A stretch of DNA of 64,000 nucleotides from an uncultured Bifidobacteriaceae bacterium (GTDB taxonomy: Bacteria; Actinomycetota; Thermoleophilia; Miltoncostaeales; Miltoncostaeaceae). Shown piece by piece: positions 1 through 64,000 of this stretch; the stretch's first letter is position 1; the number at the start of each line of letters is the position of its first letter. The stretch covers positions 29,589 through 93,588 of the forward strand of contig CAYMSM010000036.1 in the NCBI GenBank assembly GCA_964393105.1. The letters are read 5' to 3'. The notes below the pieces were generated by a model. That model did not search any database. It was given only the letters and a program-made list of their open reading frames with translations, and was not told where the DNA came from. The position numbers and the translations under genes were made by a program.

Positions 1-911
1 GCCAGTGCGGCGGGGGGCTCGACGCGATCGTGCTGGCCTGCCGGCTGGTCGAGGCCGGGGCCGGTGATCTCTACATCGCCGGCGGCGTCGAGAGCGCGAC
101 GACCTCGCCTGTGCGCCATGACGCGTCGGCGGACGCGGGCGCCGGGGGGCGACGGTTCTTTCCCCGCAGGATGTTCGCCGGCGGCGGTCACGACGATCCC
201 GGCATGGCCGAGTCGGCCGAGACGATCGCTGCGGAGTGGGGGATTCCAAGGGTGCGCCAGGACGCCTACGCGGCGCGAAGCCACCACCAAGCGGTTGCGG
301 CTCGGGAGGCGGGCACGTTCGATCGCGAGATCGTGCCATGCGCGATCCAGACGGTCGATGGTCCCGGGGTCGTGGTCCAGGACTCCTGTCCGCGTGCCAC
401 GTTGACGGCGGAGCGCCTGGCACGGTTCCCAGCCATCGTCGCGGCAGGGGGCACCGTGACCGCAGGCAACGCGAGCCAGATCGCCGACGGCGCGGCGGCG
501 GTCGTGGTCGCGTCGCAACGCATGGCAGAGGGGCTGGGTCGAGCCGGTCTGCGGCACATCGACAGCGCCACCACCGGGGTCGGCCCGCGCCTGTGTGGCA
601 TCGGCGGCGTCGCCGTCGTTCGGCTGTTGGGTGCGCGCAACCCCGGGTTGCGCCTCGACGGGCTCACGCAGGTGGCGTTCACCGAGGCGTTCGCCAGCCA
701 GACACTCGCGACGCTCGACGACCTGGGCCTCGACGAGACGCGCGTCAACCCGAACGGGGGCGCCATCGGCCTCGGCCACCCGTGGGGGGCATCAGGAGCG
801 ATCCAGGTCGTGCGCCTCGTGGCCGATCTGGCCGGCGACCCCTCGGCCAGTGGCCTGGCGCTGGCCGCGATCGCGGGCGGGATGGGCACTGCCGCGTGGT
901 TCGCGGCGTGA
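1..911 (+). CDS. acetyl-CoA C-acetyltransferase (thiolase), 5' end outside window
   Basis: Frame is open from the window edge. Contains QCGGGLDAI, IAGGVES and NPNGGAIGLGHPWGASGA thiolase-type motifs. Confidence 0.85.
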   Translation, partial: QCGGGLDAIVLACRLVEAGAGDLYIAGGVESATTSPVRHDASADAGAGGRRFFPRRMFAGGGHDDPGMAESAETIAAEWGIPRVRQDAYAARSHHQAVAAREAGTFDREIVPCAIQTVDGPGVVVQDSCPRATLTAERLARFPAIVAAGGTVTAGNASQIADGAAAVVVASQRMAEGLGRAGLRHIDSATTGVGPRLCGIGGVAVVRLLGARNPGLRLDGLTQVAFTEAFASQTLATLDDLGLDETRVNPNGGAIGLGHPWGASGAIQVVRLVADLAGDPSASGLALAAIAGGMGTAAWFAA

Positions 912-1591
912 TCACGTTTATCGACGTCGCGGTCGTCGTCACCGACGGGACCGTCCTGCTGCACGACGTCACCGTGTCGCTGACCCAGCGTCGAGTGGCG
1001 ATCATCGGCTCGAATGGCTCAGGCAAGACGACTCTGGCGCGCACGATCAACGGGCTGACCCTGCCGACCCGCGGCACGGTGACGGTGGACGGCATCGACA
1101 CCGCACACGACCGGCGCGGGGTGCAGCGCCGCGTGGGGTTCGTGTTCCAGGACGCCGACAATCAGCTGGTGTACCCGACGCCGGTCGAGGACATCGCGCT
1201 CGGTCTCCGCGCACACGGGCTTGGCAAACGCGCGGCCAACGACGCGGCCATGGACGTGCTGCGGCTGGTCTCGCTCGAACACAAGGCCGACCAGGCGATC
1301 CACACGTTGAGTGGGGGCGAGAAGCACCTGGTCGCCTTGTGCGCGGTGCTGGCGCTCGAGCCGACCTGGATCGTCATCGACGAGCCTACGACGACACTCG
1401 ACCTCGTCAACCGACGCCGGGTGATCGACGTACTGACGAGCCTGGCTCAACACCTGGTCATCGTGTCGCACGACCTGGACCTGGTCAGGCAGCTCGACCG
1501 CGTGCTGCTGATCGACAAAGGGACGATCGTGGCCGACGGGCCGCCGGCGGCGGTGACGACCGCGTACCTCGATCTGGTCGGGGCCGGGTGA
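908..1591 (+). CDS. ECF/ABC transporter ATP-binding protein (CbiO/EcfA-like)
   Basis: GTG 908 overlaps the thiolase stop (GTGA). Walker A GSNGSGKTT, signature LSGGEKH, Walker B IVIDEPT. Confidence 0.85.
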   Translation: MITFIDVAVVVTDGTVLLHDVTVSLTQRRVAIIGSNGSGKTTLARTINGLTLPTRGTVTVDGIDTAHDRRGVQRRVGFVFQDADNQLVYPTPVEDIALGLRAHGLGKRAANDAAMDVLRLVSLEHKADQAIHTLSGGEKHLVALCAVLALEPTWIVIDEPTTTLDLVNRRRVIDVLTSLAQHLVIVSHDLDLVRQLDRVLLIDKGTIVADGPPAAVTTAYLDLVGAG

Positions 1592-2259
1592 TGCGCAGAC
1601 GCGACCGGCGGACGACGCCAGAGGCGCTGTCGCTGTACTGGCCGGGTGATTCGTGGCTGCATCGCGCACCCGCCGGCGCGAAGCTGCTGGGGCTGCTCGT
1701 CGGTGCCACCGTGGTGGTGGCGGTCAACCGCCCCGCGGTGTCGGGGACGGTGCTGTTCGTGGCCGTTGTCGCGATTGCTGCCGCCGGCGTGCCCGTGTCG
1801 GTGCTGTGGCGGCAGGCCAGACCGCTCGTCGTCGTCATCGCGGTGTTGACGGCGTTCCAGGTGCTGATCGGCCGGCCGGAGGAGGGGCTCGTGGCCGCCA
1901 CGCGTCTGCTGGCGGTGGCGGCACTGGCACTCGCCGTGACGCTGACCACCAGGTTCACCGCGCTGGTGGAGTGGCTCGAGCGCACTCTCCGTCGATGTCG
2001 GGTGGCCCCGGCCCGCGTGTTCCGCGTCGGCCTGACCGTGGGCCTGGCCCTGCGGAGCCTCGACCACCTCGGCGTTATCGCCCACCGCGTCCTGGATGCC
2101 CGCCGGGCGCGCGGGCTCGGTCGCAACCTGCGTGCGTTCGCCGTGCCCACGGTCGTCGCCGCCGCCCGGTTCGCCCACGGAGTGGGGGAGGCCCTCGAGG
2201 CCAGGGGCCTCGCCGATCCGGTGCCGGCACAATTCGAGCCGAGGGACGAGGCCGCATGA
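1591..2259 (+). CDS. ECF transporter T component (CbiQ/EcfT-like)
   Basis: ATG 1591 overlaps the upstream TGA by 1 nt. Multi-pass hydrophobic protein with the ARG-type loop RRARGLGRN. Confidence 0.7.
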   Translation: MRRRDRRTTPEALSLYWPGDSWLHRAPAGAKLLGLLVGATVVVAVNRPAVSGTVLFVAVVAIAAAGVPVSVLWRQARPLVVVIAVLTAFQVLIGRPEEGLVAATRLLAVAALALAVTLTTRFTALVEWLERTLRRCRVAPARVFRVGLTVGLALRSLDHLGVIAHRVLDARRARGLGRNLRAFAVPTVVAAARFAHGVGEALEARGLADPVPAQFEPRDEAA

Positions 2260-2645
2260 CGATGCATCCGTTTCGCCTCGTGGCCGAGCTCACGCGCTGC
2301 GGCGCCGAGGGCGCGGAGGCGCGGTGGCGGCCGACCGGGGGCGAACTCGGGACGGTGCCCAGGCCCCGCCCGCAACACGTTCCGAGCTCCCTCGTGCTGG
2401 AGGCGCTCGTCGAGTGCGCGGGGCTCCTTCTCCAGCACATCGATGGCACGCCATCCATGTATTGGCTTCTGAGTGGTGTCGACGCTGCCGACTTCGCGCC
2501 GACCGCGTGGGACCACGAGATCGGGCTCACCTGTGCCTTGTTGCGGCGTTCCAGTCGTGCCGCGACGCTTACCGTCGAAGCGACGCACGACGGGCACGCC
2601 GTCTGCCACGCCCAGATCCTGATGGTGCGCGTCCCCGCCGTCTGA
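2256..2645 (+). CDS. hotdog-fold (FabZ/MaoC-like) protein
   Basis: ATGA overlap with the upstream gene. About 129 aa with the LVLEALVECAGLL...ILMV pattern typical of hotdog dehydratases/thioesterases. Confidence 0.55.
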   Translation: MTMHPFRLVAELTRCGAEGAEARWRPTGGELGTVPRPRPQHVPSSLVLEALVECAGLLLQHIDGTPSMYWLLSGVDAADFAPTAWDHEIGLTCALLRRSSRAATLTVEATHDGHAVCHAQILMVRVPAV

Positions 2646-2734
2646 TCGATCTCAACGATGCCGCCCGTCCGATCCGCCTCTCGGGGTCAAGGCGGGGTCA
2701 AGTGTGTCGTGACGTCACAAGATTCACGCAAACA

Positions 2735-2773
2735 TGTAACGATTGGCCGAAACGGACGGCGCCAAATGGCCGT
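2735..2773 (+). repeat. intergenic repeat family 1, copy C (TGTAACGATTGGCCG...CCAAATGGCCGT)
   Basis: About 31/39 identical by eye to the reverse complement of 14507-14545, and related to 28307-28344. Confidence 0.6.
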
Positions 2774-2778
2774 ATCGA

Positions 2779-3143
2779 CTACTTCGAGTCGTTGGCTGGC
2801 AAGAGCTTCGCCGTGAATCGCCTGGTGTGGATCTTGACGGCCATGCCGGTTGTGGGGCTTGTCGCCATGAGCGCGGTTCCGTCGAGCGTGAGGCTCCAGT
2901 CCCTCACCTTGGGTGCCGCGTGGGGCAGGTCGATGCAGACGGCGGTCTTGTTGACGGTGTCAAGGGCGTGGACGAACGCGTGATCGCCGAAGTAGGCGTC
3001 GTTCCATCGTCGCGGATGTTCAGGCCCACCTCCGCCGCGACGGGTGCCTTCGGGTTCGGGGTGCTCGGCGTGGTTTCGGTCCCTCCGCACCCGGCGAGGG
3101 TCGCCGCGACGAACGCAGTAGCCAAGACGAGCTTGCGAGCCAT
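2779..3143 (-). pseudogene. lipoprotein gene interrupted by a frameshift
   Basis: Signal peptide plus lipobox MARKLVLATAFVAATLAGC is in one frame (from 3143). The protein-like C-terminal part WNDAYFGDHAFVHALDTVNKTAV...LPANDSK is in another frame (to 2779). The switch is near 3005-3012. Confidence 0.5.
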
Positions 3144-3221
3144 GGGACACCCTGGACGTGGAAGAAGCGATAACCCCTCTACGTCTCACACCCCGATTGC
3201 GTTTCCGGAGCCGGTGGCGGG

Positions 3222-3539
3222 TCAGCAGTCCGTCGCAACTGCGAGCGCGCGGCAGACCTCGATCATGCGGATGGCTGACAGCTGTGTGACGCGTTCCGTC
3301 AGGAATGCCTTGTCGGCGATGGTGACGTTATCGAGTGTTGCGACGCACTCGGTCGGCATGCCGTCAGCCGCCGATAAGGGTACCTCGGTTGGAATTCCAC
3401 GGATGCGTCGCGTGATGGGTGCCACGAGGACCGTGCGAAGAATCGGGATCGCGGGGTTGCGCGTCAGTACGAGGACGGGACGCCGCTTGTCTGGCATCTC
3501 GGCCCACCATATCTCGCCTCTCCGGGGGCCGCCGATCAC
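3222..3539 (-). CDS. type II toxin, MazF/PemK-family endoribonuclease
   Basis: GEIWWAEMPDKRRPVLVL...VAPITRR pattern. GTG start overlaps the antitoxin stop (GTGA). Confidence 0.8.
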   Translation of the reverse strand: MIGGPRRGEIWWAEMPDKRRPVLVLTRNPAIPILRTVLVAPITRRIRGIPTEVPLSAADGMPTECVATLDNVTIADKAFLTERVTQLSAIRMIEVCRALAVATDC

Positions 3540-3784
3540 CAGGGTTCATCGCTGATGAGCGCTCGCGTCGCCGCCGTTGCGAACGCGACCTCATCATCGG
3601 TCTGCGGCAGTCGCGTGTAACCGTCGATGATGCTGCGGTCGGTTTCGGAGCGCGCCTGGGCGCGCAGAAGTGCGTCGATTGCATTGCGAACCGCATCGGT
3701 CCGCGTCGAGAAGGTGCCGTCTGCGACAAGCGCGTCGATAGCAGCGAGTGTCTCATCGGCAAGGCGGAGCGCAATTGTCGTCAT
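3536..3784 (-). CDS. ribbon-helix-helix (CopG-like) antitoxin
   Basis: MTTIALRLADETLAAIDALV is a typical RHH N-terminus. Lies directly upstream of and overlaps the toxin. A longer start at 3841 is possible. Confidence 0.7.
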   Translation of the reverse strand: MTTIALRLADETLAAIDALVADGTFSTRTDAVRNAIDALLRAQARSETDRSIIDGYTRLPQTDDEVAFATAATRALISDEPW

Positions 3785-3932
3785 ACCGTGAGCATAACGT
3801 GCTGTCATACATCTGGCGTAACCCGGAAGCAAATGCGACATGCGACGACCTGACTGCGGGAGGACTGCAGCCGTAGTCGCGGATGCCGATACGGACGCGG
3901 CGGCGGCCGGCGCTGCGCGTTACTGTCCGACC

Positions 3933-5189
3933 ATGGCGCTTGCGGCGGTGTTGCGGGTCAGGGAGTTCCGCAGGTTCTGGTTGGCGAGCCTCGTGTCGAA
4001 CGCCGGGTCGTGGCTGCAGGTCGTCGGCGCGGGCTTTCTGATCTACGACTTGACCGAGAGCCCCGCGGCGGTCGGCGCCCTGGCGCTTGTCGCCCGTGGG
4101 CCGGCGTTCGTGTTGTCGGGCTACGCGGGGCAGCTCGCCGATCGATTCGACCGGCGCGTCGTGGGCATCGTGACGTTTGCCGTGCAGGCGGTCGGCGCGG
4201 GTGGCCTGGCTGTGCTGAGCGCGCTCGACGCGGCCACGCCCGCGGTCATCTACGCGTCGACGTTCGTCGTGGGCGTGGGATTCGCGCTCGGCCTTCCCGC
4301 CATGCTCGCCCTGGTCGGCGTCCTGGCCGGGCGTGACAAGCTGCCCGAGGCGATCGCGCTGAACGCCGCGGGTATCAACGTCGCCCGGCTCGCCGGGCCG
4401 GCTCTGGGTGGCGTGTTGCTCGTCGTCGGCGGTCCGACGGTGTGCTTCGCCGTCAACGCGGCGTCGTTCGTCACGCTGATCGTGGTGCTGATCGGTCTGC
4501 GGGCATTCCCGCCTGCCGCGCCCGGCTCCCGTGCGCGCATACGCGAGGCCATGCGCTACGCGGCCGCAGACCCGGCGGCGCGGAGGCTCCTGATCGGCAT
4601 GGCGGTCTTCGCCGCACTGGCCGCGCCGGCGCAGGAGCTCGCCCCGGTCGTCGCGGCCACGCTCGACGCCCCCGCGGTGGGGCTGGGGCTCTTGCTGGGG
4701 ATGATGGGCGGCGGCGCGCTCGTCGGCGCCTGGCTTCTGGAGCGCTTCGGCCGGGCCGGCTACCCGCGGCATCACGCGCTGCCGACGGCCACGCTGGCCT
4801 TCGCGGTAGCGATGGGAATGCTCGCCGCCACGCCCTGGTTCTGGTTGGCGCTCGTCGCGATGTTTCTGGGTGGGGTGTTCTGGATCTGGATGTTCATCGC
4901 GACGAACGCCGCCATCCAGCTGGGCTCGCCGCCGGAGCTGATCGGCCGGATGCTCGGTCTCTACCAACTGGCCGTCCTCGGACCGATCGCGATTGGCGCG
5001 CAGGCCGCGGGTGGCCTGGCCGAGCTCGTCGGCATCCGCTGGAGCCTGGGCACGTGCGCGGCGCTCCTCGGCGCCTGGGGCGTCTGGAGCCTGATCAACA
5101 CGGTCCCCGAGATCGACGGAAGCCCGCACGCGGCCGGCGGCGGGATCCGCGAGGGCCTGCTCGCACGCCGGCATCGACCGGCACCCTGA
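3933..5189 (+). CDS. MFS transporter
   Basis: EFRRFWLASLVSNAGSWLQ...GQLADRFDRR and about 12 hydrophobic segments. ATG 3933 is preferred over the upstream 3840. Confidence 0.85.
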   Translation: MALAAVLRVREFRRFWLASLVSNAGSWLQVVGAGFLIYDLTESPAAVGALALVARGPAFVLSGYAGQLADRFDRRVVGIVTFAVQAVGAGGLAVLSALDAATPAVIYASTFVVGVGFALGLPAMLALVGVLAGRDKLPEAIALNAAGINVARLAGPALGGVLLVVGGPTVCFAVNAASFVTLIVVLIGLRAFPPAAPGSRARIREAMRYAAADPAARRLLIGMAVFAALAAPAQELAPVVAATLDAPAVGLGLLLGMMGGGALVGAWLLERFGRAGYPRHHALPTATLAFAVAMGMLAATPWFWLALVAMFLGGVFWIWMFIATNAAIQLGSPPELIGRMLGLYQLAVLGPIAIGAQAAGGLAELVGIRWSLGTCAALLGAWGVWSLINTVPEIDGSPHAAGGGIREGLLARRHRPAP

Positions 5190-5290
5190 CGGACCCTGCA
5201 ACTCCGGCTCGGGCGCCTGGGCAGCGTGAAGGTTTGGAAAGGGTGCCAGCAGACACGGATGTACCGAGAGCCGTTTGTTGATGGCTGATT

Positions 5291-5320
5291 CCGGCACGCG
5301 AAATGACCCTTCCGTACAGG
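5291..5320 (+). repeat. intergenic repeat family 2, copy 1 (CCGGCACGCGAAATGACCCTTCCGTACAGG)
   Basis: About 24/29 identical to 52156-52184. The 3' half recurs inverted at 28266-28282. Confidence 0.6.
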
Positions 5321-5351
5321 GGCGCGGTCATCGTCCACACCTGTAACGCCG

Positions 5352-6524
5352 GTGCTTCTCACTGTCGCCGAGACCCCGGCCCAGGCGAGCGGCCGGGAGC
5401 GCTCCGCTAATATCGCGCGGTTGGACGAAGTGCAGCTCACAGAGCGTCTGATCGCCTTTGACACTGCGACCCCGGCAGGTCTCGGCCCCGCACTCGACTT
5501 CGTCGAGGGATGGCTCGAAGGCTGTGGCGCGCGTGTGGAGCGGCGGGCCTTCGGCGACCGCAACTGCATCGTCGCGCGGGTCGGGTCCGGGACGCAACGG
5601 GTCATCTTCCACGGACACCTGGACGTCGTGCCCGGGCGCGCCGACCAGTACCGCGCGCGCATCGAGGACGGCCGGGTGTACGGACGCGGCGCCTACGACA
5701 TGAAGGGGGCGCTCGCGGCGATGATGCTGGCGACCTCCGACCTCGCCAAGGGCCTCGACGGCGCCGTGGTGGAGTTGGTCGTCGTCCCGGACGAGGAGCG
5801 CTCGGAGCCTGGCCCCAACTGCACCGAGATGCTCGTCGCCGATGGCATGCACGCGGATTTCGTGATCTGCGGCGAGCCGACCGACATGCAGGTGGGCGTC
5901 CAGGCCAAGGGCGTGTTGATGCTGCGCGCTCAGATCGAGGGCGTGGCCGCGCACGGCTCGACCCCGTGGCTCGGCCAGTCGGCGATCCTGGCCGGCGTGG
6001 ACTGCTACCGGGCAATCGAGACGCTGCCCTTCGCGGCGCAGTCCACCGACCTCTTCGCCCGCCCGTCGATCAACCTGGGGCGCATCCACGGTGGAGATGC
6101 GATCAACAAGGTCGCCGACCAGTGCCGCCTCGACATCGATGTGCGCTACCTGCCGGGGCAGGATCCCGACGAGGTCCTCGCGCAAATCCGAGGGTTGGGG
6201 GACTGGCAGGTCGAGGTCCTCGTCGAGCGCCCGCCCGCCTACGTCGATCCGACCGACCCGTTCGTCCAGCTCCTGCTACAGGCCATTGGCGCGCATGAGC
6301 CGACTGCGACGTCGGTCGGTCGCGACGGCGCCTCCGACGCCGTCGGGTTCCTGGCAGCGGGAGTCCCGGCCGTCGAGTTCGGTCCGCGCGGCGCCGGCCA
6401 CCACGGCCCCGCCGAGTACGTCGAGGCCGCGTGCCTGGCGTCGTATCGACGCTCGCTCGTCGACTTCGCCGGTCTTGTCGCGCAACGCATCGCGGAGCAT
6501 CCGACGGGGATGACCGCAGCGTGA
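5352..6524 (+). CDS. M20 family metallopeptidase (ArgE/DapE-like)
   Basis: FHGHLDVVP, GRGAYDMKG and PDEERS motifs. The start is uncertain (GTG 5352 or the TTG near 5421). Confidence 0.85.
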   Translation: MLLTVAETPAQASGRERSANIARLDEVQLTERLIAFDTATPAGLGPALDFVEGWLEGCGARVERRAFGDRNCIVARVGSGTQRVIFHGHLDVVPGRADQYRARIEDGRVYGRGAYDMKGALAAMMLATSDLAKGLDGAVVELVVVPDEERSEPGPNCTEMLVADGMHADFVICGEPTDMQVGVQAKGVLMLRAQIEGVAAHGSTPWLGQSAILAGVDCYRAIETLPFAAQSTDLFARPSINLGRIHGGDAINKVADQCRLDIDVRYLPGQDPDEVLAQIRGLGDWQVEVLVERPPAYVDPTDPFVQLLLQAIGAHEPTATSVGRDGASDAVGFLAAGVPAVEFGPRGAGHHGPAEYVEAACLASYRRSLVDFAGLVAQRIAEHPTGMTAA

Positions 6525-8383
6525 GCACCGTCGACCCGCCCGGCCGTCCGCTCGATCACGGTGACGCGACCTACTACTGCAAGCCGCGCCGCCGCCGGCC
6601 CGTACTCGGCGTCCTCGTGTGGTCGCTCGCGGCAGTGCTCGCCATCGCCGGCTCGGGGCTGCTCTTCGCCGAGCGCGTGGCCAACCGCGCGTTGTCAAAC
6701 GACCTCAACAACGCGCCCGAGGTCATAGAAGCACGAAAGATATTGTCCCAGGAGCCCAAGAGCCTGGGCGACCGTCCGTGGAACATCCTGGTCATCGGCT
6801 CGGACAAGCGAGCCGGCAAAGACGGTCCCAACGGTGGTCGTGGCGATACGCTGATCCTGGTTCGACTCGATCAGAAGCGCAACTTCGTGTCGATGCTGTC
6901 GTTTCCCCGGGACCTGTTCGTCCCCATCCCCGGCTACGGCGAGAACAAGATCAACGCAGCGTATGCGTTCGGCGGCTACAAGCTCGCGATCGAGACCATC
7001 CAGAATCTGACGGGCGAGAGGATCCACCACTTCTTCAACGTCGACTTCGAGGCGTTCCGGCGACTCGTCAACGATGCCGACGGCGTGTACCTAGACGTCG
7101 ACCGGTGGTACTTCAACGACAACAGCGGGGGGGGCGAGCGGTTCGAGCAACTCGACATCAAACCCGGCTACCAGAAGCTCAACGGCTTCGACGCGCTCGA
7201 CTACGTGCGCTACCGCCACGGCGACACCGACTTCGGGCGCATCGCGCGCCAGCAGGCGTTCCTGGCGGCGCTCAAGCGCGAGACGCGTGGCGCGCGCGGG
7301 CTTGACAACATCATCGACGCCGTGCACGACGAGGTCACAACGAGCCTCAAGTCGACCACACGACTCAAGGACTTCCTGCTGTTCGGCCTGCAGACCGAGA
7401 AGGATCACGTCGCCCGGACGCAGATCCCGACGGTCGGCCAGCGGGGCACGTCGTGTTGCGGGTCCGTGGTGCTGACGACGCCCCGGTTGATCGCCGAGGC
7501 CGTCGACACGTGGAAGAACCCGTTCTTCCTGACCGACGCGATCGTCAAGGCGACCGATCCGTCCAAGGTCGTCGTGACCGTCTACAACGGCAGCAAGAAG
7601 CTCGGCGTCGGCAGCAAGGCGGCCCTCGCGCTCGAGAAGCGCGGGTACAAGGTGTTCTTCGCCGGGGACGCCCCGGAAGGGTTCTATTCGACGACGTCGG
7701 TGTTCTACGCCGAGAGCAAACGCAACGAGGCCAAGTCCGTCCAGGCCCTCTTCGGACCGGGTGCCACGCTTGGGCAGCGCCGGGCGGGGCAGCCGGCAGA
7801 TGCGGACGTAATCGTTGTGGTCGGTGGCGACTACGAGGGGGTCACCACCCCCAAGCCTCCGGCTGCCCCCGTCAAGCAGAAGCCCGACACCGTGTTGACC
7901 ACCAGCCTGCGGCGGAGCGTGCAGACGGCGAAAAGCCTCTCGGGCATGGACCTGCTGGTTCCGACCCACTTGCCGCCGGGCTCGTCGGTCAGGTACATCC
8001 GGCTCTACAACGTCGACCGTGGCGATCGAGGTAAGCCCGACGCGCTCACGATCGTTGTGCAGATGCCGGGCTTCTCCAAGCTCGGCGGAACGCGCTACAT
8101 GACGATCACCCAGACCTCCATGAAGGACCCGCCGATCGTCGAGACCGGAAATTGCTGCGACAAGCAGGGCAACACCACCTTCTACAACGGCAAGAACATG
8201 CAGCGCTTGTTATGGAAGCGCGGGGCGATGACCTACTGGATCACGAACGCGCTCGACGAGTCGGTCACGGCCACGACGATCCGCGACATCAAGACGTTCA
8301 TGGTGCGGCCGGGCAAGGTCCGGGTCAAGAAGGGCCAGCGCGACACCGCCATCAGGGTGTCCGAGACGAGCAGGACCCCATAG
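6521..8383 (+). CDS. LytR-CpsA-Psr (LCP) family protein with additional C-terminal domains
   Basis: GTGA overlap with the M20 gene. TM anchor, then NILVIGSDKR...GDTLILVRLD...SFPRDL...INAAY LCP core. The C-terminal roughly 170 aa are unassigned. Confidence 0.85.
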   Translation: MSTVDPPGRPLDHGDATYYCKPRRRRPVLGVLVWSLAAVLAIAGSGLLFAERVANRALSNDLNNAPEVIEARKILSQEPKSLGDRPWNILVIGSDKRAGKDGPNGGRGDTLILVRLDQKRNFVSMLSFPRDLFVPIPGYGENKINAAYAFGGYKLAIETIQNLTGERIHHFFNVDFEAFRRLVNDADGVYLDVDRWYFNDNSGGGERFEQLDIKPGYQKLNGFDALDYVRYRHGDTDFGRIARQQAFLAALKRETRGARGLDNIIDAVHDEVTTSLKSTTRLKDFLLFGLQTEKDHVARTQIPTVGQRGTSCCGSVVLTTPRLIAEAVDTWKNPFFLTDAIVKATDPSKVVVTVYNGSKKLGVGSKAALALEKRGYKVFFAGDAPEGFYSTTSVFYAESKRNEAKSVQALFGPGATLGQRRAGQPADADVIVVVGGDYEGVTTPKPPAAPVKQKPDTVLTTSLRRSVQTAKSLSGMDLLVPTHLPPGSSVRYIRLYNVDRGDRGKPDALTIVVQMPGFSKLGGTRYMTITQTSMKDPPIVETGNCCDKQGNTTFYNGKNMQRLLWKRGAMTYWITNALDESVTATTIRDIKTFMVRPGKVRVKKGQRDTAIRVSETSRTP

Positions 8384-11106
8384 CCCGCGTCGGAGTCATC
8401 GGGGCCGGCTACGTCGGCCTGGTCACGGGTGTCTGCCTGGCATCACTCGGCCACGACGTGACCCTGCGCGACATCGACGCGCGCAAGATCGCGGCGCTCC
8501 ACGACGGCAAGATCCCGATCTACGAGCCGGGACTCGAGGATCTGATCGCCGCCAACCGCCACCGGCTCGACTTCACGCTCGACCTCGAGCGCCTCCTTGA
8601 GCGGTCGGATCTGATCTTCATCGCGATCGACACCCCGCCGACCTACTCGGGCGACGCCGACCTGTCGCGCGTGATGGGCTTCGTCGAGGAACTCGGCGCG
8701 ACCGGAGCCGACCCGCGCCACGTGTTGATCATGAAGAGCACCGTGCCGGTCGGCACTGGCCAGCGGGTGCGCGCCGAGCTCGATGCCCGCGGGCTTGGCG
8801 TTGTCGGGTACTGCTCCAACCCGGAGTTCCTCAAGGAGGGCGCCGCCATCGCGGACTTCCTCAGCCCGGACCGCGTGGTCATCGGCGAGTTTCGCCCCGA
8901 GGACGGCGACCGCGTCGCCACCCTGTTCGAGCCCCTCGACACCCCGATCATCCGGACCACGGTGCCGACGGCCGAGATGGTCAAGTACGCCTCCAACGCG
9001 TTCCTCGCGACAAAGATCAGCTTCATCAACGAGATCGCGAACGTCTGCGAGGAGGTCGGCGCCGACGTCGTCACCGTCGCGCAGGGCATGGGACTTGACC
9101 AGCGCATCGGCACGGCGTTCCTGAAGGCCGGCATCGGCTTCGGTGGGAGCTGCCTGCTCGGTGACGAGACCGTGCTCGCGCGCCGCGGGATGGAGGTCCG
9201 GCTCATCGAGTTGCGGGACCTCGCGCGCCAGCTCGCGCCCGACCTTGACGAGGATTCCCCGGCCGTCATCGAGGTGTCGGACCTCGAGGTGCTGGCGTGG
9301 CGCCCGGGAGCCGGTTCCGCCGAGTTCCTCCCGGTGTCCCTCCTGACCCGCCGGGAGTACGACGGTGACGTCGTGGAGGTGCGGACCAAGATGGGACGCA
9401 GGCTTCGGACGACCGCCGACCATCCGTTCGTGGCGAGGGTCGGCTCGTCGGATGGTCGCCTCGCCATACGGCTCGCGGGCGACTTGGAGCCGACCGACTG
9501 GCTGCCGGTCGCTCAGGGGCTGACACTCCCGGCATCGGACGAGTCCCTGCCGGTCGGCCGGATCCTCGATGCGCTCCCGGCGGCGCGACTCGGGCGGGAT
9601 GAGGTGAGGGCCCGCGTCGGATCCGGGCGTCTGGCGGCGGCCGGTCGCGATGCGGTCCGGCGCGTCATGGCCGAGTTACATCCGCACCAGAACCCCCACC
9701 TTCGCACTCACGACGTCATGGCCAACGGCACGGTCAGACTGGACGAGCTCGACGAGATCGGTTTGACCGCCGATCGCGCGACGATGGTCGGAACGGCCAA
9801 GAACGGGACGTACGTCCCCGCGGAGATCGAGCTGGACGACCGGTTCTGGCGCGTCGTCGGCCTGTACCTGGCCGAAGGGCACTGCGCGATCGACGGCGAT
9901 CGCCATCGCCTCTGCTGGTCGTTCCATCCCGAGGACGAACAGGATCTTGTCGACGAGGTGGCCGGGTACTGGCAGAGCCTGGGTGTCAGGGCGACCGTGC
10001 GCGTCGCGCCGACCGCATGCAATGTGACGGTGTCGTCGCGCCTCCTGGCCAACTGGTGGTTGTCGGTGCTGGGGCTTGGGGCGAATGCGTACCAGCAACG
10101 GCTTCCCGAGCTGATCTGGACGCAGCCGGCGTCCGCCAAGCATGCGTTGCTTTCGGGGGCGTGGCTCGGGGACGGTTCGTGCTCGCTGATCCGTGGAGGC
10201 CCGAGCGCCATACTGGAGTACGGGACCATCAGCAGGCAACTCGCAGACGGGATCCTGCGGCTTCTGGGCGACCTCGAGGTGATGGCACGCCTCAAGGTCG
10301 GACGTACTGCGTTGAGCACCGGAGACACCTACTGGATCTGCATCTCCGGGGCGGACCAGGTCGAGCGGCTCCAGTCGTTCATCAAGGCGCAGCGACGCGA
10401 GGCGCGGCTTGCCTCGATCGCCCGGCAGGCCAAGCGCATCGCGCCCACCGGATACCGCAGGCGCGAGCGGGGTACGGCCTGGGTGCGTGTCACCGGCGCG
10501 ACGCGCACCCCGTTCTCCGGTCCGGTCTACTCGCTCGAGGTGCCGGATGCCGCGACGTTCGTCGCGACCGCTGGGCTGATCGTCCACAACTGCTTCCCGA
10601 AGGATGTCTCGGCGCTCAAGCAACTCGCCGGCAACTCGGGGTACCACTTCCAGTTGCTCAACTCGGTGATCGAGGTCAACGAGCTGCAAAAGCGGCGAGT
10701 CATCGGCAAGTTGCGCAAGCACCTGGGATCGCTCGAGGGCGCGACGGTCGCGCTGCTGGGGCTTGCGTTCAAGCCCGAGACCGACGACATGCGTGAGGCG
10801 TCCAGCCTGGTGTTGGCCGCTCGGCTTCTGGCCGAAGGCGCACGAGTGCGCGCGTATGACCCGGTCGCCGGCGACGCCGCGGGTGAGCGCCTGCGCGGGG
10901 TCGATCTGTGCGCCACCGCGACTCAAGCGGTCGCCGGAGCCGACGCGGCGGTGCTGGTCACCGAGTGGCGCCAGATCATCGATCTGGACTGGCCGGCGCT
11001 CGCCCCGACGATGAACCGCGCCGTGCTCATCGACGGCCGCAACGCGCTCGACCCGCAATCGATGCGCGATGCGGGCTTTGCCTACGAGGGCATCGGCCGG
11101 GCGTGA
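8380..11106 (+). CDS. ugd: UDP-glucose 6-dehydrogenase precursor containing an intein
   Basis: VGVIGAGYVGLV Rossmann N-terminus, NPEFLKEG, GFGGS|C...HN|CFPKD, LGLAFKPETDD. The exteins sum to about 428 aa. The start codon is non-canonical or uncertain (see findings). Confidence 0.9.
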   Translation: MARVGVIGAGYVGLVTGVCLASLGHDVTLRDIDARKIAALHDGKIPIYEPGLEDLIAANRHRLDFTLDLERLLERSDLIFIAIDTPPTYSGDADLSRVMGFVEELGATGADPRHVLIMKSTVPVGTGQRVRAELDARGLGVVGYCSNPEFLKEGAAIADFLSPDRVVIGEFRPEDGDRVATLFEPLDTPIIRTTVPTAEMVKYASNAFLATKISFINEIANVCEEVGADVVTVAQGMGLDQRIGTAFLKAGIGFGGSCLLGDETVLARRGMEVRLIELRDLARQLAPDLDEDSPAVIEVSDLEVLAWRPGAGSAEFLPVSLLTRREYDGDVVEVRTKMGRRLRTTADHPFVARVGSSDGRLAIRLAGDLEPTDWLPVAQGLTLPASDESLPVGRILDALPAARLGRDEVRARVGSGRLAAAGRDAVRRVMAELHPHQNPHLRTHDVMANGTVRLDELDEIGLTADRATMVGTAKNGTYVPAEIELDDRFWRVVGLYLAEGHCAIDGDRHRLCWSFHPEDEQDLVDEVAGYWQSLGVRATVRVAPTACNVTVSSRLLANWWLSVLGLGANAYQQRLPELIWTQPASAKHALLSGAWLGDGSCSLIRGGPSAILEYGTISRQLADGILRLLGDLEVMARLKVGRTALSTGDTYWICISGADQVERLQSFIKAQRREARLASIARQAKRIAPTGYRRRERGTAWVRVTGATRTPFSGPVYSLEVPDAATFVATAGLIVHNCFPKDVSALKQLAGNSGYHFQLLNSVIEVNELQKRRVIGKLRKHLGSLEGATVALLGLAFKPETDDMREASSLVLAARLLAEGARVRAYDPVAGDAAGERLRGVDLCATATQAVAGADAAVLVTEWRQIIDLDWPALAPTMNRAVLIDGRNALDPQSMRDAGFAYEGIGRA
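9151..10590 (+). mobile_element. class 1 intein with LAGLIDADG homing-endonuclease domain (480 aa)
   Basis: Begins CLLGDETVLA. Block B is TTADHPF. LAGLIDADG-like motifs VVGLYLAEGHC and LSGAWLGDGSC. Ends GLIVHN and is followed by Cys+1. Confidence 0.85.
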
Positions 11107-12179
11107 CCTGCGCAGTCATCCTGGTGGGCGGCGAGGGCAGGCGCCTCCGCCCCCTGACCGACACACGTCCCAAGCCCATGATGCCGCTGGTCGACCGGCC
11201 GTTCGTCGCCCACCAGCTGGACCAGCTGCGCAGGTTCGGCGTCACCGACGTGATCTTCTCGTGTGGCTACCGGCCCGAGGCCCTCGAGGGCCACTTCGGC
11301 GACGGTGCCAATCTGCGCATGCGGCTGCGCTACGTGGTCGACCCCATACCGCTCGGCACGGCCGGCGCGGTAAAGAACGCCGAGCCGCTTCTGGGCGACG
11401 GACAGGTGCTGGTGCTGAACGGCGACGTGTTGACGGATCTCGATCTGGCCGCGCTCGTCGCCTGGCACGACGCGGCGGGCGTCGCGGGAACGCTCGCGCT
11501 GACGCCCGTCACGGATCCCTCCCGCTACGGCCTCGTGCGGCTGCATTCCGATCGCCGCGTCGAGGAGTTCCTGGAGAAGCCCGGTCCCGATGAGCTTCGG
11601 CCGGGTGAGCCGTTCCTGGTCAACGCCGGCACATATCTTCTCGAACGCGAGGTCCTCGATCAGATCCCCGCGGGTGAGCCGTGCTCGATCGAGCGCGACA
11701 TCTTTCCCGGTCTTGCTCGGGCGGGACGACTCGCCGGCTACCCCAGCGACAGCTATTGGCGTGACATCGGGACCCCGGACTCCTACCTGCAGGCACACCT
11801 CGACGTGCTGGCGGGCGCGGTGCGCACGGACTCGCCGACCGGCGACCGTCATGTCGGTTCGGGCGCACAACTGGCCGCCGACGCCCGGGTCGGCGCTGGC
11901 AGCACGATCGGTCCGGACGTCGTCGTGGGGCCCGGCGCGATCGTCATCGGGAGCGTCGTCGGCGCGGGTTCGAGCATCGGTCGCGACGCGCAGATCGAAG
12001 GAGCACTTCTCGGCGTCGGCGTCAGCGTCGGTGATCGTGCCAGGATTGGCGCCGGCGCCGTGGTCGGTGACGGCGCTACCATCGCGGCCGGTGTGACGGT
12101 CGGGGGGGTTGTGATCCCGACCGGCGCAGACGTGGACCAATCGCAGACCCAGGGGGAGGTGCGCGGTGAGCCTGCTTGA
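11103..12179 (+). CDS. sugar-1-phosphate nucleotidyltransferase (mannose-1-phosphate guanylyltransferase-like) with C-terminal hexapeptide-repeat domain
   Basis: GTGA overlap with ugd. ILVGGEGRRLRPLTDTRPKPM nucleotide-binding loop. The Gly/Val/Ile-rich C-terminus suggests a left-handed beta-helix. Confidence 0.85.
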   Translation: MTCAVILVGGEGRRLRPLTDTRPKPMMPLVDRPFVAHQLDQLRRFGVTDVIFSCGYRPEALEGHFGDGANLRMRLRYVVDPIPLGTAGAVKNAEPLLGDGQVLVLNGDVLTDLDLAALVAWHDAAGVAGTLALTPVTDPSRYGLVRLHSDRRVEEFLEKPGPDELRPGEPFLVNAGTYLLEREVLDQIPAGEPCSIERDIFPGLARAGRLAGYPSDSYWRDIGTPDSYLQAHLDVLAGAVRTDSPTGDRHVGSGAQLAADARVGAGSTIGPDVVVGPGAIVIGSVVGAGSSIGRDAQIEGALLGVGVSVGDRARIGAGAVVGDGATIAAGVTVGGVVIPTGADVDQSQTQGEVRGEPA

Positions 12180-13257
12180 CCACCCAGCAATCTTTGACAT
12201 CGATTCGCTCGGCCTGATCGCCGAGACCGGCCGCGCGGTCGAGATGTTCGACGCCGCGATCGCGAGTGCCAGGGCCGTCGAGATCCCGTTTCCTGCCGGG
12301 GCGATCACAAACGTCGCGATCTGCGGAATGGGTGGTTCGGCCATCGCCGGTGACCTGATCATCGGCGCGTTCTGGGACCGACTGCGCCGGCCTGTCCAGG
12401 TGCTGCGCGACTACTTCCTGCCCGGCTGGGTGGGGGAGGACACGCTCGTCATCGGCTCGTCGTTCTCGGGCACCACCGAGGAAACCCTGACCTGCATGCT
12501 CGACGCCATCGACCGGACCTGCCCGGCGATCGGGATCTCGACCGGCGGGCGCTTTGCCGACTACTACGTGCCCCGCGGCGTGCCGCTCGTCCAGGTGGCG
12601 CAGTCGCCCATGCCACGCGCGGCGCTGGTGCAGATGCTGGCGGCGACGCTGGTGGTATTGGAGCGCTTCGAGGTGCTCCCACCGCTCGAGTCCGAGCTGG
12701 TCGAGGCGCGCGAGATGCTGCAGGGGGCGGTACGTGCCTACGGCCCCGACGCTCCCGAGGAGACGAACCCGGCCAAGCAGGTCGCGTCGATGCTGAACGA
12801 ACGGCTGCCGCTGATCTGGGGCGCCGAGATCACCGCACCGATCGCCTACCGCTGGAAGTGTCAGCTCAACGAGAACGCCAAGGTCCCCGCGTACTGCTCG
12901 CGCTTGCCCGAGCACAACCACAACGAGATCGTGGGCATCGAGGGAATGGGCGCGCAAGGCGCCCGGACGCGCGTCATCATGCTACTCGACCCGCGCAACC
13001 ACCGCCAGGTGGAGCGGCGGTTTGGGATCACCGAGGAATTGGTCAGCCCGTACGTCGAAGGGGTCACGCGGATCGAGGCCGAGGGCCGCGGCGCCCTGGC
13101 GCGGATGCTCGACCTGGTGCTTCTGGGCGACTACGCCTCGCTGTACCTGGCATGCCTCCGGCAGGTCGACCCCGGACCGATCGCAATAATCGACAAGCTC
13201 AAAGATCGCCTCGCGAACACCCCGTACGGTCGCACCGCCGAACCCCCGCCAGGATGA
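12166..13257 (+). CDS. bifunctional phosphoglucose/phosphomannose isomerase (SIS domain)
   Basis: CGMGGSAIAGD, SFSGTTEET and RWKCQLNENAK...PEHNHNE motifs. 14-nt overlap with the upstream gene. Confidence 0.8.
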   Translation: MSLLDHPAIFDIDSLGLIAETGRAVEMFDAAIASARAVEIPFPAGAITNVAICGMGGSAIAGDLIIGAFWDRLRRPVQVLRDYFLPGWVGEDTLVIGSSFSGTTEETLTCMLDAIDRTCPAIGISTGGRFADYYVPRGVPLVQVAQSPMPRAALVQMLAATLVVLERFEVLPPLESELVEAREMLQGAVRAYGPDAPEETNPAKQVASMLNERLPLIWGAEITAPIAYRWKCQLNENAKVPAYCSRLPEHNHNEIVGIEGMGAQGARTRVIMLLDPRNHRQVERRFGITEELVSPYVEGVTRIEAEGRGALARMLDLVLLGDYASLYLACLRQVDPGPIAIIDKLKDRLANTPYGRTAEPPPG

Positions 13258-14390
13258 GTATCGCGCCGCCGCCGCCCGGACTCGCGCCGCAGGACATCCT
13301 CGCGCTCGGCGACGGGGAGGTGCGGATGCTCGACCAGACCCGCCTGCCGGGCGAGCTGGTCAGCGTGACGCTGCGAAGCTGGCCCGAGGTCGTCGATGCG
13401 ATCACGACGATGGTGGTACGTGGTGCCCCGGCGATCGGCATCGCCGCGGCGATGGGCGTGGCCCTCGCGGGTCAGCGGGGGTCCAGTGAACTCGGGTCGC
13501 TCAAGCAGGAGCTCGTTCGGGCAGGGCAGGCATTGCGCGCGGCGCGCCCGACGGCCGTCAACCTGGCGTGGGCAGTCGACGCGCAGCTTCGGATCGTCGC
13601 CGAGCACACCGGCTCTGCGTCGGATCTCGTCGCGGCGCTCGTGGCGACGGCCAGACGCATCCACGCGGATGAGGTCGACCGATGCGAGCGCATCGGCGCC
13701 CACGGACGCGCGCTGGTGCACCGTGGCGCGCGGATCCTGACCCACTGCAACGCGGGGGCACTCGCGACCGGCGGGTACGGAACCGCACTCGGCGTCGTGC
13801 GCTCGGCATTTGCGGTCGATCCGACCGTGCGCGTGATCGTCGACGAGACCCGCCCGCTCCTGCAAGGCGCCCGGTTGACCACGTGGGAGTTGGGGCAGGA
13901 GGGGATCCCGTACACGCTGATCGCCGACAACATGGCGGCGACGATGATGGCCGAGGGCCGCGTCACCCACGTCGTGGTGGGCGCGGACCGCATCGCGGCC
14001 AATGGCGACGTTGTCAACAAGATCGGGACCTACGGTGTCGCGATCCTGGCCCGGGAGCACGGCATTCCGTTCATCGTTGCTGCGCCGACATCGACCCTGG
14101 ACCTCTCGCTGCCGTCCGCGGCCGAGATCCCGATCGAGGAACGCGCCAGCGCGGAAGTCCTGGGAATCGGCCTTTTCGGCCGGGACGCGACCCCGGCCGG
14201 CGCCACGGTCGCAAACCCGGCGTTCGACCGCACACCGCACCGGCTCGTGTCGGCGATCGTCACCGAGCAGGGCGTCCACCGCCCCCCCTACGACCGCACC
14301 CTGCGCGCCGCCTGGAACGCCGCGACTGAGCAGGGCTCGCCGACCCTTGTCCTCGGTCCGCATGAGGACGTTCCTCTGTCCGACCACTAG
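13254..14390 (+). CDS. mtnA: eIF-2B alpha/beta/delta-like isomerase (methylthioribose-1-phosphate isomerase family)
   Basis: ATGA overlap. MLDQTRLP, VRGAPAIGIAAA, THCNAGALAT and GADRIAANGDVVNKIGTY motifs. Confidence 0.75.
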   Translation: MSIAPPPPGLAPQDILALGDGEVRMLDQTRLPGELVSVTLRSWPEVVDAITTMVVRGAPAIGIAAAMGVALAGQRGSSELGSLKQELVRAGQALRAARPTAVNLAWAVDAQLRIVAEHTGSASDLVAALVATARRIHADEVDRCERIGAHGRALVHRGARILTHCNAGALATGGYGTALGVVRSAFAVDPTVRVIVDETRPLLQGARLTTWELGQEGIPYTLIADNMAATMMAEGRVTHVVVGADRIAANGDVVNKIGTYGVAILAREHGIPFIVAAPTSTLDLSLPSAAEIPIEERASAEVLGIGLFGRDATPAGATVANPAFDRTPHRLVSAIVTEQGVHRPPYDRTLRAAWNAATEQGSPTLVLGPHEDVPLSDH

Positions 14391-14506
14391 TAGTAGCCGT
14401 CGCCACAGACGACATCCTCGACGTGTCCCACCATCCAGACACGGGATGGATGCCCACCCGCCATCGAGCCCCGAGACGCGCCTCCCGTACGGGGCGAGCC
14501 GGCCAA

Positions 14507-14545
14507 ACGGCCAATTGGCCGAATCCGGGTCGGTCAATCGTTACA
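14507..14545 (-). repeat. intergenic repeat family 1, copy A
   Basis: ACGGCCAATTGGCCGAATCCGGGTCGGTCAATCGTTACA contains the perfect 14-bp palindrome CGGCCAATTGGCCG. Confidence 0.6.
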
Positions 14546-14705
14546 CGAACTGTAACGAAGGCGTGACATACATGGCACACATAGGTGGTGCGGTGTAACA
14601 GGTTGTCCGGGCACGATCCTCGTATGACGGATGCTCGGGACCTGGGTGGGGATGTGTGCGTGGACGGGCGGGGTGAGCCAACGTCCACCCGAGATGGCGG
14701 GGCGG

Positions 14706-15467
14706 CTAGCCGAACGACAGCTCCAGGGTCTCGCCGTCGGCGGGTGTGGCGACGCGGTGGATCAAGCCTGCCGCGTCCACGGCCGCACGGAGGGCTGCAC
14801 GGTCAAGGCCGCAGTGGTTCATCGCCTCCATGTGGACCGCGACGACGAGGGCGTCGGGCGCGGCGTTGCACGTGGCTATGACGTCTGGCACATCCATCGT
14901 GATGGGGTCGCCGTGGATGAACCGCGCGGCTCCTGCGTTGACGACGATGACGGCGGGCTCGTGCGTGGTGATCGCGTCCTGGACCTCCTGGCACCAGACC
15001 GTGTCACCCGCGATGTACAGCGTCGGCTCCCCCTCGGCGGCGATGACGTACCCGCTGACGTCGCCCATCTCCTTACCGATCGCTCCCGTGCCGTGCTGCC
15101 CGCCGGTCCGGCTGATCCGCAGTCCGTCCAGATCGAGCGTCCCGTCGAAGGTCCTGGCCTCGAGGCCCGCGCGCACCAGCATCGGCTGGTCGCGTGGTTG
15201 GCACAGGACGGGCCGATCGCGTGGGACCGCGCCCAGCGCGGTGCGGTCGAAATGGTCGCCGTGCAAATGGGTGACGAGTGTCGCGGAGATCCCGGCGACC
15301 ACATCCAGCGGCTGCATGGGAAGGGCGACGAGCGGGTTGGGCCGAGGGTTCGGCGTCTCGGCCACGGGCGGTTGCGTTCCGACCGGATCGAGCATCGGAT
15401 CGATCAGGAGCCTGATGTCGCCGAACTGCACCAAGAGCGTCGCGTGCCGGAGGAGTCGGACTCGCAT
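14706..15467 (-). CDS. MBL-fold metallo-hydrolase
   Basis: THLHGDHFD metal-binding motif. About 253 aa. An alternative start lies at 15476. Confidence 0.8.
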   Translation of the reverse strand: MRVRLLRHATLLVQFGDIRLLIDPMLDPVGTQPPVAETPNPRPNPLVALPMQPLDVVAGISATLVTHLHGDHFDRTALGAVPRDRPVLCQPRDQPMLVRAGLEARTFDGTLDLDGLRISRTGGQHGTGAIGKEMGDVSGYVIAAEGEPTLYIAGDTVWCQEVQDAITTHEPAVIVVNAGAARFIHGDPITMDVPDVIATCNAAPDALVVAVHMEAMNHCGLDRAALRAAVDAAGLIHRVATPADGETLELSFG

Positions 15468-15498
15468 ACACGGCACTCTGCCATGCGCGAAGGCGGCC

Positions 15499-16536
15499 CT
15501 ACCTGTCGCCGACCAGGAAGAAGGTCACCGCAACCACGACGTACGCGGCGATCAGCATGATGCCGCGAGGTCGGCTCGAGTGGCCGCCCCACAGTACGAG
15601 CGCGGTGAACATGACCGCCCCGCCGAGCGCGGCGATCTCGACGACCCGGAACGTGAGCGCCAGCGGCGTCAGCGCCCACGACAAGAGCGCGACGGCCGGG
15701 ATCAGGAAGACCGCGACCTGGGCGCTCGACGCCAGCGCGATCTCAGCGGCCAGCTTGATGTTGCCCTTCGCCGCGACAACGACCGCGCCCCCGTGCTCGG
15801 CGGCATTTCCGACGATGGCGACGATCACGGCTGCGACGAAGAACTCCGAGAGGCCCGCCTCGTCGGCGAACACCTCCAGCGATCCAACGAGCGCCTCGGC
15901 GACGAACGCGGTGACCACGGTCGCGGCGCCGAGGACCCCGAGCGAGAACGGCAGCGACCAGCCGGTCATCAGCGACGGGTCGTCGGAGACGTGCAGGTCC
16001 TTGTGGCGTCGCAGGGCGAGTACCGTGACGATGACGTACACGATCAGCAACACGATCGAGACCGGGATTGACAGACGCGCGAGGGCTTCGCGCTGCGGAT
16101 CGCCGTGCCAACCGGGGATCGACGGGATCAGCAGCAGCACCGTCGCCAGGCCGACCAGGCCCATTGAGACAAGACTGGACTGGCGATCCAACTCGCCCCG
16201 CCCGCCGAACAGGAGCGAGAAGCCGAGCACGAGCAGCAGGTTGCCGATCACCGACCCCGAGAGCGACCCCAGCACGACATCGGGCAACCCGTTGTTGAGC
16301 GCGATGAGGGCGATGATGAGCTCAGGCGCGTTGCCGAAGGTCGCGTTGAGGAACCCGCCGACGCCGGGGCCCGTGTGGTGCGCCGCGTGCTCGGTGGCCT
16401 CGCCGATGAGCCATGCGAGCGGGATCAACGCGAGCGCCGCCACCGCGAAGATCGTCAGGTCGCCCGCCCCGGCGTGTTCCATGAATACGACGATCGGGCC
16501 GAGGAGCAGCAGAACGGTGAGGATCTTGCGGACCAC
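15499..16536 (-). CDS. Ca2+/H+ antiporter (CaCA family)
   Basis: Two alpha-repeat motifs GNAPELIIAL and GNAAEHGGAV. About 11 TM segments. GTG start at 16536. Confidence 0.85.
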   Translation of the reverse strand: MVRKILTVLLLLGPIVVFMEHAGAGDLTIFAVAALALIPLAWLIGEATEHAAHHTGPGVGGFLNATFGNAPELIIALIALNNGLPDVVLGSLSGSVIGNLLLVLGFSLLFGGRGELDRQSSLVSMGLVGLATVLLLIPSIPGWHGDPQREALARLSIPVSIVLLIVYVIVTVLALRRHKDLHVSDDPSLMTGWSLPFSLGVLGAATVVTAFVAEALVGSLEVFADEAGLSEFFVAAVIVAIVGNAAEHGGAVVVAAKGNIKLAAEIALASSAQVAVFLIPAVALLSWALTPLALTFRVVEIAALGGAVMFTALVLWGGHSSRPRGIMLIAAYVVVAVTFFLVGDR

Positions 16537-16755
16537 GGCGCGGCAGACTAGCGGCTCACTCCTCCCTCGGGTCGGCGGCGCGGTCTGTCGATGCTGAACA
16601 TGAGATGGCGCCGCCGCTCGCGCGCTCGCGACGCTTCCGCCCGAAGGGGCTTCTCCGGGCGGCTCCGCCCAAAGTGTCACAGAACCTGTGACGTTCGAGG
16701 TCACAACTGGCACAGTTCGTTGCGTCCCTCGACACGTTTCTGGTGTCACGCTGGT

Positions 16756-17454
16756 GTGGTGCGTACTACGCATCGGCTCCTCGACCTGCTGGATCTCCTG
16801 GTACCGCCGACCTGCGCGGCCTGCGAGCTGCCGGGGGCGGTGATCTGCGCCTGGTGCGCAGACGCGATCGCCGTGACAGGCGAGGTCGGCTGCGCCCGCT
16901 GCGGACACCCGTGGGCGGTGTCGATGTCGGCGTGCGCGGAGTGCCCGCCGCGCGTCGACCAGCTTCGGTTCGCGGGGGCCTACGTCGACCCGCTGCCGGC
17001 GATCGTCGCGGCATTGAAGGATCGCGGGCGGCGTGAGCTGGCGCGCGAGCTCGCTCGACTGATCGCGAGTCGTTGTGAGCCTCCCCCGGAGCCCGGTTGT
17101 CTCGTCCCGGTGCCGCTGACCCGGCGCCGAGAAGGGGACCGGGGGTTCAACCAGGCCGCGCTCATCGCGGCACACCTCGGGCAGACCTGGAATCGCGACG
17201 TCGTGTCCCTGCTCGAGCGCGTGCGTGACGACCCGCCCCAGCGGGGGGCATCGGCAACCGAACGCGCGGCACACGTGCGCGGTGCGTTCGCCGTGCGGTC
17301 GGGGATGTCGATCCAGTCCGAGGTCTGGATCGTGGATGACGTCTGTACGACCGGAGCCACCCTCTCGGCGTGCGCGCGCGTCCTCCGCCACGCAGGCGCA
17401 GCCAGGGTCGGGGCGTACTGCGTCGCCCGCGTCCTGCGTCACTACGGGCCCTAA
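16756..17454 (+). CDS. ComF family protein (phosphoribosyltransferase domain)
   Basis: N-terminal Cys-rich zinc-finger-like region CAACE...CARCG...CAEC and C-terminal PRTase motif VWIVDDVCTTGAT. Confidence 0.8.
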   Translation: MVRTTHRLLDLLDLLVPPTCAACELPGAVICAWCADAIAVTGEVGCARCGHPWAVSMSACAECPPRVDQLRFAGAYVDPLPAIVAALKDRGRRELARELARLIASRCEPPPEPGCLVPVPLTRRREGDRGFNQAALIAAHLGQTWNRDVVSLLERVRDDPPQRGASATERAAHVRGAFAVRSGMSIQSEVWIVDDVCTTGATLSACARVLRHAGAARVGAYCVARVLRHYGP

Positions 17455-17542
17455 AGCGTCGACCGGACACCCCCGGCGGTGTTCCGAGATACGCGAATCA
17501 GGAGTACCATCGGTGGACTAAAACAACGCGAGGGAGGGTCTC

Positions 17543-18115
17543 ATGGATCTTCATGTCAAGGGAAAGAACATCCCGGTGACCGACGCGTTGTTCGAGCATG
17601 CGGAGCGCAAGCTGGCGAAGCTCACGAGGTTCCTGCCGCCCTGGGACGAGCCCCCGGTCGTCGAGCTGGAGCTCTCCGTCGAGCGCAATCCCAGCATCGA
17701 GCGCAATCAGGTCGCCGAGGTCACGGTGCGGACCAAGGGCCCGGTCCTGCGGGTGCGCGAGAGCGACCGCGACATGTACCTGGCGATCGACCACGCGGTC
17801 AACAAGATGCAGCGGCAGGCGACGCGGTACCGTGACCGGCGTCGCCGGCATCGCCTTCCGCATGGACAGCACCCACCGCTGCCGGTGGAGGAGGGGATGC
17901 CCGACGCGATCGGGCCACCGGACGACGAGCCTGAGCCCCAGCTCGTCAAGATCAAGCGCTTCGAGATGAAGCCGCTGACGGTCGAGGACGCGGTGATGCA
18001 GTTCGAGCTCGTTAACCACGATTTCTACGTCTTTCGCAACGCCGACGAGGGTGGCGCCGTCAACGTCATCTACCGGCGGCGCGACGGCGATCTGGGGTTG
18101 ATCAACACCGGCTAG
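17543..18115 (+). CDS. hpf: ribosome hibernation promoting factor, long form
   Basis: MDLHVKGKNIPVTDALFEHAERKL N-domain and KRFEMKPLTVEDAVMQFELVNHDFYVF C-domain. A GGGAGGG Shine-Dalgarno sequence precedes the ATG. Confidence 0.9.
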   Translation: MDLHVKGKNIPVTDALFEHAERKLAKLTRFLPPWDEPPVVELELSVERNPSIERNQVAEVTVRTKGPVLRVRESDRDMYLAIDHAVNKMQRQATRYRDRRRRHRLPHGQHPPLPVEEGMPDAIGPPDDEPEPQLVKIKRFEMKPLTVEDAVMQFELVNHDFYVFRNADEGGAVNVIYRRRDGDLGLINTG

Positions 18116-18360
18116 CGCCTCGCGTCCGGCGAGGACACGGCTCCCAACGCGATGGTCTGGCACGTCGTTCGCAATCCGACGATGAGTCGTAGCCGCCAGA
18201 CTGCAACGAGATTTCCGACGCGGAACACTCGGCGCAACCGACGAGGCGGCCGGCCGGCCCCGATCTCTGGTCGACCGCCGCTCCGTCCGCAGCGAATCGT
18301 GCTGCGGAGCGGTGTTGCTACCATTCCTCGGCTGCCGAACCAGAGAAAGCACCGCACACC

Positions 18361-20979
<2,619 letters not shown>

Positions 20980-22132
20980 ATGGGAGCCGACACGCAGCAG
21001 ATCCTCGACGACCTCGTTCAGCGTCTGACGCACCTTCGGGAGCGGGCAGGGTTGCTGGGCGACTATCTTTGACCCGGCTGGAATCGATGCCCGTATCGCC
21101 GAACTCGAGCAGGCGATGCAAGCTCCGGGGTTCTGGGGTGACCAGAAGGTCGCGGCACGCACATCATCCGAGCATGCCTCGCTGAGCCAGCGGGTCGCCG
21201 ACTACCGCGACCTGACGAGCGAGTTGGTGGATGCCGGTGATCTCCTGGAGATGGCCCGCGACGAGGCCCAGGACGGCGACGTCGATACCGGGTTCGTGGC
21301 GGAGCTCGAGCAGACGCTGACCCGCGCCGACGTCCACCTGGCGGCGGTCGAAGAGGAGCGCCTGTTCGGCGGCGAGCACGACGGTCGCGGTGCGGTCGTC
21401 ACGATCAACGCAGGCGAGGGCGGCACCGACGCCCAGGACTGGGCCGAGATGCTCCTTCGCATGTACACCCGGTGGGCCGGACAGCGGCGGCTCAAGACCG
21501 ACGTCAAGGAGGCGCAGGAGGGCGGCGAGGCCGGTATCAAGAGCGTGACGTTCACGGTGGAGGGGCGAAACGCCTACGGGCTGCTGTCGGCCGAACGCGG
21601 CGTGCACCGGCTGGTGCGGTTGTCGCCGTTCGATTCGGCCCACCGCCGCCAGACGTCGTTCGCCGCGGTCGAGGTCGCCCCGCTCGTCGACGACACCGTG
21701 GACGTCGAGATCGACGAGAAGGACCTGCGCATCGACACCTATCGCGCCAGCGGCGCAGGCGGGCAGCACGTCAACAAGACCGAGTCGGCCGTCCGCATCA
21801 CGCATGTGCCGTCCAAGATCGTCGTGCAGTGCCAGAACGAGCGTTCGCAGCTGCAAAACCGTGCAACCGCGATGTCGATGTTGCGCTCCCGCCTGGTGCT
21901 CCTCGAGTTGGAGCGTCGCGAGACCGAGGCGGCCAAGCTGCGCGGCGACTCGCAGACGATCGGGTTCGGCAGCCAGATCCGTTCCTATGTCGTCCACCCC
22001 TACACGATGGTCAAGGACCTTCGTACCGGCTACGAGGTCGGAAACGCGCAGTCGGTGCTCGACGGCGACCTGGACGGGTTCATCCGAGCCGAGCTCGAAC
22101 GTCGTGCCAAAGGGCTCGTCAGGGAATCGTAA
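20980..22132 (+). CDS. prfB: peptide chain release factor 2, made by programmed +1 frameshift (20980-21069 joined to 21071-22132)
   Basis: ATG lies immediately after the secA TAA. Frame 0 reads MGADTQQILDDLVQRLTHLRERAGLLGDYL then TGA within CTT TGA C. The +1 frame continues DPAGIDARIAELE...SGAGGQHVNKTESAVRITH. Confidence 0.9.
21061..21073 (+). promoter_or_regulatory. RF2 +1 frameshift site GAC TAT CTT TGA C
   Basis: Canonical CUU UGA C slippery/stop context at codon 31. Confidence 0.85.
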
Positions 22133-22284
22133 TCCGGTCGTGGCATCGCGGGGCAGGTGTCCGACAGGGGAGTACGAACAAGGTCTGAGGCGCCGGGCGA
22201 CCGGCCCCGTGTGTTTGACACAACCGAGAAATCGTGGATACCCTGACTGACTCATTGGATGCAATCCCGCAGAGAAATATCGCC

Positions 22285-23172
22285 ATGAGCAGTACAAATG
22301 GCGAACCGTCCCCCGATGAGGTGCCCGCGCCCGAGGCGGGCGCACCCTCAGACACGGGCGAGCCCGCCGCGGCCGATCCGGTGGCCGAGGACCTCTGGGC
22401 CGAACCCTCCGCCCCGGAGCTCCCCCCGCTCACGGCGGAGCGCGGGCGGCGACGGTCGGTGCTTCGACCCGGCACCGGTCCCATGGTGGTCTTCGACCAC
22501 GTCACCAAGACATATCCGGGGGGAGTGAACGCCCTCGACGACGTGTCGCTGTCGATCGATCCGGGCGAGTTCGTGTTCCTCGTCGGCGCCAGCGGCTCGG
22601 GTAAGTCCACGTTCATCCGCCTGCTCATCCGCGAGCTCGACATCGACGAGGGTCGCCTGATGATCGGCTCGCGCGACCTCGTCAAGCTCCACAAGCACAA
22701 GATCCCGCACCTGCGCCGTGAGATCGGCTGCGTGTTCCAGGACTACAAGCTGCTGCCACGGCGCACGGTGTACGAGAACGTCGCCTACGCCCTCGAGGTG
22801 ACCGGCGACTCGCCGCGCTCGATCAAGCGCAAGGTGCCCGAGATCCTCGCGCTCGTCGGTCTGGCGGAGAAGGCGAGCCGATTGCCGGCGGAGCTGTCCG
22901 GTGGTGAGCAGCAGCGGGTGTCGATCGCCCGCGCGTTCGTCAACCACCCGTCACTGCTGATCGCGGACGAGCCCACCGGCAACCTGGACCCGGAGACCTC
23001 GATCGGCATCATGCAGCTCTTGTACCGCATCAACCGGACCGGCACGACGGTGGTGATGGCAACCCACGACCGCGACCTCGTCGACAAGATGCAGATGCGG
23101 GTCATCGAGCTGTCAACGGGCAAGCTCGTGCGCGACCAGCGCCGCGGCGCCTACCAAGCCGGACAGGGCTAG
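22285..23172 (+). CDS. ftsE: cell division ATP-binding protein FtsE
   Basis: [23 protein letters not shown] and [12 protein letters not shown] motifs. The conserved core starts at ATG 22483. The upstream in-frame ATG 22285 adds 66 aa. Confidence 0.9.
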
Positions 23173-23176
23173 AGCC

Positions 23177-24076
23177 GTGCGCCGATTCCGCTTCTTCTCG
23201 GCCGAGGCGATCCGGTCGATCCGGTCGAACGCCGCAATCTCGTTTGCTGCGACGGCGACCGTGCTGATCGCGATCGCCACGCTCGGCATCTTCCTGGCGG
23301 TGTTCTCGTGGAGCCAGTCGCAGATCGAGGGACAAAAAGACAAGCTCGACCTGCGCGCGTTCATCAAACTGGACGCGTCGGCTGCCGACATCGAAGCCGC
23401 GGTCACGGCCGTGCAGGGGCATCCCAACGTCGCGAGCATCGTGTACAAGAACCGCGATCAGGTGCTCGAGGAGGCCAGGAAGCAGTTCGGCGGCGACATC
23501 CTCGATCTGCTGCCCGAGAACCCGTTGCCGGCGACGATCACGATCAAGCCGGACGACCCCGAGAACCAGCAGAAGATCGTCGACGACCTCGCCTCCAAGG
23601 CGTACTGGCTCAAGGATGAGAACTCCCCCAAGGGTTTCAGCGTCAATCAGCAGACGACGCAGGACTTCCTGTCGGCCGCGAAGGTCCTGCGATGGGGCGC
23701 GTTCGGTCTGATGCTGATCCTCGTGATCGCCGCGATCCTGCTGATCGGCAACACGATCCGGCTGTCGATCTTCGCACGTCGGCGTGAGGTGGAGGTGATG
23801 CGCCTCGTCGGGGCGACGAACTGGTTCATCCGATGGCCGTTCGTGATCGAGGGTCTGATCTTCGGTCTGTTGGGTGCGATCGCAGCGGTGTTCCTGCTGA
23901 TCGTCGGCAAGCTGACGGTCGTCGACAAGCTGCTCAACTTGAACGACAGCCCGCTCCAGCAGCAGACCGACTCCACGATCGGTCTGCCGACCCTCTCCCT
24001 GATCCTGATCGTCGCCGGCGCCCTCCTCGGCGCTCTCGGCAGCGGCATCACGCTGCGCCGCTTCCTGCGCGTCTAA
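23177..24076 (+). CDS. ftsX: cell division permease FtsX
   Basis: Follows ftsE by 4 nt. FFSAEAIRSIRSNAAISFA N-terminus, large extracellular loop and a C-terminal 3-TM FtsX domain. Confidence 0.9.
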   Translation: MRRFRFFSAEAIRSIRSNAAISFAATATVLIAIATLGIFLAVFSWSQSQIEGQKDKLDLRAFIKLDASAADIEAAVTAVQGHPNVASIVYKNRDQVLEEARKQFGGDILDLLPENPLPATITIKPDDPENQQKIVDDLASKAYWLKDENSPKGFSVNQQTTQDFLSAAKVLRWGAFGLMLILVIAAILLIGNTIRLSIFARRREVEVMRLVGATNWFIRWPFVIEGLIFGLLGAIAAVFLLIVGKLTVVDKLLNLNDSPLQQQTDSTIGLPTLSLILIVAGALLGALGSGITLRRFLRV

Positions 24077-24339
24077 GTGTTCCCCTGCGGGGAACACTAG
24101 GGGCGGCCTTTCGGCCGCCTTTCATGGTTGCGCTCGTAGGGCGAGGACGTTGCCTGCGCGGGATCGGACCGTGAGGGCGACCACCAAGGGGCTCGCCAGG
24201 GTGGCCGTAGGCCGCCTTTCATGGTTGCGCTCGTACGGCGAGGACGTTGCCTGCGCGGGATCGGACCGTGAGGGCGACCACCGAGGGGCTCGCCAAGGTG
24301 GCCGTAGGCCGCCCAGAGTGTTCCCCGAAAGGGGAACAC
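24077..24339. repeat. composite repeat: hairpin, 2 x 97-bp tandem repeat, hairpin
   Basis: GTGTTCCCC-TGC-GGGGAACAC (24077-24097). Units 24113-24209 and 24210-24306 differ at 3 positions. GTGTTCCCC-GAAA-GGGGAACAC (24318-24339). Confidence 0.85.
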
Positions 24340-24366
24340 TGACCTATCATCGGCGGGTGTTCGCCG

Positions 24367-25593
24367 ATGAATGATTCGCGCCGGGGTCGAGGGTCGTCGC
24401 TTCGATGGGGGAGCGCCCTTCTGACGATTCTGCTCGTCGGCCTGGTGTTCGCAGTCGGCGTGTGGTTCGGTGGCCATCCCCGCCAGGTCGGCTTGGACCG
24501 GCTCCCGAGCGGGGTGCGCGACCGGCTCGTCGCCGAGGAACGGACGGCGCTCGCCACGCAGGTGCTGGCAATCCTCAAGGAGGACTACTACAAGCCGATC
24601 TCGCCCGATCTTGTCAAGCAGGTCGAGAACGCGTCGGTCATCTCGCTTGTCGAGAAGCTGGGCGATCCGTACACCGAGTACCTCAATCCGGATCACTACC
24701 GGCTGTTTCAGGCGAATCGCGAAGGCAAGTACGGCGGGGTGGGCGTCGAGTGGCAACCCCAGGGCGACAGCGCCCGTATCGTGCGGGTGTTCCCTGAGGG
24801 GCCCGCCGCGACAGCCGGAATCCGTATTGCCGATCGCGTCACGGCGGTCGACGGCAAGAAGGTCACGCGTGACGATGCGTTTGCGGCGATGCAGACCGTC
24901 AAGGGCGACGAGGGCTCCAAGGTCACGTTACGGATCGCTCGTGACGGGGTCGCGGATCGGGATTACGCGTTGACGCGGGAGGAGATCCGCAGGCCGGTCG
25001 TCGAGTCGCGCATCGAGACGTCGGGGGAATCCCGTATCGGCTACGTGCGCTTGGACCAGTTCACGGAGGGGTCGGCCAAGACGTTTCGCACCGCCGTTCG
25101 CAAGCTCGCTGAGCAGAAGGTCGACGGCCTCGTCTTCGACCTGCGGGGCGACGGTGGCGGGCTGGTCGAGGAGGCGGTCGGGGTCGCGAGCGTCTTCCTG
25201 CCCGACGACAGCCTTATCGCGACGACGCGTGGCCGCAGCGGACCCCGTGACAAGCTCACCGCGACGGGTGACCCCATCGACCCGAAGCTGCCGTTGGTCC
25301 TCCTCGTCGACCGCGACTCGGCGAGTGCCAGCGAGATCGTCGCGGGGGCGCTTCGCGACAGCGACCGGGCCCGCCTGGTCGGCACACGGACGTTCGGAAA
25401 GGCGCTGATCCAGTCGACGCGTACGCTGGCAAATGGCGGCGCCATCAAGTTCACGGTCGCCTCCTACCTGACACCTGATGGCTTCGACCTGGGAACGCGG
25501 GGGCTTCCGCCCGATGTCGAGGTGGTGGACAACCTCGCGACGCCGGCCGACGAGGCGTTAGCGCGCGCGCTCCGCGAGGTGGTGGCCCGCTGA
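24367..25593 (+). CDS. S41 family C-terminal processing peptidase with PDZ domain
   Basis: N-terminal TM, PDZ region (GPAATAGIRIADRVTAVDG), DLRGDGGG, DRDSASASEI and TFGKA motifs. Confidence 0.9.
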   Translation: MNDSRRGRGSSLRWGSALLTILLVGLVFAVGVWFGGHPRQVGLDRLPSGVRDRLVAEERTALATQVLAILKEDYYKPISPDLVKQVENASVISLVEKLGDPYTEYLNPDHYRLFQANREGKYGGVGVEWQPQGDSARIVRVFPEGPAATAGIRIADRVTAVDGKKVTRDDAFAAMQTVKGDEGSKVTLRIARDGVADRDYALTREEIRRPVVESRIETSGESRIGYVRLDQFTEGSAKTFRTAVRKLAEQKVDGLVFDLRGDGGGLVEEAVGVASVFLPDDSLIATTRGRSGPRDKLTATGDPIDPKLPLVLLVDRDSASASEIVAGALRDSDRARLVGTRTFGKALIQSTRTLANGGAIKFTVASYLTPDGFDLGTRGLPPDVEVVDNLATPADEALARALREVVAR

Positions 25594-25625
25594 GCCGCCA
25601 GCGCCGCGGCGTCGCGCGGCCCGGC

Positions 25626-27383
25626 GTGCTCGTCGTTGGCCGGCTCGTCGGTGCGGGACGCGGACTTGCGGTGGAACCAGCGTTCGAGGCGGGGCCACCG
25701 GTGCGGCTGGGCAAGCAGGGCAGGGACGGGCGGATCGGTGACCTCGTCACCGTCGCGACCGGGCGGGGCTCACCACGGGTCGTCGCCGTGCACGGTCCCG
25801 CGAACTCCCCGCGCGCGGCGATGGCGGCGCTGCTGGCGAGCGAAGGCCTTGGCCGGTCGTTTCCCAAGACCGTGCTGCGCGAGGCCGACGAGGTGGCCGA
25901 GCAGGCTGCGGTGGTCGACCCCGGTCGACGCGACCTGACCGATCAGCGCGTCATCACGATCGACCCCGAGGGCGCGAAGGACCACGACGACGCGATCGCG
26001 GTCGCAGCCGAGGGCGACGCGATCAGGCTGTGGGTGCACATCGCAGACGTGGCTCGGTATGTGCGACACGGTGGCGCCATCGACCGTGAGGCCGCCCGTC
26101 GCGGCAACTCCGTGTACGTGCCCGGCACCGTCGATCCGATGCTGCCCGAGCGGTTGTCGAGCGACATTTGCAGCCTGCGGCCCGGGGCCGACCGCAAGGT
26201 CGTGACCGTCGAGATGCTCGTCGACAACCTGGGCGAGGTTACCGAGACCCGGTTCTGCAGGGCGCTCATCCACTCCCGCAGGCGCCTGACCTACCCCCAG
26301 GTCGATCGTTTCTTCACGGGCACCGGGTTGGGCGATGCCGTGCTCGAAGCCGACTTGCACGTCGTGCGGACGCTGTCCGAACGCCTGCGCGCGCGCCGGA
26401 TGCGGCGCGGCGCGCTCGGCATCGAGACCTCCGAGCCGTCGTTTCGGTTCGAGGGTGATCGTCTGGTCGGGGTCGCGATGGAGGGCCAGACCCCGGCGCA
26501 CAGCCTCGTCGAGGAGTGCATGATCGCCGCCAACGAGGCGGTCGCACGGTACATGCTCGCTCGTAGCCGGCCCACGATCTTCCGACGTCACGAGGATCCG
26601 CAGGCGCGCAGCGTGGAGTTGCTCTACGAGCGCCTGGCCGAGCTCGGTGTAGCGGTTGGGGCTCTGGCAGAGGGCCCGCTGACCCCGATCCAGAGCGCCG
26701 AGGCCGCTGTGCGCGCCAGCGAGGCGATTGCGCGCCACGTCGCGAACAACGGGGGTGGCCGGGCTTTGCCGGTGCTCGTCTTGCAGGCGCTTCGCCAAGC
26801 CTATTACGCGTCAGAGCACGTCGGCCACTCGGGGCTCGCCAGCTCGGCGTACCTGCACTTCACTTCACCGATCCGGCGGTACCCGGATCTGGCGGCACAC
26901 CGTGCGCTCCTCGATGCCCTGGGACTCGACGATCCGGGGGCCGACGCGACCGAGCTCGCCATGGAGGCCGAACGCAGCTCGATGACCGAACGTGCCGCGA
27001 CCGCGTTGGAGCGGCGAGCCGATCGCATCTGTCTTGCGTTCCTGCTCCAGGAACGGCTGCGCCGGGATCCCGACGAGGCGTTCGCGGGTGAGGTCACCGG
27101 TATCGGCGAGGGCGGTGCGTTCGTCGCGTACGGGCCAGAGTTCGCGTTCGACGGCTACCTGCCTGCCAGGCGGATCGAGGGTGACTGGTGGCGGCCCGAT
27201 CCGCTGGGCGTGATGCTCATCGGTGACGAGAGCGGTCGGCGCATCGCGATCGGCGACTCAGTCACGGTACGCGTGGTCGAGATCAACCCGCTCCGAGGCC
27301 GCGTGGACCTGGAGCCGGCGGACACCTCGATGCCGGCGACCCGTCCCGCGCCGCGCAACCGCCGTGAGCGGCGTCGTCGCTAG
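25626..27383 (+). CDS. rnr: ribonuclease R/II family 3'-5' exoribonuclease (RNB plus S1 domains)
   Basis: ITIDPEGAKDHDDAI, WVHIADV and HFTSPIRRYPD RNB motifs. S1-like C-terminus and a basic tail. Confidence 0.85.
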   Translation: MLVVGRLVGAGRGLAVEPAFEAGPPVRLGKQGRDGRIGDLVTVATGRGSPRVVAVHGPANSPRAAMAALLASEGLGRSFPKTVLREADEVAEQAAVVDPGRRDLTDQRVITIDPEGAKDHDDAIAVAAEGDAIRLWVHIADVARYVRHGGAIDREAARRGNSVYVPGTVDPMLPERLSSDICSLRPGADRKVVTVEMLVDNLGEVTETRFCRALIHSRRRLTYPQVDRFFTGTGLGDAVLEADLHVVRTLSERLRARRMRRGALGIETSEPSFRFEGDRLVGVAMEGQTPAHSLVEECMIAANEAVARYMLARSRPTIFRRHEDPQARSVELLYERLAELGVAVGALAEGPLTPIQSAEAAVRASEAIARHVANNGGGRALPVLVLQALRQAYYASEHVGHSGLASSAYLHFTSPIRRYPDLAAHRALLDALGLDDPGADATELAMEAERSSMTERAATALERRADRICLAFLLQERLRRDPDEAFAGEVTGIGEGGAFVAYGPEFAFDGYLPARRIEGDWWRPDPLGVMLIGDESGRRIAIGDSVTVRVVEINPLRGRVDLEPADTSMPATRPAPRNRRERRRR

Positions 27384-27393
27384 CATTCTGGGC

Positions 27394-27867
27394 ATGGGCG
27401 GGAAGAAGACAGACGAGCGGTTCCGCGACGTCGCGCAGAACCGCAAGGCGTTCCACGAGTACGAGATCACGGATCGTCTCGAGGCCGGCATCGTATTGAT
27501 GGGCAGCGAGGTCAAGGGATTGCGCGAGCGCGGCGCGAGCATCCGGGACGCGTACGCGCAGTTTCGCGACGGCGAGGTGTTCCTGGTGGGGCTCCACATC
27601 CCGGAGTACTTCAACGCCCGCTCCGGGCACGAGCCGACACGTACGCGCAAGCTGTTGCTCAACCGTCGCGAAATCGATCGGCTCGACGGCGACATGCGCG
27701 AGAAGGGCCTGTCGCTGATCCCGTTGCGGGTCTACTTCAAGGGCAGTCACGCCAAGGTGGAGCTCGGCCTTGGCCGCGGCAAGAAGCTCTACGACAAGCG
27801 CCGTGCGATCGCCGAACGCGATGCGAAGCGCGACACCGATCGCGCGGTCAAGGCCTCGCGCCGCTGA
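27394..27867 (+). CDS. smpB: SsrA-binding protein SmpB
   Basis: [18 protein letters not shown] and [12 protein letters not shown] motifs. 157 aa. Confidence 0.95.
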
Positions 27868-27868
27868 C

Positions 27869-28261
27869 GTGGAGCGATTGCGAGTCCAGAGCGGGGCACC
27901 TTGGGAGCCGCTCGTCGGGTACTCGCGGGCGGTCCGGGTGGGCCAGCAGATCTGGGTGTCGGGCACGACCGCGACCGGACCCGACGGCTCCCTCGTGGGC
28001 GTCGACGACCCGTACGCTCAGGCAGTCCAAGCGCTGCGCAATATCCAGGCAGCCTTTGAGCAGGCGGGCGCAACCCTCGCCGACGTCGTCCGCACCCGCA
28101 TCTACCTGACCGACATCACCCAGTGGGAGGCGGTCGGTCGAGCCCACGGTGAGTTCTTCGAGGACGTGCGCCCGGCGACCTCGATGGTGGAGGTCCGCCG
28201 CCTGATCGACCCCGCGATGCTGGTGGAGATCGAGGCCGAGGCAGTGATCACCGACCCATGA
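27869..28261 (+). CDS. RidA/YjgF family protein
   Basis: GTG lies 1 nt after the smpB stop. VSGTTA...[10 protein letters not shown]...RPATSMVEV...VEIEAEA pattern. Confidence 0.85.
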
Positions 28262-28265
28262 CCAG

Positions 28266-28295
28266 CTGTACGGAAGGTCCCAGACGCGACCCGAG
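28266..28295 (-). repeat. intergenic repeat family 2, copy 3
   Basis: The reverse complement ends GGGACCTTCCGTACAG, matching 5303-5319 and 52168-52184. Confidence 0.55.
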
Positions 28296-28306
28296 CTCGT
28301 GCGGCA

Positions 28307-28344
28307 ACGGCCAATTGACCTTGACGGGTCGGTCACTGGTCACA
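28307..28344 (-). repeat. intergenic repeat family 1, copy B
   Basis: ACGGCCAATTGACCTTGACGGGTCGGTCACTGGTCACA is about 30/39 identical to copy A. Confidence 0.6.
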
Positions 28345-28452
28345 TGATCTGACACGGGGTGGTGAATGGGGGCTGGGTCACACCGAAACGGGTGAGAGGC
28401 AACGGGGGGTCTACGTCGAACGTGCCTTCGGAACCGACGAAAGGACCGTTTG

Positions 28453-28884
28453 ATGTGGGACCGCATCGAAAAAGGTGATCGCATCTCGCTCGCGGGAGCC
28501 GCGGTGCTGTTGATCGCGCTTTTCCTGCCGTGGTACGGTCTCGAAGGAGACCTGATCGGCGATGGGCCGGCCGGCGACGTCTTCCGCCAGCTCGCCAGCA
28601 ATTTCTCGGCCAACGCGTTCGAGGCGTTCGATATCCTCGACATCGTCCTGCTCCTTCTGGCAATCGGCGCGGGCGCGCTGATCGTCTTGGTGGCGCTCGG
28701 CAAGCTCGACGCGTCGCTCCACCGCTTCGTCGAGACAATCGGCGGCGTCGCCACGATCGCCGTGTTGTTTCGGCTCTTCATCCAGCCCGACGGTGCATCG
28801 CTCAAGTGGGGGATCTTCGTCGCCCTGATCGGCGCCGGCGCGATCGCCGCCGGTCAGTACCTCACCCGGACGGGGAAGATCTGA
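28453..28884 (+). CDS. hypothetical membrane protein
   Basis: About 4 hydrophobic segments. No recognisable family. Confidence 0.6.
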   Translation: MWDRIEKGDRISLAGAAVLLIALFLPWYGLEGDLIGDGPAGDVFRQLASNFSANAFEAFDILDIVLLLLAIGAGALIVLVALGKLDASLHRFVETIGGVATIAVLFRLFIQPDGASLKWGIFVALIGAGAIAAGQYLTRTGKI

Positions 28885-29443
28885 CGACGATCACATGTTC
28901 CTCCAGCGCTCCGTGTGCACCGTAGGTCGTGATCTTCTCGACATCCGACGTGCGGCTCGGGCCCGAGACGAGGGAGATTGCAGACGGGGGTGTGGTGCCG
29001 GGGCCGTATGCCGTGCCGAGAGCATCCGCGAGCGTCATCGAGATCAGGTCGTCGCGCAATACGGCCAGGTGCCACCACCCGATGGCGTCGAGGGAGCGTC
29101 CGTGGGTCGGTGAGCTTCCCACCAGGAGCGTCCCGCGCTCGGCCACGGCACCGATCGGCACCGTCACCGCGCAGGTGGGTGGGGCGTCATCCAGACCCAG
29201 GAGCTCGCGCCAACCGCGGTCCGACGGCCACGTCACGACTTCGATTCCCGCCGCACGGATCGCATCAGGGAGTCCGAGCGTCGCCAGCCACGCGTCGTCG
29301 GGCAAGAGCGCGCGGCGGGCGGCCCACGCGGTCATCTGGGCGATGCATGCTTGGGCGCAGTCGTCGCTCCCGACGGATTGTCCGGTCGCCCTGCGCCGGG
29401 CGAGCGCCCCGATGAACGCGTCGATCACCGGGGGGGTGGCCAC
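28862..29443 (-). CDS. lutC: lactate utilization protein C (LUD domain)
   Basis: Last gene of the lutABC-type cluster. About 193 aa, YkgG/LutC-like. Confidence 0.75.
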   Translation of the reverse strand: MATPPVIDAFIGALARRRATGQSVGSDDCAQACIAQMTAWAARRALLPDDAWLATLGLPDAIRAAGIEVVTWPSDRGWRELLGLDDAPPTCAVTVPIGAVAERGTLLVGSSPTHGRSLDAIGWWHLAVLRDDLISMTLADALGTAYGPGTTPPSAISLVSGPSRTSDVEKITTYGAHGALEEHVIVVRSSPSG

Positions 29444-30813
29444 AGCGCCGGCAGGTCACGCTGCGCCGTCCACCGGCCGGCCGGTCCGGGCAGGCGGCGG
29501 ATCCATCCGCTGCGACCGACCAGGCGAAAACCGGTCCGTGTCAACCCGACCCCAATCCGATATGCCCACGGGCGGCGCCACGCCGCGGCCCACAGCCTGG
29601 CGCCGATGCGGGCACGCCGGTGGGCGGGGGTACTGACCGCTCCACGGATGCGCACCAGCAGGTCATGCAGCGGGATGCCGACGGGGCAGGCGTCGTGGCA
29701 TGCGCCGCACAGCGACGAGAGGAACGGCAGCTCGCTGCCCCGAGGCGAGCTCGTGCCCTCCAAGAGCGGCGTGATGACCGCGCCGATGGGCCCCGAGTAC
29801 GGCGAGCCGTACGCCTGGCCGCCGACGGTCCGCCACATCGGGCATGCGTACAGGCACGCGCCGCAGCGGATGCACGACAGCGCCTCCTCGAACTCCGTCC
29901 CGCGCAGCGCGGTTCGGCCTCCGTCGAGGATGACCAGGTGCAGCTCCTGCGGCCCGTCGGTCTCGCCCTCGCGACGCGGCCCGGTGATCAGGTTGACGTA
30001 GGTGCTCGCGTCGTCGCCGATCGCGGCCATCGGCAGCACCTGCAGGATGTGCGCGGCCTCGTCCCAGTCGGCGACGACCCGCTCGGCGCCCATCACCGCG
30101 ACGTGGATGCGGGGCAGGGCCGTCACCAGGCGTGCGTTGCCCTCGTTCTCCATGACGCACAGGGTGCCGGTGTCGGCGACGCCCAGGTTGACGCCGCTGA
30201 CCCCGATCTCTGCAGCGGCGAAGTCTTGACGCAGCCGACGGCGCGCGTAGGCCACGAGCGCCTCCCGCTCGTCGGGAATGTCCTCGCCGCTCTCAGCGCG
30301 AAAGAGCTCGGCGATCTCCGTGCGGTTCAGGTGCACCGCCGGAGCGATGATGTGGGAGGGCCGCTGGCCGAGCAGTTGCAGGATCCACTCGCCCAGGTCG
30401 GTCTCGACGACCCGCACGCCGGCTTCCTCGAGCGCCTCGTTGAGCTTGATCTCCTCGGTGGCCATGGACTTCGACTTGGCGACGAGCTTGGCGCCGCGCG
30501 CACGGGCCAGGTCGACGACGTACCGGGCTGCGGCGTCCCGATCGGCCGCGCGATACACCAGCCCGCCGTTTGCACGCACGCGTTCCTCGAGCCGGTCGAG
30601 CAGCTCGGGCAGTTCCCGGATGTTGCCACGGCGGATCTCGCGCGCCCGCTCGCGCATCTGGTCGAAGCCGAACTCGTCGCGCATCTTCTCGCGTCCCGCA
30701 GTCCAGCTCGCGGCTGTGGCCTGCAGGTTGGCGCGAAGCTTGTCATCTGCAACCGCCGCGGCCGTGCGCTCGCGCAGCGGTGGCCCCTCGTCGTAGCTGA
30801 CGCCGGTCGTCAA
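29425..30813 (-). CDS. lutB: lactate utilization iron-sulfur protein B
   Basis: TTG 30813 overlaps the lutA stop (TTGA). Two ferredoxin-type clusters CIRCGACLYACP and CGACHDACP. LUD-like core. Confidence 0.85.
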   Translation of the reverse strand: MTTGVSYDEGPPLRERTAAAVADDKLRANLQATAASWTAGREKMRDEFGFDQMRERAREIRRGNIRELPELLDRLEERVRANGGLVYRAADRDAAARYVVDLARARGAKLVAKSKSMATEEIKLNEALEEAGVRVVETDLGEWILQLLGQRPSHIIAPAVHLNRTEIAELFRAESGEDIPDEREALVAYARRRLRQDFAAAEIGVSGVNLGVADTGTLCVMENEGNARLVTALPRIHVAVMGAERVVADWDEAAHILQVLPMAAIGDDASTYVNLITGPRREGETDGPQELHLVILDGGRTALRGTEFEEALSCIRCGACLYACPMWRTVGGQAYGSPYSGPIGAVITPLLEGTSSPRGSELPFLSSLCGACHDACPVGIPLHDLLVRIRGAVSTPAHRRARIGARLWAAAWRRPWAYRIGVGLTRTGFRLVGRSGWIRRLPGPAGRWTAQRDLPALWPPPR

Positions 30814-31520
30814 CGGTCCAGCAGCTCGGCGATGTGCCGGGCTCGGAGCGGGACGCCGACGCGCCTGCCCCGGCCGACGATGTGGATCAGGCACGACAGG
30901 TCGCACGCGACGAGCTCCTCGGCGCCCGTGTCTGCGGCGCTCCGGGCCTTCTGCTCGCCAAGCGCTCCGGACACCTCGGGGAACGTGACGGAGAACGCAC
31001 CGCCGAACCCGCAGCAGACGTCGGTGTCCGCCATCTCGACCAGCTCGACACCCGCGCCACCGATCACTGCCCGGGGGCTCGTGTCCTCGCGAAGCAGCCG
31101 CAGCATGTGGCACGAGTCGTGGTAGGTGACCGTGGCCGGAGCGTCGGGCGCCCTGGCCGGGGCGAGATCGTTCTGGTGCATGAACTGCGTCAACTCGAAC
31201 GTCCGGGCCGCCAGATCCTTTGCGACGTCCTCTTCGGGTTGGCCGGCGAACAGGTCGGCGTAGCCATGGGTCACCATCGCCGCGCACGAGCCCGACGGCA
31301 CCACGACCGGATCGGCACCCGCGAATGCCCGCAGCGTCTGGCGGGCGACCTGGCGAGCCTGGTCGGGGTGCCCGGCACTCCACCCGGGCTGGCCGCAACA
31401 TGTCTGAGCCTTGGGGACAGTGACGTTCACGCCGAGCCGCTCGAGCACGCGCGCCGAGGCCTTGGCGACGCCCGGCGCGACGTGGTCGGCCAGGCAGGTT
31501 CGCATGAGCATCGCGCGCAC
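30810..31520 (-). CDS. lutA: lactate utilization protein A (CCG-domain Fe-S oxidoreductase)
   Basis: Two CCG motifs (TCCGQPG, VCCGFGG). About 236 aa. Alternative ATG starts at 31511 and 31505. Confidence 0.85.
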   Translation of the reverse strand: MRAMLMRTCLADHVAPGVAKASARVLERLGVNVTVPKAQTCCGQPGWSAGHPDQARQVARQTLRAFAGADPVVVPSGSCAAMVTHGYADLFAGQPEEDVAKDLAARTFELTQFMHQNDLAPARAPDAPATVTYHDSCHMLRLLREDTSPRAVIGGAGVELVEMADTDVCCGFGGAFSVTFPEVSGALGEQKARSAADTGAEELVACDLSCLIHIVGRGRRVGVPLRARHIAELLDR

Positions 31521-31530
31521 CCGACCAGCT

Positions 31531-33201
31531 TAGCCCGGATCGGGCGATAAGGATGGCGAGTTACGTTGAGCCGGTACGTGGGTCCCGCCATGACGGGTTT
31601 GGGTGTTGGTGGGCTCGCTCAGCGTGTGGTGGCGGCTGTTGGGGTGAGTCGTTACGCCGGCCACTGCGTGTGACGGCTGTTTCCGGGCAGCCGGAGGCGG
31701 CCTGGGCGACAACGTCTCGTCTTCATCGACCCCTGGGGCTGCTACGCGGCTGGGGTGGGCAGCGCCCTCAGTCGGGCGAAGGCGGCGACGAGCGCCTCGG
31801 CCCAGCAGTCGGCCGGCAGGTGCAGCCGCATCCTGCGGCCTGAGCGTGTGAGCTTGGCGGCGATGTGCAGCAGTCGGTAGCGAAGCCGTTTCGGCTCGGC
31901 GCGGGCGAGGTCGCCGGTGAGGGTGAGCGTCTGGGTCCAGCTGGTGAGGTCTTGGGCGATGAGGACCAGCTCGAGCCAGAGCGCGTTGTGGGCGCGGGCG
32001 TGGAAGGGGAGGTTCCTGAGGCCGGTGTCTTTCGCGGCGCGGATGCGGTCCTCGACGCGGGCGTGGGCGCGGTGGCAAGCCTCGAGGCAGACGACGTCCT
32101 CGCCGTCTTGGTTGGTGATGAAGGTTTGGAAGCGGTGGCCATCGGCGTCGCTGAAGGAAAGTTGCGCCCCTGGGTGGGGCCGCTCGCGGCGGCAGATCGC
32201 GCGTGTGCCGGGCGGCCAGCCGCGGAGGTCGGGGAAGATCTCGGCGACCCACGCACCTTCGCGCTCGCCGCCGTCTTGTGTCACCGCCGCTGTCCACGCC
32301 CCCTCGGGCAGGGCGAGCACCGCCCGCCGGACCGGTGCGGTCAGGTCGAAGCCGACGGAGAAGCCCATCCCCATGGCACTCACCGCGTCGAGGAACGCGT
32401 GGGTGGCCCCACCCGAGTCGGCGCGCACCAAGATGTCGTGGGCGGCGGGGTCCTCACCCACCCCGGGAAGCTGGTCGACGGCGTCGATGAGCACCGCGAT
32501 GTGATCGGCGGCGGTGTTCGCACCGGCGTTGCCGGGGCGAAGAACTCCCGAGAGCGCCTCGTCCGAGCCGTCCAGGTAGCACAGCAGCGGGTGGAAACCG
32601 AAGCCACGCTTATAGGTCGGCTCCGCGCCCTGTTTGTCGGAGTGGGAGCTCACCAGCGTCGCGTCGATGTCGAGGATGAGTCGCTTCGGCCTGGCTCCCG
32701 CCGCCCACGCCAACGCGCGCGCCCGGCCGCGGGCGGCGCGGATCGCGCGAAGGTGAGCCTCGTCGGCCGCCGTGATCGTCCGCCAGGCGGTGCGCCCCGA
32801 GGCGACCGGACCGAACAACGCGGCCTGATCGCGCAGCGCCCCGAGGTCGCTGAGGCAGTCCCCACCATCGGCGAGCATCACCGCCAAATCACGAAGCACC
32901 ACACCCGGATCATGGACCGAGCGACGCTCCCGAGTATCTGCCATCGCCTCACCCAACGCCCGAGTGAGACCGAGCCGATCAGACAACTCGACCAACAACG
33001 CGCTACCGGCATGCGACACAACACCCGTAGCGTCCGCGACGACTTGTACCTTGCTCTTGCGTGAACGACGCGTCACCTTCAAGGTGAACCTCCTGGGCGG
33101 GTAGAACGGTGGCTTCAGCACCCCCATTCTCCCCGCCCAGTCAGACGTCACGCACCCACCAACGCCCCCGCACGACTCCGCCTATCGCCCTATCCGGGCT
33201 A
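31531..33201 (-). mobile_element. IS element, IS1380-family-like, about 1.67 kb
   Basis: Terminal inverted repeats TAGCCCGGATCGGGCGATAAGG (31531-31552) and, reverse-complemented, TAGCCCGGATAGGGCGATAGG (33181-33201). Flanking TTAG/CTAG. One transposase ORF. Confidence 0.75.
31742..33151 (-). CDS. DDE transposase (IS1380-family-like)
   Basis: 469 aa. LILDIDATLVSSHSDKQGAEPTYKRGFGFHPLL and VRADSGGATHAFL motifs. The family name is from memory of similar actinobacterial transposases. Confidence 0.8.
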   Translation of the reverse strand: MTSDWAGRMGVLKPPFYPPRRFTLKVTRRSRKSKVQVVADATGVVSHAGSALLVELSDRLGLTRALGEAMADTRERRSVHDPGVVLRDLAVMLADGGDCLSDLGALRDQAALFGPVASGRTAWRTITAADEAHLRAIRAARGRARALAWAAGARPKRLILDIDATLVSSHSDKQGAEPTYKRGFGFHPLLCYLDGSDEALSGVLRPGNAGANTAADHIAVLIDAVDQLPGVGEDPAAHDILVRADSGGATHAFLDAVSAMGMGFSVGFDLTAPVRRAVLALPEGAWTAAVTQDGGEREGAWVAEIFPDLRGWPPGTRAICRRERPHPGAQLSFSDADGHRFQTFITNQDGEDVVCLEACHRAHARVEDRIRAAKDTGLRNLPFHARAHNALWLELVLIAQDLTSWTQTLTLTGDLARAEPKRLRYRLLHIAAKLTRSGRRMRLHLPADCWAEALVAAFARLRALPTPAA

Positions 33202-33445
33202 GTGGTCCCCGTCGCAAGTACGGCAACGTTTCCCGCGCGAAAACCGAGCCAGGGGAGGAGATCCAAACGCCGCCCTCACCACGGCTCTTGGGCGGCCTAT
33301 GACCCACCCTTCCGGGTGGGTCAAACGCTGATGGCGGCTGGTAAGTGTCCCGCCGCTATCGGTCCCCATAACGGTGGGACCGAGGACAATGCCTGGCGAC
33401 GGTTTGCAGCCGGGAAACGCGGTCGTACTTGCGAGGGGGACCACT
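33201..33445. repeat. 245-nt long-stem element (MITE-like or structured RNA)
   Basis: 33201-33235 pairs with 33411-33445 (31 Watson-Crick plus 1 G.U of 35). Central perfect hairpin at 33300-33323. No credible ORF. Confidence 0.6.
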
Positions 33446-33548
33446 TGGTGTCCCCGTCGGAGTTTCGTTGACGGTATGGCGAGCGAAACTCCCGCCGGAT
33501 GGAGGGCGGCGGGAACCTCGGTGCTCGGTGCTACCATGGTCCCCGTAC

Positions 33549-33907
33549 GGGCCCGAAACAGTTTCGACGAGGTGGGACGGGAACGATCAGCGAGCCGCGG
33601 ACCCGGTGGACCGCGTTAACAACCGGGACCAATGTAGCTGCGGACAACCGCCAGCTCGCTTACGCCGCCTAAACACCGGACGTAAGCCATCGGGCCCCCT
33701 GTGAGTCGCGAGGGGGATCCCCGGTGTCGATAGCGACTCTGGCCCCGAAGCAGCGGCTTCCGGCGGAGGGGCGAGATCTCAGGGAAGCCTGGCGGGGGGA
33801 TGGTTGGCCGACGGTGACGCCCTCCGCGAGAAAGTCATCGACGGCTGCGCTCGGAGAAGTCGTTTCACAAGCACTTTCGGACGCCGGGGCAGTACCGGCC
33901 GGGTCCA
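33549..33907 (+). ncRNA. ssrA: tmRNA (transfer-messenger RNA)
   Basis: Acceptor stem GGGCCCG/CGGGUCC with G3.U plus discriminator A. GUUUCGAC D-analogue. PK1 (33596-33627). Tag ORF GCU GCG GAC AAC CGC CAG CUC GCU UAC GCC GCC UAA. Stop codon lies in the loop of helix GCUUACG/CGUAAGC. PK2/PK3 stems. GGAC plus a 5-bp T-stem. Confidence 0.88.
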
Positions 33908-34072
33908 CTCACCGGGCGGGTTCTGGAGACAACCAGGACTCGCCGGCCAAGAGTGTGGGACCGCGACACGCCGTCAGGCTGATCCCGGCTGCCGCGTGCG
34001 CCCACCTCGGGCGGGGCTCTCCGATGGCCCAGGCCTGTGCGACGACCAGCGCAAGCGCGGCGGGGACGAAGA

Positions 34073-34312
34073 TCAGTCCAGGTCGGGTGGCGGATCGAAG
34101 TCGCCCGGGCGGGGGCGCAGGCGGAGGGCGACGAGGGTCAGCAGAATGCCTGCGACCAGGAACACGATGCCGCCGCCGACGAGGATGATGCGTTCCTGAC
34201 GTTGCGCGGCGGTGATGACCGGTTCGTCCGGGAAGCTGCCGAACACGATCATCATCACGCCCGCGGGCACGGTGACCAGCGCCATCAGGCCAGTCACCAT
34301 GAAGCCGATCAT
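34073..34312 (-). CDS. small hypothetical membrane protein (2 TM)
   Basis: MIGFMVTGLMALVTVPAGVMMIVFG ... GGGIVFLVAGILLTLVAL. Start chosen at the internal ATG. Confidence 0.5.
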   Translation of the reverse strand: MIGFMVTGLMALVTVPAGVMMIVFGSFPDEPVITAAQRQERIILVGGGIVFLVAGILLTLVALRLRPRPGDFDPPPDLD

Positions 34313-34452
34313 CCGTCGCACCGCACGAGCGTAGCCTGGAACCGGTGTTCGACCGACGCGCCCGTGCAGACTGGTGACGTGCACGCCTCCAGTGCGGACA
34401 CGACAGAGGCCCGTCAAAGGCCTGCGTGGGTCGAGAACCGCGACGCAGCGGG

Positions 34453-34626
34453 GTGAGCGCGCCCGGGGCGATAGTCGTCGGCGGCGGGATCTACGGGTGG
34501 GGCTGTGCGTTGTGTGCCGGCTTCTCAGGGCACGGGTTCAAGTGCGCGTCCGTGCTTGCTCCCGCCATTGCCGAGCTCGCGATGGGTCGCGAACCGTCTT
34601 CAGGTCTGCGGCCATTTCGCCGATGA
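34453..34626 (+). pseudogene. remnant of a DAO-type FAD-dependent oxidoreductase (large internal deletion)
   Basis: N-terminal dinucleotide-binding motif IVVGGGIYGWG is fused directly to the C-terminal motif GFSGHGFKCASVLAPAIAELAMG...LRPFR. Only about 57 codons remain. Confidence 0.5.
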
Positions 34627-34804
34627 CCGGGAGGCGAGACACCTCGAGGCACCTCGCACTACCCGGCCCCGGCGAGTGCTGCTATCCTCGCCGACACTGA
34701 ACGTGACCTGCGCGCATACCTACCCATCACCGCCTTCCGACGCCCCTTCGTGCGCGCCCACTCTGCATCCCGGAGTTCGGGTCTGATCGCGCGCGAGGTT
34801 CTTC

Positions 34805-35464
34805 GTGCCTCCTAGGCGCGGTCCTGATACCCGGCCGCCGCCGGGTCCCTCGACCCGAATCAACGAGGCGATCCGCGGTGAGAGCGTCCGTCTGATCGGT
34901 TCCGACGGCACGAACGTCGGCGTCGTGTCGCTGCGCGTCGCCCTCGAGATGTCCGCTGAGCAGGACCTCGACCTGGTTGAGATCGCCCCTGACGCGCAGC
35001 CGCCCGTCTGCCGGATCATGGACTATGGCAAGTGGCGCTACGATCAGGAGCAGAAGGCCAAGCAGGCGCGCAAGCACCAGAGCACGATCACCATCAAGGA
35101 GATCAAGTTCCGGCCCAAGATCGACCCGCACGACTACGCGACCAAGAAGGGTCACGTGGAGCGGTTTCTCAAGCAACGCGACAAGGTCAAGGTCACGATC
35201 ATGTTCCGTGGACGCGAGGTCATGCACGCCGAACGGGGCGAGCGGATCTTGGACCAGCTGGCCGAGGAGTTGAAAGAACTTGCGATCGTCGAGAGCAAAC
35301 CCAACCTCGACGGGCGAAACATGATTATGATGCTTGCTCCGATCAAGCAGGCGGCCACGAAGGGTGATGGGGCGACCCCCCACGCACACGTCGCGCCGGC
35401 AGACGCACCACAGGCCGTGGTGACCGAAGCCGCCGTCGAGGCCGACGCACCGAAGAGCGAATAA
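34805..35464 (+). CDS. infC: translation initiation factor IF-3
   Basis: RINEAIRGESVRLIGSDG, DLDLVEI, PPVCRIMDYGK and IKFRPKIDPHDY motifs. The start codon is uncertain (GTG 34805). Confidence 0.9.
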   Translation: MPPRRGPDTRPPPGPSTRINEAIRGESVRLIGSDGTNVGVVSLRVALEMSAEQDLDLVEIAPDAQPPVCRIMDYGKWRYDQEQKAKQARKHQSTITIKEIKFRPKIDPHDYATKKGHVERFLKQRDKVKVTIMFRGREVMHAERGERILDQLAEELKELAIVESKPNLDGRNMIMMLAPIKQAATKGDGATPHAHVAPADAPQAVVTEAAVEADAPKSE

Positions 35465-35466
35465 CC

Positions 35467-35664
35467 ATGCCGAAGATGAAGACCAACCGCTCGGCGTCCA
35501 AGCGGTTCAAAGTGACGCCGAAGGGCAAAGTGCTGTACGTCCACTCGGGCAAGCGACACAACCTCGAGAACATGTCTCCCAAGCGCAAGCGCCACGCCTC
35601 CGGGACGGATCAGCTCTCCGAGGTCAACACCAAGCACGTGCTTCGCCTGTTGGGGAGGCGCTAG
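35467..35664 (+). CDS. rpmI: 50S ribosomal protein L35
   Basis: MPKMKTNRSASKRFKVT. Confidence 0.95.
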   Translation: MPKMKTNRSASKRFKVTPKGKVLYVHSGKRHNLENMSPKRKRHASGTDQLSEVNTKHVLRLLGRR

Positions 35665-35667
35665 CTC

Positions 35668-36039
35668 ATGGGCCGGGTCAAACGGTCGGTCGGCGCACGC
35701 AAGAAGCGTCGCAAGGTTCTCGCGCAGGCGAAGGGCTACTTCGGCACGAAGAAGAGCTCATATCGTCGGGCGAAAGAACAGGTGCAGCGGTCGCTGCGGT
35801 ACGCCTACCGCGACCGGCGCGTGCGCAAGCGCGACTTCCGTCGGCTGTGGATCGCCCGCGTCAACGCCGCGGCGCGCGAGAACGGCTTGACGTACTCGGA
35901 CTTCATGCACGGCATCTCGCTCGCCGGGATCCAGCTCAACCGCAAGATGCTGGCCGACCTCGCGACGCACGAGCCCGAGGCCTTCGCCCAGCTCTGCGCC
36001 CGCGCACGTGACGCGCGTCAAACCGCTCAGGCGGCTTAG
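35668..36039 (+). CDS. rplT: 50S ribosomal protein L20
   Basis: [18 protein letters not shown]...[23 protein letters not shown]. Confidence 0.95.
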
Positions 36040-36835
36040 CTCCTCCCGCAATCCGGCGCTCCTGTTGGTGCGGTCGCTGGAGGCGAAGCGCACCCGCCGC
36101 GAGCGACGGATGGTCGTGCTGGAGGGCGAGGATCTGATCGACGCGGCCCTTGCGGCCGGCGTCGCTCCGATCCTGCTGCTCGTCGACGAGGACCGCGTGG
36201 ACGAGGACGATGCGCGGTTGGTGGCCACCGCCCACGTCGACGAACGCTATGTGGTTCCCGCCGACCTCCTGGCCGGGGTCAGCACCCTCGGCTCGGCGCC
36301 ACGCATGATCGGCGTGTTCGCCCAACCCGACGTGCCCGCGTTCCGGGACGTCCCGATGCCGCCAAGCCTCGCGTTATGGCTCGCCGGGGTCGGCGATCCG
36401 GGCAACGTGGGCACGCTCGTGCGCACGGCCGCTGCCATGGGATGCGATTGGGTCGGGCTGGGCCCGGGATCGGCCGACCCGTTCAACCCCAAGGCCGTCC
36501 GGGCCGCGATGGGCGCAACGTTCGGCGTGCCGCTCCTCGAGGGCGTCCGCGCCGAGGATCTGGCGACGCGGCCGGGCGTGCGTATGATCGCCGCCGTCGT
36601 CTCGGGCGGGGTCCCGCCGTGGGAGGCGGATCTGGTGGCGCCGTCGGTGATCGCCCTGGGCGCCGAGCGGGCGGGGCTTGACGTCTCGATGGGGCCATTC
36701 GGTGACGAGCACGAGGTCATCCGCGTCACGATCCCGCAGGAATCGGCGGCCGAGTCCCTGAACGTGGCGGCGGCGGGCGCCATCCTGCTGGCCGAGGCTC
36801 GCCGGCAACGCGCGATCGCCGAACCCGCCATCTGA
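36008..36835 (+). CDS. TrmH/SpoU family RNA 2'-O-methyltransferase
   Basis: [25 protein letters not shown] and [18 protein letters not shown] motifs. Same position as mycobacterial tsnR after rplT. Confidence 0.85.
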
Positions 36836-36903
36836 GTTCCAGGGCGGCCAGACCGGTCGGTGAACTATCGTCGCCCCGTCCGTGAACGCTGGAGGCGACG
36901 AAC

Positions 36904-39054
36904 ATGATGGACCGGCTGACGCACTACGTGACCCACCACCGGCGGATCGTCATCGGGGCGTGGATCGCGCTCACGCTGCTCGGGGTCTTCGCGTCGGCCA
37001 AGGTCGCCGATCGGTGGCTCGAGGACTTCTCTATCCCCGGGTACTCGGCGTACGAGGCCAACCAACGGACGGTCGGCGCGCTCGGCAACGGTGAGATCGA
37101 GCCGTTCGTCGCGGTGCTTCGCTCCGAGGGCGACGTGACGAAGGTGCCCGGCGTCGAGCAGGCGATCGATCGCGCCGTCGCGGCCACCCCGGGGGCGCGG
37201 GTCAGCTCGTACTTCACGAGCGGGGACGACGCGTACGTGTCATCGGACCGGCACGTGACGTTCGCCGAGATCTACCCCGCCGGCAAGGCCACGTTCGAGG
37301 GGGTCCCCGACGATCCCACCAGGCAAGCGCTCGCCGCCGCTGCCCCGACCGGGGTCACGACCAACCTGACGGGAATCCTGCCGCTCTTCGCCGATGCAAG
37401 CGAGGGCGAGACCGGCGGTCCCAGCGTACTCGTCGAGGCCCTGATCGGAGGACTCGGCGCGCTGGTGATCCTGTTCTTCACCTTCGGGACCCTCCCGGCG
37501 GTCGCGATTCCGCTGCTCATCGCGATCGCCTCGATCCTCAACACGTTCACGGTGATCTGGCTGTTGACGTACATCACGGACGTCTCGCTCGTCGTCCAGT
37601 TCCTGGTCGCCCTCGTGGGGCTCGGCATCGCGATCGATTATGCGCTGCTCATGATCTTCCGGTTCCGCGAAGAGCTGCGCCATGGCTCTGACCGAGACGC
37701 CGCCATCCAACAGACGATGCGTCATGCCGGGCGCTCGGTGATCATCTCCGGGTCGACCGTCGCGGTCGGCCTGATCAGCATGATCATCATCCCGCTGCCG
37801 TTCATCCGCTCGATCGGCATCGGCGGCATGCTGATCCCGGCGATCTCGGTGCTGGCGGCGATCACCCTGCTTCCCGCGTTGCTCTACTCCTTCGGGCCCC
37901 GCATCAACAGCCTGCGCGTGTTGCCGCGCCGGATGGTCGAGGGAAGCGACGACCCCGACCGCGGGCTGTGGAACCGGTGGGGTCGTACCGTGATGCGCCG
38001 GCCCGTGCCGGTCGCGCTCCTCGGCACGCTCATCGTCGGGGTGCTCGTGTACTTCGGCCTGCAGATCAACCCGAGCGACGCGCAGGCCAAGGACCTTCCC
38101 GGCGTCGGCGACGCGCACACGGGTCTTCAGGTCCTGACGGACGCCGGGATCACGGCGGGCGTGATCAAGCCGTTCCAGGTCGTCGTCGAGGGTCCGGCGA
38201 GCGTCGCCACGCTGACCGCGATCGAGCGGCGCGTGGAAGCGACCGAGGGCATCAGCGGGGCAGCCGTCTCGCCGCTGTCGCGCACAGGCGACTTCGCCCT
38301 GGTCGAGGCGTTCGCCACGACCGATGGCGCCGCCAAACCGACGCGCGAGACGATCACGCGCCTCAAGGACGAGACGATCCCCGCCATCCAGGCCGATCTC
38401 GGGCCCGGTCCCACCGTGACTTTGGCCGGGTTCCCGCCACAGGACCGTGAGTTCGTCCGCGCGGTGTACGGCACATTCCCGTGGGTGCTCTTGTTCGTTG
38501 TCGTGCTGACGTACATCCTGCTCGCCCGCGCGTTCCGGTCGCTCCTGCTGCCGCTCAAGGCGGTGATCCTCAACCTGGCGTCCCTGGTGGCCGCCTACGG
38601 GATCATCGTGCTCATCTTCCAGAAGGGGAACGGCAGCGAGGAGATCTGGAACGTCGCGTCGACCGACTCGATCATCTCGTGGATCCCGTTAATGATCTTC
38701 GCGTTCCTCTATGGCCTGTCGATGGACTACGAGGTCTTCATGCTGAGCCGCATGCGTGAGGCGTATGACGAGACCGGCGACACGCAGGCCGCGGTCGCGC
38801 TCGGGCTCGCGCGCACCGGCAAGCTCGTCACAAGCGCCGCGCTCGTCCTGATGTTCGCGTTCTTCGTGCTGTCGCTGAGCCCTGGAACCGACATCAAGCA
38901 GTTCGGCATCGGGCTGGCGGCCGGCATCATCTTCGACGCGACGGTGATCCGGGCGCTCCTGGTGCCCTCGCTGATGCGGCTGCTCGGTCGCTGGAACTGG
39001 TGGCTGCCGAAGGGCCCCGCCAGGCTCCTGCGCGTTGAGCCCAGCGAGCTGTAA
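36904..39054 (+). CDS. MMPL family (RND superfamily) transporter
   Basis: 716 aa. Two 6-TM bundles, each with LGIAIDYALLM/YGLSMDYEVFML-type motifs. Confidence 0.9.
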   Translation: MMDRLTHYVTHHRRIVIGAWIALTLLGVFASAKVADRWLEDFSIPGYSAYEANQRTVGALGNGEIEPFVAVLRSEGDVTKVPGVEQAIDRAVAATPGARVSSYFTSGDDAYVSSDRHVTFAEIYPAGKATFEGVPDDPTRQALAAAAPTGVTTNLTGILPLFADASEGETGGPSVLVEALIGGLGALVILFFTFGTLPAVAIPLLIAIASILNTFTVIWLLTYITDVSLVVQFLVALVGLGIAIDYALLMIFRFREELRHGSDRDAAIQQTMRHAGRSVIISGSTVAVGLISMIIIPLPFIRSIGIGGMLIPAISVLAAITLLPALLYSFGPRINSLRVLPRRMVEGSDDPDRGLWNRWGRTVMRRPVPVALLGTLIVGVLVYFGLQINPSDAQAKDLPGVGDAHTGLQVLTDAGITAGVIKPFQVVVEGPASVATLTAIERRVEATEGISGAAVSPLSRTGDFALVEAFATTDGAAKPTRETITRLKDETIPAIQADLGPGPTVTLAGFPPQDREFVRAVYGTFPWVLLFVVVLTYILLARAFRSLLLPLKAVILNLASLVAAYGIIVLIFQKGNGSEEIWNVASTDSIISWIPLMIFAFLYGLSMDYEVFMLSRMREAYDETGDTQAAVALGLARTGKLVTSAALVLMFAFFVLSLSPGTDIKQFGIGLAAGIIFDATVIRALLVPSLMRLLGRWNWWLPKGPARLLRVEPSEL

Positions 39055-39057
39055 ATA

Positions 39058-39091
39058 TCCGGGCCGGGTCTCGAAGGAGACCTGGCCCGGA
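39058..39091. terminator. 15-bp hairpin between convergent genes, probable terminator
   Basis: TCCGGGCCGGGTCTC-GAAG-GAGACCTGGCCCGGA (one G.U). On the minus strand it is followed by TATTTAC. Confidence 0.55.
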
Positions 39092-39118
39092 TGCGTCAGG
39101 CGATACCCGGACCTGGGC

Positions 39119-41494
39119 CTACCCGGTGACCCCCGGGATCCGGGTGGCACCTGCGATCGAGACGCGGGTGCAGCGCGTGGTCTTCGCGACCACTCCGTTC
39201 GACGGGGTTGCGATCGCCAAGTTGCAGCGTCGCCCGCTGATCGTGCGGTCGATCCGGAACGTGGCTCGCACCGTCCGGCTCTGGCCCGGGGCCAGCGTAC
39301 CGATACGCCAGCGAACCGCGCCCGTGCTGACCGATGCGCCTCGCACCTTGCCGAACACCGAGAACCCACTGGGCACGACGTCGCGCAGAACGACGCCGAG
39401 CGCGTCGGCCGTGCCGCGGTTGCTCACCGTGATGCGGTAGGTGACGAGTTGCCCCGCGATCGCCGTCGCCGGACCGGTCTTGGTCACCCGAAGGCGCGGA
39501 GAGGGGACGGGGGGCACGGGGGTGGGGCCCCCGATCACCGTCGGTGGTGGCTGCTGCGGCGTTCCGGGTGGAAGTGTCGCACAGACCGTCACTGTGATCG
39601 GGCCCGCGGTCCTGGAGGCTCCGTCAAGGGCCATGGTGGCGACGTTGTCGTAGTCCAAACACCCCGTCGTCGCCGGGCCGGTCAAGCTCCTCATGTAGGT
39701 CGTCGTTGTGGTCTTGCTGATCGGACCTTCGAAGAGCGTTTGAATCGGTCGGTCCGAGAACGCGTCCGTTACGGTCACGGAGTCGTTGACCACGGTCGTC
39801 GGGTCTCCGACGACGACGGCCGCTGATCCCGATGCCGATGTCGGCTGGCCGTTGACGGTGAAGGCGGCCGTTGCGGTGTTCGTCCCGGTCGGCTTCGCGT
39901 TGCCAACATCGCAGGAGTAGCTGAACGACGTCATCCCGTTGGCCGGAACCGAGGCCACCGAGCCGGCCACGGTGCAGGTGCCCAGCGCGGGATCGAGCTG
40001 ATCTGTCACCGTCACCGGCAGCGCGGTCGGGTAGGGGCTCTTGACGGTAATGGAGCCGGCGACCTTGAAGCCCGTGTCGGTTGGAGCGCTCTTGGTTGCC
40101 GTGACCGTGTAGGTGGCGGTAGCCGACCCGCCCGGTGCGACGTTGAACCTCGTGCTGTCCACGCTCTTCGTGATCGTCCAGTCGAAGGTGCGTGTGAACT
40201 CGACGTTCGCGGTCTTGGTCACGACGACCTCGCACACGACGAACGTCGTCGCGGGAACGCTCGTCTTCGTGAGCTCCACAGCCGGCATCGGCGGCATGTG
40301 CGGTTTGTCCTTGGGTTTGTCACCCGGCTTTGGCGTGTTCCTCTTGTGCTTCTTCGATCGCTTGACCACAGCCTTCTTCCTTGCGCCCGCCTTGGTCTTG
40401 GAGCTCTCGTACTTGGCGTCGCCGTCCCTGGCCTTGTCGCCTCCACGTGCCTTGCCCGGACGGGACTTGACGGTCACGGTCACGGTGTTCGAGACCACGC
40501 CACACGCGTTGGCCGCCTGCGTTCCGACGTAGGTCAGGGTCTCACCGGGAGTCAGGACGCCGTCGTCCTTGACGCAGTGGTCGTTCTTCGAGAGGGACTT
40601 GGACGAGTGGTTCCTGTCGTCGTCCTTGCATTCGGGGTCGTCGTTGTCCTTGCAGTCGTCCTTCGCGGACGTCGGCGATTTGGACGAGTTCTTCTTCTCG
40701 CAGGTCGAGGACCTCGGCGTCCTCACGCTCTTGGCGTGCTTCGCGGAGCCGGTGGGCATGTTGCTCGAGGGCGGGCCGAACGTGACGCCGGGGTCGGTCA
40801 GAACGGGGTTGGAGAGCGGCATGTTGCCCGTGTTGGTGACCGTCACGATCCACTCGATGGTCGCACCCTGGTTGTAGCTCGACGCCTTGGCCACCTTGGT
40901 GACCTCGAAGTCGGGGCATCGCAGGAAGATCTTCGCGGTCGCTGACGCCTCAATGGCGGCGCTCTGCTGCTCGGCGACCTTGGCGGAGGCCGTCTCCTCG
41001 GCCGTCACCTTCACGGTGTTCCTCACCCAACCGCAGGTCTTGGCCATCGCCTGGGTGCCGGTGTAGGTCAGGGTCTCGTGCTTCTGGAGCAGCGTCGGAT
41101 CGTCGACGCACGACGAGCCGTTGCTGCTGTTGGTGTGGTCCGACTTGTCGTCCTCGTCGGGCTTGGCGGCGCAGTGCTCGTCGAAGGAGCTGGCGGGGTC
41201 GCCGAAATCGACGTCCGGATCGACCAGGGTGATGTTCCCCAGATCGCGCTTGCCGTCGTTGGTGACGACCACCTTCCAAGTGATGGTCGTGGTTTCACCG
41301 GCGGTTTCGGCCTTGACGGCCTTCTTGGACACCTTGATGTCGCTGGAATGCGGGTCGGTCTCGGACCCGCTGGCCAACACGGTGGCCGGCAGCGCTACGG
41401 TGGCGCCGAGCGCCACCAGCAGGGCACATGCTTTCGCCCATCGTCGAACGTTCACTGCAAGTCTCCTCATCGAGCTATCTACTTTTAGGGACAT
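39119..41494 (-). CDS. secreted DUF11/CARDB-like repeat protein
   Basis: Signal peptide MRRLAVNVRRWAKACALLVALGATVALPATVLA. Repeated modules VVVTNDGKRDLGNITLVDP, VTVTNTGNMPLSNPVLTDP and ITVSNRGTADALGVVLRDV. Lys-rich linker. Confidence 0.8.
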   Translation of the reverse strand: MSLKVDSSMRRLAVNVRRWAKACALLVALGATVALPATVLASGSETDPHSSDIKVSKKAVKAETAGETTTITWKVVVTNDGKRDLGNITLVDPDVDFGDPASSFDEHCAAKPDEDDKSDHTNSSNGSSCVDDPTLLQKHETLTYTGTQAMAKTCGWVRNTVKVTAEETASAKVAEQQSAAIEASATAKIFLRCPDFEVTKVAKASSYNQGATIEWIVTVTNTGNMPLSNPVLTDPGVTFGPPSSNMPTGSAKHAKSVRTPRSSTCEKKNSSKSPTSAKDDCKDNDDPECKDDDRNHSSKSLSKNDHCVKDDGVLTPGETLTYVGTQAANACGVVSNTVTVTVKSRPGKARGGDKARDGDAKYESSKTKAGARKKAVVKRSKKHKRNTPKPGDKPKDKPHMPPMPAVELTKTSVPATTFVVCEVVVTKTANVEFTRTFDWTITKSVDSTRFNVAPGGSATATYTVTATKSAPTDTGFKVAGSITVKSPYPTALPVTVTDQLDPALGTCTVAGSVASVPANGMTSFSYSCDVGNAKPTGTNTATAAFTVNGQPTSASGSAAVVVGDPTTVVNDSVTVTDAFSDRPIQTLFEGPISKTTTTTYMRSLTGPATTGCLDYDNVATMALDGASRTAGPITVTVCATLPPGTPQQPPPTVIGGPTPVPPVPSPRLRVTKTGPATAIAGQLVTYRITVSNRGTADALGVVLRDVVPSGFSVFGKVRGASVSTGAVRWRIGTLAPGQSRTVRATFRIDRTISGRRCNLAIATPSNGVVAKTTRCTRVSIAGATRIPGVTG

Positions 41495-41693
41495 TTTGAG
41501 TCCATGAAGAGGACGCGGTCAACATACATTCCTCCTGCAGTTAGTTACTAGGTCCCAGACCGACGGATTCCCAACCCTTGATCGGCAGCTCCTGGCTCCT
41601 CAGCCGCGAGAGGGGCTCGGTGGCGGACGGCCACCTCGACGCCTCGCGCGACGTGCCATGTCGCGTCGGGCGTATTGATACCCTGGCGAGCCG

Positions 41694-42707
41694 GTGAACC
41701 CAGCTCCTGACATCGATTCGGTCCAGTCCGAGGCGCTCGCGGCGATCGCAGCCGCGGACGACCTCGCGGCGCTCGGGGAGGCCCGCGTCCGTCACACGGG
41801 ACGCAAGAGCGTGCTGGCGGCGACGCTGGCGTCGATCGGCTCGCTTCCGCCCGAGCAGCGCGGACCCGTCGGGAAGGCCGCCAATACGGCGCGGCAGGCG
41901 GTCGAGGTGGCGTTGGCCAAGCGTCAGGAGTCGCTCGAGGCCGACGCGATGGGCGCGCGGCTGGCGGCCGAGCGCGTGGACATCTCGCTGCCCGGCGACC
42001 CGCACCCGGTCGGCGCGGTTCACATCGTCACGCAGCTCTGGCACGAGATCGAGGAGATCTTCATCGGCATGGGTTGGCAGATCGCCGACGGCCCGCACGT
42101 CGAGGACGACTTCCACAACTTCACGGCGTTGAACATCCCCGAGGGGCACCCGGCGCGTGCCGAGACCGATACGTTCTTCGTGGCCGGCCACCCCAATGTC
42201 GTGCTGCGCACCCACACCTCCCCCGTGCAGGTGCGCGTGATGGAGGCACAGGAGCCGCCCATCTACGTCGTATGTCCCGGCGCGACATACCGGCGCGAGG
42301 ACATCGACGCCACACACGGCGCCATGTTCCACCAGCTCGAGGGCCTCGCGGTCGACGAGGGCCTGTCGATGGCCCACCTCAAGGGCATGCTCCAGCATTT
42401 CGTCCGGGAGCTCCTGGGACCGAGCTTCGAGATCCGGTTGCGGCCCGACTACTTCCCGTTCACGGAGCCCTCGGTCGAGGTCGACGTGTTGTGGACCGAT
42501 CGCCACGGCCGGCAGACCTGGCTCGAGCTCCTGGGCGCGGGCATGGTCGATCCCAACGTCTTCGCACACTGCGGCATCGACTCCGAGCGCTGGACCGGGT
42601 TCGCCTGGGGCATGGGCCTCGAACGCGTGGCGATGCTCCGCCACGGCGTCGGCGACCTGCGCCTGCTCTTCGACAGCGACCTCAGGTTCCTGGAGCAGTT
42701 CGGATGA
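41694..42707 (+). CDS. pheS: phenylalanine--tRNA ligase alpha subunit
   Basis: FTALNIPEGHPAR, RTHTSPVQ, FHQLEG and GAGMVDPNV motifs. Confidence 0.95.
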   Translation: MNPAPDIDSVQSEALAAIAAADDLAALGEARVRHTGRKSVLAATLASIGSLPPEQRGPVGKAANTARQAVEVALAKRQESLEADAMGARLAAERVDISLPGDPHPVGAVHIVTQLWHEIEEIFIGMGWQIADGPHVEDDFHNFTALNIPEGHPARAETDTFFVAGHPNVVLRTHTSPVQVRVMEAQEPPIYVVCPGATYRREDIDATHGAMFHQLEGLAVDEGLSMAHLKGMLQHFVRELLGPSFEIRLRPDYFPFTEPSVEVDVLWTDRHGRQTWLELLGAGMVDPNVFAHCGIDSERWTGFAWGMGLERVAMLRHGVGDLRLLFDSDLRFLEQFG

Positions 42708-45127
42708 GAGTCCCCATGTCGTGGCTGAGCGAGTTGGTGGATCATGGGCTGTCCGCCGAAGAGCTCGCGGGGCGGTTGACCGATGCCGGGATCAAGGTCG
42801 ATGCGATTCACCGACGGGGCGCGCCGGACACGGACGGCAACCTCGATCGGTTCCGGGTGGGCAAGGTCGTCGAGGCCGGACGGCACCCCAACGCGGACCG
42901 CCTGAGCGTGTGCCGGGTGGACGTCGGTGGTGATGAGCCCCAGCAGATCGTGTGCGGGGCGTCGAACGTCGCGACCGGCCAGACCGTGGCGGTCGCGATG
43001 CCGGGGGCGCTGCTCCCCGGCTTCGACAAGCCGCTCGGCGTCGCGAAGCTGCGCGGAATCGAGAGCTACGGGATGATCCTGTCGGCTCGCGAGGTCGAGT
43101 TGGGTGACGATCACGACGGCATCATGGTTCTGGACGACGGCCTGGTGGCGGGAAGTCCCCTGGCCCGGGCGCTTCCCCTGTCGGAGACCGTGATCGAGAT
43201 GGAGCTCGCGGCCAACCGCCCGGACCTGCTGGGCATGTGGGGCGTCGCGCGCGAGGTCGCCGCCGTCACCGGGGCGCCGCTGCGCGACCCCGATACCACA
43301 ATGCCGGGCGCAGCCGGATCGGGCACGATCGCGGACCACGTCGCGTTGCAGGTGGACGCGCCGGACCTGTGCCCCCGGTACATGGCGAGCGTGCTGACCG
43401 ATGTGCACGTCGCCCCGTCTCCCGACTGGCTCCGGGTGCGGCTCGAAGCCGCCGGGATGCGCGCGATCTCGAACGTCGTCGACATCACCAACTACGCGAT
43501 GCTCCTGACCGGACAGCCGCTCCACGCGTTCGACCTCGACCACGTTGCAGGGGCGCGCATCGTCGTGCGCCGGGCCACCGACGGCGAGACCATCGTCACG
43601 CTCGACGATGTCGAGCGCACGCTCGACAGCTCGATGCTGGCGATCTGCGACGCCCACAAGCCCGCCGTCATCGCGGGCGTGTTCGGAGCGGCCACCGCCG
43701 AGGTCAACGACGCGACGACCCGGGTGTTGCTCGAGGCCGCCACGTTCGTCGGTCCCAATATCCTCGCAACCGCCTGGGGCCTGGGGCTTCGCACGGAGTC
43801 CAGCCGACGGTTCGAGAAGGGACTCCCGCGACAGTTGCCACCGGTCGGCATGGCGGTCGCGTGCCGGATGCTTGCCGACATCTGCGGCGCGACGCTGGTG
43901 CCGGGTACGCTGGACGCCTCCGTCGACGAGCCGGCGTCGCAGCCGATCCGTCTTCGCCACGCGCGCGCCGAGGCGATCCTGGCGATGCCGGCGCCGGCCG
44001 ATCGCTCATCGACGATCCTGCGCAGCCTCGGATGCACGGTCACCGAGGGCCCGGACGCGCACGAGGTGGCCGTTCCGTTCTGGCGCTCCGGCGACCTGCA
44101 ACGCGAGATCGACCTCATCGAGGAGGTCGGTCGCCACACCGGCTTGGAGCACATCACGGCAGAGCTGCCCCGGATCGTGGCCCGCGCCAAGCGCACGCCG
44201 ATGCAGTCGTTGCGCCGCCGGCTGACGCGGCTCGCCGCCGACGTCGGGTTCAGCGAGGCGATAACGCTGCACTTCGTCCCCGCGTCAGACGCCGACCGGC
44301 TGCACCTGGTGGCGGACGACCCGCGGCGTCAGGTCGTGCGGCTGGCCAACCCGCTGTCGGAGGACGTCGCGGTGATGCGCCGCGCACTTCTTCCCGGTCT
44401 GCTTCGGGCCGCCGCGCGTAACCAGGCCCATCAGCATCCGAGCGGCGCCATCTTCGAAGTGGGGCGGACGTATGCGCCCCGACCCGACGGCCTCGCCGAC
44501 GAACGCGAATGGCTGGTCGCAATGATGTTCGGCCAACCGGCACGAGACCACTGGCGCGCGCCTGCGAGAGCGGTGGACTTCTGGGCGGCCAAAGGCGTCG
44601 CAGAGACCCTCGCGCGTGCGGCGGATGTCCGCGTGACCGTGGCGTCCGCGTCGGCGAACTACGGGCATCCGGTGCGCCAGGCCGAGCTGCGGGCAGGTGG
44701 CGCCAAGGTCGGTTGGGTGGGGGAGATCCACCCGGCGGTGCTCCGCAACTTCGACGTCCGTGGTCCCGTCGCGGTCGTCGGTTTGGACCTCCAGGCGCTG
44801 CTCGACGCAGCCCCGGCGGAGCGGCCGGCCTTCGAGGACCTGCTGTCGGTGCCCGCTTCGACCCGGGACCTGGCGCTCGTCGTCGGCGACACCGTGCGGG
44901 CATCGGACCTGATCGCGGCGGCGCGGAACTCGGGCGGGGCGCTGGTCCGCGACGTCCGGCTGTTCGACCGGTACGTCGGCGATCCGGTGCCCGCGGGCAA
45001 GGTCAGCCTGGCCCTCCGGTTGACGATCGCCGATCCGGGCCGGACGTTGACCGACGACGAGATCGAGGCCCCGGTCGGTGCGGTCATCGCGGCGCTGCGA
45101 GATGGTTTCGAGGCGGAGCTCAGGTGA
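42704..45127 (+). CDS. pheT: phenylalanine--tRNA ligase beta subunit
   Basis: ATGA overlap with pheS. MRVPMSWLSELV, tRNA-binding domain (HPNADRLSVCRVDVG), B3/4, B5 and FDX-ACB regions. Confidence 0.95.
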   Translation: MRVPMSWLSELVDHGLSAEELAGRLTDAGIKVDAIHRRGAPDTDGNLDRFRVGKVVEAGRHPNADRLSVCRVDVGGDEPQQIVCGASNVATGQTVAVAMPGALLPGFDKPLGVAKLRGIESYGMILSAREVELGDDHDGIMVLDDGLVAGSPLARALPLSETVIEMELAANRPDLLGMWGVAREVAAVTGAPLRDPDTTMPGAAGSGTIADHVALQVDAPDLCPRYMASVLTDVHVAPSPDWLRVRLEAAGMRAISNVVDITNYAMLLTGQPLHAFDLDHVAGARIVVRRATDGETIVTLDDVERTLDSSMLAICDAHKPAVIAGVFGAATAEVNDATTRVLLEAATFVGPNILATAWGLGLRTESSRRFEKGLPRQLPPVGMAVACRMLADICGATLVPGTLDASVDEPASQPIRLRHARAEAILAMPAPADRSSTILRSLGCTVTEGPDAHEVAVPFWRSGDLQREIDLIEEVGRHTGLEHITAELPRIVARAKRTPMQSLRRRLTRLAADVGFSEAITLHFVPASDADRLHLVADDPRRQVVRLANPLSEDVAVMRRALLPGLLRAAARNQAHQHPSGAIFEVGRTYAPRPDGLADEREWLVAMMFGQPARDHWRAPARAVDFWAAKGVAETLARAADVRVTVASASANYGHPVRQAELRAGGAKVGWVGEIHPAVLRNFDVRGPVAVVGLDLQALLDAAPAERPAFEDLLSVPASTRDLALVVGDTVRASDLIAAARNSGGALVRDVRLFDRYVGDPVPAGKVSLALRLTIADPGRTLTDDEIEAPVGAVIAALRDGFEAELR

Positions 45128-46101
45128 AAGTCCACGTCATTGGTGCCGCGGGGTTTGCGGGCGCGCAGCTGGCGGCGCTCGTCGACGCCCACCCGACCTT
45201 CGAGCTGGGGCAGATCACCGCCCGGGCCGATGTCGGGCGTCGGCTCGTCGACGTTGCGCCGCAGTACCGGGTCGACAGGAAGCTGACTCTCTACGATCCT
45301 GAGGCTGTTTCGTCCCGCGACCTCGCGGCCGTTGCCTACCCGCATGCCGAGGCCGCGCCGCTGGTCGCTGACCTCGTTGATCGTGGCGTTCGGGTCGTCG
45401 ACATCTCGGCCGATCATCGGCTGCGCGACATCGCCGCGTACCCGGCCTGGTACGGGTTCGACCATCCCCGCCCCGACCTTGTCGCCGAGGCCGTCTACGG
45501 ACTCCCCGAGCGCCACCGCGACGCCATCCGTACGGCACGGCTCGTGGCCAACCCCGGGTGTTATCCCGAGGCGTCGATCCTGGGGCTCTTGCCGCTCGTC
45601 GGCCAGATCGTCGATGTCGTCATCGACGCGAAGAGCGGGGTCAGCGGCGCCGGCCGCACCCCGACGGACACCGTGCACTTCTCGTCGGTCACCGAGAGCG
45701 TCATTGCCTACAAGGTCTATGGGCACCGCCATACGCCCGAGATCGCGCAGGAGCTGGGGGTCGAGGTCACGTTCACGCCGCACCTGGTTCCGGTCGACCG
45801 TGGGTTGCTCGCGACGTGTTACGCGCGTCTGATCGACGGTCCGATGGACGGCGACGTTCTGAGGCAGCGTTACGCGGACTTCTACGCCGACCATCCGTTC
45901 GTCGAGGTGGTCGAGGAGCCACCGGGCATGCGCGCCGTCCAGCACACCAACTACGCGCAGGTATGCCCGATGATCGCCCCGGGCGGTGATCGGGTGACGG
46001 TGTTCTCGGTCATCGACAACCTGGGTAAGGGCGCCGCGGGGCAAGCGCTGCAGAACCTGAACCTGATCGCGGGCCGCCCCGAGGACGAGGGCCTCCGCTG
46101 A
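45124..46101 (+). CDS. argC: N-acetyl-gamma-glutamyl-phosphate reductase
   Basis: GTGA overlap with pheT. IGAAGFAGAQL, ANPGCYPE and VIDAKSGVSGAGR motifs. Confidence 0.95.
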   Translation: MKVHVIGAAGFAGAQLAALVDAHPTFELGQITARADVGRRLVDVAPQYRVDRKLTLYDPEAVSSRDLAAVAYPHAEAAPLVADLVDRGVRVVDISADHRLRDIAAYPAWYGFDHPRPDLVAEAVYGLPERHRDAIRTARLVANPGCYPEASILGLLPLVGQIVDVVIDAKSGVSGAGRTPTDTVHFSSVTESVIAYKVYGHRHTPEIAQELGVEVTFTPHLVPVDRGLLATCYARLIDGPMDGDVLRQRYADFYADHPFVEVVEEPPGMRAVQHTNYAQVCPMIAPGGDRVTVFSVIDNLGKGAAGQALQNLNLIAGRPEDEGLR

Positions 46102-46112
46102 GCGGGCTCGAG

Positions 46113-47318
46113 GTGCTCCGCCAGGACTGGCTGGGCCTGCCGTCAGAGTTGGAACGGCTCGCCGAAGGAGGGGTCGCATCGCCGAATGGCTTCGTGGCGA
46201 GCGGCGTCGCCGCCGGGCTCAAGGAGTCGGGAGGTCTGGACATCGGGGTGTTGATGAGCACCCGGCACGCGACCTCCGCGCTCGTCGACACGTCGAGCGC
46301 CCTCCCGTCGGCGTCCGTGATCCACACGCGCAGCATCGACTCGGCGCATGTCCAGGCCGTCGTCGTCAATGCCGGCAACGCAAACGCCGAGACCGGCGCC
46401 CAGGGCATCCGCGACGCCGGGACGATGGGCGCCGTCGCAGCGGCAGAGCTTGGAATCGACCCCGGTCAGGTGGCCGTCTGCTCGACCGGCGTGATCGGCC
46501 GGCGGTTCGAGATGGAGCGGGTCACGGCAGGCGTGGCCGCTGCGGCCTCGGCTGTGACAGCCGCGGGGAGCGCGAGCTTCGGCCAGGCGATCTGCACCAC
46601 CGACCGTGCGCCCAAGGGCGGCGCCTTTCGCCTGCGCCTCCCCTCGGGCGAGTACGCGATCGGCGCGGCGGCGAAAGGCGCGGGGATGATCTCGCCGCGG
46701 ATGGCGACGATGCTCGCCTACATCACGACCGATGCGCCATTCGACGCGCGGGTGCTGCAGCCACTGGTCAAGCAGGCCGCAGCAGAGTCCTTCAACCGCA
46801 TCAGCGTCGACGGCCAGATGAGCCCATCCGACACTCTGCTGGTCATGGCAAACGGCGAGGGTCCCAAGCTGATCGGCGCCGACGCCGAGACGTTCGGTGT
46901 GGCGCTGCGCGCGATCTGCCGGTGGCTCGCGCTCCAGATCGTGCGCGACGGCGAGGGTGCCGAGCACGTCGTCCGGCTCCTGGTCCACGGCGGCAAGGAC
47001 GAAGCCGAGGCCGAGCACGTCGCGCGCGCGATCGCCAACTCCCCGCTGGTCAAGGCTGCGGTCTATGGCCGGGACGCCAACTGGGGCCGGCTGTCACAGG
47101 CGATCGGCGCCGCGTTGGCCGGCACACCCGGCCCGCCGCCGGTACCGTCGGTCACGTTCGACGGCCTGGCACCGACCGATCCTGGCATCGACGAGGTGAT
47201 GGCCCGCGAGGAATACGAGATGCACATCGGCCTGGGCCGCGGTGAGGGCCTCGCCGAGCTCTTCTTCTGCGACCTGACCCACGCCTACGTGAGCATCAAC
47301 GCCGACTACCGCACGTAG
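46113..47318 (+). CDS. argJ: bifunctional glutamate N-acetyltransferase/amino-acid acetyltransferase
   Basis: NAGNANA, GVIG and the autoprocessing site ATMLAYITTDA. Confidence 0.9.
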   Translation: MLRQDWLGLPSELERLAEGGVASPNGFVASGVAAGLKESGGLDIGVLMSTRHATSALVDTSSALPSASVIHTRSIDSAHVQAVVVNAGNANAETGAQGIRDAGTMGAVAAAELGIDPGQVAVCSTGVIGRRFEMERVTAGVAAAASAVTAAGSASFGQAICTTDRAPKGGAFRLRLPSGEYAIGAAAKGAGMISPRMATMLAYITTDAPFDARVLQPLVKQAAAESFNRISVDGQMSPSDTLLVMANGEGPKLIGADAETFGVALRAICRWLALQIVRDGEGAEHVVRLLVHGGKDEAEAEHVARAIANSPLVKAAVYGRDANWGRLSQAIGAALAGTPGPPPVPSVTFDGLAPTDPGIDEVMAREEYEMHIGLGRGEGLAELFFCDLTHAYVSINADYRT

Positions 47319-47490
47319 GAATCCGGCTGCACCCTTCGTAAGGCGTACATGGCAACTGCGCGACAAACTGATCGCGTATGACGCGGCGTGCGTTGCGTTG
47401 GTCGAGGCGCTTGCCGCCCCGCTCGTCACGACCGACGGGGGTTTGGCACGCGAGCACGGGCACTCGGCCGATGTCCATCTCATTGGGTAG
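47319..47490 (+). pseudogene. C-terminal remnant of a PIN-domain (VapC-like) toxin
   Basis: WQLRDKLIAYDAACVALVEALAAPLVTTDGGLAREHG... matches VapC C-termini. No N-terminal PIN half and no antitoxin. Confidence 0.5.
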
Positions 47491-47588
47491 CCGATGCGCG
47501 GTCGCTGTCACGTCTCGCTGGTAGTTTCCGAGCCGTCACCACCTGAGGGAAAGGGATCGCCACGAGTCGCACCGAACGCACCGCGCCC

Positions 47589-48446
47589 TTGCGGGAAGGA
47601 CTGGAGCAGCGCGTCGATGTGCTGCTGGAGGCCCTGCCGTACATCAGGGAGTTCGCCGGGGCCACGATCGTCATCAAGTACGGTGGCGCGGCGATGACCG
47701 CACCCGAGCTCAAGTCATCGTTCGCGCGCGACGTCGCGCTGCTCAAGCTCGTGGGGATGAACCCCGTGGTCGTGCACGGTGGCGGACCCGACATCTCGCG
47801 CTACTCGGACCGGCTCGGCCTGGCGGTCAAGTTCGTCGACGGACTGCGGGTGACCGATGCCGACACGATGGAGCTCGTCAAGATGGTGCTGGTCGGCAAG
47901 ATCAACACAGAGATCGTCTCGCAGCTTCGCGTGGCGGGCGTGCAGGCCGTCGGCCTCTCCGGCGAGGATGCCGGCCTGATCAGCGCCCGAAAGGCCGAGC
48001 ACCCCGACGCCGATCTGGGCTTTGTCGGTGACATCGAGGCGTTCGACACTCATGTGCTGGAGCGGCTGTCGGACTTCGTGCCGGTCGTCGCGTCGGTGGG
48101 GGTCGATGCCGACGGCCAGAGCTACAACATCAACGCCGACACGGTCGCGGGGGCGCTCGCAGCCGCGCTCAAGGCGCGTCGCGTGTTGTTCCTGACCGAT
48201 GTCGAGGGACTGCTGGCGGACGTCGATGACCCCTCGAGCCTGATCAGCGAGTGCGATCTTCCCGAGCTCCACCAACTGATCGACGGCGGTCAGGTCGGCG
48301 CGGGGATGTTGCCCAAGCTCAACGCGGTCGCAACGGCCCTGGGCGGTGGCGTGGAGGCGGCCCAGATCGTGGACGGCCGCGTCCCCCACGCGCTGCTGAT
48401 GGAGCTCTTTACCGAAGCGGGCGTCGGGACGAAGATCACCGCATAG
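47589..48446 (+). CDS. argB: acetylglutamate kinase
   Basis: VIKYGGAAM, VVVHGGGP and NINADTVAGALA motifs. TTG start. Confidence 0.9.
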   Translation: MREGLEQRVDVLLEALPYIREFAGATIVIKYGGAAMTAPELKSSFARDVALLKLVGMNPVVVHGGGPDISRYSDRLGLAVKFVDGLRVTDADTMELVKMVLVGKINTEIVSQLRVAGVQAVGLSGEDAGLISARKAEHPDADLGFVGDIEAFDTHVLERLSDFVPVVASVGVDADGQSYNINADTVAGALAAALKARRVLFLTDVEGLLADVDDPSSLISECDLPELHQLIDGGQVGAGMLPKLNAVATALGGGVEAAQIVDGRVPHALLMELFTEAGVGTKITA

Positions 48447-48457
48447 CGGTGTGACAG

Positions 48458-48625
48458 CTAGTGGTGTGACATCAAAATGGCGTGCCTGTATCCCTGCGCG
48501 AGAGCGAGCGAGGCGGTGAACGCAGGTCGTCGTGAATATCGGGAATATTCGCGATACCGAGGACGCCGCATCGCGACGCTCGCAGCCAGGGAGACTCCAC
48601 CGCTATTTCGATGTCGCACCACTAG
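48458..48625. repeat. 168-nt quasi-palindromic element
   Basis: CTAGTGGTGTGACATC (48458-48473) versus GATGTCGCACCACTAG (48610-48625). The arms stay roughly 75% complementary inward to an AT-rich apex at 48531-48558. Confidence 0.6.
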
Positions 48626-49083
48626 GCCGCGTAGCGGGAGAAGTCCAGGCAAAGCTCCGTACCCAGACCGGCGGGGCGGAACTCGACATGCTGCGCCAGG
48701 GCGCTGATGATCGACAGGCCCCGTCCCCGGGTTGCCGTGCTCGACGGCTCCGGAGGGTCGACAGGAGGGCTCCAAGGCGACGCGGCCCGACCTGAATCGA
48801 GGATACGTACTTGTGCGTCCTCATCACCCACCTGGAAGACGATCTCGACGAGCTCGCCGACGCGTGATCCGTGCTCGACAGCGTTGGCCACCGCTTCGCT
48901 CGTGGCCAGCGCCACCCGCCGGATGGCGTCGTCGCTCCAGCTCTGCTCGCGCAGCGCCTGACAGATCGCGGCACGGACGACGCCGATCGACACGGTGTCG
49001 GCCGGGATCAGCACCATCGAGGGTGTGGTGGCTCGGCAGTTCACGAGACGGTCGAGGGTCGGAGTATTGCCTTCATGTGTCAT
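48622..49083 (-). CDS. RsbW/SpoIIAB-like anti-sigma factor serine kinase (HATPase_c)
   Basis: EAVANAVEHG (N-box) and TATRGRGLSII (G-box). No adjacent STAS or sigma gene. Start uncertain (49083 or 49167). Confidence 0.7.
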   Translation of the reverse strand: MTHEGNTPTLDRLVNCRATTPSMVLIPADTVSIGVVRAAICQALREQSWSDDAIRRVALATSEAVANAVEHGSRVGELVEIVFQVGDEDAQVRILDSGRAASPWSPPVDPPEPSSTATRGRGLSIISALAQHVEFRPAGLGTELCLDFSRYAA

Positions 49084-49300
49084 GTATCGGCACCGAAGGG
49101 CAATTTCTCGACTCGTGGCGGTGCACCTGCCGGGCCGATTGCATCTCGTGATGGAGCCCTTCGGCATCAGGGCGCACGTACTTGCCTCGCGCGGCGACGG
49201 CGGACAGACTCCCGGGGCTCGAACCCCGACGAGAGGCCTGCCCGTGTCCGAACGCCGCCCAGACGCAACGACCGCCCGCTACCTTGCGCAGCCGCACGAG

Positions 49301-50506
49301 GTGCACCGCGTCGTGCTGCTCTACTCCGGTGGTCTCGACACGTCGGTGATGCTCAAGTGGATCCAGGACGAGTACGAGGCCGAGGTCGTAGCGCTGTGCA
49401 TCGATCTGGGGCAGCCGACGGACGACTTCGAGGCCATCCGCCAGAAGGCGCTCGACCTGGGCGCCGTGGCGAGCATCGTGGTCGACGCCAAGCAGGAGTT
49501 CGTCCGCGACTACGTCGGCCCGGCCATCCGCGCGAACGCCCGCTACCAGGGGACGTACCCGCTCTTCACGGCGCTGGGCCGGCCGCTCTTGGCCAAGCTC
49601 GCCGTCGAAGCCGCCCGGGCGCACGACGCAGATACGATTGCCCACGGCTGTACCGGCAAGGGCAACGACCAGGTGCGCATCGAGGCGACGGTCGCCACGC
49701 TCGCGCCGGAACTCAGGGTCATCGCGCCGGTCCGCGAGTGGCAGATGGGTCGCGACGAGGAACTCGCCTATGCGCGCGAGCACGGCATCCCGGTCTCGTC
49801 GACGGTCGAGCGTCCGTACTCCCTCGACGACAACCTGTGGGGGCGCTCCAGCGAAGGGGGGGTCATCGAGGACCCGGCCAACATCGTGCCCGACGATGTC
49901 TGCCAGCTCGTCACGGCGCCTCACCTGGCGCCGGATCGGGCCGAGGACGTCGTCATCACGTTCCGCGCCGGACTGCCCGTGGCACTCGACGGGCAGGAGA
50001 TGGAGCTCGTCGAGTTGATCCAGAAGGCCGCCGAGATCGCGGCGCGAAACGGTGTGGGCATCATGGACAACGTCGAGGATCGGGTCGTCGGGCTCAAGGT
50101 GCGTGACATCTATGAGGTGCCCGCGGCCGAGTTGATACTGCGCGCCCACAAAGAGCTCGAGAAGCTGGTCTTCACCGGACGGCAGAACCGCCTCAAGGCG
50201 TTGGTCGACTCGGAATGGGCACAGCTCTGTTACGAGGGGCTTTGGTACGAGCCGACGCTCGCGGACCTGAACGCCTACATCGACAACGCGAGCTCCGTCG
50301 TCGCAGGCGACGTCACCGTACGTTGCTACAAGGGGGGCGCGACCGTCGTGGCGCGCTCGTCACCGTACGGCCTCTACGACAAGAGCCTCGCGACGTTCGA
50401 TGCAGACGCGTCGTTCTCGCAGAACGCGAGTCCCGGGTTCATCGAGCTGTTCAGCTTGCAGAGCCGGATGGCCCACCAGATTCGCAAGGCGGTCGAGGAC
50501 CGATGA
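49301..50506 (+). CDS. argG: argininosuccinate synthase
   Basis: VVLLYSGGLDTS, AHGCTGKGNDQVR and SLDDNLWGRS motifs. GTG start. Confidence 0.95.
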   Translation: MHRVVLLYSGGLDTSVMLKWIQDEYEAEVVALCIDLGQPTDDFEAIRQKALDLGAVASIVVDAKQEFVRDYVGPAIRANARYQGTYPLFTALGRPLLAKLAVEAARAHDADTIAHGCTGKGNDQVRIEATVATLAPELRVIAPVREWQMGRDEELAYAREHGIPVSSTVERPYSLDDNLWGRSSEGGVIEDPANIVPDDVCQLVTAPHLAPDRAEDVVITFRAGLPVALDGQEMELVELIQKAAEIAARNGVGIMDNVEDRVVGLKVRDIYEVPAAELILRAHKELEKLVFTGRQNRLKALVDSEWAQLCYEGLWYEPTLADLNAYIDNASSVVAGDVTVRCYKGGATVVARSSPYGLYDKSLATFDADASFSQNASPGFIELFSLQSRMAHQIRKAVEDR

Positions 50507-51462
50507 GGCGCAGCCCGCCTCCACAGAACGTTCGAGTCGACCCAACCGATCCCGGTCCATGGGCGCGGGTGGGGAGCGGCCCGCGCGGGCTCGGGCTGGC
50601 GGCCGTCGCGGCGCCCAACGGCGTTGAGATCGCGCCCGACGAGCGGTCGCTGCGTCCGGTCAGGGGCGTCCCCTTCGCAACTCATGAGGCTCAGATCGTG
50701 GCCGACGGCACGCTGGCCCTGACCGTGGCGCCCAACGTGGCCCGTTCGATCCGGTTGCCGGACATGACCGGTGACTTCGACCGGCGGCCGCCTGGGCTGA
50801 TGGGTCTGGCAGGGGCGAGCCTGGCAAACGCCGGAATGTTGCTGGACGACACGGGCTGGCGCGCCGTGGTGCTTCCGAGCCTCGGTGACCTGGCCGCAGA
50901 CCTCGGACCGGGGCCGGTCGGGATCCGCGCCGACGGGCGTCGCGTCGCGGTCGTCCATGAGGGCGCCGTGTTCGAGCTCGAGATTCCCGGGGCCGCGACG
51001 ACCCAGGTTGAGACCACGTCGACCCCCAGAGCGATCGCCTACGCATCGGATGGCACGCTGCTTCGGGCCGATGGGGCGGGCTTCGGCGGCGAGGAGGGGT
51101 CCCCGATCGTCGAGATGACGGCGGCGTGTGCCGCGCCGCGGGTGCTCGCACGCCACGGTGACGGCTCGTGCAGCCTGTGGGACACAAGCACCGGCGAACG
51201 GCTTGGCTCCTGGACACCCGTCATACTGGGCCCGGTGTCGATCGGCCTCAACGCGGACGGCACGCTCGCATCGATGGGGACCCCGTTTGCCGATCCCGCC
51301 GTGGCATGTGTCGTGCGGGCGATCGACGGGGCGTTGGTTCGTCACATCGAGGGCGCTCGTACCATCGCGCTCGACCCGGCCGGCAAGGGGATGTTCGTCG
51401 GCGGGGAATGGGGGGCACTTTGGCTCGCCCCGATCACGGGCCCAACTTCCGAGGGAGATTGA
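50503..51462 (+). CDS. hypothetical protein, beta-propeller (WD40-like) repeats suspected
   Basis: ATGA overlap with argG. Recurrent DG-x-x-(L/V)A motifs and SCSLWDTSTGERL. Ends VGGEWGALWLAP. Confidence 0.6.
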   Translation: MRRSPPPQNVRVDPTDPGPWARVGSGPRGLGLAAVAAPNGVEIAPDERSLRPVRGVPFATHEAQIVADGTLALTVAPNVARSIRLPDMTGDFDRRPPGLMGLAGASLANAGMLLDDTGWRAVVLPSLGDLAADLGPGPVGIRADGRRVAVVHEGAVFELEIPGAATTQVETTSTPRAIAYASDGTLLRADGAGFGGEEGSPIVEMTAACAAPRVLARHGDGSCSLWDTSTGERLGSWTPVILGPVSIGLNADGTLASMGTPFADPAVACVVRAIDGALVRHIEGARTIALDPAGKGMFVGGEWGALWLAPITGPTSEGD

Positions 51463-51463
51463 A

Positions 51464-52114
51464 TTGAGCACCAACCGCCTGCGTCCTGATCTGATCCCCA
51501 ATGACGCGGGGGCGTGGTCGATCATCTCGTTCGCACGCGAGGCCCAGGGCGCCCAGCTGATCGGCCGGGGCGGGCGACGGAGGCAGACCTCTGCGGCGCT
51601 GTTGTCGGATTTCGCGCCCGCGATCCCACTCGATCGGCCCGGGCTGGACGAGTCGCTCGGCGTGGCGGGGGGCGGCCTGATCCGCCTGGTCGCGATGCAC
51701 CGCGAGGGTGCGCGGTCGCTGTACTTTGAGGACGGCGGCGCGACGCTGCGCGGTGTCCACATGAAGGTCATCCGCCGCTGGTCGGTGCCCGGCCTCGAGG
51801 TCGGGACGCATGAGTACCCCGACACGGACCCAGCGGCCGCGTTGCCGCGGCCGGCGGCCCCGAGCGCGCTTGTCGGACCGGTCGACGGCGAGGTCTTCGC
51901 GCCTGGCGGTCGCCTGTCTGCCGCCCCGGTCAAGTACGGCCGGCTATTCGGTGTCGCGTTCATCCGTCGTCCGGAGCGAACCCTGGTGCGCTTCATCGGC
52001 GGTGCCGCGTGCGCGGCGTGGACCGAGGACGGTCAGATGCTCGCCGTGGGCGGCGACTGGGGAGTCATCCTGGCGGTGCCTGCGGGAGACTCGCCGTCTC
52101 CACGCCCCGGATGA
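51464..52114 (+). CDS. hypothetical protein, C-terminus paralogous to the preceding gene
   Basis: TTG lies 1 nt after the upstream stop. Ends EDGQMLAVGGDWGVILAVP, compared with VGGEWGALWLAP in the neighbour. Confidence 0.55.
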   Translation: MSTNRLRPDLIPNDAGAWSIISFAREAQGAQLIGRGGRRRQTSAALLSDFAPAIPLDRPGLDESLGVAGGGLIRLVAMHREGARSLYFEDGGATLRGVHMKVIRRWSVPGLEVGTHEYPDTDPAAALPRPAAPSALVGPVDGEVFAPGGRLSAAPVKYGRLFGVAFIRRPERTLVRFIGGAACAAWTEDGQMLAVGGDWGVILAVPAGDSPSPRPG

Positions 52115-52155
52115 CATGAAATGCGCGAGAACCGTCTGCTGGTAAGGGGTCGATC

Positions 52156-52184
52156 CCGGGGTGCGAAGTGACCCTTCCGTGCAG
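52156..52184 (+). repeat. intergenic repeat family 2, copy 2
   Basis: CCGGGGTGCGAAGTGACCCTTCCGTGCAG. Confidence 0.6.
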
Positions 52185-52207
52185 CGCTCGGAGGGGGTCG
52201 CACTGAT

Positions 52208-52711
52208 CTACAGGGCGGCGGTGATGACCTGCGAGGCGTCGAACTCGATCAGCGCGACCGAAAGCCACAAGGCCCCGATCGCGAGGGCGGTTGGGAAGAC
52301 GTAGCCGATCGTCTTGTCGCTGTTCGAGGTTGCGCGGATCGCCTTCCACAACCGGTAACCGGCCATAGCCGCCATCAACACGCCGGCACCCGCCAGTGGG
52401 ATCAGCCACGCGGGTCGCGGATCGACCGCGAGCACGCGGTTTCCGACATAGGCGGTGACGCCACCGACGGCGAGCAGTGACGCCCACGGGCCCACGAGCG
52501 GCACGACCATGTTCGACACGATCGCGATCAACGCGACCGACACGATGATGAAAGCGGCCGGCTGAAGATCCTTCACGACGAAGACGACGTCGTCCACTGG
52601 GTGCCCCGATGTCCATGAGGTGAGCTCGCCCACTGCGGAGCCCGGTGTGTTCTTATCGGCGCGCTCGCCCCCCGAGTCAATAGTTGCGGAGAAATAACCC
52701 GCACGCACCAT
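52208..52711 (-). CDS. hypothetical membrane protein
   Basis: About 4 TM segments after a soluble N-terminus. No family recognised. Confidence 0.6.
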   Translation of the reverse strand: MVRAGYFSATIDSGGERADKNTPGSAVGELTSWTSGHPVDDVVFVVKDLQPAAFIIVSVALIAIVSNMVVPLVGPWASLLAVGGVTAYVGNRVLAVDPRPAWLIPLAGAGVLMAAMAGYRLWKAIRATSNSDKTIGYVFPTALAIGALWLSVALIEFDASQVITAAL

Positions 52712-52832
52712 CAGTAGCGCCCGCGGGACCCGCGATGCACTGCATCTGGGGTTGCCGGCCGCTTGCTCGCGTCCGGGGACAAAGCTAGCCTGACCCCCCT
52801 ATGCCGTCATCCAAGCGAGAGCGCCGCACACG

Positions 52833-55800
52833 GTGAGCGCCAACGGGGCATTCGCCCACCTTCACGTCCATTCCGACTACTCGATCCTGGACGGCGCCTG
52901 CAAGATCGGGCGCCTGCTCGATCGGGTCGAGGAGATCGGCCAGTCGGCCGTCGCGCTGACCGACCACGGTGTCATGAGCGGGGCTGTCGAGCTCGTCAAG
53001 GAGTCCCGTAAGCGCGGGATCACTCCGATCGTCGGCCTCGAGGCGTACGTGGTGCCCGACCATGCGGCGCGTCCGCCGCGCGAGAGCCGAGCCCACCTGA
53101 CGCTGCTCGCCGAGACCACCCAGGGCTACTACAACCTGATCAAGTTGTGCTCCGCCGGGTACCTCAACGGCTACCACCGGCGGCCGCGCATCGACCACGG
53201 GCTGATGAGCCGGCACGCGGACGGCATCATCGTGCTGTCCGGCTGTCTGTCGGGGACGATCTGCTCGCACCTGGAGAACGACGACCTGGGCGCCGCCCGG
53301 CAGGAGCTCGACGCGCTCTGCCACATCTTCGGTCCCGAGGATGTCTACTTGGAGCTCCAGGACTCCGGGATCGAGAAGCAGAAGCGCATTAACGCGCACC
53401 TGGCGCGGCTCGCGAAGGACACCGGTCGCACCTTGATCGCCACCGGCGATGTCCATTACGTCTGCCACCAGGATGCCGACGCCCACGAGGCCCTGCTGGC
53501 CATCCAGACCCGGGACGTGCTGTCGAACCCGAACCGCTTCAAGTTCGACACCAAGGAGTTCTACCTCAAGTCCGCCGACGAGATGCTGCTCGCGCTGTCG
53601 GAGTACCCAGAGTCGCTCGCCGCCACGCTCGAGGTGGCCGAGCGTTGCAGCGGCCTGGAGCTCCCTCTCGGTGACCCGCGTCTGCCCTCGTTCCCGGTGC
53701 CCGCGGGCGAGACCCCCGCCAGCTACCTGGAACGTCTGTGCCGGGAGGGATTGGATCGCCGGTACGGCACGATGTGGCGGGCCGAGGCCGAGGAGCGGCT
53801 GCGGTTCGAGTTGGACGTGATCGAGGAGATGGGCTTCGCCGGCTACTTCCTGATCGTGTGGGACTACATCAGATGGGCGCGCGACAACGGGGTGGCAGTC
53901 GGCCCGGGGCGCGGATCGGCTGCAGGCTCGCTCGTCGCGTACGCGCTGCGCATCACGGACCTCGATCCCATCGAGCACGGCCTGCTGTTCGAGCGGTTCC
54001 TCAACCCGGGCCGCAAGAGCATGCCCGACATCGACACCGATTTCTCGGTGCGCGGCCGCGACGCCGTGGTGCGGTACGTGACCGAGAAGTACGGCTCCGA
54101 CGCGGTGGCCCGCATCGGTACGTTCGGCAAGCTCCTGGCACGCGCGGTCGTGCGCGACGCCGGTCGCGTGCTGGGCTTCACCTACGGCCAGGTGGACCGG
54201 ATCGCCAAGCTGGTGCCGGAGCGTCCGATCGGCGTCAAGCTGGAGGACGCGCTCAAGGCCGGTTCCGAGCTGGCAACCTCGTACGACACCGACGACGTGA
54301 CCAGGCAGATCGTCGACACGGCCCGTCCCCTCGAAGGGCTGGTGCGTAACGAGGGCGTGCACGCAGCCGGCGTCGTTATCGCCCCCGGCGCGGTCACCGA
54401 CTTCCTGCCGGTGCGGGTCGACGACGAGGGCAACGTCGTCACCCAGGTCCCGGACCACGACGTGGAGGCCCTCGGCCTGCTCAAGATGGACTTCCTGGGT
54501 CTGCGCAACCTCGACGTCATCGAGGATTGCGTGGCGCTGATCGAGCGCGACACCGGCGACGGGCTCGACATCGACACGGTCAGCCTGGACGACGAGGCCA
54601 CCTACCGCATGCTCGCGCGCGGTGACGCCCTCGGCGTGTTCCAGTTCGAGTCGACCGGGATGCGCGAAGCCCTGCGCGAGGTCGGTCCCACGGAGTTCGC
54701 CGATTTGGTTGCGCTCGTGGCCCTGTATCGCCCGGGTCCCATGGCGTTCATCTCGACGTACGCCAAGAACAAGCGAAACCCCGGCGTCATGCCTCCGCTC
54801 GACGACGAGCGGCTCGCGCCGATCACGGGCCCCACCTATCAGGTGGCGATCTACCAGGAACAGCTGATGGCGATCTCTCGGGCGATCGCCGGCTTCTCGC
54901 CCTCGCGCGCCGACGATCTTCGCAAAGCCGTCGGCAAGAAGGACAAGGTTCTGATGGCCTCCCTGCGGGAGGAGTTCATCGCCGGATGCCAGGAGAGCGG
55001 CACACGGCCCGACGTCGCCAGGCGACTCTGGGGGCTGTGCGAGGCTGCCGGCGACTACTCCTTCAACAAGAGCCACGCCGCCTGCTACGCCCTGCTCGCG
55101 TACCGCACCGGGTACCTCAAGGCCAACTACCCGGCCCAGTACATGGCGGCGCTCCTGTCGTCGGTCATGGACACCAAGGACCGCGTGCCGTTCTACGTCA
55201 ACGCCTGCACCGAGATGGGCCTGGCAGTGCTCCCGCCCGACGTCAACGCCAGCGCGAGCGACTTCGCCGTCACCGGTGAGTGCGAGATCCGGTTCGGTCT
55301 CTCGGCCGTCAAAGGTGTGGGTGAGGCCGCGGTCAACGCCATCGTCGCGACGCGCGAAGCCGACGGCGAGATCGTCTCGATCTTCGACTTCTGCCGGCGG
55401 GTCGACCAGGCGCAGGTCAACAAGCGGGCGCTTGAGAGCCTGCTGCGAAGCGGCGCGCTCGACTCGACCGGGGCATCACGCAAGGGCATGCTGGATGCGC
55501 TGCCGCAGGCGATGGGGCAGGCTGCGCGGCGACGCAACGACGAGGCTTCGGGCCAGGAGTCGCTCTTCGGGACGATCGAGGGAACGGGTCCCATCGAGGT
55601 CGATCCACCGCTGGATCCCGAGGAGCTCAGCCGCGAGGAGGTCCTGCTGGGCGAGAAGGAGGCCCTGGGCGTCTACGTCTCGGGCCACCCCCTCAAGGAC
55701 TGCCGGCGCCAGTTGGCCCGTGCCGTGACCTGCGGGCTGGGCATGCTTGGGGAGCGTCGCGATCGCGAGACCGTGACCGTGGGGGGCATCATCGGCGCGG

Positions 55801-56264
55801 TCAAGGTGATCACGCGGCGTCAAGGCGACACCATGATGTTCGCGCGTCTCGACGACCTCGAGGGGTCCGTCGAGGTCGTCATCCCGTCCGCCGTCTACGC
55901 CGAGAGCCGTGAGCTGCTGCATGAGGACGCGCTCGTGCTCGTCACCGGTCAGGTCGACCAGAAGGGTGAGGGCGAGACCAAGCTCGTGGCCCGCACGGTC
56001 GTCTCGTTCATCCCCGAACCCGGCATGGAGGAGGATCGGTTGCTCGTCCGGATCGACGCCACCCGGTTCGCCCCGACCCACGTGGGCGAGCTCAAGCGGC
56101 TTCTGGCCGACCACTCCGGCAGCGCGCCGGTGATCGTCGAGATGCGCACGACCGAAGGGCCGGTCAGGTTGCGCTTCGGCGAGGAGTTCCGCGTCGACCC
56201 GGCCGACTCGAACCTCGTGGCGTCGCTCATGACCATGTTCGGACCGAGTTGCGTCACCTCGTGA
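52833..56264 (+). CDS. dnaE: DNA polymerase III alpha subunit
   Basis: 1143 aa. PHP domain FAHLHVHSDYSILDG. Palm GRGSAAGSLVAYAL and PDIDTDF. OB-fold near the C-terminus. Confidence 0.95.
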   Translation: MSANGAFAHLHVHSDYSILDGACKIGRLLDRVEEIGQSAVALTDHGVMSGAVELVKESRKRGITPIVGLEAYVVPDHAARPPRESRAHLTLLAETTQGYYNLIKLCSAGYLNGYHRRPRIDHGLMSRHADGIIVLSGCLSGTICSHLENDDLGAARQELDALCHIFGPEDVYLELQDSGIEKQKRINAHLARLAKDTGRTLIATGDVHYVCHQDADAHEALLAIQTRDVLSNPNRFKFDTKEFYLKSADEMLLALSEYPESLAATLEVAERCSGLELPLGDPRLPSFPVPAGETPASYLERLCREGLDRRYGTMWRAEAEERLRFELDVIEEMGFAGYFLIVWDYIRWARDNGVAVGPGRGSAAGSLVAYALRITDLDPIEHGLLFERFLNPGRKSMPDIDTDFSVRGRDAVVRYVTEKYGSDAVARIGTFGKLLARAVVRDAGRVLGFTYGQVDRIAKLVPERPIGVKLEDALKAGSELATSYDTDDVTRQIVDTARPLEGLVRNEGVHAAGVVIAPGAVTDFLPVRVDDEGNVVTQVPDHDVEALGLLKMDFLGLRNLDVIEDCVALIERDTGDGLDIDTVSLDDEATYRMLARGDALGVFQFESTGMREALREVGPTEFADLVALVALYRPGPMAFISTYAKNKRNPGVMPPLDDERLAPITGPTYQVAIYQEQLMAISRAIAGFSPSRADDLRKAVGKKDKVLMASLREEFIAGCQESGTRPDVARRLWGLCEAAGDYSFNKSHAACYALLAYRTGYLKANYPAQYMAALLSSVMDTKDRVPFYVNACTEMGLAVLPPDVNASASDFAVTGECEIRFGLSAVKGVGEAAVNAIVATREADGEIVSIFDFCRRVDQAQVNKRALESLLRSGALDSTGASRKGMLDALPQAMGQAARRRNDEASGQESLFGTIEGTGPIEVDPPLDPEELSREEVLLGEKEALGVYVSGHPLKDCRRQLARAVTCGLGMLGERRDRETVTVGGIIGAVKVITRRQGDTMMFARLDDLEGSVEVVIPSAVYAESRELLHEDALVLVTGQVDQKGEGETKLVARTVVSFIPEPGMEEDRLLVRIDATRFAPTHVGELKRLLADHSGSAPVIVEMRTTEGPVRLRFGEEFRVDPADSNLVASLMTMFGPSCVTS

Positions 56265-56325
56265 TCCGGGAATACCCCCGATCGTCGGCGGCGGGACGCG
56301 GCGGGCTGGTCTACGATCCGACGCG

Positions 56326-56712
56326 ATGCCCAGGATCAAAGCCCTCATCGACCCGGACACCGCGTGTCGGCGATGCCCGGTGCGCTGCGACAAGATCGTG
56401 TTCCCGACCGGGTGCCTCGAGTCCGCCTGCGCGCGCCTCTACGCCTACCAGGAGGGGGACCGCACGTTCGTGGGCTGTCTGGACCGGGTCTTCGGCGTCG
56501 AGCTCGACCTCGACGCATTCCACCGCATCGAGGCGATGTCCGCGGGATTCGGGGCGCTGCGGGCCAACCGTGAGCCACACGCGTACTGCCGAACCGACGT
56601 GGATGCCGCATATGAGCATCGCGCGGCCGGTGCGTGCGTCAACCCCGACTTCCTGCTCTCTGCGACGCGCCACCCCCTGAAGGTCACCGAGCGGGACGGC
56701 CGTACCGCGTAG
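56326..56712 (+). CDS. hypothetical Cys-rich protein
   Basis: 128 aa with N-terminal CRRCPVRC...C...C spacing. No family recognised. Confidence 0.5.
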   Translation: MPRIKALIDPDTACRRCPVRCDKIVFPTGCLESACARLYAYQEGDRTFVGCLDRVFGVELDLDAFHRIEAMSAGFGALRANREPHAYCRTDVDAAYEHRAAGACVNPDFLLSATRHPLKVTERDGRTA

Positions 56713-56747
56713 GCGGGGGCGTCGGAGCCCATCGCTAGCTTCTGGGA

Positions 56748-57992
56748 ATGGCTGTCGCGACTCGTCAACCGACCGTGCTCTCCGACCAGGCGTTGCGGCG
56801 CTATTGCGATGCGATCGTTCGCTCGTGCGTGGCGCTGCGTGCCGGTGAGACACTGCTCATCGACTGCGAGCCTGCCCACCGTGAGCTTGCGATCGCGCTC
56901 GCCAGTGCGGCGTACGCCGCCGGGGCTGAGATCGTCGACGTCGTCTACACGGATCGCCGCGTTCAGCGGGCCCGGATCGCAGACGGCCCCGCAGCGGCGC
57001 TCGGGCAGGTGCCGTCGTGGCACGAGGCGCGCCTGCGCGCTGCGATCGATTCCAGGGTCGCGATCCTCCGGATCGTCGGTGACGAGGACCCCGGAATCCT
57101 CGCCGGTCTGGACACCGCGCGCGTCGCGACGGATTTCCAGGAGCGGTCACGAACGCTGCGGTGGTTTCAGAAGGCCGTCATCTCGGGCCGTGTGCGGTGG
57201 AGCATCGTCGCGTGGCCGACGCCGGCATGGGCCAAGCGGATCTACCCGGAGCTCAGTCCTCGCGCGGCGGTCCAGAAGCTTGGCGAGGACCTGATCTGGT
57301 TCTGCCGTCTCACTCCCGAGGACGGCCCCGACGGCTGGGCCCGCCACGCCAAGCGGCTCAACCGACGCGCATCGGGCCTCACCAAACGACGGCTCGCCCG
57401 ACTCGAGTTCCGCGGGCCGGGGACGCACCTCGACGTGGCGCTCGTCCCCGACACGCGCTGGCTCGGCGGCGGTGAGCGCACGACGAGCGGCCGGACGGTG
57501 TACCCGAACTTCCCGACCGAGGAGGTCTTCACCAGCCCGGATCCTCGGGGCACGACCGGCACGTTTCGCTGCACGACGCCGCTGTCGTTCAGCGGTCGGG
57601 TCATCGAGGCGATCACCGGCGAGTTCCGTGGGGGCCGCCTGATCGACATCGCCGCAAAGCGCCCCGTCGACGGTGAGCTCCTTGCCGCGACGTTCAAGAC
57701 CGATCGGGGCGCCGGGCGACTGGGCGAGGTCGCGCTGGTCGACCGAAGCTCACGGATCGGGCAGGCGGGGCGCATCTACGGCGACACCCTCCTGGACGAG
57801 AACGCCGCAGCCCACATCGCGTTCGGCGATGGATTCGGCGCAACTCGCTCGGCGAAGGGGCAGATCAACCGCTCCGCCGTGCACCTGGATGTGATGATCG
57901 GATCCGACGAGGTCGAGGTCACGGGCGTCGGCACGCGCGGTCGCCGCCTCCCGCTCATCGTCGGCGGTGAGTGGCAGCTCCCGGACGACTGA
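56748..57992 (+). CDS. M29 family aminopeptidase (AmpS/PepS-like)
   Basis: NFPTEEVFTSP, GEVALV and DENAAAHIAFG motifs. Confidence 0.85.
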   Translation: MAVATRQPTVLSDQALRRYCDAIVRSCVALRAGETLLIDCEPAHRELAIALASAAYAAGAEIVDVVYTDRRVQRARIADGPAAALGQVPSWHEARLRAAIDSRVAILRIVGDEDPGILAGLDTARVATDFQERSRTLRWFQKAVISGRVRWSIVAWPTPAWAKRIYPELSPRAAVQKLGEDLIWFCRLTPEDGPDGWARHAKRLNRRASGLTKRRLARLEFRGPGTHLDVALVPDTRWLGGGERTTSGRTVYPNFPTEEVFTSPDPRGTTGTFRCTTPLSFSGRVIEAITGEFRGGRLIDIAAKRPVDGELLAATFKTDRGAGRLGEVALVDRSSRIGQAGRIYGDTLLDENAAAHIAFGDGFGATRSAKGQINRSAVHLDVMIGSDEVEVTGVGTRGRRLPLIVGGEWQLPDD

Positions 57993-58085
57993 CGAGGGCC
58001 GCGCGCATGGGTTCCGCCGCCAGCACGGTCACGTCCTTGTGCTGAGAGGAGGCAGCAGCAGGCAGCAGCAGCAGCTTGATGAGCT

Positions 58086-58707
58086 GTGACGGCGTGCCAG
58101 ACGCCACCACCGGTTGTGGCACTGCTGATCGAAGGTCGTGGAATGCGCCTCGCGCGCGTGCAAACCCATGGGGGGAATCAAAGTGCCAGAGGGGGTGCAG
58201 TCCGACCGTCTTGGCACCATGCGGCGCATGGTCATCGGCTACGCGCGCATCTCCGGACGGTCAAGGCGCGCCTTGCCTCCTCCCGCGCCCGCGAGCGTGT
58301 ACGAACTCACGGAGACGGGTCGCGCGCTCGAGGAGTCGATCCTGGCGTTGATCCGATGGGGCGGACGATTCCTGCCGGCCGCGCCCGCGACCAACGTGTT
58401 CCGAGGCGAGTGGCTCGCCCTGGCGCTCAAGGCCGTTCTTGTCCCCGACGAACCGGACCTCTCGCTCGGGATGCGCGTCGAAACGGACGAGCAGGTGGTT
58501 TGGGTGCGTATCGACGAGGGTCGGGTCACGGCCGGCACTGGAGAGCCCCCAAGTGCACAAATCACCGTCCGGGGCGACCCGCGTCTGCTTCTCGGCCTCG
58601 CGGCCGGCGTCGTTCCGCTCGACGAGGCGGAGGGACGCGGGCTCGAGATCGAGGGTTCTGCGCGCGCTCGACGGACACTCGAACGCCTGGTGACAGGAGC
58701 GGCCTGA
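58086..58707 (+). pseudogene. winged-helix (HxlR/ArsR-like) plus SCP2-like regulator, split by a frameshift in a G6 run
   Basis: Frame 0 reads MTACQTPPPVVALLIEGRGMRLARVQTHGG up to 58175. Frame +1 continues IKVPEGVQSDRLGTMRRMV...VYELTETGRALEESILALIRWG plus the SCP2-like tail. Confidence 0.45.
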
Positions 58708-58778
58708 CGCCGCTCCCGTCACAACGGACGTAACCGCGGTTTGTGTGCGATCGGATCAGGCGTCTTGCTCGATCTCAC

Positions 58779-60176
58779 CTATCGGTCGAGCCGGAACGGC
58801 GGGTACTCGTCGCGCATGAGCGTCGCGTAGGCGATCACCCTGTAGACCCAGCGGTTCATTCCGAGGACCAGGTCGAACAGGCTGCGGGGGTAGCGTCCGG
58901 TGACGAGCAGGGCGATGGCGGCGAAGAGGACCAGGACGCCGATCAGGCCCCCGCCGGCCGGGGTCCAGGCCCACCCCCACCAGCGCTCACCCCAGGCCGA
59001 GCCGTACGTCCAGTTTCCCGCGAGGATCGCGACGACGATGTAGTGCGGGATGGCCAAGAGCCACCACTTCACGAGCACAAGGCCACGGGAGAGATGCTCC
59101 GGATAGGGCACCTCGATGTCGGCCGGGTAGTCGGTCTTCGCGAGCGTGAACGGCGGGTACTGGTCGGTCGCGAGCGCGCTGTACGAATAGAAGGCCACCC
59201 GCCAGCTCCAGCGCAGCACGCCGGCATTGAAGTCGAACAGCCCCCGTGGGTACCGTCCGGTGAACAGGATCGCGAAGAACGCGATCACGGTCACCACGGA
59301 GTAGGCGATCCAGAGGAAGATCAGGACGATGTAGTGCGGGATCGCGAGGAGCCACTTCACAAGCCATTGCCAGCGGCTGAGTCCCGGGTCGAGTTCGCCT
59401 GTCAGGTCGACCGGGTAGGTTGCCGTCGAGAGTGGGCCGGTCGAGCTCTCGGGGGACGCCGTGGGCGCCGCTGCGGGGGCGGTGTCGTCCGCGGCGAGTT
59501 CGCCATGTGGAGGCCCGCCGCGCCTGCGCCCGCCGAAGACGATCATCAGGATCCCGCCTCCAAGGAGGAGGATCCCGCCGACCAGGAGGCCGACGGCCAC
59601 TGTCACGGCGTGCGCGATCTTGACCCCGAGGGACGCGTCGAGCGCGACCCCCTCCGAGCCGTCGGGGTTCATCGCCACGATCTGCCAATTGCCGTCCGCC
59701 AAGTCCCACGTCAGCGTCAGCGGGTCGCTCCCTTGGACCTGGGCGACCCAGAAGCCTTGAGCGTCGGGAGGCGCCGGAGTCCGGGTGCCCGGCCTCGGCT
59801 CGTAGGTGGCCGCGAACGGGTCGACGTCGACGTCTGTCAGCTCGGCATGCTGCACTCCCGAGAGATAGCGCTGGACGTCGTCCCGCGAGGCGATACCGAC
59901 GAAGACCGGCCGGCCGGCGGCGCCGGTCGCGCGGATTCGAACCTCGCCCCAGCGACCGCTCCCACCGGGCAGGTCCCCCAAGTCGAGGTTCTCTGAGGCG
60001 ATCGCCCTGCCGTCGCTGACGTAGGTCGCGGTGCGACTCGTGAAGTACCCGTCGTCGTCCCTCAGCGTCTGGTTTGCCCACAGGAGCGCCCCGCCGCCGG
60101 CGAGGAGCGCCAAGCCGATCAGGCCGACGATGGTGCCGACGATGATCAGCACGTAGTTGCGGGGCGACGTTGTCAT
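58779..60176 (-). CDS. membrane protein with two DUF4389-like modules
   Basis: AGGAGG Shine-Dalgarno before ATG 60176. Duplicated LAIPHYIV...FFAILFTGRYPRGLFDF / LAIPHYIV...LLVTGRYPRSLFDL modules. Confidence 0.75.
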   Translation of the reverse strand: MTTSPRNYVLIIVGTIVGLIGLALLAGGGALLWANQTLRDDDGYFTSRTATYVSDGRAIASENLDLGDLPGGSGRWGEVRIRATGAAGRPVFVGIASRDDVQRYLSGVQHAELTDVDVDPFAATYEPRPGTRTPAPPDAQGFWVAQVQGSDPLTLTWDLADGNWQIVAMNPDGSEGVALDASLGVKIAHAVTVAVGLLVGGILLLGGGILMIVFGGRRRGGPPHGELAADDTAPAAAPTASPESSTGPLSTATYPVDLTGELDPGLSRWQWLVKWLLAIPHYIVLIFLWIAYSVVTVIAFFAILFTGRYPRGLFDFNAGVLRWSWRVAFYSYSALATDQYPPFTLAKTDYPADIEVPYPEHLSRGLVLVKWWLLAIPHYIVVAILAGNWTYGSAWGERWWGWAWTPAGGGLIGVLVLFAAIALLVTGRYPRSLFDLVLGMNRWVYRVIAYATLMRDEYPPFRLDR

Positions 60177-60354
60177 CGTGTCCTCCTGTACACCCGCGTC
60201 AGCCTGAGCCCAGCGAGCGACGGTCGAGATCCACAATCGAACCTACGCCTCGTGCAGCGGAATTGCATCGGCCCCAGCGCCCGAGCCAGACCTACACCAC
60301 AGGTCGTACGGGAGTCCGCGCAAGATCAACCAAATCTCCTGGCGGTCTTGTCGT

Positions 60355-61263
60355 TCATATGCGCAGGATGACCTCGTCGAGCCACGTCATGCAACGTTCG
60401 ACGGCAAGCTGTTCACGACCGCTGAACACATGGTTTGCGTAGGGCACCGACTCCAGCCGCACATCGGGCACGCCCGCTGCTCGGGCGAGAGCTGCAAGCT
60501 CCTCCCCGTCGCTCGAGGGCACGATCATGTCGTCTCCCGCTTGGATCAACGCGAGTGGCACCCCGACCTGGCCGACCCATTCCCTGGAGATCGCGTGACG
60601 CGCCTCCGGTCCGCGCGAGTGCCACCACGTGCGATACGTCCAGATCTCCGCGTGCACCGGCTCGGAGGTGGGTCCAGACGCCCGCTCCACGATGAAGATC
60701 TCGTCGGCGTCGTCGTCTGAGCCGGACGCCTCCACAATCGCCCGCGCGCGCCGGGCGACGCGCTCATAGTCGGGATCCGCTCCAAACCGCTCCCACCGAC
60801 GGCGGAGCGATGCCGGGAGTGACAACGGGTGGGCCAACGTGCAAAGGCCGACAACCTCATCGCGGTGGTACTGCGCCTGAAAGGCGGTCACCATCGTTGC
60901 GCCCAGGCTGTAGCCCAGGAGCACGAGACGATGGTGACCCATGCGCCGTGCAAGACCAATCCACGCGTCGAGGTCGAGGGGAGTTCGATGCATCAGGCCA
61001 TCTCCGAAGAACACGCCGAAGTTGGCCATCCGAGTGTTGACCGACAAGACCGTGAAGCCGGCCTGGGCCAAGCCGTGCGACACCCGACGGGGCACGCCGG
61101 TGATGTAGTTGCCGACCGAACCGTGAACCACGATCACCCCGAGTCGCCGCCGAGCAGGATCGCCGCCTCGGCGTGGAACCAGGACAAGCCCATCCCACGT
61201 GTGACCGTCCTCTGTGTCGACCGTCACAGGGTCCAGGCGCAGCCCACGGTCGTCGGCCGGCAT
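60355..61263 (-). CDS. alpha/beta hydrolase
   Basis: Nucleophile elbow GYSLG. Paralogous to the neighbouring gene (RTWWHSRGP). Confidence 0.75.
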   Translation of the reverse strand: MPADDRGLRLDPVTVDTEDGHTWDGLVLVPRRGGDPARRRLGVIVVHGSVGNYITGVPRRVSHGLAQAGFTVLSVNTRMANFGVFFGDGLMHRTPLDLDAWIGLARRMGHHRLVLLGYSLGATMVTAFQAQYHRDEVVGLCTLAHPLSLPASLRRRWERFGADPDYERVARRARAIVEASGSDDDADEIFIVERASGPTSEPVHAEIWTYRTWWHSRGPEARHAISREWVGQVGVPLALIQAGDDMIVPSSDGEELAALARAAGVPDVRLESVPYANHVFSGREQLAVERCMTWLDEVILRI

Positions 61264-61292
61264 GATGCGCCGACGGCCGTGACGTGGGTGGC

Positions 61293-62189
61293 TCACACCC
61301 ATCGGTTGAGCCAGCCGATCACGGTTTCGGTGACCTCGAACTCCCGACCGCGGAAGAAATGGTCCGTCCCGTCGATCCACGCGATCTCGACGTTCGAGTT
61401 GCCGGCCGCGCGCGCGACGTGGGCGAGGCGTGTCGCCTCCTCGGGCGAGACGACGGTGTCGGTGGTCCCCTGCACGAGCAGGATCGGGGCTGCCACCTGA
61501 CCGATCTGGTGGAAGGTCATCGCGCCAACGGCGTTGGGACCGCGAGTGTGCCACCACGTGCGCCAGGTGTAGACCTCGCTGTCCTTCGGGCCCCGCGTGG
61601 GCCCACGGCTCTGGGCGATCGTAAAGAGACGGTCGGGCACTCGGGCATCCGGGTCGCCCGCGACGTGGCGCCGGACAACTGCCGCGACCTCGTCGTAGGA
61701 GGGATCGGAACCCCATTGCCGGCACCGCTGCTGGGCTGCTTGCGGAAGGCCCCACGGTGCCCCGTAGAGGACAAGGGCCTTGAGATTGGCCGGCTGCCGG
61801 CTCGCCGCGAAACGCACTGCCACGGTGGCGCCGCTCGAGTAGCCGCTCAGGATCACGTCGTCATAACCGGCGTCCGTGAGCCACGCAACCGCAGCGTCGA
61901 GGTCGAGGAGCGCCTCGTCGAGGATGGCGGCACCAAAGAGCTGACCAACGTTGCCCATTCGCGTCTCGACGACCAGCATCGGCAGTCCCACTCGGGCATA
62001 CGGGGCGGGGAGGAAGCGCAGGGTGCCGACGAGGAAGTTCCCCATGATCCCATGGACATGAATCTGCGCCGTCCGCCTGCCGGTACGCCGTGCTCGGACG
62101 CGTGTCGCACGATCCGAGCTGTGGAACAGCGCGTCGTGTGACTCACCGTCGAACGCGTTGAGGGTGACGAACTCACGCTGAAGCCCCAT
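61293..62189 (-). CDS. alpha/beta hydrolase (tandem paralogue)
   Basis: Nucleophile elbow GYSSG. RTWWHTRGP. Same length class as the neighbour. Confidence 0.75.
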   Translation of the reverse strand: MGLQREFVTLNAFDGESHDALFHSSDRATRVRARRTGRRTAQIHVHGIMGNFLVGTLRFLPAPYARVGLPMLVVETRMGNVGQLFGAAILDEALLDLDAAVAWLTDAGYDDVILSGYSSGATVAVRFAASRQPANLKALVLYGAPWGLPQAAQQRCRQWGSDPSYDEVAAVVRRHVAGDPDARVPDRLFTIAQSRGPTRGPKDSEVYTWRTWWHTRGPNAVGAMTFHQIGQVAAPILLVQGTTDTVVSPEEATRLAHVARAAGNSNVEIAWIDGTDHFFRGREFEVTETVIGWLNRWV

Positions 62190-62360
62190 ACCCGTGAACG
62201 TACCTCGCAGGCAGAACACGTGCGACACAGTCGGCGGCACGCGCAAGGGTCGGCCAGATGATGACGCGTACCCGATCGATCCCGGACGGGGGTGGGGGAG
62301 AGGTCTCACTGGTCGAGCCTTGGCGCGGACGAGATGCTCGTCGGGGCGCCGATCACACGG

Positions 62361-63866
62361 TCAGTCGCCGCCACCGTTCGCGGCCAATCGCTCGATGCGC
62401 CGGACGAAGGGAGCGGCGCTGAACTGTTGCCCGGTGGCCTTCTCCATCAGCACGCCCGTGGGGTAGCGGCTGCCCGCCTCGTGGACCCGGGTGCGCATGA
62501 ACTCCAAGACCACGTCGAGCCGTCCGGCGCGGACCAGATCGTCGAGTGGGCCCTCGGTCGCTTCGAGCGCGTCAGCGAGCTGGGCCGCGTAGATGTTGCC
62601 GAGGGTGTAGGTGGGGAAGTAGCCGAACATGCCCCAGGCCCAGTGGATGTCCTGCATGCATCCCTCGGTGTCACTTGCGGGTGTGACGTGCAGCAGGCGT
62701 TCGCTTGCGGCACGCCATGCCTCGGGCAGATCGGCGACCGGCAGCGAGCCGCGAATCAGCGCGAGCTCCAGTTCGAATCGCAGGATGATGTGCAGGTCGT
62801 AGGTGACCTCATCCGCATCGACGCGGCACCAGTCGCGCCGCACGCGCGTGACAGCGCGCACCATGTCCTGCGGCCCCACTCCGTCCATGCTCGGGCCGAA
62901 CCGTGCGACGAGGGTCGGGTGCAGATGCTCCCAGAAGGCGAGTCGCCTACCCAGATGATTCTCGAAGAAGCGTGATTGAGATTCGTCTGCGCCGAGTGAG
63001 GGCGACGCATACAGCGAGGTCCGCTCGTATGGCGCGGGGAGTCCCTGTGCGTAGAGCGCGTGACCCGCTTCGTGCAGCGTCACCAGGATGTTCGTCGACG
63101 GATCGTCATGGGTGATCCGGGTGGTGAACCGCACGTCGCCTCGGTGCGGTGTGTCCGTAAACGGGTGCGCAGACAACGCGATGAGGCCGCCGTCCATGTC
63201 GAACCCGACCATCCGGGCGACGTCCTCGGCCACGGCGAGTTGCGCCGCCCGTGGCCACGTGCGGCCATTGAACGGTGCCGCAGCCGGTGCAGGCTCGGCG
63301 TCCTCGACGATCGCGGCCAGCCTGGGGCCGAGGTCGGCGAACAGCGCCGCGATCTCGGCGGTCGTGGCGCCCCGCTCATAGTCGTCGATCAAGCCGTCGT
63401 AAGGCTCGTCGCCGATTTCAACGGCCTCACCGATCTCACGAGTCAGGGCGACCACCCGCGTCAACACGGGCGCGAACGTCACGAAATTGCCGCTCTCGCG
63501 GCAGGCAAGCCATTCGGTCAGCCCTGCGGACACCGCCTCGCCGTGGGCTCGAACCAGGGCCTCGGGGATGCGTGTCGCACGGTCCCGCTCGTGCCGGGCC
63601 AGCGTGATCATCGCGCGTTCGGCTTCGGAGGGGTCGCCCTGAGCCTCGATCAGGGCCATGTCGTCGTCCACGCCGTCGCGAAGCGTCTCGCGGTGGCGCA
63701 CGGCGCGAAGCGTGCCGACCTGCTGTCCTCGTGCCGCCGCTCCCTTGGCGGGCATCAGGGTCTCGCGATCCCAGTCGAGCAGGCGCGACGCGCCGCGCAG
63801 GTCGTACAGCGTCGCCATCCATTCGCCGAAGCGATCCCGGGCACTCGTGAGGGGGCTCGATTCCAC
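62361..63866 (-). CDS. M32 family carboxypeptidase (Taq-like)
   Basis: HEAGHALY zinc motif, HPF, DESQSRFFEN and IRVDADEVTY-like motifs. GGAGGGA Shine-Dalgarno before GTG 63866. Confidence 0.9.
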   Translation of the reverse strand: MESSPLTSARDRFGEWMATLYDLRGASRLLDWDRETLMPAKGAAARGQQVGTLRAVRHRETLRDGVDDDMALIEAQGDPSEAERAMITLARHERDRATRIPEALVRAHGEAVSAGLTEWLACRESGNFVTFAPVLTRVVALTREIGEAVEIGDEPYDGLIDDYERGATTAEIAALFADLGPRLAAIVEDAEPAPAAAPFNGRTWPRAAQLAVAEDVARMVGFDMDGGLIALSAHPFTDTPHRGDVRFTTRITHDDPSTNILVTLHEAGHALYAQGLPAPYERTSLYASPSLGADESQSRFFENHLGRRLAFWEHLHPTLVARFGPSMDGVGPQDMVRAVTRVRRDWCRVDADEVTYDLHIILRFELELALIRGSLPVADLPEAWRAASERLLHVTPASDTEGCMQDIHWAWGMFGYFPTYTLGNIYAAQLADALEATEGPLDDLVRAGRLDVVLEFMRTRVHEAGSRYPTGVLMEKATGQQFSAAPFVRRIERLAANGGGD

Positions 63867-64000
63867 TCCCTCCGATGATACGGGTGCGCCGCAGGGCACC
63901 CAGCGATGGCAGTCGCAGGGAGGAGAGATTGGGAATGGCAGAAGGGACAACGTCCTCGAGAGCGGGTCCGACTTGTGACCTGCCGTGGCGGGCCGGCCAC

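Follow-up and report, generated by a model that had tools for sequence, protein, structure and literature searches.

The window (the whole 64,000-nucleotide stretch of DNA that was analysed) contains on its forward strand a gene for a putative UDP-glucose 6-dehydrogenase (ugd) that is interrupted at its active-site motif by an in-frame insert. The gene is preceded by a LytR-CpsA-Psr (LCP) family gene and followed by three further genes, arranged as listed here together with the two parts of ugd that flank the insert (exteins).

6431-8383, + strand: LCP family gene, upstream of ugd (Pfam LytR_cpsA_psr, 4.1e-39; LytR_C)
8381-8383, + strand: TAG stop of the LCP gene, overlapping the ATA at 8380 of the ugd frame
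8380-9150, + strand: ugd N-extein, with the NAD-binding domain and the greater part of the central domain; last residues ...GIGFGGS
10591-11106, + strand: ugd C-extein, UDP-binding domain (UDPG_MGDP_dh_C, PF03720, 4.9e-30)
10591-10593, + strand: TGC codon of the presumed catalytic Cys, start of the C-extein (motif CFPKD), also the predicted +1 splice nucleophile
11104-11106, + strand: TGA stop of ugd
11103-12179, + strand: NTP-transferase with hexapeptide domain (Pfam), downstream, in GTGA overlap with the ugd stop
12166-13257, + strand: bacterial PGI/SIS protein (Pfam), downstream
about 13281-14390, + strand: IF-2B family isomerase (Pfam), downstream

The same synteny, with an LCP gene upstream of ugd, was observed in four intein-free related loci (L081-L084). 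No terminator-like or promoter-like sites were found on the + strand between 5000 and 15000. The ATA overlapping the upstream stop (as ATAG) was kept in the window ugd and in two intein-free relatives.

The N-extein matched the Pfam families UDPG_MGDP_dh_N (PF03721, 1.2e-44) and UDPG_MGDP_dh (PF00984, 1.2e-35) above their cut-offs, as did the C-extein for PF03720, and the ugd precursor scored 380 bits against the NCBIfam subfamily model TIGR03026 (cut-off 189.8). Scores against two equivalog models, in which the match was split by the intein, were 447 for NF047673 TuaD (cut-off 700) and 360 for AglM (cut-off 670); both were lowered by scoring the precursor in place of the spliced protein. UDP-glucose, as opposed to another NDP-sugar, was assigned as the probable substrate by homology. 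Without the insert the protein measures 428 aa if counting begins at the ATA (8380) and 425 aa if it begins where close relatives have their GTG, in line with the normal length of about 428 aa given in the preliminary description. The joined exteins aligned end to end with the solved Ugds 4a7p (Sphingomonas elodea), 3gg2, and 2y0c (Burkholderia BceC) at E ~1e-106, without a gap at the junction in GGSCFPKD. This motif is whole only once the intein is removed, and is then identical to that of 4a7p and 3gg2. All three structures share their three domains and full-length fold with the intein-free form of the window Ugd, but none of them contains an intein. The catalytic cysteine of Ugd is Cys260 in S. 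pyogenes and Cys276 in human UGDH, and following established Ugd enzymology we take the Cys of GGSCFPKD in the window ugd to be the same residue. Since the insertion lies exactly N-terminal to this Cys, the +1 splice nucleophile would be the catalytic thiol of the enzyme itself, as had been claimed before. Inteins habitually insert at catalytic residues, and there is nothing special to ugd in this respect.

Translation of positions 9151-10590 (+ strand) yielded 480 aa (1440 nt) without a stop and in the ugd frame, preceded by ...AGIGFGGS and followed by CFPKDVSALK. The preliminary description of an insert of this size splitting GFGGS from CFPKD in UDP-glucose 6-dehydrogenase was reproduced to the base, as were its initial Cys, its terminal His-Asn before Cys+1 (H479-N480-C+1 at 10585-10593), its block B, and its two LAGLIDADG-type motifs. 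The features of the insert and its borders are as follows.

9151-10590, + strand: intein, Cys1 to Asn480, in frame, delimited by profiles, translation, PDB and structural matches, and udp homology
9136-9150, + strand: homing site split by the intein, left half, GGCTTCGGTGGGAGC
9151-9540, + strand: N-terminal splicing (Hint) region, intein_Nterm profile; beta-rich in the model (residues 1-121)
9151-9189, + strand: block A, CLLGDETVLARRG, the N-terminus of the insert; Cys1 codon at 9151-9153
9397-9438, + strand: block B, RRLRTTADHPFVAR; Thr88 at 9412-9414, His91 at 9421-9423
9541-9825, + strand: linker and putative DNA-recognition region, helical in the AF2 model, between Hint and endonuclease
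9826-10425, + strand: LAGLIDADG homing-endonuclease core (LAGLIDADG_3 profile, Foldseek)
9844-9885, + strand: LAGLIDADG motif 1, FWRVVGLYLAEGHC; acidic Glu242 at 9874-9876, in GLYLAEG
10144-10182, + strand: LAGLIDADG motif 2, ALLSGAWLGDGSC; acidic Asp341 at 10171-10173, in GAWLGDG
10426-10590, + strand: C-terminal splicing region (intein_Cterm profile)
10519-10566, + strand: block F, GPVYSLEVPDAATFVA
10567-10590, + strand: block G, TAGLIVHN, the C-terminus of the insert; last residues His479-Asn480
10591-10605, + strand: homing site split by the intein, right half, TGCTTCCCGAAGGAT

All four models for intein splicing and LAGLIDADG domains scored above their curated cut-offs: Pfam Intein_splicing (PF14890) with 47.5 bits (cut-off 35.8), Pfam LAGLIDADG_3 (PF14528) with 40.1 bits (cut-off 22.5; 4.6e-10), and the NCBIfam splicing models TIGR01445 and TIGR01443, of which intein_Nterm reached 37.3 (cut-off 24.5; residues 1-94) and intein_Cterm 19.4 (cut-off 15.6; residues 458-480). 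As judged from these profiles, the signal of the insert is far beyond chance. We interpret the insert, with a probability of about 0.9, as a class-1 (Cys1/Asn/Cys+1) intein with a nested two-motif LAGLIDADG homing endonuclease, and as a diverged form of the 'udp' allele. No further inteins were found within the 64-kb window, where SecA, RNase R, PheT, ArgC, and DnaE are intein-free.

The AF2 model of the insert (pLDDT 89.1, pTM 0.90) had only bifunctional intein endonucleases as its top Foldseek matches, led by PI-PkoII (2cw7; E 3.6e-26, TMq 0.68), which was also the best PDB match by sequence (E 4.9e-15). The other top matches were 1dq3 (PI-PfuI), 1vde (PI-SceI), and 7qsu/7qss (TliVMA) of the Tli/Pho VMA group, and the mini-inteins 5o9j and 4e2t were matched as well. 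The TxxH motif of block B is present as T88-A-D-H91 within TTADHPF. Position 4 of block F, which is Asp in model inteins, is Ser in the window intein. Most published udp inteins, that of M. jannaschii included, read YS at block F, with YD in the Fervidibacteria copy; Ser at this position is typical of most of the family and is thus probably tolerated. Residues 230-400 of the model follow the secondary-structure order of a duplicated alpha-beta-beta-alpha-beta-beta-alpha fold, and the endonuclease core was matched to I-DmoI and I-Tsp061I by Foldseek with TMt values of 0.66-0.75. The released intein is predicted probably to be a site-specific endonuclease. Conservation within the intein was lowest in the linker at 9541-9825, where the mean fraction of residues identical to the window was 0.31, compared with 0.45-0.64 elsewhere.

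All of the 120 Ugd homologues nearest to the window protein (94-75% identity, Thermoleophilia/Miltoncostaeaceae-like) were 400-484 aa long and none contained an intein domain; exteins of the Miltoncostaeaceae-like sequences were 77-78% identical to those of the window. The host is thereby placed approximately, as a Thermoleophilia-like soil actinobacterium of high GC. Two loci, L081 and L082, combine the LCP-ugd-NTP-transferase order with an exact, uninterrupted site, and so define the homing site: with a slash at the insertion point, the empty allele reads GGCTTCGGTGGCAGC/TGCTTTCCCAAGGAT in L081 and ...GGCAGC/TGCTTTCCGAAAGAT in L082. These data bear directly on the counter-case named in the preliminary description, namely that the segment is a native, non-excised accessory domain of Ugd. 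No support for it was found. All intein splice motifs are present in the insert and its fold matches intein endonucleases, it breaks the active-site motif, which runs uninterrupted in every solved Ugd, and orthologues up to 94% identical lack precisely this segment. With the Ugd structures, the 120 insert-free homologues, and the exact empty sites taken together, a native domain was excluded as far as sequence data allow, its probability being close to nil.

An assembly artefact, in which the contig had taken up a piece of an intein-bearing ugd belonging to a different community member, was considered since the related sequences are all metagenomic, the window's own protein is absent from the protein collection, and no copy of the intein more than 56% identical was found. 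Both junctions are codon-exact, however, and extein identity to the empty alleles stays level from one side of the insert to the other, both exteins being equally close to L081 with no break at either border. The intein also matches the neighbouring genes in GC, GC3 (0.86 vs. 0.90 in the host), and codon usage (RSCU r 0.92), in a genome of 68.5% GC. An artefact of this kind is therefore very improbable, against an intein genuinely resident in this ugd. Two indications of recent transfer were tried and set aside: composition was uninformative, since GC, GC3, and RSCU of the intein are indistinguishable from those of the host, and no divergent co-conversion tract flanking the intein was found relative to the empty alleles.

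The preliminary description had also referred to a continuous ugd frame, which held for the stop-free reading across the insert and needed one correction to the implied gene model: the frame contains no ATG, GTG, or TTG between 8212 and 8458, and GTC is read where close relatives read GTG. Because of this lack of a canonical start codon, the 5' limit of the N-extein was put at the conserved ATA (8380). This could point to a decaying element, in which splicing has been lost or ugd goes untranslated, a pseudogene is forming, and UDP-glucuronate is supplied from elsewhere or dispensable. No second ugd copy was found within the 64-kb window, the only part of the genome examined. Moreover, long open frames arise easily at such a GC content, where many spurious long ORFs occur, and the intact 480-codon frame is weak evidence to the contrary. 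The intein-free loci L083 and L084, however, have the same GTC and likewise no canonical start, yet their ugd is intact (86-91% protein identity), which indicated a trait of the clade rather than decay; as the missing start is common to intact intein-free orthologues, a pseudogene was rejected as the main reading. Decay is further opposed by the retention of every splice-site and endonuclease catalytic residue, by the intact 4-nt stop/start overlaps of the operon, and by the exteins, which are 94% identical to L081 in protein and 89% in DNA, so that the differences are mostly synonymous. We consider decay distinctly unlikely.

Under the preferred reading of a functional intein, ugd would be translated as a precursor of ~908 aa, which could not be an active dehydrogenase because 480 residues part GFGGS from CFPKD. 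Following the standard intein pathway, Cys1 would undergo an N-S acyl shift, and the resulting thioester would be attacked by the thiol of Cys+1, which later becomes the active-site Cys; cyclisation of Asn480 would free the intein, and an S-N shift would remake the peptide bond to give the 428-aa Ugd with an intact GGSCFPKD. It is soundly expected from this arrangement that Ugd activity would depend on splicing, and the effect on the envelope polymer proposed in the preliminary description may follow. The freed intein would then cut an intein-less ugd at GGCTTCGGTGGCAGC/TGCTTTCCCAAGGAT, and repair would copy the intein in (homing). We infer that the window copy would both splice and cleave DNA, and it is most likely a splicing-competent parasitic intein gained by homing. 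Because all sampled close relatives have an empty site, the lineage most likely received it horizontally, and the event was taken as a gain and not as several losses; it is conceivable that the gain is old and that the relatives lost the intein repeatedly. Given the host-like composition and the missing co-conversion tract, a recent transfer was not demonstrated, and with the best relative of the intein merely 55-56% identical, no donor could be identified.

A scan of GTDB representatives detected relatives of the intein in at least 184 species-level genomes, mostly of Thermoleophilia (Gaiellales, Solirubrobacterales) and Dormibacterota, with further carriers in Myxococcota, Planctomycetota, Gemmatimonadota, and Acidobacteriota (six or more phyla in all). 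The scan contained no self-match of the window, and its best intein identity was 55%. The window copy was 46-56% identical to any other member of this clade. Of the 120 best matches, 65 held a complete homologous insert, in every case at G[FYW]GGS/C...N/CFPKD. Across 76 aligned members, C1 and H91 were fully conserved, T88 reached 99%, E242 was kept in 74 (97%) and D341 in 75 (99%); N480 was also 100% conserved within this alignment, outside which lie five loci ending in Gln. Family-wide, the intein ended in HN in 59 genomes, in SN in 16, and in Gln in these 5. The dN/dS ratio was 0.22 overall and 0.19 in the endonuclease core, and the family is under purifying selection, endonuclease core included. 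Pairwise identities of exteins and inteins were weakly correlated (Spearman 0.22); inteins of Planctomycetota, for example, were ~60% identical to those of Gaiellaceae, vs. 41-46% for their exteins. This speaks for mobility of the element. The weak co-divergence, the patchy cross-phylum distribution, and the dN/dS of the endonuclease core give indirect support to the predicted site-specific cleavage of the intein-less allele. No relative was found among the IMG/VR viral contigs scanned with the intein profile, and hence no phage vector was seen.

Purifying selection on the family would also be consistent with a domesticated conditional switch, in which a disulfide between Cys1 and Cys+1, or another block under stress, gates UDP-glucuronate supply for an LCP-linked envelope glycopolymer. 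The intein is flanked by Cys1 and Cys+1, and redox-trapped inteins with this pair are known (Pab PolII, MoaA); the identity of the +1 Cys with the catalytic thiol would make activity strictly splice-dependent, and ugd lies within a tightly coupled envelope-sugar operon. If such a switch were real, redox state would gate an inactive Ugd precursor and the soil clade would partly be maintained by that benefit. Nevertheless, all of the 120 nearest relatives manage without the intein, and this counts against any adaptive function in the lineage; an endonuclease core as constrained as the splicing domain, combined with a patchy, cross-phylum distribution, is the signature of a mobile parasite. A switch is accordingly regarded as unlikely, and a parasitic intein remains the preferred reading.

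As a single case, the insert is a textbook intein. Annotation pipelines call such genes plain 'UDPglucose 6-dehydrogenase', often partial or split, and overlook the intein. Public MAGs now contain hundreds of bacterial ugd intein copies. In the literature the udp allele is mainly archaeal, with two bacterial cases; the 184 or more species-level genomes show that it has a large and diverse reservoir in uncultured soil bacteria. Outside the replication/repair set stressed by Novikova et al. (PMC4760082), Ugd would then be one of the bacterial genes that inteins invade more often. The window and L081/L082 form a natural pair of occupied and empty alleles (89% DNA identity, same operon) for studying homing-site recognition. 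With the +1 nucleophile as catalytic thiol, enzyme activity would be a built-in read-out of splicing, which could serve studies of conditional splicing or an engineering scaffold.

Like the window intein, PI-PkoII, PI-PfuI, PI-SceI, and the Tli/Pho VMA inteins have a LAGLIDADG endonuclease nested in a Hint splicing domain, with an additional region between the two. They differ in their hosts (DNA polymerase, RNR, V-ATPase) and target sites, and are 11-18% identical to the window intein over the structural alignment; splicing and cleavage have been demonstrated for them and are predicted for the window copy.

The closest known system is the 'udp' or UDP-GD allele (Mja UDP-GD in InBase), which occupies the same host protein at the same point, ahead of the Cys in GG(S)CFPKD. 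To our knowledge, splicing or DNA cleavage has been demonstrated for no intein of this allele. Its hosts are Halorubrum spp., Methanocaldococcus, Methanococcus, Methanotorris, Thermococcus gammatolerans, Dictyoglomus thermophilum, and Fervidibacteria/EM19 (Soucy et al. 2014, PMC4071816), the list comprising 7 Halobacteria, 6 other Euryarchaeota, and 2 Bacteria. UDP-GlcDH is among the top 15 archaeal intein hosts and absent from the bacterial ones (Novikova et al., PMC4760082). The earlier statement that Udg inteins are mainly archaeal fits this 2014-2016 literature. Its suggestion that a bacterial allele deserved attention was borne out in that the intein is real, but the bacterial kind had already been published, from Dictyoglomus and a Fervidibacteria genome; a paper describing the large bacterial udp clade was not found in the literature searched. 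Published udp inteins (sequences from the supplements of Soucy et al., PMC4071816) appear as a gap in the halobacterial alignment at GWGG(S)/CFPKD and, as in the window, start with C and end in HN. By blastp, the window intein matched those of Halorubrum saccharovorum (32.5%, E 9.5e-72, full length), M. jannaschii (26%, E 5.9e-44, query residues 68-480), and Dictyoglomus (23%, E 1.5e-29, full length). Shared with the udp allele are the architecture of a Hint domain with two LAGLIDADG motifs in 450-480 aa and idiosyncratic motifs that include TK/RTKMxxxxxxTxDHP, FWRxxGxYLxEGH, IAPTG, and VYSLEV. By these sequence comparisons the window intein is a diverged member of the catalogued udp allele, one more case of a known kind, and its bacterial clade is separate from, and much larger than, the published members, to which it is 24-38% identical.

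The ugd gene, encoding UDP-glucose 6-dehydrogenase (Ugd), was carried in a long open reading frame (ORF; 8152–11106, + strand). Within it, positions 9151–10590 comprised 480 stop-free codons, the product of which started with CLLGDETVLARRG and terminated with TAGLIVHN, with AGIGFGGS just before it and CFPKDVSALK just after. The preliminary description had proposed an in-frame 480-aa intein with one splicing motif and two endonuclease motifs; the translation agreed with this exactly, and the motifs were located at the expected positions:

9397–9438, + strand: block B, TTADHPF
9844–9885, + strand: first LAGLIDADG motif, FWRVVGLYLAEGHC
10144–10182, + strand: second LAGLIDADG motif, ALLSGAWLGDGSC

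Profiles for the splicing domains and for LAGLIDADG all exceeded their own curated thresholds: Pfam Intein_splicing (47.5 bits vs. a cut-off of 35.8), Pfam LAGLIDADG_3 (40.1 vs. 22.5 bits), NCBIfam intein_Nterm (37.3 vs. 24.5 bits), and NCBIfam intein_Cterm (19.4 vs. 15.6 bits). The top solved relative by sequence was the PI-PkoII intein endonuclease (2cw7; E 4.9e-15). An AlphaFold2 model of the intein, built from an input alignment of 14 sequences, was confident (mean pLDDT 89.1, pTM 0.90), and in the PDB its leading Foldseek matches were bifunctional inteins without exception: PI-PkoII (E 3.6e-26, TMq 0.68), the Tli and Pho VMA inteins, PI-PfuI, and PI-SceI. These were followed by the stand-alone LAGLIDADG enzymes I-DmoI and I-Tsp061I for the core and by mini-inteins for the Hint part. 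That the segment is a native domain of Ugd and not an intein was considered extremely improbable.

The host enzyme was, as described, an ordinary Ugd with the insert at the Cys of GGSCFPKD. All three Ugd domains were present in the ORF (Pfam), and the joined exteins (N part 8380–9150, C part from 10591) amounted to 428 aa that aligned end to end with the bacterial Ugds 4a7p, 3gg2, and 2y0c (E about 1e-106). GGSCFPKD was identical in these solved enzymes, and the alignment was gap-free across the motif once the exteins were joined. The catalytic nucleophile of Ugd is Cys260 in the Streptococcus pyogenes enzyme and Cys276 in human UGDH; from established Ugd enzymology, we take the Cys of this motif, C+1 of the intein, to be the equivalent residue.

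Intein-free alleles, which were expected to define the insertion site, were found in close relatives. A search with the spliced extein gave 120 best matches of 400–484 aa each at 94–75% identity, with names pointing to Thermoleophilia/Miltoncostaeaceae, and these contained only Ugd domains and no intein domain. The DNA of the two closest, L081 and L082 (94 and 89% aa identity, respectively), was compared. The gene order LytR-CpsA-Psr (LCP) family gene, ugd, NTP-transferase was common to the window and both loci; L081 continued, as did the window, with PGI-like and IF-2B-family genes, while the L082 contig stopped within the NTP-transferase gene. The empty site in L081, which includes GGCTTCGGTGGCAGCTGCTTTCCCAAGGAT, reads GGCTTCGGTGGCAGC/TGCTTTCCCAAGGAT, and the occupied site in the window reads GGCTTCGGTGGGAGC/1440 nt/TGCTTCCCGAAGGAT, indicating an exact insertion without duplication or deletion. 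Identity to the empty alleles was flat over the junction (about 0.89 to L081; 86–89% in the flanking genes), and the composition of the intein matched that of its host (GC 0.694, GC3 0.863, codon usage RSCU r 0.92); a chimera of the assembly was regarded as very improbable. The window and its empty relatives form a clean pair of occupied and empty alleles. Since every sampled relative was empty as far down as 75% extein identity, gain by homing in the window lineage, whether old or recent, would be the most economical reading. The closest intein-bearing extein, from a Thermoleophilia metagenome-assembled genome (MAG; L013), was 80% identical in the extein but 53% in the intein. No copies of the intein were found on viral contigs in a profile scan of IMG/VR.

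A search with the intein alone returned at least 525 protein clusters, with a top identity of just 55%; the best 120 of these were all in Ugd, and 65 of 65 complete copies sat at G[FYW]GGS/C...N/CFPKD. When one genome for each GTDB species was scanned by profile, relatives turned up in at least 184 genomes, the best 80 of which were all MAGs. These belonged to Gaiellaceae, Solirubrobacterales, Thermoleophilaceae, Dormibacterota, Anaeromyxobacter/Myxococcota, Planctomycetota, Longimicrobiales, Acidobacteria, Acidimicrobiales, and Egibacteraceae. When the window intein was aligned with the 75 of these 80 copies that had a canonical junction (n = 76), C1, H91, and N480 were invariant, T88 was 99% conserved, and the LAGLIDADG acidic residues were retained in 74/76 (Glu) and 75/76 (Asp) sequences. 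Two copies carried Ala at the first acidic position (equivalent to window 9874–9876), and their endonuclease is for this reason probably inactive. At the penultimate intein residue (equivalent to window 10585–10587), 59 genomic copies had His and 16 had Ser, with Lys, Asp, Asn, or Gly also occurring among metagenome proteins. A minority C-terminal variant within the same family, with intact frames and endings EQ, HQ, or PQ, had Gln in place of the Asn before C+1 in 5 of the 80 genomic copies (L054, L056, L065, L070, and L074).

Median dN/dS (Nei-Gojobori; 36 pairs more than 68% identical, many with high dS, making the values approximate) was 0.22 overall, 0.22 in the splicing regions, and 0.19 in the endonuclease core, indicating that the endonuclease is constrained at least as much as the splicing domain. 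Pairwise identities of exteins and inteins correlated weakly (Spearman 0.22), and two Planctomycetota MAGs (L036 and L032) shared about 60% intein identity with Gaiellaceae copies (L001–L021) vs. 41–46% in the Ugd exteins. The latter contrast represents a clear cross-phylum transfer inside the bacterial clade, and both comparisons indicate that the family has moved horizontally.

Because the intein splits the active-site loop, the precursor would not be an active dehydrogenase. Splicing would follow the canonical class-1 pathway through Cys1, Cys+1, and Asn480, leaving the native GGSCFPKD behind, and empty alleles would be the substrate of the freed intein, working as a LAGLIDADG endonuclease. 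Each step is predicted from the conserved residues, the fold, and the behavior of the family. Domestication of the intein as a conditional switch would be compatible with this pathway and is unlikely. Ugd activity would report splicing directly.

The start region is relevant to expression of the gene: no ATG, GTG, or TTG occurred in the ugd frame at 8212–8458, a span that includes the beginning of the Rossmann motif RVGVIGAGYVG (8386). Position 8389–8391 was GTC in the window and GTG in L081 and L082. A decaying or unexpressed gene is improbable: GTC was also found in the intein-free loci L083 and L084, so the missing canonical start is a clade trait and no sign of a dying intein-bearing copy. 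An in-frame stop shortly upstream of the start region in L081 ruled out a long N-terminal extension there. CCATAGC(C/G)CGC was kept in 5/5 loci (window, L081–L084; ATA region at window 8380–8391, L081 about 1281–1292, L082 about 5992–6003), as was I-A-R-V-G at the protein level. In all five, the LCP gene ended in a TAG overlapped by an ATA in the ugd frame (ATAG; ATA at window 8380), a 4-nt arrangement also seen in the GTGA of the ugd/NTP-transferase junction (11103–11106), which suggests AUA initiation by termination-reinitiation coupling. Gene callers evidently struggle with this start, calling 402, 411, 425, or 484 aa in relatives. With such overlaps, and no promoter-like or + strand terminator-like site found within 5000–15000, the genes from LCP to the IF-2B family look like one translationally coupled operon; the NTP-transferase and PGI genes overlap by 14 nt (12166–12179). 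Elsewhere in the window, Rfam matched a full-length tmRNA gene (33549–33910, + strand; 88 bits, gathering score 47), in disagreement with ARAGORN, which reported no tRNA or tmRNA over the whole window; the 64 kb yielded no tRNA gene. A 791-aa ORF with DUF11 and DUF7507 repeats (39119–41494, − strand), unrelated to the intein, probably encodes a large surface or cell-wall protein.

The finding is correct and well described, yet ordinary in kind, with nothing surprising to a specialist. The view in the preliminary description that Ugd inteins are mainly archaeal fits the "udp" allele as defined by Soucy et al. (2014; PMC4071816), which has seven halobacterial members, six from other Euryarchaeota (including Methanocaldococcus jannaschii), and two from bacteria (Dictyoglomus thermophilum and one Fervidibacteria/EM19 genome). 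Novikova et al. (2016; PMC4760082) likewise place UDP-GlcDH within the 15 leading intein hosts of archaea, but not among the bacterial hosts listed. In the host's bacterial lineage, udp inteins prove to be common among MAGs; no published description of the large bacterial sub-clade that holds the window intein was found in the literature searched, which is no proof of novelty. Alignments supplementing Soucy et al. (PMC4071816) place the halobacterial gap at GWGG(S)/CFPKD, the same insertion site as in the window, and the inteins there are Cys-first and His-Asn-last. Over all or nearly all its length, the window intein aligned with the udp inteins of Halorubrum saccharovorum (32.5%, E 9.5e-72), M. 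jannaschii (26%, E 5.9e-44), T. gammatolerans (26%), EM19 (26%), and Dictyoglomus (23%, E 1.5e-29). Judged by shared site and alignment, it is a diverged member of the known udp/UDP-GD allele, inside a large bacterial sub-clade.

Follow-up and report, generated by a model that had tools for sequence, protein, structure and literature searches.

The DNA analyzed here (the window, 64,000 nucleotides on contig C36) comes from a 73-contig MAG of 2.27 Mb (G000; 68.7% GC, 91% completeness), the genome of a Miltoncostaeaceae-like member of Thermoleophilia. The genes at the locus run in the order prfB, ftsE, ftsX, S41 peptidase, RNase R, and smpB, with the tmRNA gene further on, and the spacer between ftsX and the S41 peptidase gene is filled by a 265-bp element (24076-24340). 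This element consists of hairpin A1, hairpin B0, two 97-bp units, and hairpin A2, and its parts are listed in Table 1 together with the flanking genes and a second repeat of the window that is discussed below.

Table 1. Features of the ftsX/S41-peptidase spacer, its flanking genes, and the 245-nt MITE of the window.
Feature	Position in the window	Strand	Description
ftsX	23177-24076	+	Pfam FtsX and FtsX_ECD; TAA stop at 24074-24076, its last base being the first base of the extended palindrome
Left terminal inverted repeat	24076-24121		Holds hairpins A1 and B0; 47-nt inverted match to 24295-24340, 85%
Hairpin A1	24077-24097	+	9-bp perfect stem, loop TGC; directly 3' of the ftsX stop codon
Hairpin B0	24102-24119	+	7-bp stem, loop TTTC; 3' arm is the first GGCCGCC direct repeat
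97-bp unit 1	24113-24209	+	Core 24120-24199; Tandem Repeats Finder
Hairpin B1	24200-24216	+	7-bp stem with one G.T pair, loop GTA; unit junction and the element's center of symmetry
97-bp unit 2	24210-24306	+	Core 24217-24296; Tandem Repeats Finder; alignment to unit 1 at 98%
Right terminal inverted repeat	24295-24340		Holds hairpins B2 and A2
Hairpin B2	24297-24313	+	Identical to B1
Hairpin A2	24318-24339	+	9-bp stem of A1, loop GAAA
-10-like motif CCTATCATCGG	24343-24353	+	TATCAT at 24345-24350; starts 3 nt past the element and lies 13 nt upstream of the peptidase ATG
S41 (Ctp-type) peptidase with PDZ domain	24367-25593	+	Pfam Peptidase_S41 and PDZ
245-nt MITE	33201-33445 (C36:62789-63033)		Ends AGTGGTCCCC / GGGGACCACT; center 33264-33340 is one 77-nt module

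Tandem Repeats Finder described positions 24113-24313 as an array with a period of 97, 2.1 copies, 97% matches, no indels, and a score of 381, the next best tandem array in the 64-kb window scoring 63. A 7-nt direct repeat, GGCCGCC, bounds both units and forms the 3' arm of every B hairpin, and each unit closes with the hairpin GGTGGCC-GTA-GGCCGCC. The two units differ at three positions (24139/24236, 24186/24283, and 24200/24297). From our reading of 23900-24500, four bases separate A1 from B0 and four separate the unit array from A2. The inverted symmetry of the element reaches past the hairpins to give 47-nt repeats of 85% identity that are centered on B1. Within the window, the outer hairpin's pattern has just two matches, at 24077-24097 and 24318-24339, and none was expected from 100 shuffles. 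The original prediction, made from the letters of the window, had listed these hairpins and units, and all of them were found at the coordinates it gave, both by sequence reading and with Tandem Repeats Finder. Its view that the stretch is non-coding also held, since a period of 97 cannot hold a reading frame and Pfam returned no match for the four ORFs that overlap the element.

Searches for further copies of the 97-bp unit, which the original prediction had proposed as a check, returned only chance 11-19-mers when blastn and short-word blastn were run on the whole genome. A blastn match of the unit on contig C40 was rejected, as it lies in unrelated sequence. Blastn of the element against 60 relatives produced short weak matches only (E above 1e-4), and a covariance model of the unit found nothing credible in the 14 other genomes of the genus (best E 0.6-0.8). 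No second copy of the 80-nt core was found elsewhere in the genome, in the 14 same-genus genomes, or in the species-representative or metagenome collections, and a 22-nt exact core pattern was absent from ~185,000 species-representative genomes and the metagenome collection. When the locus was sought in metagenomes with FtsX as the guide, the best match had 73% identity and no close strains were retrieved. We also ran the outer-hairpin pattern against all species-representative genomes; the 66 scattered matches, in unrelated phyla, compare with ~26 expected by chance in our own rough estimate for 18 specified bases, and the search was set aside as uninformative.

The element was likewise without a match to any Rfam family, in line with the original prediction, which had recognized no known RNA family in it, in a permissive search of the locus that admitted E values up to 10; two chance-level matches lie at the locus, both inside ftsX, and the tmRNA is the sole match in the window at gathering score. 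Consensus scans detected no promoter-like or terminator-like site and, in 23900-24500, no intrinsic terminator. The sequence behind hairpins B0 and B1, TTTCATGGTT, is below the threshold of the terminator scan (5 T in 8 bases).

The genome harbors a resident family of repeats. Iterated nhmmer searches of G000 revealed a 77-nt structured module in 61 copies that are distributed over 40 intergenic arrays (24 single, 11 double, and 5 triple), such as those at C61:37336-37556, C4:45125-45314, C16:18479-18628, and C61:103848-104143. The arrays occur in both orientations, with no clear bias between co-directional genes (14 versus 10), and several of them start 2-8 nt after a stop codon by a crude ORF call. 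Compensatory pairs are seen in two helices of the module, at 9-72 (G-C 27, C-G 10), 11-70 (C-G 17, A-T 11, G-C 6), 15-66 (A-T 21, G-C 14), 40-57, and 42-55. A 21-nt motif of the module is present 47 times in G000, 22-63 times in five same-genus genomes, and 0-6 times in the other nine, and reversed-pattern controls gave at most 1 match. In the species-representative collection, this motif was found only in MAGs labeled Actinomycetota, Thermoleophilia, or Miltoncostaeaceae. Rfam gave no match for the module family, the array on contig C60 that is described below included. By its distribution, this undescribed family is limited to a sub-clade within one Miltoncostaeaceae-like genus.

One such module forms the center of the 245-nt MITE, which lies 9 kb away from the ftsX element and whose 10-nt tips, AGTGGTCCCC and GGGGACCACT, are one base off the tips of that element. 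Blastn identified four full copies of the MITE (92-100%), the other three, at C4:73737-73981, C33:59-302, and C58:15784-16022, being 92-97% identical. Short forms of 164 nt sit at many contig ends, and the middle 82 nt of the MITE recurs alone at many sites, often in tandem. As a multi-copy MITE, the 245-nt element upstream of the tmRNA is not a 6S/Ms1-like RNA. Two genes with the Y1_Tnp domain (PF01797) were also noted, one outside the window at C36:98131-98460 and one at C9:28268-28597, with open frames of 282 and 259 codons from stop to stop. These genes look RAYT-like or IS200-like. As mobilizers of the modules they were rejected, because there are no 77-nt modules in their flanks. The copy on C36 is followed by its own short repeats of the TTGCCCGG type.

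We then compared the ftsX element with this family. At genome scale, the family profile did not detect the 97-bp unit, and the locus is absent among the 61 nhmmer matches. The best local score of the profile at the locus was 5.9 bits, for B0 against the module center; none of 300 shuffles reached this score, to which we give little weight as B0 is a GC-rich palindrome. A collinear alignment of the unit with the module was attempted by eye and abandoned, as the short motifs that they share stand in a different order. The terminal hairpin proved more informative. The pattern AGTNNTCCCC-N3/4-GGGGANNACT has three matches in the 15 genomes of the genus, all of them in G000, and the controls have none. 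Two of the matches are A1 and A2, the pair that the original prediction had recognized; the third is a related copy at C60:21804-21826, and the other 14 genomes of the genus hold none. The C60 hairpin directly abuts the TAA stop codon of dnaN; behind it come, in this order, the short GC-rich motif known from the ftsX locus, three canonical modules, and the start of recF. Over the string "TAA + hairpin + TA", which includes the stop codon and the loop, the ftsX and dnaN-recF loci are identical at 23 of 26 positions, and this alignment scores 37 when the maximum in 3000 random genome windows is 26. The piece of C60 that bears the hairpin was aligned by nhmmer as a diverged module in which the variable hairpin is the A hairpin.

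From these alignments, the element shares with the module family both its terminal hairpin part and its position after a stop codon. The evidence that points to this family link comes from one paralogous locus and one sister species. The element is not an isolated one: its terminal hairpin and the motif next to it are part of a prolific, lineage-specific system of modular repeats; the 80-nt core is locus-specific and could be foreign or new.

The dnaN-recF spacer (C60:21480-21828; L265/L266) contains 3+1 modules in G000, one module in the closest species G005 (C167; L267), and none in more distant species, where it is short. Since G005 has one module at the dnaN-recF locus and one at the ftsX locus, both loci were probably colonized in the lineage of G000 and G005 and later expanded in G000. 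The GTG at which recF starts in G002, as read here, is GTC in G000 and G005, and the next in-frame GTG of these two genomes falls within the last module. On this comparison of gene starts, RecF may owe a new start and ~10 N-terminal residues to the repeat.

The order of ftsX and the S41 peptidase gene is kept across the family, and the spacer between them measures 290 nt in G000. In six same-genus species (G002, G007, G009, G012, G013, and G014), the spacer is ~47-63 nt long and is without any such element. In G005, the closest species, whose FtsX is 93% identical, a spacer of ~108 nt holds one canonical 77-nt module in antisense orientation, which starts at the ftsX stop codon and scores 28 bits (E 5e-6 at genome scale). 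The spacers of G001 (L046) and G003 (L043) are 380-465 nt long and hold other, unrelated palindromic repeats. The repeat of these two genomes is ~190 nt long, is in tandem in G001, and starts with GATGGGTGATCCCACG and ends with CGTGGAATCACCCATC. When the spacers are compared in this way, small repeats seem to have landed at this site repeatedly.

A motif, CTATCATCGG, was found 4-16 nt before the start of the peptidase gene in all genus members examined and in one genome of another genus (loci L036-L041, L047, L050, and L176). CTATCATCGG, with the -10-like TATCAT, is probably the peptidase gene's own promoter element and would give a leaderless or short-leader message. In several species, CTATCATCGG is enclosed as the loop of an inverted repeat, with arms that vary from one species to another. 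The element stands in for ~27-30 native spacer bases between the stop codon and the motif, and no target-site duplication was seen at its borders, which have TAA on one side and TGA on the other. In the 3' arm of hairpin A2, GAACAC (24334-24339) could alternatively pair with GTGTTC (24357-24362) downstream of the conserved motif. Such pairing makes alternative structures at the peptidase start possible.

The 265-nt element has a predicted folding energy of -176.2 kcal/mol on the plus strand and -140.4 kcal/mol on the minus strand, and the 301-nt stretch 24070-24370 has z-scores of -10.5 (plus) and -6.9 (minus). For the core, the energies are -37.2 kcal/mol (plus) and -22.0 kcal/mol (minus); the sense core folds better than the antisense core because several of the stem pairs are G.U. 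Situated downstream of the ftsX stop and ahead of the peptidase gene's -10-like motif, the element would form the 3' end of the ftsEX transcript. REP/BIME and BOX repeats are tolerated in such a position, where they reportedly shield the RNA before them or reduce read-through (PMC3049150; PMC3184786), and by analogy with these repeats the very stable sense-strand fold of the element could act as an exonuclease barrier or a partial terminator. Given this fold and this position, we favor a structure at the 3' end of the ftsEX message that is neutral or of mild use, and the element need not have a selected function.

Regarding its origin, we consider it reasonably probable that the element is a non-coding composite repeat which arose from the lineage-specific structured intergenic family and was reshaped and duplicated in place. 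We hypothesize that the common ancestor of G000 and its closest species already had a module behind ftsX, and that this module gained the 80-nt orphan core together with its own terminal part in inverted copy, which would have made it a palindromic composite. The segment made up of the core plus B would then have been doubled by replication slippage or by unequal exchange between the hairpin-forming GGCCGCC repeats. The original prediction had called the duplication recent on the strength of the near identity of the units; with three substitutions in 97 nt (3% divergence), the doubling appears recent on the scale of species divergence. Its other suggestion, that the ends are like the ends of small mobile or recombinogenic elements, agrees with the 47-nt inverted ends of 85% identity.

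The alternative that the original prediction had offered alongside, a duplicated structured RNA, can be stated as a selected molecule of one of two kinds: a two-copy small RNA derived from the 3'-UTR, each copy ending with the B hairpin plus UUUCAUGGUU, or a cis-regulator of read-through from ftsEX into the peptidase gene. The greater stability of the sense core and the plus-strand z-score would suit such an RNA, as would the placement of all three unit differences in loops or helix ends of the predicted fold and the GAACAC/GTGTTC pairing around the conserved motif, which permits alternative structures near the start codon. A dedicated regulatory RNA is nevertheless unlikely, since no sister species examined has the element in this spacer, and a conserved RNA gene is for this reason not supported. 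The element is also located upstream of the -10-like motif that probably serves the peptidase gene. The fruitless covariance search of the 14 genus genomes, the lack of an Rfam match, and the lack of a promoter-like or terminator-like site in the scans weigh in the same direction, and the two near-identical copies leave no room for a covariation signal. "Small mobile or recombinogenic element" is thus closer to the mark than "duplicated structured RNA". It might then be asked whether the element is an independent MITE of recent horizontal arrival, unrelated to the resident family, whose ends resemble the family's by convergence on GC-rich hairpins. We regard this as quite unlikely. Its 47-nt inverted ends, small size, and lack of coding capacity are those of a MITE, its core is without a relative in the genome, and the other palindromic repeats in the same spacer (L043, L046) suggest an insertion hot spot; against this, it occupies a single locus with no target duplication, its core pattern is absent from the species-representative and metagenome collections, the 23/26 match to the dnaN-recF array is well above chance, and a family module lies at the same site in sister species G005.

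Very improbable indeed is an assembly artefact, in which a short-read assembler would have expanded or collapsed the repeat. Such an error has to be considered for a MAG of 73 contigs that often break off at repeats, and the contigs available for the comparison are short-read contigs only. The Logan contigs, however, are an independent assembly, and in run X1, a freshwater sediment run that is probably the source run, a 98-nt Logan contig (24169-24266) bridges unit 1 and unit 2 with no mismatch at a depth of 15.5. The flanks in this run have depths of 15.4 (left) and 12.3 (right), and a 59-nt piece common to both units (24140-24198) has a depth of 29.5. The junction thus has the depth of one copy and the shared core that of two, as expected for exactly two units. 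A 127-nt contig (24178-24304) from run X4, which belongs to a different study, also crosses the unit junction, and the three differences between the units do not fit a simple graph loop. The depths of the independent assembly argue against an artefact, one of the refutations that the original prediction had named, and the two units are upheld as far as contigs can tell. A bolder reading, distinctly improbable in our judgment, concerns the resident family. The 77-nt modules and the A-hairpin variant would be a new class of structured elements that docks directly onto stop codons in conserved operons (dnaN-recF, ftsX-ctpA) and serves as operon punctuation at the RNA level, setting 3' ends, insulating cistrons, and sometimes donating start codons, with the ftsX element as a two-unit form that evolved locally under selection for its sense-strand fold. 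The explanation that we prefer is the plainer one: the ftsX element looks like a local, recently duplicated offshoot of the family, an ordinary selfish or neutral intergenic repeat and not a new RNA gene.

Several known systems resemble the element in part. BOX elements are boxA-(boxB)n-boxC composites with a variable tandem middle (PMC3049150). Like BOX of S. pneumoniae, the repeats studied here are composite, non-coding, and intergenic, with terminal modules that pair, a variable tandem middle, a tight fold when transcribed, and a presence in many gene spacers (PMC3049150). They differ from BOX in having no sequence relation to it and in residing in a high-GC actinobacterial host; in addition, boxB is common to all copies of BOX, whereas the 97-bp unit is confined to one locus and the shared 77-nt module is not the part that was duplicated. 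With 69% GC and this host, membership in BOX is implausible, and the comparison holds by architecture alone.

The REP/BIME elements of enterobacteria can dampen transcription or stabilize the RNA that precedes them (PMC3049150; PMC3184786). What the element shares with REP/BIME is GC-rich hairpins that cluster as mosaics immediately 3' of stop codons and within operons; Y1 transposase-like genes, too, are present in G000. REP systems, however, comprise hundreds of palindromes and a RAYT gene that is flanked by them, whereas G000 has three A hairpins and a handful of B hairpins, its Y1 genes are unflanked, and the units are far longer than REPs; the element is accordingly not assigned to this class. 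With MITEs, it shares long terminal inverted repeats (47 nt), a length under 300 bp (265 bp), the lack of coding capacity, and a high degree of base pairing. It differs from them in that multiple dispersed copies and a target-site duplication were not found for the ftsX element, which replaces ~30 nt of native spacer. Mycobacteria have tandem repeats of the MIRU type. These, too, are tandem units of 40-100 bp in operon spacers of actinobacteria with a copy number that varies between relatives, and the dnaN-recF module that seemingly supplies the recF start recalls the MIRU ORFs which overlap flanking genes. The 97-bp unit differs from MIRU in not being a multiple of 3, in having no ORF coupled to its neighbors, and in lacking any sequence relation, and no variation of its copy number within the species was seen. 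By analogy, the closest architectural counterpart is pneumococcal BOX, the position and likely effect are REP/BIME-like, and the ends are MITE-like; the element is best filed as a new, locally derived example of small modular intergenic repeats.

Taken alone, the element matters little, being one more small palindromic repeat in a gene spacer. Its copy number, like that at dnaN-recF, differs between sister species and could be used to type strains of this uncultured freshwater-sediment lineage. What it exposes is an undescribed repeat system in Miltoncostaeaceae-like Thermoleophilia that carries compensatory changes, breaks short-read assemblies, is found right next to stop codons within essential operons, and may change where genes start. 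The repeat family is the more useful result, and it should be masked first when non-coding RNAs are annotated in these MAGs.
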